A DNA stretch of 36,907 nt, taken from the sequence record DRR723986_1799; one strand, 5' to 3'. A model generated the notes under the pieces. It made no database searches and had not been told where the DNA came from. It worked only from the letters and a program-made list of their open reading frames with translations. Of this stretch, positions 1 through 36,907 are shown in pieces. Each line of letters begins with the position of its first letter. Position 1 is the stretch's first letter. Both the position numbers and the translations under genes were made by a program.

Positions 1-59
1 CCCGCCGCAGTCAGCGAAGCATTTTGCGCCAGTCGCCTTGCGGCACAAGGCCACCACAA

Positions 60-530
60 CTATGGCGCCTTGCCCAAAGGCGTGAATGTAAAATCGATCA
101 TTGAGCGAGCCGACCCCGGCGTAGTGAAACCGTAATTCCATTGGGCTGGGGTGGCCACACTCCGAGCCCTGACCGACAGACTATGCACCATGTCGTGAAA
201 GGGCTTTCGCATGCGGGGTGTGGGCCAAAACAATCTACCCGCCAAGGCGGGTTGCTGGCTTAACAATGCTTCAATCGCGGGTACGCAATCGTTCCACACC
301 ATGGCATTGGGCCAAAGACTTACGGCCCATTGAATGCTCTCTTGCTCGGCCAACACCGAACTGAAGGCCTCACAAGGTCTGCTGTGCAATTCAATGACCT
401 CGCCATTCTCCATGCACACCGCCGCCATGCAGTAGTGCCCCTGCCCCGCACCTGAGGCATCCACCAACACATGCCGCCCGACGTTAAACACCGCCGCAGT
501 TCGATTTTCCGGGGCCACCCGAAATTCCAT
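60..530 (-). CDS. Small RNase H-fold protein (hypothetical nuclease)
   Basis: 156 aa. Motif order LVDAS (D24), SVLAEQESI (E62), VWNDC (D81), FHDMVHSLS (H116) parallels the RNase HI motifs DGS / N..AE..A / TDS / N..AD.LA. Confidence 0.55.
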   Translation of the reverse strand: MEFRVAPENRTAAVFNVGRHVLVDASGAGQGHYCMAAVCMENGEVIELHSRPCEAFSSVLAEQESIQWAVSLWPNAMVWNDCVPAIEALLSQQPALAGRLFWPTPRMRKPFHDMVHSLSVRARSVATPAQWNYGFTTPGSARSMIDFTFTPLGKAP

Positions 531-649
531 GAAGACAACCCCTTTTCAAAAAGAACAATCCGTCCGCAAAAGTGAGGGTGTTTACCCTGAGGGTGACCAC
601 CAGCAATTGTCGCTAAAATGCCCAAATTCGAGCACCACCACAATACAAC

Positions 650-889
650 ATGAACGCCTTACCCCAAGCCCAACCCGGAAAATTGTTCCAGCTTGTCTTT
701 GCACTCATCATGGGATTTCTCATGGTAGGCATTGTCACCTTCGTCACCACCGCCAGCAATTTCGGCTTTGAAGGCAATTTTCTGGCCACGTGGGGAAAAA
801 CATACCTGATCGGTTACCTGGCTGCGGTGCCCGCCATCTATTTGCTGGCGCCGATTGCACGCCGCATTACGGCCCAACTGCTGAACTAA
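650..889 (+). CDS. DUF2798-like small membrane protein
   Basis: 79 aa with two hydrophobic helices and the pattern FALIMGFLM..IVT...N.G....FL..W...Y.....P.ARRI. Confidence 0.75.
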   Translation: MNALPQAQPGKLFQLVFALIMGFLMVGIVTFVTTASNFGFEGNFLATWGKTYLIGYLAAVPAIYLLAPIARRITAQLLN

Positions 890-993
890 TGCACTGAACC
901 AGCATTCCCCCTTTCCTCCGGTTTTGACTGAGGCTAGGCTCAGCTTATTCTTGCGGTTAACAAAACCCAAGTTACAGGCCAGGAGCCCAGCAC

Positions 994-3075
994 GTGACGG
1001 AATTCAAACGCACTCAGGACATGCACCAGTATTATCGCGACGTACTGGTGAAAACCTACTTCTTTGATGAATTCGGGAAAATACCCAAAGACACACTGAT
1101 TTCGCTCATCGATACCAACGCCTGCGATCCGGTTCATTGCGCCGAGGTGCTGCACGGTGTGCAGTCAGGCCTGCCCGCAATCAAGGACCAGGCACTGCGG
1201 CAAATGATCATGCTGATTGCGCAATCGCATTTGTCGATGGACAAGCACCGCAATGGCATTCAAACCCCAATGCCCGCAGCGTACAAAAAAGGGATTCGCG
1301 ACGGGCTTGTGCGTGTGCTGCAAAAAGTCCCCAGTGTGAAATACCTGATCAACGCCATTCAGGTGCTTTATCGCATTGGTGAAATTGACGAAGCCATGGC
1401 CTTGGTTCGTAAAAATGAAAAAGTAGTCGACACTTCACCGCACCTTCAACAAATTGTGGCCATGGTTTACACGATGGAGGAGCGTTACGAAGAAGCGCTG
1501 CCCTACCTTCTAAAGCTGGTCGATTCCGGTGCCCATCAAAGCAACTCATTGATCAAGCTGATGAGTATGGCCTGCATGTACAAGCTGGGTGCACTACCCG
1601 ATGAGCCTGTCGATTTCGCAAGCCTGGCGCAAGCTGCCAATTCAAACAAACCCGAATTTCCCTACCACTGGTTGCTCAAACCCACAGAAAACCACCGCAG
1701 CAAACCCACGCTGCTGATCGCCTGTGACGACAAATATTTTTATGAACATGCACTGGCTTTGGTGTACTCGGTGCTTGAACACAACCACGCTGATTTGCTG
1801 GTTCATTTTCACTTGTACACACCCAATGCCAGCGTTGTTCAATATGTACTCGATCTGGCTGCCAAGTATCCGCAACTTGAAATTACTGCAGCGCAGGAAA
1901 CAATCGATCTGAAATCACCGACCAAGGTGGTTGAATTTGCAACCCGGCGGTTTGCAGCCAGCCAGGCGTTGCTTTCGCACTTCAATGCGCCAGTCATCTT
2001 GCTGGACGCCGATGCCCTGTGGCGCAAACCCTGGAAAGAAACCATGGGTAAATTGGCCAGCAACCATGACGTGATTGTGTGCCAGCCCAAAGCTGCACCG
2101 TTCTGGGAGCACGTGGCCGCTGGCATGGTGTACTTGAACAACACACCGGCCGCGCAGCGTTACATTGCCCAAGTGGTGGCATTCATTGAAGACAATTTGC
2201 AAAAAGGAAAATCACTCTGGTTTCTCGATCAGATTGCCCTGTCAGCCTGCCATCACGAATCGCTCAAACATCAATGGGGAATCCGCTTTGCAAGCACTGC
2301 ACCCGATCAGTTAATGGATGTGAATCACGGCGAGCACGCATTGACCTGGGTGGTCACCAACCAGAAGCATGCTGCTGGGGCCTACGCAGATTACAAACGC
2401 GAGCTGCAACAACGCCACGGTCAACTTCCTTGTTCCACACCCAGCGATGCATTTCTGGCCATCAGCCAACAGAAAAAACCAGTGCGGTTTTTGCAAGTCG
2501 GGGCCATGGATGGTGTCAGCTACGACCCGATTCACCCCTTCGTTCGCAACTTTGCCTGGCATGGTGTGTTGGTTGAACCCCTGCCCGACATGCTGGAACG
2601 CACCCGCAACAATTACAAGGGCTGCCCAGGGCTTGCCTTTGAAAACGTCGCCATCACCGAACAGGTTGAAATCAAAAAGCTGTACCGGATTTCGCCAGAA
2701 GTCATTTTGAAGCACAAGCTGCCAGACTGGCTTAAGGGGATGTCCACGTTCAGCGATATCAAGCTGAAGGATTATCAACAGCATGTGACCGTTGAAGAGG
2801 TGCAGTGCATGCCCTTAATGGCCCTGATTGAGCGCAACGCCCTGCCCAATATCGATGTGTTTCAGATCGACACCGAAGGCTACGATTACACCGTGTTCAA
2901 GCAACTGGATTTCTCGAAATTCCGCCCCACCATCATCAACCTCGAAGTCGTGAACCTGAACGCCGAAGAACTGCAGGCCCTGGAACAAGATCTCTTGGCT
3001 CAGGATTATGTGTTTTATCGCTACGAGTTCGACCTGATCGCCATGGACAAACGCTGGTTTCAAAACGCGACTTGA
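994..3075 (+). CDS. Multidomain protein: helical/TPR-like N-terminus, GT-A-like glycosyltransferase, FkbM-family methyltransferase
   Basis: 693 aa (GTG start; alternative ATG at 1021). TPR-like segment GEIDEAMAL/ERYEEALPYL, DxD motif ILLDAD plus WFLDQIAL, and FkbM motifs FLQVGAMDG, VLVEP, FQIDTEGYDY. Confidence 0.75.
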   Translation: MTEFKRTQDMHQYYRDVLVKTYFFDEFGKIPKDTLISLIDTNACDPVHCAEVLHGVQSGLPAIKDQALRQMIMLIAQSHLSMDKHRNGIQTPMPAAYKKGIRDGLVRVLQKVPSVKYLINAIQVLYRIGEIDEAMALVRKNEKVVDTSPHLQQIVAMVYTMEERYEEALPYLLKLVDSGAHQSNSLIKLMSMACMYKLGALPDEPVDFASLAQAANSNKPEFPYHWLLKPTENHRSKPTLLIACDDKYFYEHALALVYSVLEHNHADLLVHFHLYTPNASVVQYVLDLAAKYPQLEITAAQETIDLKSPTKVVEFATRRFAASQALLSHFNAPVILLDADALWRKPWKETMGKLASNHDVIVCQPKAAPFWEHVAAGMVYLNNTPAAQRYIAQVVAFIEDNLQKGKSLWFLDQIALSACHHESLKHQWGIRFASTAPDQLMDVNHGEHALTWVVTNQKHAAGAYADYKRELQQRHGQLPCSTPSDAFLAISQQKKPVRFLQVGAMDGVSYDPIHPFVRNFAWHGVLVEPLPDMLERTRNNYKGCPGLAFENVAITEQVEIKKLYRISPEVILKHKLPDWLKGMSTFSDIKLKDYQQHVTVEEVQCMPLMALIERNALPNIDVFQIDTEGYDYTVFKQLDFSKFRPTIINLEVVNLNAEELQALEQDLLAQDYVFYRYEFDLIAMDKRWFQNAT

Positions 3076-3096
3076 ATGCGAATAAAGACTCGCTTT
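3075..3096. promoter_or_regulatory. Putative TetR operator 1 (AATGCGA-N8-TCGCTTT)
   Basis: Imperfect 22-bp palindrome upstream of the MpaB-like gene; a second copy lies at 4360-4381. Confidence 0.55.
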
Positions 3097-3130
3097 AGTC
3101 TGGGGCATTCACACTGCATGTTGATGCCCC

Positions 3131-4360
3131 ATGACAACCATTGACTATCCGCAACCGGCACGCCTTCGAGCTTTCCAGCTTACGCAAACAAAGACGCCCT
3201 GGCTGATCCGAAAACTGCTGGGTCGACCATTCGCCCCAACGCCAGAGGAATACGCAACATTGCATCACGGCCTTTTTGAAGGCGACCCGGTCATGGATGA
3301 ATACATCAAGGCGCGTCTGGATGGATCCACCCACAAAGCGGATTGGCGAGAATTTCATCAAGCCCTGAGCTCAGAAAATCCACTGGCATTTTGCGGCAGT
3401 GGCGCGCTTCATCAATTGATTCAATCCACATGCATCAATCCCGACTGGGTTGATTGGAAACTCATAGAGGAAGGTGTGCACTTCATTCACAGCACCGGCC
3501 GGGCTGCCACCGATGTATTGCGCGACATGGCCCTGATGGGCGGATACCTGATGGTGGCCTTCAACAAGACATTGATACTGACGGGCGAACTTGAAAAAGG
3601 CGCAGCACCCCGACTGGCCAGCACAGCGCAATGGTGGCTGAAAGTGATCAATCCACGAGCCAATATCGCGGGTGGCGATGGCGCCTTGGCCACACTGCGC
3701 GTGCGATGGATGCACGCCCTGGTTCGACACCAGTTGATCAACAGCCCCCATTGGGATTCCAGGCAATGGGGCCTGCCCATCAATCAAGTGGACATGGCAG
3801 CGACTTACCTGGGCTTCAGTGCAGTCATGCTACTGGGCCTCCGTAAAATGGGCATTGTGATCACACCGCGAAATTCCAGGGCTGTGATGCAACTGTGGAA
3901 ACTGATTGCTTGGCAAATGGGCGTAAAAGAACAATGGCTTGTGGACACCGAGGCACAAGCACTCGTTCGCCTGCGACAGTTTTTATTCACGCACTCCCCA
4001 CCCGACGAGTCCTCCCATCGACTGGCCAGTGCACTGGCCAGCGAACCGCTCAGCCGCAACTATACGCATCTACAAGTACTGCGAAGGCGGCTCGCCTACC
4101 AAAAACACCTCAGCTCATCGTGGTACCTGTTGGGACCACGCATGTTTCACAAACTCGGGCTTCGAGCGCCCTTCGGCCCCTTGATCGCCCTGCTGGAAGT
4201 GCCGATACGTGCTGCGGTTCACACACTGGGACGTTGTATGCCAGGGTATTCAAAACGATTCACACAGCATGGTCGCAGGGCACAAGAAATTGCAGTCGCC
4301 GAACTTCAACAGCGACAAACCGAACAGGCCTTGCCCCCATTTTCCGTCAACGCGAATTGA
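3131..4360 (+). CDS. Oxygenase MpaB/Lcp-like (DUF2236) family protein
   Basis: 409 aa with PDWVDW..IEEG, RL..T..W, RVRWMHALVR (candidate heme-ligand His) and WGLPINQVDM.AT. Confidence 0.85.
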   Translation: MTTIDYPQPARLRAFQLTQTKTPWLIRKLLGRPFAPTPEEYATLHHGLFEGDPVMDEYIKARLDGSTHKADWREFHQALSSENPLAFCGSGALHQLIQSTCINPDWVDWKLIEEGVHFIHSTGRAATDVLRDMALMGGYLMVAFNKTLILTGELEKGAAPRLASTAQWWLKVINPRANIAGGDGALATLRVRWMHALVRHQLINSPHWDSRQWGLPINQVDMAATYLGFSAVMLLGLRKMGIVITPRNSRAVMQLWKLIAWQMGVKEQWLVDTEAQALVRLRQFLFTHSPPDESSHRLASALASEPLSRNYTHLQVLRRRLAYQKHLSSSWYLLGPRMFHKLGLRAPFGPLIALLEVPIRAAVHTLGRCMPGYSKRFTQHGRRAQEIAVAELQQRQTEQALPPFSVNAN

Positions 4361-4381
4361 ATGCGAACAAAAAGTCGTATT
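4360..4381. promoter_or_regulatory. Putative TetR operator 2 (AATGCGA-N8-TCGTATT)
   Basis: Same palindrome and spacing as 3075-3096, upstream of the SDR-tetR pair. Confidence 0.55.
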
Positions 4382-4419
4382 AAACTGAACGTTTGATTGA
4401 ATAATCACGAGGGGACACC

Positions 4420-5250
4420 ATGGGAAGCTGGGCAAACAAAACCGTATTCATCACTGGCGGCAGCCGTGGTATCGGCAGATCCATCATTTTGCGATTGGCT
4501 CGCGAAGGCGCCAACATCACCATCGCCGCAAAATCTGACACGCCCAATCCCAAATTGCCGGGCACCATTCATTCGGTGGCCCAAGAGGTCATTGAAGCCG
4601 GTGGCAAAGCCCTGCCTATCGCAACCGATGTGCGCGACGAAGAGCAAATTAAACGCGCCATACAGGCCACAGCACAACACTTCGGCGGCATTGATTTGCT
4701 GGTGAACAATGCCGGCTTTTTGGGAATCACGCCCCTGGGTGTCACTGAAACCAAAAAGTTCGACCTGATGCACGCACTCAACACCCGGGCCCCTTTGATC
4801 ACCATGCGAGAATGCCTGCCCTACCTGCAGGCAAGCCAGGGCAGCGTGCTGAATTTGTGCCCACCACTCAACCTCGACGAGGGCTGGCTGGGTGCGTTCA
4901 TTCCCTACACCACCACCAAGTACGCCATGACACTGCTGAGCATGGGGTTTCAGCAAGAAGTGAAAGCCAAAGGGATCGCAGTCAAAACCCTGTGGCCTGC
5001 CACATTGATCGCCACTGCCGCCGTGGGCATGTTCAGCGGCGAAGAAGGCTTGAACGTGTCGCGCAAACCTGAAGTGATGGCCGATGCTGCCTTTGAGTTA
5101 ATTACACAGCGTGATCGATTCGCTGCCAAAACAAGCTGGCTGGATGAGGAAGTGCTACGTGAAACCGGCATTTCCGACTTCACGACATACGCCAACAACC
5201 CCGCACGCGTGAATGAAATTCAAAGGGACTTCTACATCGGCAAGTTCTGA
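4420..5250 (+). CDS. SDR-family oxidoreductase, HSDL2-like
   Basis: TGGSRGIG, NNAG, YTTTK (YxxxK) and the HSDL2-type P.PKLPGTIH motif; GAGGGG RBS upstream. Confidence 0.9.
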   Translation: MGSWANKTVFITGGSRGIGRSIILRLAREGANITIAAKSDTPNPKLPGTIHSVAQEVIEAGGKALPIATDVRDEEQIKRAIQATAQHFGGIDLLVNNAGFLGITPLGVTETKKFDLMHALNTRAPLITMRECLPYLQASQGSVLNLCPPLNLDEGWLGAFIPYTTTKYAMTLLSMGFQQEVKAKGIAVKTLWPATLIATAAVGMFSGEEGLNVSRKPEVMADAAFELITQRDRFAAKTSWLDEEVLRETGISDFTTYANNPARVNEIQRDFYIGKF

Positions 5251-5256
5251 CAGACC

Positions 5257-5847
5257 ATGCGAAAAATTCCCCAGCAGCAACGCTCCAAGGAGCTGGTGGC
5301 GCGTTTGGTGGACGCCACCGCACAATCGATTCGAATCAATGGCATGGACAAGTTCACCACGCACCACGTGGCCGAGCTGGCCGGTGTCAGCGTGGGCTCA
5401 CTGTATCAATATTTTGATTCGCGTGAGGATCTGGTTGAAGCACTGCTTGAAGATGCGACATTGAATTTGCGCCAAGGCTTGAATGCCCTGGTGCTGGAGA
5501 GCACCACCGATCTTCGCCAAATGGTAGAGCGTTCCGTGCGATTCGGCATGGCCTTTCTGCGGGCAGACGATGGACTGGCGGTTGAATTGGTACGCAACTG
5601 GTACAGGCTGCCCACGCACAATGTGGTTCGCCTGCTTCAAGACACCCTGCTCGATTTCATGCGGATGTATTTGTTGAAAAACCCGTTAAGCAACAACCCG
5701 GAACGGCTTCAGATTCGAAGTTTCATTATCGCGAATGCCATTGTGTTCACCATGATCCGCGCCATCAGCGAACCCAGCCCTTTCATCACTGACGAGGAAC
5801 TGGAACTGGAGTTGGTGGAAATGGTGGTCAGCTTCCTGAATGCTTAG
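5257..5847 (+). CDS. TetR/AcrR-family transcriptional regulator
   Basis: MRKIPQQQRS N-terminus and HTH TTHHVAELAGVSVGSLYQYF; starts 6 bp after the SDR stop. Confidence 0.92.
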   Translation: MRKIPQQQRSKELVARLVDATAQSIRINGMDKFTTHHVAELAGVSVGSLYQYFDSREDLVEALLEDATLNLRQGLNALVLESTTDLRQMVERSVRFGMAFLRADDGLAVELVRNWYRLPTHNVVRLLQDTLLDFMRMYLLKNPLSNNPERLQIRSFIIANAIVFTMIRAISEPSPFITDEELELELVEMVVSFLNA

Positions 5848-6706
5848 TTTCATCGTAAATGGTGCCGCCAATTCGCAAAGCAGAGTCCGCGCGTTTTGAA
5901 TGAACCACCGGATAAAACATTTGATGCACCCAGTGTTCCTGGCCGTGAATGCGATCGTCCATCAAGCCAATGTGCTCGGGGTATTTGCGCGTAATGTGCG
6001 CTGTGCCGAAAATTACATCCCACAAAAACAGCATGTTGCCAAAGTTGCCTGTGTAGTTGCCGATGCCGTCTTTGTTGGTCAAGGCATGATGTGCCCAGTG
6101 GGTTGCGGGTGTCGAAATCGTGCGCTCCACAACCCACATCACAGGGTGCAGCGCCTTGATTTTGTAAAGCGGCTCGTCCCAGCGCCAGGCACAGTGCGCC
6201 CCCAGAATTATCGTCAGCTTCGCGGTCAGGTAAAACCCATACACCCACACCCCTATGCCCAAAAACAGCAGGGCACCTGATATCCACAAACCCGGCATCA
6301 TCAGGTAGTAAAAGAAATTGTTGCGAAAGGTCATGCGTACACTCATGTATTGCGCAGAATGGTGCGCGCGGTGCAACGGCCACAAGAAGGGCGAATGCGA
6401 CGCCCGATGCCACAGGTATTGGGTCAAATCGTCACCCAACAACAGCAGGGCAAACATGGCCCACCAAGGCCAGTCTGCCAACGCACCTTGAAACTCTGAA
6501 AACCAGGTTTGGCCTGCATTCTGTGTCGCCAAAATGGCAAGTGGCTGGGAAATGGCCACCACACTGACAAACACCAACAGGTCAAGCTTGGTGTCATTTG
6601 CAGTGGCATGCACAGTGGCCTGATAACGACGACTCGCAAATTCCATCAATGCGAAACCAGCAATCGCCAGGCCAATCAGAACATTTTGAAATTGTGCGGC
6701 ATCCAT
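5828..6706 (-). CDS. Sterol desaturase / fatty acid hydroxylase family membrane protein
   Basis: His boxes HRASH, HRAHH, HWAHH, plus GNFGN.L..WD.IFGT and several TM helices; 3' end overlaps tetR by 20 bp. Confidence 0.88.
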   Translation of the reverse strand: MDAAQFQNVLIGLAIAGFALMEFASRRYQATVHATANDTKLDLLVFVSVVAISQPLAILATQNAGQTWFSEFQGALADWPWWAMFALLLLGDDLTQYLWHRASHSPFLWPLHRAHHSAQYMSVRMTFRNNFFYYLMMPGLWISGALLFLGIGVWVYGFYLTAKLTIILGAHCAWRWDEPLYKIKALHPVMWVVERTISTPATHWAHHALTNKDGIGNYTGNFGNMLFLWDVIFGTAHITRKYPEHIGLMDDRIHGQEHWVHQMFYPVVHSKRADSALRIGGTIYDETKHSGS

Positions 6707-6787
6707 TGGGACCCCTGTAATGAACGGTACGCCTGTAATTTACCCTTGTGACACCTATTCGTCCAATGCATAATTAGTTGACTTTCA

Positions 6788-6802
6788 ATGCACTGGATGC
6801 AT
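6788..6802. promoter_or_regulatory. LysR-type T-N11-A box (ATGCA-N5-TGCAT)
   Basis: Dyad with perfect 5-bp arms between the divergent desaturase and lysR genes; CAATGCA recurs 22 bp upstream (6764-6770). Confidence 0.6.
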
Positions 6803-6810
6803 CAATTGCC

Positions 6811-7716
6811 ATGAATCTGAATCAACTGGAACACCTGCTGGCGCTGGACGAGGCAAGGCATTTTGCAAAGGCCGCCGACAAAGTCCATCTAAGCCAACCG
6901 GCATTCAGCCGAAGTATTCAAGCGCTGGAGAAACAAACAGGCCTGGTCCTGTTTGAACGCAAAGGCGGCGACATACGCCCCACCCCGGCTGGGCAATTTC
7001 TGATTGATCGCGCCCGCCAGTTGATCTTGGAGGCTCGCGCAGTTCAGCGTGACATTCTCTTGTACCGACGCGGCGAGGTGGGTGAATTGTCATTCGGTGT
7101 AGGGCCTTTTCCCAGCGCCACACTGGCTCGAAGTGTCATCGAGAAAATTCGTGTTCAGTATCCAAAGGTGGCGTTACAAACTGAAATAGCAAGCCCCGCC
7201 GAATTACTGACGATGCTGACACGAGAGGAAATTGAGTTTTTTGTCGCCGACACCGGCGACATGGTGACCGTACCCTTTCTGCACATTGAGCCATTGATGC
7301 GCCAGTACGGTCACCTCTATGCGCGATACGATCACCCTTTGGCCCACAAAGCCCACACCTTCGAAGACGCCTGGACCTATGGCATTGCCTCCGTGAAACT
7401 GCCCGATCCACTCAAAGCAGGCTTGGGGCAATTATTGCAACAAAGTAATCGAAACCTGCCACAACTGGCACTGGAATGTGACGACGTGAATTTGTTGCAT
7501 CAACTGGCCCTGAATACCGACACTGTGGTTGCATCCACAGACATCGCTGCAAAACCCTGGCTACGCCAAAAGCAGTTGGTACAACTCAACACCACTGATT
7601 TTCCGAGACTGTTCTCGAACATTTCAATTGTGAACTTGAGTAACCGGGCTTTGTCGCCCGTGGCCGATTTTGCGATTGAGCAGTTCAGGCAAACCGCCAA
7701 ACAGTCATTTGATTAG
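6811..7716 (+). CDS. LysR-family transcriptional regulator
   Basis: HTH HFAKAADKVHLSQPAFSRSIQALE...LFER. Start taken as MNLNQLEH at 6811 rather than the TTG at 6778. Confidence 0.92.
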   Translation: MNLNQLEHLLALDEARHFAKAADKVHLSQPAFSRSIQALEKQTGLVLFERKGGDIRPTPAGQFLIDRARQLILEARAVQRDILLYRRGEVGELSFGVGPFPSATLARSVIEKIRVQYPKVALQTEIASPAELLTMLTREEIEFFVADTGDMVTVPFLHIEPLMRQYGHLYARYDHPLAHKAHTFEDAWTYGIASVKLPDPLKAGLGQLLQQSNRNLPQLALECDDVNLLHQLALNTDTVVASTDIAAKPWLRQKQLVQLNTTDFPRLFSNISIVNLSNRALSPVADFAIEQFRQTAKQSFD

Positions 7717-7842
7717 TACGCATTGTCGAATCTGTTTTCGCGCTGAATTGCTGCACGGCGAAGTGAGAACCCCAGTACATGGGTGACGCAGGCCAATTTT
7801 TAGGTGATGATGCTTGGATAAATTTCATCGATCAAACTCAAC

Positions 7843-10752
7843 ATGACATCCACTCCCATTTTTATTTCCTATGCTCGAGAGGATTCCGAGTGGGTGCAAA
7901 CCATCAGCGCAAGTCTGGCCGACAAAGGTATCCAAGCCTGGGTCGACACCAATGCACTTGACTACGCCAGCTTGTGGCAGGAGGAAATCGAAGATGCCAT
8001 TCTCAGGGCTCAACTTGTGGTTGTGTTGGTCACCCCTCATTTTCTGGAATCGGTGGCTTGCCGGTTTGAGGTAGAACGTGCCGAGCGTTTGCGTAAACGT
8101 CTGTTACCCGTTATAGACAGCCGGGTTGAAGAGCATCAGATTCCTGCGGCTTTAAACGCCTATCAATGGTTCAAGCTGGACCGCGACACTGACCGTACAA
8201 GCACTGTAGCGAGTTGGATAGAACGCAGCATGAAGCTCGATCCTGACTGGCTTAAACGTCATACCGACCTGACGAGCCGTGCGCAACAATGGGTTAACAA
8301 CAGCAAGGATCCCAGCCTGTTGCTTCGAGGAAAAGATTTGGCATCGGCCCAAGCCATGCTTGCGCAATCCAATCAGAAAGACAAACTGTTAGGCAGCGAT
8401 TTGATCGAGATGATCGCTGTGTCGGACCAAACCCAGTCGCGCCGTCGAATGACGCTGGCTGGCTTCCTGGGCGGCAGTGTGTTGGCTGTGATCACAGCGG
8501 CCTCATTTGCTTATGTGCAGCATGTTCAGGCCGAAGGGGAGGCCAAATCGGCACTACGCAATCGATTGAACCAACTGGCCATGGCCGGCGATTTGTCCGG
8601 CATGCTGGACACTGCCAAGGCCAACGCCGCGCGGCTCGCAGAAGACCCTATTGCCAGCTTGCAAGTTCGCCTGTTTCAGGCGGAATCCCTGTCAACCAAT
8701 CTCGAAATGAAAGCCTATGAGGTGGATTCACTGGAGGTGAAAGGCGATTGGGTAATGCTGCACAGTTTTTCATCAGGCGGACAGTTATTCAATCTTGACA
8801 AGTGGAATGAACCGCAAAGCACCGGCAATCTTTCTGAAGGCGACACTCACAGGGTCAGCCTATCGGATACAGGAAATCACCACGCAATCTGGACATCGAC
8901 ACAATACACAATCCGGTCCTCTTTAAAACCTGATCAAGGAACGCCGGTGATCGGAGTCAATGGGAACATTGAACACATCACATTGCTTGAACGTGCCGGA
9001 AAAATGGTGCTTCAGCAAGCCAACGGTTTTGCTGTGTATCCCTGGACACCAGGCCAGACAGCCCTGCCGCAAGCCATGTTGACAATGAGGGATGTACAGC
9101 TTCTGCGCGCCTTCTCGAATGGCGATCTACTTTATCGAAAACCGCCACAAACCGACGGACAGTACGAGGTTTGGATCAGCCGACAGGGCAATGACATGTT
9201 GCTGGGTCGGTTTAAAGGGCAACTGCGACAGGTGATGAAAAATCAGGATGAGGTGTTGGCCATGAGGGTAAAGCGAGAAGTTCATGGCTTTCAGTTAACT
9301 TCCGACAAAGGGCAATTCGATCCCTTGGGTAAAGTGTGGGTAGCCGATGAATCGGGTGTGGCCTTGTCCAACCATGGGCACAGCCTGGCTGTGGTCGACC
9401 CCAATAATGAAGCACGCGTGTTGTATTTCTCGCTCGAAGATGTGTTGGTGAGTGAAGGCAAGTCGCTTCGGCAAAACCCGGCGGCACTCAGGGACGATCT
9501 TCAGGAAAACCTGCAAGACTTGCGCAACGGTGCAATACAAATTGGTGAACTGCACCCGGTCTTTGACCAGGACGATAGCCGCCTGTTTGCTCCCGGCGAG
9601 TTCAATCGATCGCTGTCACCCATCAACGCCCAACTCATCGCCAGCATGGACTCCGAGCTGGGCACCGAGGGCGGCCTGTCTGACAACATTCTTCTTCTGG
9701 GTGATGGTGCTCAACACCTTCTGGGCCTGTCGCTGAATCATGGCGGCAACGGCACAGTCACCCTGCACCGCTTTTCAATTCCACAACGTTTGCAACAAGG
9801 CCGCACCAGTGCCATTGCCACCGCCCTTCGAGCAGACGATTCCGGTTTTCTTGCATTGCAACCCGGTGGGCAACTGGTGCAACAGGCCTGGATAGGCTCA
9901 CCCACCGCGCTTCAGCTTCCGGGGGTAGAAACCAGCAATACAACACTGGTGGCAGGCACCCTTTCAACTGCAGGTGATCGCGTTTGGGCAATCAACACAC
10001 AAGGTGAATTGCTGGCTTGGACCATTCAAGCGAACAAGGCCACGCTCAATTTCATACAGACCATTGACTTGGACGAGCTTGCAGAACTGAACCGCTTTCG
10101 CCCAATCAGTGTGTCACAGAGTGGTAAAAACCTGGTGCTGGTCAGCACACAAGGCTTGTTGCTTCTGGATGCCAACACAGGTAAAACCCGCTGCAAACTG
10201 GAACACATTGAGCAGTTTTATGATGGCATGGCCTATTTTTTGAATGAGCAAACCTTGATCAGTATCGATATGCTGTTCACCAATGGAACAGGTTGGGAGA
10301 ATCGGCGAATTCAAGCCTTTGATGTGGAGAAATGTTCACCCATCGAACATTTTGCCATGCAAGCCGAACTTCAGGACAACGATGGTTTTGAAACCGGTTT
10401 TGGCTTTGGCATTCAAACCGAACTGGGCGGTGCGCCATGGATCGCCGATCGCCGCTTCGGGGCCAAGTACAGAATTCGAGACATTCAAACCGGCAACACA
10501 TTGGGCGCTTTGTCGAATCACAGTGGGCGAGTTCTGGCTCTTCGATCTCACCCACAAGCAGACTTGCTTATCAGCAGCGACGAGCTAGGTTCCATCAATC
10601 TGTGGGAAACCAGCACGCTGCGCCGAATCAAAACGCTGGATGTACCACAATGCCAGGCCATCGACCTTGCGCTTAACAACACCGGCAGCCACCTGTTGGC
10701 ACGCTGTGCCAGCGGGCAAGCCATATGGTGGGCCATGGGCTCGCAATCATGA
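7843..10752 (+). CDS. TIR domain - single TM - WD40-like beta-propeller protein
   Basis: 969 aa. TIR motifs FISYAR.D, AWVD, W.EEIE.AI and S.ACRFE (catalytic-position E76); LLLRG.DL..A helical linker; RRR then hydrophobic aa 203-225; beta-rich C-terminus with a clear WD40 repeat LSNHSGRVLAL..HP..DLLISSD..GSINLWE. Confidence 0.85.
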   Translation: MTSTPIFISYAREDSEWVQTISASLADKGIQAWVDTNALDYASLWQEEIEDAILRAQLVVVLVTPHFLESVACRFEVERAERLRKRLLPVIDSRVEEHQIPAALNAYQWFKLDRDTDRTSTVASWIERSMKLDPDWLKRHTDLTSRAQQWVNNSKDPSLLLRGKDLASAQAMLAQSNQKDKLLGSDLIEMIAVSDQTQSRRRMTLAGFLGGSVLAVITAASFAYVQHVQAEGEAKSALRNRLNQLAMAGDLSGMLDTAKANAARLAEDPIASLQVRLFQAESLSTNLEMKAYEVDSLEVKGDWVMLHSFSSGGQLFNLDKWNEPQSTGNLSEGDTHRVSLSDTGNHHAIWTSTQYTIRSSLKPDQGTPVIGVNGNIEHITLLERAGKMVLQQANGFAVYPWTPGQTALPQAMLTMRDVQLLRAFSNGDLLYRKPPQTDGQYEVWISRQGNDMLLGRFKGQLRQVMKNQDEVLAMRVKREVHGFQLTSDKGQFDPLGKVWVADESGVALSNHGHSLAVVDPNNEARVLYFSLEDVLVSEGKSLRQNPAALRDDLQENLQDLRNGAIQIGELHPVFDQDDSRLFAPGEFNRSLSPINAQLIASMDSELGTEGGLSDNILLLGDGAQHLLGLSLNHGGNGTVTLHRFSIPQRLQQGRTSAIATALRADDSGFLALQPGGQLVQQAWIGSPTALQLPGVETSNTTLVAGTLSTAGDRVWAINTQGELLAWTIQANKATLNFIQTIDLDELAELNRFRPISVSQSGKNLVLVSTQGLLLLDANTGKTRCKLEHIEQFYDGMAYFLNEQTLISIDMLFTNGTGWENRRIQAFDVEKCSPIEHFAMQAELQDNDGFETGFGFGIQTELGGAPWIADRRFGAKYRIRDIQTGNTLGALSNHSGRVLALRSHPQADLLISSDELGSINLWETSTLRRIKTLDVPQCQAIDLALNNTGSHLLARCASGQAIWWAMGSQS

Positions 10753-12593
10753 ACCCTTTGGCACAAGAAGTAAAAAGCCTGATCGGCAAAGGCGAGTTCT
10801 TCAAGGCTTATGACATCGCGTTGCAAGCGCTGAACAGCGACCCCGACAACACGGTCCTGAAACACCGCGCATTGCTGGCGCTGGCCAATGCAGGAGCATA
10901 TCAGCTGGCACTTTCCCAATTCGAAAGCATGGGCCTGCATAGTAGCCGCGAGCTGGACGTGCAATGCCTGTTGGCTCGCCTGCACAAGGACATGGGATTT
11001 GCGCAAACAGGCAAGGCGGCCCAAGCCAGTTTTTCAACTGCATTTCAACTGTATGAGCGGGCCTGGCACACACACCGGCTTTCGCCGCTAGCCTACTACC
11101 CTGCCATCAACGCAGCCGCCTGCGCAGTGTTTTCAGGCGCCCCTGACCAGGCCATACACTGGGCAGGCATTGTATTGAATCAACTTCAAAGCCAGCACAC
11201 CACGCCATCTGACCGGGTGGAACAATACTGGGTTAACGCCACACACATCGAAGCTTTGCTGATTCAGGGGCAATTGACATCTGCGCGTGCATTGGTACCA
11301 CACACACTGTCACTCCTCGGTTCAGACCGAACCGCGCTGGCATCCACACTTCGACAGCTTCAACGCCTATGCATTTGTCTGGGGCATGATTTCAAAAGCC
11401 TTGGTTTTGCTGCACCTCCCACTGTCATTCACTACACCGGGCACTTGCTCAGCCCCACCGGGCGTTTTCCAGCCCATCAGGAAGCACGGGTGGCCACACA
11501 AATCCAAGCACTGCTCGAATTGCACAATGTGGGCGTTGGCTACGGTTCACTGGCCGGTGGCGCAGACATTCTGTTTGCAGAAAGTTTGCTCCAGCGCGGC
11601 GCCGATCTTCATGTGGTGCTGCCTTTTGAGCAAGAAGATTTCTTGAACGTGTCGGTAATGCGTTGTGGCTCACACTGGGCCGAGCGGTTCGAGCGCTGTT
11701 TGAGTGCTGCTCGCAGCGTTCGAATGGCAACCGACGACGCCTACTTGCAAGACGAACAACTGTTTACCTACTGCAGCCAAATTGCCATGGGCTTGGCCAT
11801 ACTGAACGCCCGGCATTTGAACACCACAGTGGCCCAAATTGGCGTGTGGGACGGGCACACCCACGACACCGATGTGGGCACCGAAGCCGACCTGCAACAA
11901 TGGCAATACACCGGTCTGCCGCAGTATCTTGTGAACAGTCAAAATGCCTCTTTCAGCCAAAGCTTTCCAGCCAGCCCGGCCGAAGCGTCCCCCACACGCA
12001 GCAACACCAAACAACACGGCCGCGAAAGCAAAGCCATGCTGTTTGCCGACGTGAAAGGTTTCAGCAAGCTGGGCGATGCCGCACTGCCTGCATTTGTAGA
12101 GCACATCATGGGGCGTTTGGCCCAAGTAACCGCCCAGCACAATCATCAACTGCACAGCATCAACACTTGGGGTGATGGCGTATTCGCTGTGTTCAACAAC
12201 GTGGCTGCCGCAGCCGAATGTGCCCTGGCCATGCAGGAAATCATGGCAGGAATTGATCGAATCGCTCTTGGATTACCCGAAGAATTGGCCTTGCGAATTG
12301 GTTTGCACCTGGGCCCAGTGTATTTAACCCTGGACCCCATCACCCTTCGCGAGACCGCCATTGGTGCACATGTCAGCCGTGCTGCGCGAATTGAACCGGT
12401 TACGCCGGAGGGCTGCGTGTACGTTACCGAAACCTTTGCCGCAGTTTTGGCCATTGGCAGCCACAATGAATTTGCCTGCGACTATGTGGGGCAAACCGAA
12501 GCAGCCAAAAACTATGGCCTGATGCGCATGTTTTTATTGAGAAGAACCGGGAACAGCAGTGCGACTACTGTGGTGCTGAATTTTGAGAGATAA
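10749..12593 (+). CDS. TPR-sensor (TRAF-binding/DUF4071-like), SLOG-like domain, class III nucleotide cyclase
   Basis: 614 aa from an ATG overlapping the upstream stop (ATGA). TPR-S motifs LARLHKD, YYPAINAA, YW..AT..EA.L, ST.RQL; SLOG-like YTGH...GSLAGGADILFAE...HVVLPF...WDG; cyclase LFADVKGFSKL, WGDG, LRIGLH.GP, G.HVSRAARIEP. Confidence 0.85.
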   Translation: MNPLAQEVKSLIGKGEFFKAYDIALQALNSDPDNTVLKHRALLALANAGAYQLALSQFESMGLHSSRELDVQCLLARLHKDMGFAQTGKAAQASFSTAFQLYERAWHTHRLSPLAYYPAINAAACAVFSGAPDQAIHWAGIVLNQLQSQHTTPSDRVEQYWVNATHIEALLIQGQLTSARALVPHTLSLLGSDRTALASTLRQLQRLCICLGHDFKSLGFAAPPTVIHYTGHLLSPTGRFPAHQEARVATQIQALLELHNVGVGYGSLAGGADILFAESLLQRGADLHVVLPFEQEDFLNVSVMRCGSHWAERFERCLSAARSVRMATDDAYLQDEQLFTYCSQIAMGLAILNARHLNTTVAQIGVWDGHTHDTDVGTEADLQQWQYTGLPQYLVNSQNASFSQSFPASPAEASPTRSNTKQHGRESKAMLFADVKGFSKLGDAALPAFVEHIMGRLAQVTAQHNHQLHSINTWGDGVFAVFNNVAAAAECALAMQEIMAGIDRIALGLPEELALRIGLHLGPVYLTLDPITLRETAIGAHVSRAARIEPVTPEGCVYVTETFAAVLAIGSHNEFACDYVGQTEAAKNYGLMRMFLLRRTGNSSATTVVLNFER

Positions 12594-12611
12594 ACACAAG
12601 GCTGCCAACCA

Positions 12612-13052
12612 ATGAATGCATTAATGAACAATACCTTCCGCGCACAATGCCAATGCGGCCAATTGATGGTTAACTTTACCCAAGCGCCAGTCGCACAGTT
12701 GGTGTGTCATTGTCGGGATTGCCAAACCGTGAGTGGCATGCCGTATGCGAAAGCCGCTTTTTTCAGAGCCGAAGAGCAATGCGCACAAGGCGAATTTCTG
12801 GCGGTTGACATGACAGGCGGCTCAGGCAAACCCAAGCAATACCGCCGATGCAGCCAGTGCAACGATTTTGTTTATGCCACAGTGGATGCGCTGACTGGCC
12901 TGTTGGGTGTGGCTGCAGACAAACTGGAGCCGCCCTTTGAGTTCAACCCCATGGCCCATGTGTGGACCAGCGAGAAGGCACCCGAGACGGAAATTCCTGC
13001 AGGTGTATTTCAGTTTCCCAAAGCACCACCGTTCAGGCCAGGCAAACAGTAA
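12612..13052 (+). CDS. GFA/CENP-V family Zn-binding protein
   Basis: CQCG, CHCRDC and CSQC motifs, P.AHVWTSEK; alternative start at 12624. Confidence 0.88.
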   Translation: MNALMNNTFRAQCQCGQLMVNFTQAPVAQLVCHCRDCQTVSGMPYAKAAFFRAEEQCAQGEFLAVDMTGGSGKPKQYRRCSQCNDFVYATVDALTGLLGVAADKLEPPFEFNPMAHVWTSEKAPETEIPAGVFQFPKAPPFRPGKQ

Positions 13053-13054
13053 AT

Positions 13055-13085
13055 AAAAAAGCCTCACATTGCTGTAGGCTTTTTT
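13055..13085. terminator. Bidirectional intrinsic terminator
   Basis: AAAAAAGCCTCACA-TTGC-TGTAGGCTTTTTT hairpin flanked by A and T tracts, between the GFA stop and the tRNA 3' duplicate. Confidence 0.8.
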
Positions 13086-13087
13086 GT

Positions 13088-13132
13088 ATTTGGCTCCCCG
13101 ACCTTGACTCGAACCAGGGACCTGCGGATTAA
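13088..13132 (-). repeat. att-type direct repeat: duplicated 3' half of tRNA-Asn
   Basis: Matches 15626-15670 at 44/45 positions (T13105 vs G15643); runs from the anticodon loop TTAA through CCA plus 3 flanking bases. Confidence 0.92.
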
Positions 13133-13221
13133 AAGGCTGAGACTAAAACGCCACAAATCAATAACTCGACACCCCGAAATTCTCGCAGTATCAATTTTTT
13201 TCCTCTGTAAGAAACCGCATG

Positions 13222-13390
13222 GACTGACTGCATCGACCATAAAACCGACGACTTGTGTTTCTTCACCCAACAGAGCTTCAAGAATGACTACACAGGTACG
13301 TCGATTGATTTCTGTTTCTTCCTGCCCCAACCGTGCGCTTAAATCCACCACGGGCACCACTGCTCCGCGCAGGTCGATCATCCTTTAATT
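13222..13390 (-). pseudogene. cheW: cheW internal fragment
   Basis: IDLRGAVVPVVDLSARLG....RRTCVVIL.......VGFMVDAVS is the CheW core. Both termini are missing and the upstream I-K-G codons are one base out of frame. Confidence 0.8.
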
Positions 13391-13493
13391 CACGGTGAAT
13401 CGCATGAACACTGATTCAGCGTGATTTGAAGAAGAAGAAAAGACACGCAGTAAACTGAATAAACAGCACTTTAGATATTTCTGCTTGTGAAAT

Positions 13494-13524
13494 AAAAAAG
13501 GTCTGTGCTTTCGGCACAGACCTT
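13494..13524 (-). terminator. Intrinsic terminator of the desaturase gene
   Basis: 11-bp stem AAGGTCTGTGC/GCACAGACCTT followed by a U tract on the minus strand. Confidence 0.8.
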
Positions 13525-13556
13525 GATTCAGATTGCTCCCCTACTGAAGCAAAAAA

Positions 13557-14444
13557 TCAATTAGTTGTCACTGGCTTGCGACTGAAAACTCCGACAATTG
13601 GGGTGCCCTGGGCTCGCAAAACAGGTTCTATTTCACGGTGAAGAGCGTGATAATGATAAAAAGGCACTCGCGGGAAAAGGTGATGAATGGAATGTAAGTT
13701 CTGACCCAACCACAGCCACTCGAGAGGCTTCATCCACCTGGGCATGATCAAACTGTTGGTATTTTGGTAACGTGCCGATTGTTCATAAGGATGATGTGGG
13801 CGGTAAGCAAACCAGTAAGCTGTAAAAAATGCACCGAGCAAGTAGCCCAATACAAGCAGCACTGCGACCTCTGAAGTACCCACCCAGACACCGTACAACA
13901 CTCGCCAAGCGACCATAAATATCACCTCAGTGACGTAAAGAATTTTGTCTTTCAGGCTGCTGGTTTTCCAATGGTCACGAAAAAGAAAAGTAACTTGCAC
14001 CCAAAGAAAATGAAAACCGCTCGCGATGAAGGAAAAAAAACCATGCCCCATATCACGGACTACATAATCCGGATCTTTGTCGGGTTGATTGGTGTAGCGA
14101 TGATGGGTGAAATGTTCAAGCTTGTGGGTTGAATAAGGCACAAAAATCAAGGACGCCGCCAGATAGCCACACAGACTATTCAGCCATTTCAAGGCGTCCC
14201 CATCCCCACCAATGTTGTTATGAACAGCCTCGTGCAAAGGCGTATACGACATGTAAGTGAGGGCTGCGTAAATTGGCATGGCCACCCAAAGCGAGAGACC
14301 ACCACTTGCGAACACAGCAAGCAAAACATACATTGAACACAACACGAACACCACCAAGACAACCGTTCCCCAAGCAGTTGCACCCGTGTATTTTTTCGAG
14401 GCCATGATGGCCTGCCTGTTCAACTGCTCCAAATCTGCCTGCAT
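13557..14444 (-). CDS. Membrane fatty acid desaturase / carotene hydroxylase-like protein
   Basis: Three His boxes HEAVH, HFTHH, HSIHH followed by LFPRVPFY; TM helices; GGAG RBS. Confidence 0.88.
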   Translation of the reverse strand: MQADLEQLNRQAIMASKKYTGATAWGTVVLVVFVLCSMYVLLAVFASGGLSLWVAMPIYAALTYMSYTPLHEAVHNNIGGDGDALKWLNSLCGYLAASLIFVPYSTHKLEHFTHHRYTNQPDKDPDYVVRDMGHGFFSFIASGFHFLWVQVTFLFRDHWKTSSLKDKILYVTEVIFMVAWRVLYGVWVGTSEVAVLLVLGYLLGAFFTAYWFAYRPHHPYEQSARYQNTNSLIMPRWMKPLEWLWLGQNLHSIHHLFPRVPFYHYHALHREIEPVLRAQGTPIVGVFSRKPVTTN

Positions 14445-14546
14445 GTGCCTATCTCCATTTGTTTCATTGTTGTGATACTTTCAATCTAATGTCGTGCCGA
14501 ACCTTCCAACAGGGCATTTCAGGTCTTTGGAACCTCATTTCTGGCC

Positions 14547-15572
14547 ATGAAAAATCATTTAATGCACCCAGCCACCATTGCTCAGGTGATGGTAAATTTC
14601 GCAAATCGATTGGGAATCGACGCTCAAGGCTGTTTGATGGGCTGCGGCATCTCTCTGGAAGACTTGTCACAACCAGACACGTGGCTGAGTCGAAGCCAGG
14701 AAATACAACTGATTGAAAATCTGCTCACTCACTTGCCTGACAAACCCGCGCTGGGATTTGAGTTGGGAATGCAATACAACCTGGCCACATTTGGAATATG
14801 GGGCTTTGCCATTCGCACTTGCCCAACTTTGGCAGACGCGATCAAACAAGCTTTGCGATACCTGCCGCTCAGCACAGCGTACTGTCGTTTCTCCACATTC
14901 CAGACCAGTGAAACACTCACCATCACGGCAGACCCGAGCGCCATTGAACCCCACTTACAACAATTCCTACTCGAACGGGATTTGGGCACAACATTGCAGC
15001 TACTCGGAGAGATGGGTCTGCATGGCATCCCTGTTAAAAGACTGGAATTCACAAACCTGCCAGAAAGTCACCTAGCCCGGATTGAGGAATTGACAGGAAT
15101 ACAGCCAAGCAGCGGGTGCCCAATGAATGCGATTGTGCTTGACAGGCGAATGACAGAATTGACGCTGCCAACCCACGATGCTCACATGCTTCGTGTGTTT
15201 GAAGATCAGTGCGCCAGACAACTTAAGATGCGACAAGTGGACGGTGTGGCGGGCCAAGTTCGTCAACTTTTGCTGGGTTCTCTTGGAATGACTTGTTGCC
15301 TCGAGGATGTCGCGTTGGCACTGGCGCTTTCCCCTCGCAGCTTGCGCCGAAAACTGAATGCTGAGGGTCATTCATTTCGCGATGTGCTCGAAACAGAACG
15401 CAAACAACTTGCCACACATTTGTTGTTGTCGCAGTCAATGACTCAAGATGAAATGGCCCTGCATCTGGGCTACAGCGACACTGCAAGCTTTACACGTGCC
15501 TTTCGTCGCTGGTATGGGTGCTCGCCCGGAGAATATCGGCGAAACCAGGCGAACTCGATCTTGACTGCATGA
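14547..15572 (+). CDS. AraC-family regulator (OruR/VirS-type N-terminal domain)
   Basis: LGFELG......FGIWGFA...CPTL and double HTH SPRSLRRKL...LGYSDTASFTRAFRRW.G.SP.EYR; divergent from the desaturase. Confidence 0.92.
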   Translation: MKNHLMHPATIAQVMVNFANRLGIDAQGCLMGCGISLEDLSQPDTWLSRSQEIQLIENLLTHLPDKPALGFELGMQYNLATFGIWGFAIRTCPTLADAIKQALRYLPLSTAYCRFSTFQTSETLTITADPSAIEPHLQQFLLERDLGTTLQLLGEMGLHGIPVKRLEFTNLPESHLARIEELTGIQPSSGCPMNAIVLDRRMTELTLPTHDAHMLRVFEDQCARQLKMRQVDGVAGQVRQLLLGSLGMTCCLEDVALALALSPRSLRRKLNAEGHSFRDVLETERKQLATHLLLSQSMTQDEMALHLGYSDTASFTRAFRRWYGCSPGEYRRNQANSILTA

Positions 15573-15584
15573 CGGGATAAAAAC

Positions 15585-15612
15585 AAAAAGGCCAACTCGT
15601 TAAAGTTGGCCT
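15585..15612 (-). terminator. Terminator downstream of tRNA-Asn (may also serve araC)
   Basis: AGGCCAACT-N6-AGTTGGCCT stem with a U tract on the minus strand. Confidence 0.75.
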
Positions 15613-15628
15613 ATATGCTTACTGAATT

Positions 15629-15704
15629 TGGCTCCCCGACCTGGACTCGAACCAGGGACCTGCGGATTAACAGTCCGTCGCTCTACCGACTGAGCTATCG
15701 GGGA
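15629..15704 (-). tRNA. tRNA-Asn (GTT)
   Basis: 76 nt TCCCCGATAGCTCAGTCGGTAGAGCGACGGACTGTTAATCCGCAGGTCCCTGGTTCGAGTCCAGGTCGGGGAGCCA, full cloverleaf with encoded CCA. Confidence 0.98.
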
Positions 15705-15714
15705 AAGAGCCGAG

Positions 15715-15742
15715 ATTATAGCAGCGAAATTTTTTTGTGCAA
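15715..15742 (-). promoter_or_regulatory. Sigma70 promoter of tRNA-Asn
   Basis: TTGCAC-N16-TATAAT on the minus strand, 10 bp upstream of the tRNA 5' end. Confidence 0.75.
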
Positions 15743-15826
15743 CCCTAAAGTCCGAAATTGGACAAATGAATTACAAAAACCCCGCTGCCTGCTTAAACCT
15801 TAGGCAACTTATTGATTAACCCCTGT

Positions 15827-17014
15827 TTAACCCAATGCTTTCGCAATGCGTTCACAGGCTTTTTCCAGGTTGCTCATGCTGGTTGCAAATGAAATACGGA
15901 AGTAACCTTCCGCACCAAAAGCAGAACCAGGCACCACCGCCACACCGGCTTCCAGCAGGTAAGCCGTCAGTTCCAGATCATTTGCCGCCTTGATCTTGCC
16001 GGCAGCAGCCAGCTTTTCGATTGCCTTGCGTGCATCCACAAACGCATAGAAAGCACCTTCCGCTTTCAAACACTGAATGGTGGGAACAGCGTTCAAAGCC
16101 TTGGTCACAAACTCGTTGCGCTCACGGAATGCAGCCACCATGGGCTTCAAACAATCCTGGTCGCCATTCAAGGCAGCTTCCGCAGCCACTTGCGAAATTG
16201 AAGTGGGGTTTGAAGTGGACTGGCTTTGCAGGTTGGTCATCACATCAATCAGCTTGGCTGGGCCTGCGGCAAAACCAATTCGCCAACCAGTCATGCTGTA
16301 AGCCTTGGACACACCGTTCAACACAATGGTGCGGTCTTTCAGGGCCGGGCATGCGTTCACAATGTTCACGAACGGGGTACCGGTCAGGTTGATGTGCTCG
16401 TACATGTCATCGGTGGCCACCAGAATATTGGGGTGCTTCAACAGCACCTCGCCCAAGGCAGCCAGCTCTTCTTTGGTGTACACAGCGCCTGTGGGGTTGC
16501 TGGGGCTGTTGATCATGAACATCTTGGTTTTCGGAGTAATGGCAGCTTCCAGTTGGGCGGCTGTCATTTTGAAACCCTGCTCAATGCCGGCAAACACCAG
16601 CTTGGGCACGCCACCAGCGATTTCAACGATGTCCGCGTAGCTCACCCAGTAAGGGGCAGGAATCACCACCTCGTCACCATCGTTGATGGTGGCCAGAATC
16701 ATGTTGAAAATACACTGCTTGCCGCCAACACCCACTACCACTTCATTGGGCTTGTATTCCAGGCCGTTGTCGCGCTTCAGTTTGGCGATCACCGCGTTTT
16801 TCAAACCAACTGTGCCGCCCACTGCGGTGTACTTGGTGAAACCGGCATCAATGGCTTTCTTGGCAGCTTCCTTGATGTGGTCAGGGGTATCGAAGTCGGG
16901 TTCACCAGCGCCCAAGCCGATAATGTCTTTACCCTCGGCTTTCAGTTGGGCCGCCTTGGCTGTCACGGCAAGTGTAGGGGAAGGTTTGATCGTAAGTGCG
17001 CGATTTGAAAGCAT
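15827..17014 (-). CDS. PLP-dependent class I/II aminotransferase (aspartate aminotransferase type)
   Basis: GEPDF, NSPSNPTG, DDMY, SKAYSMTGWRIG (PLP lysine), PGSAFG..GYFRIS. Confidence 0.93.
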   Translation of the reverse strand: MLSNRALTIKPSPTLAVTAKAAQLKAEGKDIIGLGAGEPDFDTPDHIKEAAKKAIDAGFTKYTAVGGTVGLKNAVIAKLKRDNGLEYKPNEVVVGVGGKQCIFNMILATINDGDEVVIPAPYWVSYADIVEIAGGVPKLVFAGIEQGFKMTAAQLEAAITPKTKMFMINSPSNPTGAVYTKEELAALGEVLLKHPNILVATDDMYEHINLTGTPFVNIVNACPALKDRTIVLNGVSKAYSMTGWRIGFAAGPAKLIDVMTNLQSQSTSNPTSISQVAAEAALNGDQDCLKPMVAAFRERNEFVTKALNAVPTIQCLKAEGAFYAFVDARKAIEKLAAAGKIKAANDLELTAYLLEAGVAVVPGSAFGAEGYFRISFATSMSNLEKACERIAKALG

Positions 17015-17250
17015 GATTCCGTTGTCTGGGAGTGAAAAAAGAAAAAGTCAAGTCTGGAAAAAAAACTAGTTTCCGACGATAATGCAGGATTGGCTTATCA
17101 CAAAATGCTGCGAAATTTCTGCAGCCATCAGCCCAATGATGCAACTCCGTAATTCTACGGGATTGGCCAGAAGGTTCAACCCGTTGGGTTAATCATTGGC
17201 TAAAACCTGTGTGCTTTGTGGTTGCCTCGCATCAAGACTTGCAGTTTAAC

Positions 17251-19314
17251 ATGGCCCCTGGATTTATCAGTTACCCCAACAGTCCGTTCGAGCTTTACCA
17301 GCCCTATCCACCGGCTGGCGACCAGCCGACTGCGATTGAAAAACTGGTTGAGGGGGTCAATGACGGCGAAGTATTCCAAACCCTGCTGGGCGTAACAGGC
17401 TCGGGCAAAACCTACACCATGGCCAATGTCATTGCCCAAACTGGCCGCCCTGCCCTGGTACTCGCACCCAACAAAACCCTGGCCGCCCAGCTGTACGCTG
17501 AAATGCGCGAGTTCTTCCCCAAAAACGCGGTGGAATATTTTGTTAGCTATTACGACTACTATCAGCCCGAGGCCTATGTGCCCAGCCGCGACCTGTTCAT
17601 TGAAAAAGACAGCTCGATCAACGAGCACATTGAACAAATGCGGCTTTCAGCCACAAAAAGCCTGCTGGAACGCCGCGATACCATCATTGTAGGCACCGTA
17701 AGCTGTATCTATGGTATCGGTGATCCATCGGATTACCACGCCATGATTTTGAGCATCCGCCACGGCGACAAGCTCAGTCAGCGCGATATTCTGAAGCGCT
17801 TGATCGCCATGCAATACAAGCGCAACGACCTGGATTTCACACGGGGTACTTTCCGTGTTCGAGGCGACACGATCGACGTATACCCAGCCGAACATTCTGA
17901 ACTTGCGGTTCGCATTGACCTGTTCGACGATGAAATTGACGGCATCCAGCTGTTTGACCCACTCACCGGCAAAATTCGCCAAAAGCTGCCCCGTTTCACC
18001 ATTTACCCAAGCAGCCACTACGTAACGCCCCGCGCTACCGTGCTACGTGCCATTGAAACCATCAAGGAAGAATTGCGCGAACAGCTTGATTTCTTTGTGA
18101 AAACCGGAAAACTGGTCGAGGCCCAGCGCCTGGAGCAGCGCACCCGCTTTGACCTTGAAATGCTGGCCGAACTCGGATTTTGCAAAGGCATCGAGAACTA
18201 CAGCCGCCACATGTCAGGCGCAGCGCCAGGTGAGCCGCCCCCCACGCTGATTGACTACCTGCCCAAAGACGGCCTGATGATCATTGATGAAAGCCACGTC
18301 ACGATCGGCCAACTCGGCGGAATGTACCGTGGAGACAGGTCCCGCAAGGAAACTTTGGTTAACTTCGGCTTTCGTCTACCTTCTGCCATGGACAACCGCC
18401 CCTTGCGTTTCGAGGAATTCGAGTCCAAAATGCGGCAAACAGTGTTTGTTTCAGCCACGCCCTCGAATTACGAGAAAGAGCATTCTGGCCAAGTGGTTGA
18501 ACAAGTGGTGCGCCCCACCGGGTTAATTGACCCTGTGATTGAGGTGCGCCCTGCCACCACCCAGGTCGATGACCTGCTCAGCGAGATTCACGAGCGAACT
18601 CGCGCTGGCGATCGAGTATTGGTCACAACGTTGACCAAGCGCATGGCCGAAGACCTCACTGATTACCTCAGCGACAATGGCGTGCGCGTGCGCTATCTGC
18701 ACTCCGACATCGACACCGTAGAGCGAGTGGAAATTATCCGCGACCTGCGTTTGGGCGAATTCGATGTGCTGGTTGGAATTAATTTGTTGCGCGAGGGCTT
18801 GGATATTCCGGAAGTGTCCCTAGTTGCGATACTGGACGCCGACAAGGAAGGCTTTTTGCGCAGTGAACGCAGTTTGATTCAAACCATTGGCCGCGCGGCC
18901 CGCAATTTGAACGGTAAAGCCATTTTGTATGCCGATCGGGTGACCGACTCCATGAAACTGGCCATTGGCGAAACTGAAAGGCGTCGAAACAAACAAATTG
19001 AATTTAATGCGGCAAACGGTATTACCCCAAGGGGTGTGAACAAGCAGGTCAAGGAACTAATTGACGGCGTGTTCGATCCAAATGCTTCAAGGCAACGCAA
19101 GGCCGACAAGGCCATGGAGGTTGCACCGCTGGGTGAAAAACAGTTGGCGAAAGAGATTAAACGGCTTGAGAAGCTCATGCTGGAGCATGCGAAGAACCTG
19201 GAGTTTGAAAAAGCAGCCCAGGCCCGCGACCAGCTGGGTTTGTTGAAAGAACAGTTGTTTGGCAGCAAAGGCGATTCCAACGTGACATCGCTGGATGCCA
19301 AGCGCAGTGCTTAG
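17251..19314 (+). CDS. uvrB: Excinuclease ABC subunit B
   Basis: [51 protein letters not shown] and a C-terminal UVR domain. Start chosen at ATG 17251. Confidence 0.98.
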
Positions 19315-19361
19315 GTTTTAAGAGTTTTACTTTAATGGGTTCAGGACAATAGGAAGCCAAT

Positions 19362-19853
19362 ATGAAAAGCAAAGTTTTGTTTGTGTGCATGGGAAACATC
19401 TGCCGCTCACCAACAGCGGAAGGCGTTTTCAGGCAGATGGTAAGCGAAGCGGGTCTTGACCATGAAATTTCTGTTGAGTCAGCCGGCACGCATGCCTACC
19501 ATTTGGACAAAACGCCCGATCCCCGCGCGGTGGCTGCTGCTGCCAAGCGTGGTTACGACATTTCCGGCCTGATTTCACGCCAGGTCACTGCGGACGACTT
19601 CCGCGACAGCGACATGATTTTGGCGATGGACTGGGACAACATGAGCCTGCTGCAACAGCAGTGCCCACGCCAGTACGCGCACAAAATCCAGTTGATGATG
19701 CGCTACGCCACGGAACATGATGAAGCCACCGTGCCCGACCCTTACTATGGTGGCCCCGATGGTTTCGACACCGTACTGAACTACATTGAAGACAGCTGCA
19801 CAGGCTTGTTGGAAGTGTTGCGCAAGCGCGTGTTTCAGTTCGCTGCTGCATAA
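19362..19853 (+). CDS. Low molecular weight protein-tyrosine phosphatase
   Basis: CMGNICRS P-loop and DPYYG. Confidence 0.95.
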   Translation: MKSKVLFVCMGNICRSPTAEGVFRQMVSEAGLDHEISVESAGTHAYHLDKTPDPRAVAAAAKRGYDISGLISRQVTADDFRDSDMILAMDWDNMSLLQQQCPRQYAHKIQLMMRYATEHDEATVPDPYYGGPDGFDTVLNYIEDSCTGLLEVLRKRVFQFAAA

Positions 19854-19888
19854 ACAGGCACAACCCGCCATGGGCGGGCGCTGAAGTC

Positions 19889-19918
19889 AAAAACCGCTGG
19901 CCTTGGCTGGCGGTTTTT
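19889..19918 (+). terminator. Intrinsic terminator after uvrB-PTP
   Basis: AAAAACCGCTGGCCTTGGCTGGCGGTTTTT hairpin with G-U pairs and a U tract. Confidence 0.75.
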
Positions 19919-19961
19919 CTTTGTCAGATCAAGGTTTCCCCTAGCCACCCAAACCGCTTGA

Positions 19962-20014
19962 ATACTTGAGTAAAACGGTCAACTTTGCTATACTTGACCA
20001 AAATAGTAGGAATT
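19962..20014. promoter_or_regulatory. Tandem type-1 IscR binding sites
   Basis: ATACTTGAGTAAAACGGTCAACTTT (19962-19986) and ATACTTGACCAAAATAGTAGGAATT (19990-20014) resemble the 25-bp type-1 IscR consensus, directly upstream of iscR. Confidence 0.8.
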
Positions 20015-20027
20015 AAAAAGGGTTGCC

Positions 20028-20510
20028 ATGCGATTGACCACAAAAGGCAGATTTGCCGTCACAGCCATGATTGATCTTGCCTTGCAGCAAGACACAGGCC
20101 CGGTTTCGCTCGCTGGTATCAGCCAGCGCCAGAACATTTCCCTGTCGTACCTGGAGCAATTGTTCTCCAAGTTACGTCGCCACGAGTTGGTTGAAAGCGT
20201 TCGCGGGCCCGGTGGCGGTTATCATATCGCGCGCGCCTTGAAGGAAGTCAGTGTAGCCGACGTGATATTGGCAGTTGATGAACCCCTGGATGCGACGCAA
20301 TGCGGCGGCAAGGAAAACTGCACAGATGAAGGTCAGTGCATGACGCATGACCTTTGGAGTAGCCTGAATACGAAAATGCTGGAATACCTGGGCTCAGTAA
20401 CCTTGCAATGCCTGGTTGAAAAGCACAAACAGAAAGACGCGGAACGAACCATTCAGTTTCGTGAAAGGCCAACGGCATCTAATGCCACGGCCGCACAGCA
20501 CACACATTAA
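20028..20510 (+). CDS. iscR: Fe-S cluster assembly regulator IscR
   Basis: MRLTTKGRFAVTAM, SYLEQLF, RGPGGGY, three Cys plus His (C..C..CMTH). Confidence 0.97.
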   Translation: MRLTTKGRFAVTAMIDLALQQDTGPVSLAGISQRQNISLSYLEQLFSKLRRHELVESVRGPGGGYHIARALKEVSVADVILAVDEPLDATQCGGKENCTDEGQCMTHDLWSSLNTKMLEYLGSVTLQCLVEKHKQKDAERTIQFRERPTASNATAAQHTH

Positions 20511-20537
20511 ACAGCAGTTGATTGGAGCACACACATT

Positions 20538-21749
20538 ATGAAGATGCCGATTTACCTCGATTACAGCGCCACCACCCCAGTGGACCCGCGCGTAGCCGAC
20601 GCCATGATCCCTTTCCTGCGTGAAAGTTTTGGCAACCCGGCATCCCGCAGCCATGCCTATGGCTGGACCGCCGAGGAAGCCGTTGAAAAAGCGCGTGAAG
20701 ATGTTGCAGCACTGGTGAACGCAGACCCGCGCGAAATCGTATGGACTTCGGGCGCGACTGAATCAAACAACCTGGCCATCAAGGGTGCGGCGCTGTTTTA
20801 CGGCGAAACCAAGGGTAAGCACATCATTACCGTGAAAACCGAACACAAGGCCGTGCTGGACACCTTCCGCGACTTGGAACGCCATGGCTTTGAAGCCACT
20901 TACATGGACGTTCAGGAAAACGGTTTAGTCGACATGGAAGCATTGAAGGCCGCCATTCGCCCAGACACAGTGCTGATTTCCGTCATGTTCGTGAACAACG
21001 AAATTGGCGTAATTCAAGACATTCCCGCCATTGGCGAACTGTGCCGCGAGAAAGGCATTATTTTCCACGTGGATGCAGCGCAAGCCACTGGCAAGGTTGA
21101 AATCGACCTGCAAAAGCTGAAAGTCGATTTAATGAGTTTCTGCGCCCATAAAACTTACGGCCCCAAGGGCATTGGTGCACTGTATGTGCGCCGCAAGCCC
21201 CGCATTCGCATCGATGCACAAATGCACGGTGGCGGCCATGAGCGCGGCATGCGCTCAGGCACCTTGGCAACGCACCAAATCGTGGGCATGGGCGAGGCAT
21301 TCCGTATCGCCAAAGAAGAAATGGCCAGCGAACTGCCCCGCATGAAAGCACTTCGCGATCGCTTGCTGAACGGCTTGAAAGCCATCGACGAAATTTACGT
21401 GAACGGCGATCTTGAAAAGCGTGTTCCACACAACCTGAACGTGAGCTTCAACTTTGTGGAAGGCGAGTCGCTGATCATGGCTGTGAAAGACATTGCTGTG
21501 TCTTCAGGTTCGGCCTGTACATCGGCCTCTCTGGAACCTTCATATGTGTTGCGCGCCTTGGGTCGCAGCGACGAACTGGCGCACAGCTCGATTCGTTTCT
21601 CGATTGGCCGCTTCACAACCGAAGCCGACATTGATTTCACGATTGAATTGATGAAAACCAAAGTGGCGAAGTTGCGAGAATTGTCGCCCCTTTGGGAAAT
21701 GCACCTGGACGGCGTCGACCTGAGCACCGTTCAATGGGCTGAGCACTGA
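20538..21749 (+). CDS. iscS: Cysteine desulfurase IscS
   Basis: [25 protein letters not shown]. Confidence 0.98.
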
Positions 21750-21776
21750 AATATTTAAAGATTGAGGAGAAGTACC

Positions 21777-22157
21777 ATGGCATACAGCGAAAAAGTTTTA
21801 GACCACTATGAAAACCCCCGCAACGTCGGTTCGTTCGAGAAGGGCGACGACGAAGTAGGCACAGGCATGGTGGGTGCACCAGCATGCGGCGACGTGATGA
21901 AGCTGCAAATCAAGGTGGGTGAAGACGGCGTGATCACCGATGCGAAGTTTAAAACCTATGGCTGCGGTTCAGCCATTGCATCCTCTTCATTGGTAACAGA
22001 GTGGGTCAAGGGCAAAACCCTGGACCAGGCTTTGGAAATCAAGAACACAGCCATCGCTGAAGAACTGGCATTGCCACCTGTAAAAATTCACTGTTCCATT
22101 CTGGCTGAAGACGCCATCAAGGCAGCAGTTGAAGATTACAAAAAGAAGCACGCTTAA
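21777..22157 (+). CDS. iscU: Fe-S scaffold IscU
   Basis: MAYSEKVLDHYENPRN, GAPACGD, GCGSA, LPPVKIHCS; GAGGA RBS before ATG 21777. Confidence 0.98.
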   Translation: MAYSEKVLDHYENPRNVGSFEKGDDEVGTGMVGAPACGDVMKLQIKVGEDGVITDAKFKTYGCGSAIASSSLVTEWVKGKTLDQALEIKNTAIAEELALPPVKIHCSILAEDAIKAAVEDYKKKHA

Positions 22158-22178
22158 TTCATGAAGGAAGTTGACACC

Positions 22179-22502
22179 ATGGCGATTACATTGACAGAAC
22201 GCGCCGCCGACCACATCAGCAAATTCCTGACCAAACGCGGCAAGGGAATTGGCTTGCGCATTGGTGTGCGCACCACCGGTTGTTCCGGCATGGCCTACAA
22301 GCTTGAATTCGTGGATGTTGTTGCCGACGAAGACAATGTATTTGAAGCCCATGGTGTAAAACTGTTTGTTGACCCGAAAAGCATGCCCTATCTGGAAGGA
22401 ATCGAGCTAGATTTCGCCCGCGAAGGCTTGAATGAGGGCTTCAAATTCAACAACCCGAACGAAAAGGCGCGCTGCGGCTGTGGTGAAAGCTTCACTGTGT
22501 AA
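22179..22502 (+). CDS. iscA: Fe-S assembly protein IscA
   Basis: TTGCSG and CGCGESF; alternative start at 22161. Confidence 0.97.
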
Positions 22503-23038
22503 TGGCTAATTCGGCAATTAAGCTCAGCGACAATGACTTTGAAATTTTTGGGTTGCCCTGCCAGTTTTCACTGGACAGCGCAGCCCTTTCTGCATCTTAC
22601 CTGCGCCTTCAAAGTCAAACCCACCCCGACCGTTTTGCAAATTCAAGTGCACAGGAAAAACGTTTGGCTGTTCAGTGGGCCACACGGGTGAATGAAGCAT
22701 ACAAGCGCTTGCAAAACCCGATGGAGCGCGCCATCTACTGGTGTGAACTGAACGGTGAAAACCCGCGTGGGCAGCAGAGCAATTTGCCACCGGCGCTCTT
22801 GATGCAACAAATGGAATGGCGCGAGGCGCTGGAAGAAATTGAGGGTGTCGAGGCATTGGAGAACCTGCTGGATGAAGTGGCTTCGGAAAAGAAGCGTTGC
22901 CTTGCCTTGATTGCCCAACAAATTGATAGCGAGAAGAATGCGCAAGCGGCCAATGGCACAGCGCAAGCCTTGCTGTTCATCGACAAATTCATGATTGAGT
23001 TGACCAAGAAATTGGAGCAACTGGAGGACGCCAGCTAA
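22502..23038 (+). CDS. hscB: Co-chaperone HscB
   Basis: J-domain HPDRF and LMQQMEWRE; operon position. Confidence 0.96.
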
Positions 23039-24921
23039 TGGCTTTGTTACAAATTGCCGAACCCGGTATGTCGACTGCGCCCCACGAGCACAGGCTTGCT
23101 GTGGGCATCGACCTGGGCACCACGCACTCGCTGGTGGCCAGCGTGCGAAGCGGCAGCGCTGAATGTTTGCCTGATTCTTCAGGCCGTGTAATTTTACCCA
23201 GCGTGGTTCGCTATGGCGAAACCGGCGTAAAAAACATGGGTGAAGACGCATTGGCTTGTGCCGACACTGACCCGTTCAATACGGTGTTTTCAGTGAAGCG
23301 ACTCATGGGTCGCGGGTATGCTGATGTACAAGGCTTGAACCTGCCCTACCGCGTGAAAGATTCAGGCGGCATGGTTGAAATTGAAACTGATTACGGCACG
23401 AAAAGCCCGGTTGAAGTGTCTGCGGATATTCTGCGCAACTTGCGCAAACGCGCTGAAGCCACCTTGGGTGGTGAGCTGGTGGGCGCTGTGATAACTGTGC
23501 CCGCTTACTTTGACGATGCCCAACGCCAGGCCACGAAAGATGCAGCCCAACTGGCTGGCTTGAACGTTTTGCGACTGATCAACGAGCCAACCGCTGCAGC
23601 TGTGGCCTACGGTCTGGATCAAAAAGCGCAAGGGCAGTTCGTGGTGTTCGACCTTGGTGGTGGCACGTTTGATGTGTCCATTCTGCGCCTACAGGCCGGT
23701 GTATTCGAGGTGCTGGCCACAGGTGGCGACTCCGCTTTGGGTGGCGATGATTTCGACCGTGCGATGGCTGACCATTTCATTGCCACACACGGTTTTCAGG
23801 AACTGAACCCGCAACAGCGTTCGCGCCTGGTGATGGCTTGCCGTCGAGTGAAGGAACAAATTTCCCACGAGCACACCGCATTTCTCAGCGTCGAATTCAA
23901 AAGCGGTGAAACCATCGCTGAAACAGTGACCGCAGAACAATTTGAGACCATTGTTGAGCCCTTGGTAAAACGTACCATTCAAGCCGCCCGCAAAACATTG
24001 CGTGATGCTGGCCTGAGTACCGATGACATTGACGGTGTGGTGATGGTGGGCGGTTCTACCCGCATGCCGGTGATTCGTAAAGCAGTAAAGGCATTTTTCG
24101 GCAAAGACCCGCTGGTGAATTTGAACCCGGATGAAGTGGTTGCCATTGGCGCCGCCATTCAGGCCGATACCCTAGCTGGCAACCGCAGCGACGATGAACT
24201 GCTTTTGCTGGACGTCATTCCACTAAGCCTGGGCCTTGAAACCATGGGTGGCTTGACTGAACGCGTGATCAACCGCAACAGCACCATCCCTGTGGCGCGA
24301 GCGCAGGAATTCACGACATTCAAAGACGGTCAAACTGCCATGGCCATTCACGTGGTACAAGGCGAGCGTGAACTGGTCTCTGAAAACCGTTCACTGGCCC
24401 GATTCGAGCTGCGCGGCATTCCACCCATGGTGGCTGGTGCTGCACGCATTCGCGTGACCTTTCAAGTGGACGCCGACGGCCTGCTGGCTGTGAATGCCAT
24501 GGAAACAGGCTCAGGTGTTTCAGCGAACATCACAGTGAAACCCTCCTATGGGCTGGACGATGATCAAATTGCAGGCATGCTGAAAAACAGCTTTGAGTTC
24601 GCCGAAGCAGACATGAATGCACGTCAGCTTCGCGAGCAGCAAGTTGAAGCCATGCGTTTGGTGGAATCGGTTGAAGCAGCGATTGGCAAAGACAGTGAAC
24701 TGCTCGACGCCAGCGAGCTTGAAACTATTAATGCCAGCGTGAATGCCTTGCGAGAATTGGCGCAAACCGATGACTTGCGCGCGATTGAAAAAGGCATTGA
24801 AGATTTGAGCCACCTGACCGAAGACTTCGCTGCTCGCCGAATGGACGCGGGTATTCGCAAGGCCTTGACCGGTAAAACCATTGAAACCGTCAGCACCACG
24901 CTGGGCGGTGCTTCGAAATAG
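23038..24921 (+). CDS. hscA: Chaperone HscA
   Basis: [38 protein letters not shown]. Confidence 0.97.
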
Positions 24922-24953
24922 AAGCGCATTAACCGAACACGAGAGATTAAGAA

Positions 24954-25292
24954 ATGCCCATCATTAAAATTTTGCCCCATGAAAGTTTGTGCCCGGAAGG
25001 CAAAACTTTTGAAGCACCAACCGGCTCACAACTGTGTGAAACCATCCTGGCCAATGGCATTGCGCTGGAACACGCCTGCGAAATGAGCTGTGCCTGCACC
25101 ACTTGCCATGTGGTGATCAAGGAAGGCTTCAACAGCCTGACTGAAAGCAGCGACGATGAAGACGATTTGCTGGATATGGCCTGGGGCTTGACACCACAAA
25201 GCCGTTTGTCTTGCCAGGTGAAAGTGGCCGACAAGGACCTGGTTGTTGAATTGCCAAAATACACCATCAACCACGCACGCGAAAATCATTGA
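24954..25292 (+). CDS. fdx: ISC 2Fe-2S ferredoxin
   Basis: HACEMSCACTTCH, SRLSCQ, PKYTINHARE. Confidence 0.97.
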   Translation: MPIIKILPHESLCPEGKTFEAPTGSQLCETILANGIALEHACEMSCACTTCHVVIKEGFNSLTESSDDEDDLLDMAWGLTPQSRLSCQVKVADKDLVVELPKYTINHARENH

Positions 25293-25308
25293 TCAAGGGA
25301 GTAGCAAC

Positions 25309-25503
25309 ATGAAATGGACCGATACCCTGGACATTGCACTGGAACTGATTGACGCTCATCCCGATGTAGACCCGCAGTACATTCGCTTCACGGATTTGCA
25401 CAAGTGGGTTTGCGCCTTGCCCGGCTTCAACGACGATCCGGAAAAGTCCAATGAGAAAATTCTGGAAGCCATCCAGATGACCTGGATTGAAGAGCAGGAC
25501 TGA
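25309..25503 (+). CDS. iscX: Fe-S assembly protein IscX
   Basis: 64 aa MKWTD...IRFTDLH.W...DDP..SNEKILEAIQ..W. Confidence 0.95.
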   Translation: MKWTDTLDIALELIDAHPDVDPQYIRFTDLHKWVCALPGFNDDPEKSNEKILEAIQMTWIEEQD

Positions 25504-27054
25504 TTACAACAAATCGTTGATGGGCAGCAAAGAGTAGAAAAACACGACGATTTTGCGCCATGTGGTGGCCTTGGGCTCCAGGTCATGCCGAATTTCCTGG
25601 CCACCATCCCGCTCTATCCACACCAACGAGTCATCGTCATCAAGCCGCACCTCATAGGCCATGGTTGGCAAAGCCTGAAATGCCAAATCAATCTGCGTGG
25701 CCAATGCCGTGCTCTGTATCAAAAAGCCCATCTCGGTATTCAGGTTCACTGATCGCGGATCGAAATTAAACGAACCTACAAACACCCGTGAGCCATCCAC
25801 TGAAAAAGTTTTTGTGTGCAGGCTCGAACCAGAACTTCCAAGCATCGAATTGCGCCTCCCCTGCCGCTTGTTTTGCACCCCTGCACTGCTTTTCAATTCA
25901 AACAGCTTAACACCGGCTTTCAACAACTCCACGCGCGTTTTTGCGTAACCCGAGTGCACTGCAGCCACATCGGTGGCCTCCAGAGAATTCGTCAAAATCT
26001 GTACATTCACACCAGCCTTGGCCAAGCGCGAAAAGAAAGCCACGCCCTTTTCAGTGGGGACAAAGTACGGCGACACCACACTCAAACTGAATTTCGGCTC
26101 GGCGATGAAATCCCGAAGCTCCGCGACCAGGTAGTCCTCCCGACTGGCTTCGTCCAAACCTTTGGCAGGGTCATCGCTGACCATGCGTACTTTGGTCCAC
26201 TGCAGAGGTAATTTTCCGCTCAAAAATTCTTGCAAAAACACCGATTCGCGAACCTGTGTCGTGTAAACCGCAGCACGCTCTTGCTGCTCTGCGCTTAACT
26301 TCTCGCTGTCGAGTTGATCCAGCACTGTGGATTCGGTAGGCAATAGAATTTTGCTCGATGGATAAGCAGAATCACTTTTCCAGTACAAATCAAAATCGCG
26401 AGACACAGCGTCAACCACCGTGCCAACACACAACATGTCGAGATCGGTGAACAATTCTGCATCAGTGGCACCGAAATACTCATCGCCGATGTTGCGACCG
26501 CCAGAGATGGTCACCATATTGTCCACGGTGAATGATTTGTTGTGCATTCGGCGATTGGCTCGTGAAAAGTCAGTGATGTACCCAAGCCACTTTGGATTGC
26601 GAATGACAAACGGATTGAACAGACGCACTTCAATGTTCGGGTGTCGATCAATCCGATTCAACTGATTGTCCAGGCCAGTGATGCCATTGTCGTCAAGCAA
26701 CAAACGCACGCGTACACCGCGTTCTGCCGCTGCGAACAATTCATTCAACATCAAGGTGCCGGTGGTGTCGTTGTGCCACAAATACGATTGAATATCGATG
26801 GTTCGCTGCGCAGCGCGCGCCAATGCAACACGGCTGGCAAAAGCCTGCTTGGGATCTTGAATGGGGTAAATGCCGGCTTTGCCACGATTCTGTGCCAACC
26901 GGTCAGCCAGGGATTTTCCAAGTGTCGTTTCGCGGGCCATTTGTGGACTGAGCGCGCTGGATTGGGTACGGTCGCTTAGCTGGGGCAAGGCACAACCTTG
27001 CAGAAACCCCGCCAGCAGCAACGCAATCAGTGAGAATTTCACGGTGTTGAACAT
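25504..27054 (-). CDS. Phospholipase D family lipoprotein, ClsC/YmdC-like
   Basis: Two HKD motifs (HNKSFTVD, HTKTFSVD), GGRNIGDEYF, GSFNFDPRS, lipobox LQGC. Confidence 0.9.
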   Translation of the reverse strand: MFNTVKFSLIALLLAGFLQGCALPQLSDRTQSSALSPQMARETTLGKSLADRLAQNRGKAGIYPIQDPKQAFASRVALARAAQRTIDIQSYLWHNDTTGTLMLNELFAAAERGVRVRLLLDDNGITGLDNQLNRIDRHPNIEVRLFNPFVIRNPKWLGYITDFSRANRRMHNKSFTVDNMVTISGGRNIGDEYFGATDAELFTDLDMLCVGTVVDAVSRDFDLYWKSDSAYPSSKILLPTESTVLDQLDSEKLSAEQQERAAVYTTQVRESVFLQEFLSGKLPLQWTKVRMVSDDPAKGLDEASREDYLVAELRDFIAEPKFSLSVVSPYFVPTEKGVAFFSRLAKAGVNVQILTNSLEATDVAAVHSGYAKTRVELLKAGVKLFELKSSAGVQNKRQGRRNSMLGSSGSSLHTKTFSVDGSRVFVGSFNFDPRSVNLNTEMGFLIQSTALATQIDLAFQALPTMAYEVRLDDDDSLVWIERDGGQEIRHDLEPKATTWRKIVVFFYSLLPINDLL

Positions 27055-27070
27055 GTTTGCCCGACCTGTG

Positions 27071-27110
27071 GGCGGTATTTTCAGCGAGAGCTGAAACCGC
27101 CTTTGTTTTT
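27071..27110 (+). terminator. Plus-strand terminator-like hairpin
   Basis: GGCGG(TAT)TTTCAGC-GAGA-GCTGAAACCGCC followed by TTTGTTTTT. Confidence 0.5.
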
Positions 27111-27171
27111 ATCGCCAATCATCTGACGTGTGCACCAATATACTCTGGCACAGGCAGGCGACCTAATCATT

Positions 27172-28002
27172 TCAAGGCTTCGGCAACGCCTTCATGGAGT
27201 GAAGAATAGCCCGCCCAATGGCCTCGCGCTTGTACAAATCCTGAACCCGGTTGGGTGTGTCCATATTCAAAGCGAAATAGACTGGGCCACTGGACCACTC
27301 AACGTACCCAACCCACCAGCCGAACCGACCTTCCCAGCCGGTTTTGCCTCGCAGGATCCATTCTTTTTGGGCCTCGAGAACAATGATGTCTTTCACCAAC
27401 CGTTGATGTTCTACTTTAAATGGTAAGCGATTGGCGTACAGCTTTTGAAGAAAGGCAATCTGCTCAAATGCATTGATTCGAATGTTGCCATCCAGCCAGT
27501 AGCCGTCCTTACCACCACTGGGGTCCGCATTCCCATAAGCAGACAAACGCAAGTACCGGCGTGCATTGTCTTCAGAAATTTGTCGGGCAATCCACTGGTA
27601 CACCCACACCACAGAACCACGCATGGAGGAACGCAGATTCTGGTCGGCATTCCAGAGATCGAACTCGCGCTTTGTACCATCCCACTCAAAAATCTGGAAT
27701 TCATCCTTAACCACGCCTTCTTCAAGCGCAATCAAGGCGTGTGGAATTTTGTAGGTGGACGCTGGAAGGTAGGGTGTTTTTGCGCGTTCAGGATTGAATA
27801 CCTGATAGACGGGATCAACCCCCCGCGCATCCAGCACCACAATCGTTCCCTTGGCTTGATACTGATCAAATATCGATTGCCAATCTGTGCGTTCTACATA
27901 GCGTGGAATCGGGGAGTCGTTGGCCCAAGCGGAACAAAAGGCAAAGACCCCAAGGAATAAAAGAACCGCTCCATGGAAGGTCTTTGACCGAATCTGCGCC
28001 AT
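27172..28002 (-). CDS. blaOXA: Class D beta-lactamase, OXA-2-like
   Basis: Signal peptide, STYK (SxxK), SVV (SxV), YGN and KTG motifs. ATG at 28002 overlaps the upstream stop (TGATG). Confidence 0.93.
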   Translation of the reverse strand: MAQIRSKTFHGAVLLFLGVFAFCSAWANDSPIPRYVERTDWQSIFDQYQAKGTIVVLDARGVDPVYQVFNPERAKTPYLPASTYKIPHALIALEEGVVKDEFQIFEWDGTKREFDLWNADQNLRSSMRGSVVWVYQWIARQISEDNARRYLRLSAYGNADPSGGKDGYWLDGNIRINAFEQIAFLQKLYANRLPFKVEHQRLVKDIIVLEAQKEWILRGKTGWEGRFGWWVGYVEWSSGPVYFALNMDTPNRVQDLYKREAIGRAILHSMKALPKP

Positions 28003-28397
28003 CAACGGATGGCGGAATCTTTGTTGATGATATTGGTGATTTCGCTGTTGCTTAAGCTCGATGAATCGCATTTGGCATACCCGGTTCGCTCAGTCACCAG
28101 ATAACGCACACCTGCGCTGTTTTGCAGACCGGTGTCTTTTTCCTTTTCCTCAATGGCGAGTTCATCATACTCAGCAGACGCGCAAGCCCGCTCCGCTCCG
28201 GTACGCCATGTTGTCCGGGCGGCTTCAAGATTGGTCCAAGGGGCGTGGTTTGAGCGAGCGTAAATGTAAAACAAGCCTGGACCCATTTCCTCTTGTTTGT
28301 AACCACCGCCCAGCATGTTGCTGCCTTTGGACAAATCATGGGTTGACGCGCAACCCGCCAAACCAGCCACTACCAATGCAAACGCAAGTTTGTACAC
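28002..28397 (-). CDS. Hypothetical lipoprotein
   Basis: GTG start with GGAG RBS, lipobox LAGC, 131 aa with two further Cys. Confidence 0.75.
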   Translation of the reverse strand: MYKLAFALVVAGLAGCASTHDLSKGSNMLGGGYKQEEMGPGLFYIYARSNHAPWTNLEAARTTWRTGAERACASAEYDELAIEEKEKDTGLQNSAGVRYLVTERTGYAKCDSSSLSNSEITNIINKDSAIR

Positions 28398-28453
28398 AAT
28401 AAAACTCCACTGCCAATCAAAGAAAGGGCACATTGTGCCCCAGCTGGCGGCCG

Positions 28454-29305
28454 TTAAATGGCTTTGCCGTCGAAATCGCTGGCACTGTGCCGCTCAAGCA
28501 CCTGCTCATTGGGCTCACCCCAGGCGCGATTCACCATTCGCCCACGAATAACAGCTGGCCGTTTGGCAATTTCATGGGTCCAGCGCAGCACATTGGTATA
28601 AGTGTGGGCCTCCAGAAACTCGGCCGCCTCGTACACCTTGTTGGTGACCAATGCACCGTACCAAGGCCAAATCGCCATGTCCGCAATCGTGTATTCGCTG
28701 CCAGAAATGTACTCGTGGTCGGCCAGCTGACGATCCAGCACATCAAGCTGGCGTTTCACCTCCATGGCATACCGGTTAATCGGGTATTCGTACTTCTCGG
28801 GTGCATAGGCGTAAAAGTGCCCAAAACCACCACCCAGCATGGGCGCACTGCCCATTTGCCAGAACAGCCACGACAAGGTTTCTGTCCGTTTGGCTGGGTC
28901 GGTGGGCAAGAATGCCTTGAACTTCTCGGCGAGGTACAAAAGAATGGAGCCCGACTCAAATACTCGCGTGGCGGGTTTGGTGCTGCGGTCCAGCAGCGCA
29001 GGAATTTTGCTGTTGGGGTTCACTTCCACGAAGCCACTGCTGAACTGGTCGCCATTGGAAATATTGATCAACCAGGCGTCGTATTCAGCGCCTGTGTGGC
29101 CAAGAGCCAGCAATTCTTCCAGCATCACAGTGACCTTCACGCCATTGGGCGTGGCCAGTGAATAGAGCTGCAAGGGATGCTCGCCCACAGGCAATGCCTT
29201 GTCATGTGTCGCACCGGCAATCGGGCGATTGATATTCGCAAACTTGCCGCCGCTTTCCTTGTCCCACACCCAAACCTTGGGTGGTGTATATTTCGTGTCG
29301 CTCAT
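28454..29305 (-). CDS. yghU: Glutathione-dependent disulfide-bond oxidoreductase (YghU-type GST)
   Basis: YTPPKVW, INRPIAGA, YSLATPNG.KV, NPNSKIP, FESGSIL, ERHSASDF; GAGGT RBS before ATG 29305. Confidence 0.92.
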   Translation of the reverse strand: MSDTKYTPPKVWVWDKESGGKFANINRPIAGATHDKALPVGEHPLQLYSLATPNGVKVTVMLEELLALGHTGAEYDAWLINISNGDQFSSGFVEVNPNSKIPALLDRSTKPATRVFESGSILLYLAEKFKAFLPTDPAKRTETLSWLFWQMGSAPMLGGGFGHFYAYAPEKYEYPINRYAMEVKRQLDVLDRQLADHEYISGSEYTIADMAIWPWYGALVTNKVYEAAEFLEAHTYTNVLRWTHEIAKRPAVIRGRMVNRAWGEPNEQVLERHSASDFDGKAI

Positions 29306-29359
29306 GGCTAAAACCTCACTTTGCTGACTGCTCAAAAAAATCCAAAGTTCAGGATACCC

Positions 29360-29917
29360 TCAGGGAATCATGTTTTGATGAATCCAGCGTCCGGTTTCGT
29401 CGAGATCGCAACGAAACCTGACATGCCCCTCCCGTTTCAATTCCAGCAGTTCAAGACTCAATACTTTCACATTCAACACCACAAAGTTGGCACGTGCCGT
29501 ATCGAAGTCATAGACCAGAGTTCCTCCTGATAGCACGTCACCCGGGGCGCTCAGGGTGGCGTAGTCTTTTCGGGCATATTCGGGGATACGCGCCCAAAGA
29601 CTGTTCACAATCAATTCACTGGTCTGCGGCGCTGCAATGCCACATACTCGAAGCTGGGTGTTGCTGCGTGGGTTCCAAAACAAAAGCGCCACACGTGAAT
29701 CGTGGGCAATATCGGCCATTTTCTGGCTTCGACGATCGGTGTAAAACACCAGTTGATGATTGTCTGTGTTAACGGCCCTCAAGATGACCGAGCGCACTTG
29801 GGGGCCTTTCGGGCCTGCCGTGCTGAAACCCACAACACGCCAAGGGTGTTTTTTGTCCACCGTGGCGCGCACCAAAGTTTTCCAGATTTCTTCGGCATGG
29901 TTCATGCTTCTCTCCAT
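29360..29917 (-). CDS. Pyridoxamine 5'-phosphate oxidase-like FMN-binding protein
   Basis: P.VRSVILR, FYTD.RS.K, LLFW......QLR..G; alternative start at 29905. Confidence 0.85.
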   Translation of the reverse strand: MERSMNHAEEIWKTLVRATVDKKHPWRVVGFSTAGPKGPQVRSVILRAVNTDNHQLVFYTDRRSQKMADIAHDSRVALLFWNPRSNTQLRVCGIAAPQTSELIVNSLWARIPEYARKDYATLSAPGDVLSGGTLVYDFDTARANFVVLNVKVLSLELLELKREGHVRFRCDLDETGRWIHQNMIP

Positions 29918-29964
29918 GCCGTAAACGGGTTTTGTTTGTTCGGCTTCATTTTTGGGATTACACA

Positions 29965-32900
29965 GTGTCTATTCATGTTGCTCTGCGCCATATTACACGC
30001 TACCGCTACGATCGCCTGATCAATCTGGGCCCCCAAGTGGTGCGTTTACGCCCGGCCCCGCACTGTCGCACGCGCATTCTCTCCTACAGCATGAAGGTGT
30101 TGCCGCAAACCCACTTCATCAACTGGCAACAAGACCCGCAAAGCAATTACATGGGGCGCTTGATATTTCCCGAGCGCACCGAGATGCTGGAAATCGCGGT
30201 GGACCTTGTGGCTGAAATGTCAGTGTTGAATCCCTTCGATTTTTTCCTCGAAGAAGCGGCGGAGTTTTTTCCGTTCAAATACGATGCATCCTTGGACCAG
30301 GAACTGGCGCCTTACCTGGTGCCCTGCCACACAGGCAAGGCTTTCAATGCCTACATGGCCGAGATGAACTTGAGCCGGGTTAAGACCATCGATTTTCTGG
30401 TGGCTCTGAACCAGGATTTGGCAAAGCGAATCAAGTACCTGATCCGCATGGAGCCTGGCGTACAAACACCCGATGAAACACTGAGCAATGGTTCTGGTTC
30501 CTGCCGAGATACCGCATGGCTGATGGTACAAATTTTCCGCAGACTGGGCATGGCGGCCAGGTTTGCCTCGGGCTACCTGATTCAACTGACCAGCGACGTC
30601 AAAGCCATCGACGGCCCCGATGGCCCAGAGAAAGATTTCACGGACCTGCATGCCTGGTGCGAAGTGTATTTGCCCGGTGCTGGCTGGATTGGCCTCGACC
30701 CTACTTCAGGCTTATTGGCCGGAGAGGGCCACATCCCATTGGCCTGCACACCTGAACCCAGCAGCGCAGCACCCATCACCGGAACGCTGGATGAATGCGA
30801 AGTTGAGTTTGAACATGAAATGAGCGTGCAGCGCGTGTATGAATCGCCGCGCACCAGCAAACCTTATTCTGATGAGCAATGGAAGGGCATTGAAGCACTG
30901 GGCTTTGAAGTGGACAAAGCACTTGACGCACTGGATGTACGCCTGACCATGGGTGGCGAACCCACTTTTGTGGCCAACACAGACCGGGGTGCTGCTGAGT
31001 GGAACATTGATGCACTGGGGCCCACCAAACGCGAATACGGCATCAAGATGCTGAATAGGCTCGCCAAATATTATGGCAAGGGCGGCCTATATCACTTTGG
31101 TCAAGGCAAGTGGTACCCCGGCGAGCAGTTGCCGCGTTGGGCACTTTCGCTGTACTGGCTGAAAAGCGGTGAGCCAATCTGGAAAAACCCGAAACTGCTC
31201 AGCCATGAACAAGCGGATGGAAAAGCAAACAACGCCACCGCCAAACAGTTTATGGAAGGGTTGTGCGGCCGCTTGGGGCTACACCCGCGCTACGTGATGC
31301 CTGGTTTCGAAGACGCTTGGTATTACATGTGGCGCGAGCGCAAACTGCCCGTGAATGTGGACCCATTCGATTCAAGGCTGGACGACCCACTTGAGCGCAA
31401 GCGCCTGAACAAGGTGTTTACCCAAGGGCTGACCGAGGAAGTGGGCTATTGCCTGCCCATTCAATCAACCAAAGGCCAATGGCGCACAGGGCAGTGGTTT
31501 TTGCGAGACGAACGTATGTACCTGATTCCGGGCGATTCGCCCATGGGCTATCGCCTGCCGCTGGATTCACAACCCTGGGTGGCTAAAAAGGACTATCCAT
31601 ACACCATTCCTGCCGACCCGTTCGCACCCCCTGCTCCTTCACGCGTGGCCCTGCAAAAGCCCAGTGCCAAAGCAAGTGCAGCCAGTGTGACCGATGACAA
31701 GGCCCCTGTAATGAAAGAATCGGCCACGCACATTGTGCGTACCGCCATGTGTGTGCAGGCACGCAACGGACATTTGTATGTGTTCATGCCCCCACTCGAG
31801 GTACTCGACGATTATCTTGAACTGGTAGCCAGAATTGAAGATACCGCCGAGGCGATGAGTCAGCCTGTGGTGCTGGAGGGTTACCCTCCCCCGCGTGACA
31901 AGCGGATGACCATGTTGCAAGTTACACCCGATCCAGGCGTGCTGGAGGTGAATGTTCAACCTAGCAAAAACTGGGGTGAGCTATTGCACCTGACCACGAA
32001 TTTGTATGAAGAAGCGCGACTAATTGGCCTTTCTACCGAAAAATTCATGCTGGATGGCAGGCACAGCGGCACGGGTGGAGGCAACCATTTCGTGATGGGC
32101 GGTGAAACCCCAGAACATAGCCCTTTTTTGCGCCGCCCTGATTTGCTGGGCAGCCTGCTGCGTTACTGGCACAACCACCCAGGCTTATCCTATTTGTTCT
32201 CAGGCCTGTTTATTGGCCCTACCAGCCAGGCCCCGCGCGTAGACGAAGCACGCAGCGATCAGGTTCACGAACTTGAACTGGCACTCAATGAGCTGGATCG
32301 GCAAATGCAAAAGCATGGAGGCAACCCGCCTTCGTGGATTATCGACCGCCTTTTGCGCAACATTTTGATCGATTCGACAGGTAACACCCACCGCAGCGAA
32401 TTTTGTATTGACAAGCTGTACAGCCCCGACACCTCCACAGGACGCCTGGGCCTGCTTGAGTTGCGTGCCTTCGAGATGCCACCGAATGCTCAAATGAGCC
32501 TAGCGCAGCAACTGCTGCTGCGCACCCTGATTGCCAAATTCTGGAAAACACCTTACACGGCAAGGCTCGTGAAATGGGGCACACGCCTGCACGACCAGTT
32601 CATGCTCTCCACCTTCGTCAAAAACGACATCGCAGATGTCGTGGCCGATCTGAATGCTGCCGGTTTCCCGTTCCAGATGGACTGGTTTGCACCGCACTTT
32701 GCGTTCCGTTTTCCGAAGATGGGCGACTTTTCCAGCCGTGGTGTTGAGGTGGAGTTATTCAGCGCCCTGGAGCCCTGGCACGTATTGGGCGAGGAAGGCG
32801 CGCCCGGTGGCACTGTGCGGTATGTCGATTCGTCACTTGAACGCCTGGAAGTGAAAGTAAAAAACTTTGTCGATGAACGCTACACCCTGACCTGCAATGG

Positions 32901-33249
32901 TGTAAAAGTACCCCTGCACAGCACGGGCACCGAGGGCGAATATGTGGCTGGCGTGCGCTACCGGGCCTGGCAACCACCCAACGCCCTGCACCCCACTATT
33001 GGCGTACACACCCCCTTGGTGTTCGACTTGATCGACACATGGAATGGCCGCAGCCTGGGTGGTTGCCAGTACCATGTAGCCCACCCGGGCGGGCGCAATT
33101 ATGACCTATTCCCGGTGAATGCCTTCGAAGCGGAAAGCCGACGCCTAACCCGCTTCTTCCGCATGGGCCATACCCATGGCAAGGTTAGTGTAAAAAGCCC
33201 AAGCGGAAGACCCGAGTTCCCCATCACACTAGACCTAAGATGGTGTTAG
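29965..33249 (+). CDS. Transglutaminase domain fused to DUF2126 (putative COOH-NH2 ligase)
   Basis: GTG start (MSIHVAL.H.T.Y.YD); triad GSCRD / DLHAW / LDPT; LTMGGEPTF, TPDPGVLEVN, GTGGGNH, GNTHRSEFCIDK, LELRAFEMPP. Confidence 0.9.
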   Translation: MSIHVALRHITRYRYDRLINLGPQVVRLRPAPHCRTRILSYSMKVLPQTHFINWQQDPQSNYMGRLIFPERTEMLEIAVDLVAEMSVLNPFDFFLEEAAEFFPFKYDASLDQELAPYLVPCHTGKAFNAYMAEMNLSRVKTIDFLVALNQDLAKRIKYLIRMEPGVQTPDETLSNGSGSCRDTAWLMVQIFRRLGMAARFASGYLIQLTSDVKAIDGPDGPEKDFTDLHAWCEVYLPGAGWIGLDPTSGLLAGEGHIPLACTPEPSSAAPITGTLDECEVEFEHEMSVQRVYESPRTSKPYSDEQWKGIEALGFEVDKALDALDVRLTMGGEPTFVANTDRGAAEWNIDALGPTKREYGIKMLNRLAKYYGKGGLYHFGQGKWYPGEQLPRWALSLYWLKSGEPIWKNPKLLSHEQADGKANNATAKQFMEGLCGRLGLHPRYVMPGFEDAWYYMWRERKLPVNVDPFDSRLDDPLERKRLNKVFTQGLTEEVGYCLPIQSTKGQWRTGQWFLRDERMYLIPGDSPMGYRLPLDSQPWVAKKDYPYTIPADPFAPPAPSRVALQKPSAKASAASVTDDKAPVMKESATHIVRTAMCVQARNGHLYVFMPPLEVLDDYLELVARIEDTAEAMSQPVVLEGYPPPRDKRMTMLQVTPDPGVLEVNVQPSKNWGELLHLTTNLYEEARLIGLSTEKFMLDGRHSGTGGGNHFVMGGETPEHSPFLRRPDLLGSLLRYWHNHPGLSYLFSGLFIGPTSQAPRVDEARSDQVHELELALNELDRQMQKHGGNPPSWIIDRLLRNILIDSTGNTHRSEFCIDKLYSPDTSTGRLGLLELRAFEMPPNAQMSLAQQLLLRTLIAKFWKTPYTARLVKWGTRLHDQFMLSTFVKNDIADVVADLNAAGFPFQMDWFAPHFAFRFPKMGDFSSRGVEVELFSALEPWHVLGEEGAPGGTVRYVDSSLERLEVKVKNFVDERYTLTCNGVKVPLHSTGTEGEYVAGVRYRAWQPPNALHPTIGVHTPLVFDLIDTWNGRSLGGCQYHVAHPGGRNYDLFPVNAFEAESRRLTRFFRMGHTHGKVSVKSPSGRPEFPITLDLRWC

Positions 33250-33280
33250 GCATTTACAATAGGGCACCGAACTTTAGGCA

Positions 33281-35854
33281 GTGACCGCTTTGAGCGCGAA
33301 CCCGAACACCACCCTAGCAAATGTCGAGGTGCCCTGGCAGCAGAGCATCCTTCAAGGCACCAGCGCGTACTACAGCGAGCTGGCGGTCAAAGGTGTTCTG
33401 CGCCCAGCATGGGCAGATTTCGTCAGCCGATTGCCCACCACCGGGCTTAGCGACCACCTGGACAGCAAGTTGAATGCCCTGGCCAAGCAAATTCGCGACA
33501 ACGGCATTACCTACAATGTGTACGCCGACCACGCACAGGGCACCTCGCGCCCTTGGTCGCTCGACTTGCTGCCTTTCATCATTGACCAGGCTGATTGGGC
33601 GGTGCTGCAAACCGGGATTGCCCAACGTGCGCGCCTGTTGAATGCGATGATGGCCGACGTGTATGGCAAGCGCGAATTACTTTCCAAAGGTCTGCTCCCT
33701 GCAGATCTGGTCTTTGGGCATTCAGGCTACTTGCCGCAAATGCAAGGCACGGAACCACCTAACAAGGTGTGGCTGCACATGGTGGCGTTCGATCTCGGCC
33801 GCAGCCCGGATGGCAAATGGTGGGTGATCACTCACCGTATGCAGGCCCCTTCCGGGCTTGGGTATGCACTTGAGAACCGTCTGAGTATTTCGCGCAGTTT
33901 TACACGCGGCTTTCGAGAAATGCACATTCAGCATTTGGCCGGTTTTTACCGCGACTACATCGATGGTATCCGCAGGCTTTCGCCCAAGGGTGAAAATGCA
34001 CGCATTGCCCTGCTGACCCCTGGCCCGTACAACGAAACTTATTTTGAGCACACCTACCTGGCGCGTTATCTGGGTATTTCGCTGGTTGAAGGCAGCGACC
34101 TGACCGTGCGCAACAACAATGTGTTTCTAAAAACCGTGAATGGACTTGAGCCCATCGATGGATTGATTCGCAGAACGGATGACCAATGGCTCGACCCGCT
34201 TGAGCTGCGCGAGGATTCCCAACTGGGCGTGCCCGGCCTCTTGCAGGCTATTCGCACCGGTGGTGTTGTCATGGCCAATATGCCCGGCGCAGGCTGGTTG
34301 GAAAGCCCGGCCATACACGGCTTTATGCCGGGGCTAGGCCAACACTACCTTCAAGAAGATTTGCTGTTGCCCAGCGTGCCCAGCTGGTGGTGCGGCGAAT
34401 CACCTGCATGGGCGCAGGCCAGCGAACGGCTGAACAACCTGGTGATTAAATCCACTGGACCAAACCGCCGAGGACGCACCATGGAATCCATCATGGGCTC
34501 GGAGCTGGATGAAATAGAAAAGCGGGCCTGGTTATCCAAAATCAGTCAGCGACCCTCGCAATACACCCTTCAGGAATTGATACCGCTTTCGCGCGTGCCG
34601 ATCTGGACCGGTGCTGGCGGTATTGAAGAACGCGCCATGATGCTGCGCCTGTTCGCCGTGACTGATGGACAGGGCAACTACACCGTGATGCCGGGTGGGC
34701 TGACCCGCGTGGCCGGTGACCAACACGGCATTGTGAGCATGCAAAAAGGCGGCACCAGCCTGGACACTTGGGTGCGCAGCGGCGAACCTGTCGAACGCAC
34801 CACCAACCTGAAAGAAAAACTGCAAGCCAAAGATTTGCAGGCGTTGCGCAGGCCAGTGTCCAGTCGGGCTGCGGAGCATTTGTTTTGGCTTGGGCGTTAC
34901 ACCGAGCGGGCCAGTTTTTCATTGCGCCTGTTAATGCGCGCGCAATTGTTGCTGAACGAAGAAGAATACCTGGACACCACGACCTTGGGTTTGTTGCATG
35001 AATTGTGCGGCAAACAAGGATTGAGTACCGAGTTTGACCCGGCTGAACCTCTGAACCAGGATGAACTTGAGGCCAATATTCTTGAACGGCTCTGGTACAA
35101 AACCGGAATCGATGCGCCACCTGCCGTTGGGCTTGCGGGACAATTGAACGGTCTTGCCAATGTTGCTGGGCAATTGAGGGAGCGCTTGAGCAGCGGCCAT
35201 TGGCGATTGCTGAACGATTGCGCCAAAGTGCTGATCGAGCCGGACTGGGTACGTTTTCAACGCAGCTTGCCCACCGCTTCGCTGGAGCAGGTTCAGTTGT
35301 ATTTGCTGGCCATGCACGGCGAGCAAAGTGACCACATGACTCGCGACAACGGTTGGCGCTTTTTGCAACTGGGCCGTCAACTTGAACGTTTGTGCGGTGC
35401 CTGCGATTGTTTGCTGTCACTGACCAGCATGCCTGGGCGCGCGGGCGAACACGGCCTGGCTTTGGCCATCGCCTTGGCCGACAGCACCATCACCTACAGG
35501 TCGCGCTATCAACACCGCTTTGAATGGTTGCCCACACTCGACTTGTTGATCTTTGACGAAGATGCGCCCTATGCCATTCGCCGAATTCTGTATAAGCTGG
35601 ACATTGTGATTGACCGCTTGCCCGGCGACACCAGCCAGATTCGACAACTGTTCAACAGCGTGTACCGCAATGGCGACATGCCGGACGGCCTGAGCCTGGA
35701 GGGACTGCAACCGCCCTTCCCGGCCGATACCGGGCGCAAATTGCGCGTTTGGCTGCAAGAATTACTCGACACGGCCTACAAAGTTTCAGACCTTGTGGGT
35801 GCCCAATATTTCAGACTGGCAGAGTTGCCCGACCAGGTCATTCAGGGAAGATAA
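33281..35854 (+). CDS. Circularly permuted type 2 ATP-grasp fused to alpha-E domain
   Basis: APSGLGYALENR, LTPGPYNETYFEH..LA.YLG..LVEG.DL, MPGGLTRV; alpha-E motifs LFWLGRYTERA and GWRFL.LGR.LER. Confidence 0.9.
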   Translation: MTALSANPNTTLANVEVPWQQSILQGTSAYYSELAVKGVLRPAWADFVSRLPTTGLSDHLDSKLNALAKQIRDNGITYNVYADHAQGTSRPWSLDLLPFIIDQADWAVLQTGIAQRARLLNAMMADVYGKRELLSKGLLPADLVFGHSGYLPQMQGTEPPNKVWLHMVAFDLGRSPDGKWWVITHRMQAPSGLGYALENRLSISRSFTRGFREMHIQHLAGFYRDYIDGIRRLSPKGENARIALLTPGPYNETYFEHTYLARYLGISLVEGSDLTVRNNNVFLKTVNGLEPIDGLIRRTDDQWLDPLELREDSQLGVPGLLQAIRTGGVVMANMPGAGWLESPAIHGFMPGLGQHYLQEDLLLPSVPSWWCGESPAWAQASERLNNLVIKSTGPNRRGRTMESIMGSELDEIEKRAWLSKISQRPSQYTLQELIPLSRVPIWTGAGGIEERAMMLRLFAVTDGQGNYTVMPGGLTRVAGDQHGIVSMQKGGTSLDTWVRSGEPVERTTNLKEKLQAKDLQALRRPVSSRAAEHLFWLGRYTERASFSLRLLMRAQLLLNEEEYLDTTTLGLLHELCGKQGLSTEFDPAEPLNQDELEANILERLWYKTGIDAPPAVGLAGQLNGLANVAGQLRERLSSGHWRLLNDCAKVLIEPDWVRFQRSLPTASLEQVQLYLLAMHGEQSDHMTRDNGWRFLQLGRQLERLCGACDCLLSLTSMPGRAGEHGLALAIALADSTITYRSRYQHRFEWLPTLDLLIFDEDAPYAIRRILYKLDIVIDRLPGDTSQIRQLFNSVYRNGDMPDGLSLEGLQPPFPADTGRKLRVWLQELLDTAYKVSDLVGAQYFRLAELPDQVIQGR

Positions 35855-35858
35855 ATCA

Positions 35859-36776
35859 ATGCCCTTCTCGGAAAGAAGAAAGGTGACCCATGTTACCGAC
35901 TACGACTATCAACAACCTGCGGAATGCTCGCAGCAAATTTGTATTTTGCAGCCGCAAGAAGGCGAAGGCATGGAAGCCGGGCCTTTGCGCAAGGGTCAAA
36001 AGCTGATTTCGCACACGCTGAAAATTCGCCCCAATCCGTCGACTGTACAAAGCAACACCGATGCATTTGGCAATGTGGTTCATCACTTCGAGATGAATTA
36101 CCCGCACGATCACCTCGAAGTGCACAGCGAAAGCGAAGTCGAGGTGAGCAGCTTTTTACACACGGGGCCAATTGATGATTTGATCAGCCCAAGCTGGAAT
36201 GAGTTGGTGGACCAACTGCGCTACCAGGCTGGCCAAGCAATTTCTGACGATTACCAGTTCAGGTTTGAATCCAAACATGTGCCTTTGCTCGATTCGCTGC
36301 GCGACTATGGCAGTCTTGATTTCTGGCCCGGACGCCAGGTGGTGCACGCCGGGCAGGCCTTGATGCAGCGTATTTTTCGGGAATTCACCTACCAGAGTGG
36401 TTCCACCACCATCCAGACCACCGTTGAGGAGGTCATGCAAAGCCGCGAAGGCGTTTGCCAGGACTTCGCACATGTGATGTTGGGGGTGCTGCGCTCGCTG
36501 GGGCTTTCAGCCCGCTATGTAAGCGGCTACATGCTGACCGAACCACCACCAGGGCAACCCAAGCTGTTGGGTGCTGATGCCAGCCACGCCTGGGTTTCGC
36601 TGTGGTGTGGTCCTGATGTGGGGTGGGTAGACTTCGACCCGACCAACAACCAGTTGCCAGATACCCGGTACGTGACCGTGGCAGTTGGACGAGACTACGC
36701 GGATGTGCCGCCGATGCGCGGAGTTGTGCATGGTGGTGGGGAACATACCTTGAAGGTGGCGGTGACGGTTTTTTAG
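35859..36776 (+). CDS. Transglutaminase-family protein
   Basis: H.T.Y.Y, D.FGN, triad GVCQDFAH / ASHAW / FDPTN, GRDYADV.P..G; ATG 4 bp after the upstream stop. Confidence 0.92.
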   Translation: MPFSERRKVTHVTDYDYQQPAECSQQICILQPQEGEGMEAGPLRKGQKLISHTLKIRPNPSTVQSNTDAFGNVVHHFEMNYPHDHLEVHSESEVEVSSFLHTGPIDDLISPSWNELVDQLRYQAGQAISDDYQFRFESKHVPLLDSLRDYGSLDFWPGRQVVHAGQALMQRIFREFTYQSGSTTIQTTVEEVMQSREGVCQDFAHVMLGVLRSLGLSARYVSGYMLTEPPPGQPKLLGADASHAWVSLWCGPDVGWVDFDPTNNQLPDTRYVTVAVGRDYADVPPMRGVVHGGGEHTLKVAVTVF

Positions 36777-36780
36777 ACAT

Positions 36781-36864
36781 CGCCAGTTTCTTGATTGCCT
36801 ATGCGCCTGTTGCTTCATCCCGTCGGTTTCTTGATGGCCTCTGGGCATGTTGCATCATCCCGCC
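36781..36864. repeat. Imperfect 40-bp tandem repeat (2 copies)
   Basis: 36781-36820 and 36821-36860 match at 33/40 positions, followed by the short inverted repeat CCCGC-CTTG-GCGGG. Confidence 0.75.
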
Positions 36865-36874
36865 TTGGCGGGCT

Positions 36875-36907
36875 TTATTCCCGCTTGATGCGCAGCGAGG
36901 GGCGATT
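36875..36907 (-). CDS. Possible 3' end of a convergent gene running off the window
   Basis: Minus strand reads NRPSLRIKRE-TAA, followed by a hairpin; too short to identify. Confidence 0.35.
   Translation of the reverse strand, partial: NRPSLRIKRE

Follow-up and report, generated by a model that had tools for sequence, protein, structure and literature searches.

The window, meaning here the whole analysed stretch of 36,907 nucleotides from record DRR723986_1799, carries two overlapping open reading frames on the plus strand, followed by a third co-oriented gene. The first (7843-10752, +) encodes a TIR protein of 969 aa. The second (10749-12593, +) encodes a protein of 614 aa with TPR-S, SLOG and class III nucleotide cyclase parts and is referred to as the cyclase gene. 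Read directly from the sequence, the ATGA at 10749-10752 is shared by the stop of the TIR gene and the start of the cyclase gene. An alternative start at the ATG at 10725 is given no support by the N-termini of homologues, and the ATG at 10749 was used. After a gap of 18 nt (12594-12611), also read directly, a gene for a GFA-family protein of 146 aa follows (12612-13052, +; Pfam GFA, E 3.3e-19). A hairpin with a U-run at about 13053-13087 (+) lies 3' of the GFA gene and is likely an intrinsic terminator. It folds with -14.9 kcal/mol (z -2.9), 2 of 200 shuffled sequences fold equally well, and a scan for consensus terminators missed it. The overlap, the short gap and the closing terminator thus agree with an earlier note on this DNA, which described the three genes as one operon next to an attachment-type repeat of a tRNA-Asn.

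Two other parts of that description had to be revised. A tRNA-Asn gene is present at 15629-15704 (-), and a copy of its 3' part at 13085-13135 is identical to 15623-15673 at 48 of 51 positions; matches of this kind occurred in none of 100 shuffles. Repeat and tRNA enclose 13136-15622, a 2.5-kb remnant with a CheW fragment, a desaturase and an AraC gene. The possibility that the repeat marks the border of an island containing the TIR and cyclase genes was ruled out, as the window contains no third copy at up to three mismatches and the two present enclose the neighbouring remnant. Since the repeat bounds this remnant, and an intact tRNA directly follows the GFA gene in the related locus L001, the link between the attachment repeat and the two genes was dropped. 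The surrounding genes encode an SDR, a TetR, a fatty-acid hydroxylase, a LysR, the desaturase, the AraC, an aminotransferase and UvrB. Such housekeeping flanks are found here and in most related loci.

The GFA gene is a core downstream neighbour and not a member of the module. It adjoins the cyclase gene in only 2 of 80 related loci, and in the nearest genome (G001) it occupies the same place with 96% identity while the TIR-cyclase pair is absent. No GFA gene lies beside the pair in L003, and an amidase gene separates the two in L001. Here, the GFA gene probably shares a transcript with the pair. Contigs from RNA libraries span the pair, in X1 as one 5.7-kb contig (7359-13053), and the pair was also found in those of X3 and X14, which makes three runs from two studies; such contigs can neither show transcription nor exclude carry-over of DNA. 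In the X14 contig, the depth is far higher over the GFA gene, the figure for this contig being a whole-contig mean.

The TIR protein has the predicted layout of a membrane receptor. Its TIR domain (aa 6-115; 7858-8187, +), predicted to be cytoplasmic, matches Pfam TIR_2 (E 3.9e-22), Pfam TIR (E 1.4e-4) and PDB TIR chains including AbTIR. E76 is aligned to the glutamate of 'NAD(+) hydrolase AbTIR' (8g83_A), in the column which we take to hold the catalytic residue of TIR NADases. This glutamate is invariant in 15 relatives of the full-length type and kept in 34 of 37 TIR partners of related cyclase genes. A single transmembrane helix is predicted at aa 205-223 (8455-8511, +) from its hydrophobicity (Kyte-Doolittle 1.86), and the charge of its flanks (+2 / -1, with RRR on the N side) suggests an N-in orientation. 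In the AF2 model, the pLDDT is below 50 at aa 202-224, within a long helix. Beyond the helix, a first beta-rich domain (aa 296-528; 8728-9426, +) is a probable propeller, predicted to be periplasmic, with strands throughout and a pLDDT of about 75-88 in the AF2 model. The middle parts of the protein, including this domain, have no Pfam match, and tandem-propeller chains align across aa 291-969 at high rmsd. The C-terminal part (aa 647-969; 9781-10749, +) is predicted to form a 7-blade WD40-type propeller. Using VIA-align, it matches Sec12 (4h5i_A) with Z 23.5, rmsd 3.3 and 296 aligned residues as well as about 50 further WD40 chains at Z > 20, and there are weak Pfam WD40-type matches at aa 876-964. 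The location of the propellers outside the cytoplasm is a prediction, because the transmembrane segment is of moderate hydrophobicity and WD40 propellers are for the most part cytoplasmic. Orthologues in L001-L003 have 81-84% identity, and 16010 library proteins are homologous at E ≤ 0.001, with the TIR domain and linker alone common to most of them.

The partner protein starts with a TPR-S helical repeat region (aa 1-218; 10749-11402, +), supported by Pfam TPR-S at aa 25-125 (E 3.1e-12) and a weak match to MAP3K_TRAF_bd (E 2.6e-5). It also matches the central regulatory region of ASK1 (5ulm_B) with Z 16.5, a value that is common for helical repeats. The following region (aa 223-402; 11415-11954, +) is predicted to be a Rossmann-like domain of SLOG fold. 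Its predicted model is most similar to YpsA (2nx2_A; Z 16.8, rmsd 3.2, 158/178 aligned), which ranked first of 48,161 chains, and further matches were DprA (3uqz_A, Z 12.3) and ShosA (8zva_A, Z 11.9). The assignment derives from one AF2 model with a mean pLDDT of 72.8, and of about 50-88 per 10-residue block in this domain. A profile of 67 sequences of the domain had no match among PDB sequences at E ≤ 10, a Pfam search with aa 215-402 at E ≤ 10 gave nothing but a chance glycosyltransferase match and no CMP-hydrolase type, and when the complete 614-aa model was run against the PDB with Foldseek, all matches were TPR proteins, leaving the middle domain unmatched. Many polar residues of the domain are invariant across the 67 sequences.

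The C-terminal domain (aa 427-596; 12027-12536, +) is a class III nucleotide cyclase (Pfam Guanylate_cyc, E 2.5e-12). D434, D476 and R547 are invariant in 15 sequences and align with solved cyclases, D434 and D476 with the metal-binding aspartates. The specificity columns are non-canonical: Ser occupies the Asn column, Asn the Lys/Glu column and Thr the Asp/Cys column. In such enzymes, Asn presumably positions the ribose, a Lys/Asp or Glu/Cys pair specifies the purine and Arg stabilises the transition state. The chemistry may therefore differ in this family, as Ser replaces the ribose-positioning Asn and is nearly invariant. The protein is unusually conserved, with 44-50% identity across phyla, and 116 of the 120 homologues listed, out of 762 at E ≤ 0.001, have both PF00211 and PF20308. 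For both proteins, every domain named in the earlier note was supported: the TIR with its glutamate, the transmembrane helix and the propeller by Pfam, the AbTIR alignment, hydrophobicity and predicted structure, and the TPR-S, SLOG fold and cyclase with both metal-binding aspartates by Pfam, the predicted-structure match and the alignment with solved cyclases.

Many unrelated genomes have genes of the TIR and cyclase families next to each other. The cyclase family was found at 425 loci in data with one genome per species, and 80 related loci were compared, with hosts including Limnobacter, Arenimonas, Arenicella, Nevskiaceae, Stellaceae, Actinomycetota and Acidobacteria. In 29 of these 80 loci, drawn from three phyla, no more than 600 bp separate the cyclase gene from a TIR gene, and in 35 a TIR ORF occurs within 7 kb. 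If only the 44 loci that extend 3 kb or more to either side are counted, a TIR is adjacent in 15 and present anywhere in the flanks in 19. The adjacent TIR genes are located upstream on the same strand (15), downstream on the same strand (7), on the opposite strand (5) or in overlapping frames (2). Adjacency by chance is estimated at about 1% or less, because each of the tested genomes with an unlinked cyclase has 4-25 TIR_2 genes, many of them in large proteins. When neighbours in the 80 loci were annotated, covering recurrent families and a few locus-specific genes, TIR was the sole family present in more than 11 loci. Other recurrent neighbours were ABC transporters, histidine kinases, enolase-type enzymes, SDR, GGDEF and DEAD helicase. 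No adjacent TIR is present in 51 of the 80 loci, and five such genomes have TIR genes elsewhere. At least one hydrophobic segment of transmembrane type was found in 31 of 37 partner ORFs. Beyond the TIR and transmembrane parts, the partner proteins differ (254-1066 aa), with WD40-type families in up to 10 and nSTAND1 in 8 of 40, and this variable remainder would suit a variable sensor. The earlier note had made its proposal depend on co-occurrence of the two genes elsewhere, and this is what was found.

Within the genus, the pair forms an accessory cassette of 4.9 kb, which occurs in 4 of 26 species genomes and as one decayed remnant. Its presence or absence amounts to a 4.9-kb indel between the LysR and GFA genes. 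The flank at the tRNA-Asn is variable: L003 has a fragment of an integrase there, and G012 a SoFic-like Fic gene. Relatives of the pair were found neither on 72,556 PLSDB plasmids (E ≤ 1e-30) nor in 50,697 INPHARED phage records (E ≤ 1e-10) nor on IMG/VR contigs. These negative results are weak evidence since the collections are biased. A defence-island, plasmid or phage context of the pair was not found, nor was a killing effector near it, and a cNMP-dependent effector is neither present nearby nor recurrent across the 80 loci.

We consider it slightly better than an even bet that the pair is a two-gene accessory signalling cassette with Thoeris-like logic and a cyclase as its output. The propellers would lie on the periplasmic side and respond to a cue from the envelope or from outside, which would bring the cytoplasmic TIR domains together. 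The clustered TIR domains would split NAD+ and release an ADP-ribose-derived messenger, which the TPR-S/SLOG part of the partner would bind. In the messenger-bound partner, the cyclase dimer would switch on and form a cyclic mononucleotide, the identity of which is not readable because the residues that specify it are non-canonical. This product may act on targets whose genes lie elsewhere, or the burst of synthesis itself may drain an NTP pool. The order from TIR through SLOG/TPR-S to cyclase is the most economical reading. A more general form, in which surface TIR receptors with variable ectodomains produce a NAD-derived signal for a conserved TPR-S/SLOG hub cyclase that makes a non-canonical cNMP, is tentative and falls somewhat short of an even chance; several unlinked TIR receptors may feed one hub.

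An anti-phage or other conflict role of the pair is somewhat favoured over its absence. The same chemistry could serve transmembrane signalling outside immunity, with periplasmic propellers that sense an environmental or envelope ligand, cAMP or cGMP acting on CRP-type or other housekeeping receivers, and possibly several unlinked TIR receptors converging on one cyclase hub. The housekeeping and regulatory flanks here and elsewhere point in this direction, as do the absence of plasmid, phage and viral-contig copies and of a nearby killing effector in the searches above, the strong conservation of the cyclase protein between phyla and the many TIR_2 genes in genomes with an unlinked cyclase. 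The same holds for a fused form, found in one cluster, that contains an MFS and a cNMP-binding domain and fits a genuine cNMP product. However, the patchy distribution in the genus with its decayed copy and the variable tRNA-Asn flank argue against such a role. Partners of nSTAND1 type are typical of conflict systems as far as the accessible text of the source describes them (PMC7159879), and the enzymatic bacterial TIR signalling systems in the portions of the literature searched are all immune. Taken together, a role outside immunity is unlikely, though it competes most seriously with the conflict role.

Another possibility is that the order is reversed, as in Pycsar and Pucsar. The TPR-S/SLOG/cyclase protein would then be the sensor and produce a cNMP, by which the membrane TIR protein would be activated as an NADase effector. 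The PADLOC PycC model matches the cyclase domain (E 1.1e-6), a faint CAP12-PCTIR_TIR match lies below the cut-off (E 0.068), and cyclases are paired with TIR or transmembrane effectors in Pycsar/Pucsar according to the accessible part of a preprint (bioRxiv 10.64898/2026.08.12.744502). The TIR effector described there has a cNMP-binding domain, but the predicted cytoplasmic part here consists of the TIR and about 70 aa of helical linker, where Pfam finds no cNMP-binding match, and the top 25 families in 40 partner proteins include none that binds cNMP. Moreover, the large variable C-terminal domain of the partner is what a sensor would be expected to have, and two domains of ADPR-sensor type are found in the cyclase protein, so that the reversed order is improbable. 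Still less credence is given to a model with no diffusible first messenger, in which the TIR is a protein adaptor bound by the TPR and clustering activates the cyclase by contact, or in which the SLOG domain is a nucleotide-processing enzyme. In its favour, peptides are the usual ligands of TPR repeats, the N-terminal region is similar to the scaffold region of ASK1, the ATGA overlap points to a coupling of translation, and many polar SLOG residues are invariant. Against it, an adaptor would not need the NAD+-cleaving glutamate kept in most partners, and the 51 cyclase genes with no TIR neighbour are easier to reconcile with a diffusible signal than with a fixed complex.

If the cyclase is indeed the output of the TIR-first relay, a NAD-derived signal would be relayed as a second messenger. 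To our knowledge, the experimentally known TIR signalling systems all work through a final effector that kills the cell or starves it. With a second messenger as output, amplification, integration of many sensors or transcriptional instead of suicidal responses would become possible. The two-messenger cascade, if true, would connect TIR/ADPR with cNMP signalling for the first time, and it would be the first bacterial example of a transmembrane receptor with a TIR as its output domain. In animals, TIRs are the cytoplasmic output of Toll-like receptors. The family is not rare, with its 425 loci and at least 762 matching protein clusters. As it is very conserved and has unusual substrate-specifying residues, it offers a direct test of the ligands of TPR-S and YpsA-like SLOG domains, of the cNMP made and of bacterial TIRs as the output of membrane receptors. 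The pairing of TIR and cyclase is widespread and may chain two small messengers.

The statement of the earlier note that no named system has this arrangement holds for the arrangement as a whole in PADLOC 2023, NCBIfam 2026 and full-text searches. It does not hold for the kind of system, since a TIR with a TPR sensor is in print as type VIII Thoeris, as far as the accessible text goes. None of these sources names a cyclase output for a TIR system, and the 29 putative types in Table S1 of the type VIII preprint may list one. PADLOC 2.0 gave domain-level matches only, ThsB and SAVED-TIR for the TIR and PycC for the partner, and recognised no system. Its ThsB models matched the TIR domain alone (E 2e-6 to 0.03), its ThsA models matched nothing in the pair, and the NCBIfam model of Thoeris type III ThcB4 scored 29.9 bits, where its cut-off is 220. 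With respect to Pycsar and Pucsar, as they are described in the available text, a class III cyclase beside a TIR protein and the proposed cNMP messenger are shared. In contrast, the steps here probably run the other way round, neither the TIR protein nor the GFA protein has a cNMP-binding domain by Pfam, and the cyclase carries TPR-S and SLOG sensor domains that are not part of the cyclases described for those systems.

TPR-S was reportedly proposed by Burroughs & Aravind 2020 (J Bacteriol) to sense NAD+-derived signals and to have been taken into the animal ASK signalosome. The partner resembles the TPR-S family (PF20308) and the ASK1 central regulatory region through its TPR-S, weak MAP3K_TRAF_bd and 5ulm_B matches, whereas the look-alikes in the Atlas are TPR-S proteins of 284-689 aa with no cyclase.

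In Thoeris, a TIR gene adjoins a gene for domains of the type that senses ADPR signals, and the pair has this gene arrangement by virtue of its TPR-S region and predicted SLOG fold. In type I Thoeris (ThsB with the SIR2-SLOG protein ThsA), the TIR product is bound by a SLOG domain, which turns on the enzyme fused to it, according to the accessible descriptions. The output of ThsA is NAD+ depletion by SIR2 instead of a cyclase, and TPR-S is absent from ThsA as described there. YpsA-like SLOG domains include cADPR sensors, as stated in the available part of a further source (PMC9503650). The closest validated relative of the pair is type VIII Thoeris, which in the accessible text of its preprint combines a ThsB TIR that makes canonical cADPR with a TPR-containing ThsI effector, the role of the TPR in TIR signalling having been predicted by Aravind and colleagues (bioRxiv 10.64898/2025.12.03.692087). 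As far as that text goes, both consist of two genes, one for a TIR and one for a soluble protein that starts with TPR and continues with a nucleotide-type Rossmann-like domain. Unlike there, the TIR is membrane-anchored with large propellers, and the Rossmann-like domain, for which Pfam has no match, appears in its predicted model closest to YpsA and thus to SLOG. ThsI, compared here by its description in the accessible text, joins a CMP hydrolase to TPR and has no cyclase, whereas a class III cyclase is added in the present pair.

The TIR gene (7843-10752, plus strand, 969 aa) and the cyclase gene (10749-12593, plus strand, 614 aa) share an ATGA at 10749-10752, as the earlier note had claimed, and the N-terminus of the cyclase protein read from the ATG at 10749 aligns with those of its homologues. 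The pairing recurs elsewhere. The cyclase protein family comprises 762 proteins with E <= 0.001, and the TPR-S and cyclase domains occur together in 116 of the 120 members listed. In data with one genome per species, 425 cyclase loci were found, and among the best 80 of these a TIR-domain profile (two rounds) detected TIR ORFs at 35, with 29 lying at most 600 bp from the cyclase gene. For the 44 loci whose flanks reach 3 kb or more on each side, the TIR gene was adjacent in 15 and present anywhere in the flanks in 19. All-against-all clustering of neighbouring ORFs showed that TIR is the sole family present in more than 11 of the 80 loci, followed by ABC transporters, histidine kinases, enolase-type enzymes, SDR, GGDEF and DEAD helicase families. 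The TIR gene is placed upstream, downstream, convergently or divergently, and the hosts include Beta-, Gamma- and Alphaproteobacteria, Actinomycetota and Acidobacteria. Since five genomes with a TIR-less cyclase locus carry 4-25 TIR_2 genes elsewhere, chance adjacency is estimated at about 1% or less; these genes also leave room for unlinked partners of the cyclase. The matches number five in G027 (locus L077), 25 in G028 (L037), four in G029 (L034), nine in G030 (L016) and four in G031 (L013), numbers of TIR genes that are uncommonly high for a bacterium, and many of these matches lie in open frames of 500-1400 aa.

The TIR domain of the 969-aa protein was identified with Pfam (TIR_2, aa 6-115, E 3.9e-22). 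Its Glu at the catalytic position, E76, aligns with the Glu of AbTIR, an NADase of solved structure, in agreement with the earlier note, and a Glu is kept there in 34 of 37 TIRs. A single hydrophobic segment (aa 205-223) is preceded by an Arg-rich and followed by an acidic flank, and because of the positive-inside rule the TIR domain is predicted to be cytoplasmic and the propellers to lie outside. The AF2 model (mean pLDDT 65.5) places the TIR domain, a helical linker with the hydrophobic segment and two beta domains in this order. The first beta-rich domain covers aa 296-528, followed by a low-confidence stretch (aa 533-654), and aa 647-969 align structurally with seven-blade WD40 propellers, best with Sec12 (4h5i_A, Z 23.5, rmsd 3.3, 296 aligned); WD40-type Pfam models match weakly at aa 876-964. 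Common to the partner TIR proteins are the TIR domain and, in 31 of 37, a hydrophobic segment. The rest is widely variable: at most 10 of 40 carry WD40-type propeller families, and 8 of 40 an nSTAND1 NTPase.

In the 614-aa partner, Pfam detected TPR-S (aa 25-125, E 3.1e-12) and Guanylate_cyc (aa 427-596, E 2.5e-12) domains and a weak MAP3K_TRAF_bd match. The SLOG-like domain that had been proposed between them was invisible to sequence-level methods, as neither Pfam nor a profile search against PDB sequences matched it; it is supported by the AF2 model (mean pLDDT 72.8), which was aligned against 48,161 PDB representatives. The top match was YpsA (2nx2_A), covering model residues 223-402 with Z 16.8, rmsd 3.2 and 158 of 178 residues; DprA (Z 12.3) and ShosA (Z 11.9) aligned to the same domain. 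YpsA and DprA are both included in the SLOG superfamily, as described in part in PMC9503650. The helical N-terminus resembles the central regulatory region of ASK1 (Z 16.5). Three residues of the cyclase domain, D434, D476 and R547, do not vary across 15 diverse sequences and align with catalytic positions of solved cyclases. The family carries Ser at a column where cyclases usually have Asn, and Asn and Thr at the base-specifying pair of adenylyl and guanylyl cyclases, and therefore the cyclase product cannot be named.

Two kinds of fusion were observed among related protein clusters. In ten clusters (P0271-P0280), an aromatic amino-acid (histidine) ammonia-lyase (HAL-like) domain lies N-terminal to TPR-S/SLOG/cyclase in one open frame, as at locus L029 (4796-8836). 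Since His-ADPR is a known Thoeris signal, this fusion may point to the ligand. In one cluster, P0281, an MFS transporter and cNMP-binding domains are fused to the TPR-S/cyclase core, suggesting that a single polypeptide holds both the cyclase and a membrane receiver for its product.

The outer limits of the unit had to be redrawn. A gene of the GFA family (12612-13052, plus strand, 146 aa) does start 18 nt behind the cyclase stop, and the proposed terminator was found 3' of it as a hairpin followed by a U-run at about 13053-13087 (-14.9 kcal/mol); an equally good fold arose in 2 of 200 shuffles, and a consensus scan for terminators did not flag it. In two studies, contigs of RNA libraries extend over the pair, including a single 5.7-kb contig (7359-13053), and such contigs cannot prove transcription. 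Membership of GFA in the module was rejected, as GFA homologues flank the cyclase gene in only 2 of the 80 best loci. Among the genomes compared, the nearest is G001, complete in one contig; it has no TIR/cyclase pair and shows the order LysR, 848 bp, GFA at 96% identity; judged by this gene order, TIR and cyclase form a 4.9-kb indel and GFA is a resident gene. Where the window has the pair, the 848-bp segment of G001 contains a 234-aa ORF (L081, G001:C1, 1540-2244, minus strand) without a match in Pfam or PADLOC.

The tRNA-Asn repeat, previously taken as an att site beside the unit, was likewise rejected as a cassette border. The only tRNA in the window is tRNA-Asn (ARAGORN, 15629-15704, minus strand). 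A copy of its 3' part occupies 13085-13135 and agrees at 48 of 51 bases; no similar match arose in 100 shuffles. At locus L001, which holds an orthologue of the TIR protein, an amidase gene lies between cyclase and GFA, and an intact tRNA-Asn directly follows GFA. At L003, which holds another, GFA is absent, an integrase fragment adjoins the tRNA and the TIR gene has on its upstream side the desaturase/AraC block that in the window lies between repeat and tRNA. Therefore, the repeat is a border not of the cassette but of an adjoining 2.5-kb remnant, which lies between this partial copy and the intact tRNA-Asn. The remnant (within 13064-15704) contains a truncated CheW-like ORF (13064-13381, minus strand, spanning positions 41-99 of the 138 in Pfam CheW) together with genes for a fatty-acid desaturase and an AraC regulator, and no integrase was found in it.

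A full-length orthologue was found in 4 of the 26 species genomes of the genus, and by this distribution the pair is accessory, located in a variable tRNA flank. In the genus relative G012, the cyclase gene is reduced to 3' scraps, pieces 90% and 78% identical, beside 9.5 kb of other cargo (L082, G012:C2, 2824-12590). This cargo includes an 821-aa ADP-ribosylglycohydrolase-domain protein, an FKBP gene and proteins of 875, 439 and 314 aa without a Pfam or PADLOC match; a Fic protein (SoFic defence model, 1e-12) lies between the cyclase scraps and GFA. This cargo may represent a further conflict cassette, again related to NAD/ADPR, that occupies the same hotspot.

Given the observed domains, conserved catalytic residues and conserved linkage, a Thoeris-like relay is probably the economical reading of the pair, for which we infer the topology, the ligand, the direction of signalling and the product. 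The variable C-terminal domain of the TIR protein would sense a cue, the TIR domains would then act on NAD+, the TPR-S and/or SLOG domain would read the product, and the cyclase would be switched on. No cNMP receiver is encoded near the pair; receivers might be located elsewhere, or the cyclase burst itself might be harmful through NTP loss. The same relay chemistry could serve physiological signalling instead of immunity, a possible but clearly less probable reading, which would fit the housekeeping flanks of the pair, the lack of relatives in the plasmid, phage and viral-contig collections searched, the missing killing effector and the strong conservation of the cyclase protein. A reverse order as in Pycsar/Pucsar is disfavoured and rather improbable, because the TIR effectors of those systems, as far as partly available descriptions go, hold a cNMP-binding domain, whereas none was seen in the TIR proteins here. 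That the cyclase is activated by contact, with no diffusible signal involved, or that the SLOG domain is an enzyme, is disfavoured as the least probable of these readings, because the Glu is conserved in the TIRs and many cyclase genes are unlinked to a TIR gene.

Among known systems, the Thoeris-like relay draws support from type I Thoeris, where the effector's SLOG domain is described, in the partial account available, as reading 3'cADPR, and from type VIII Thoeris, where a cADPR-making TIR is paired with ThsI according to part of a preprint (bioRxiv 10.64898/2025.12.03.692087). The earlier statement that no named system has this arrangement holds in part. PADLOC 2.0 and NCBIfam 20.0 gave domain-level matches only, and full-text literature searches, with a 29-type list of putative Thoeris systems outside their scope, found no paper describing a TIR partner that combines TPR-S, SLOG and cyclase domains. 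However, a TIR with a TPR-sensor effector is, going by the portions of the sources available, a kind already in print, and the pair is therefore best regarded as a variant of that kind.
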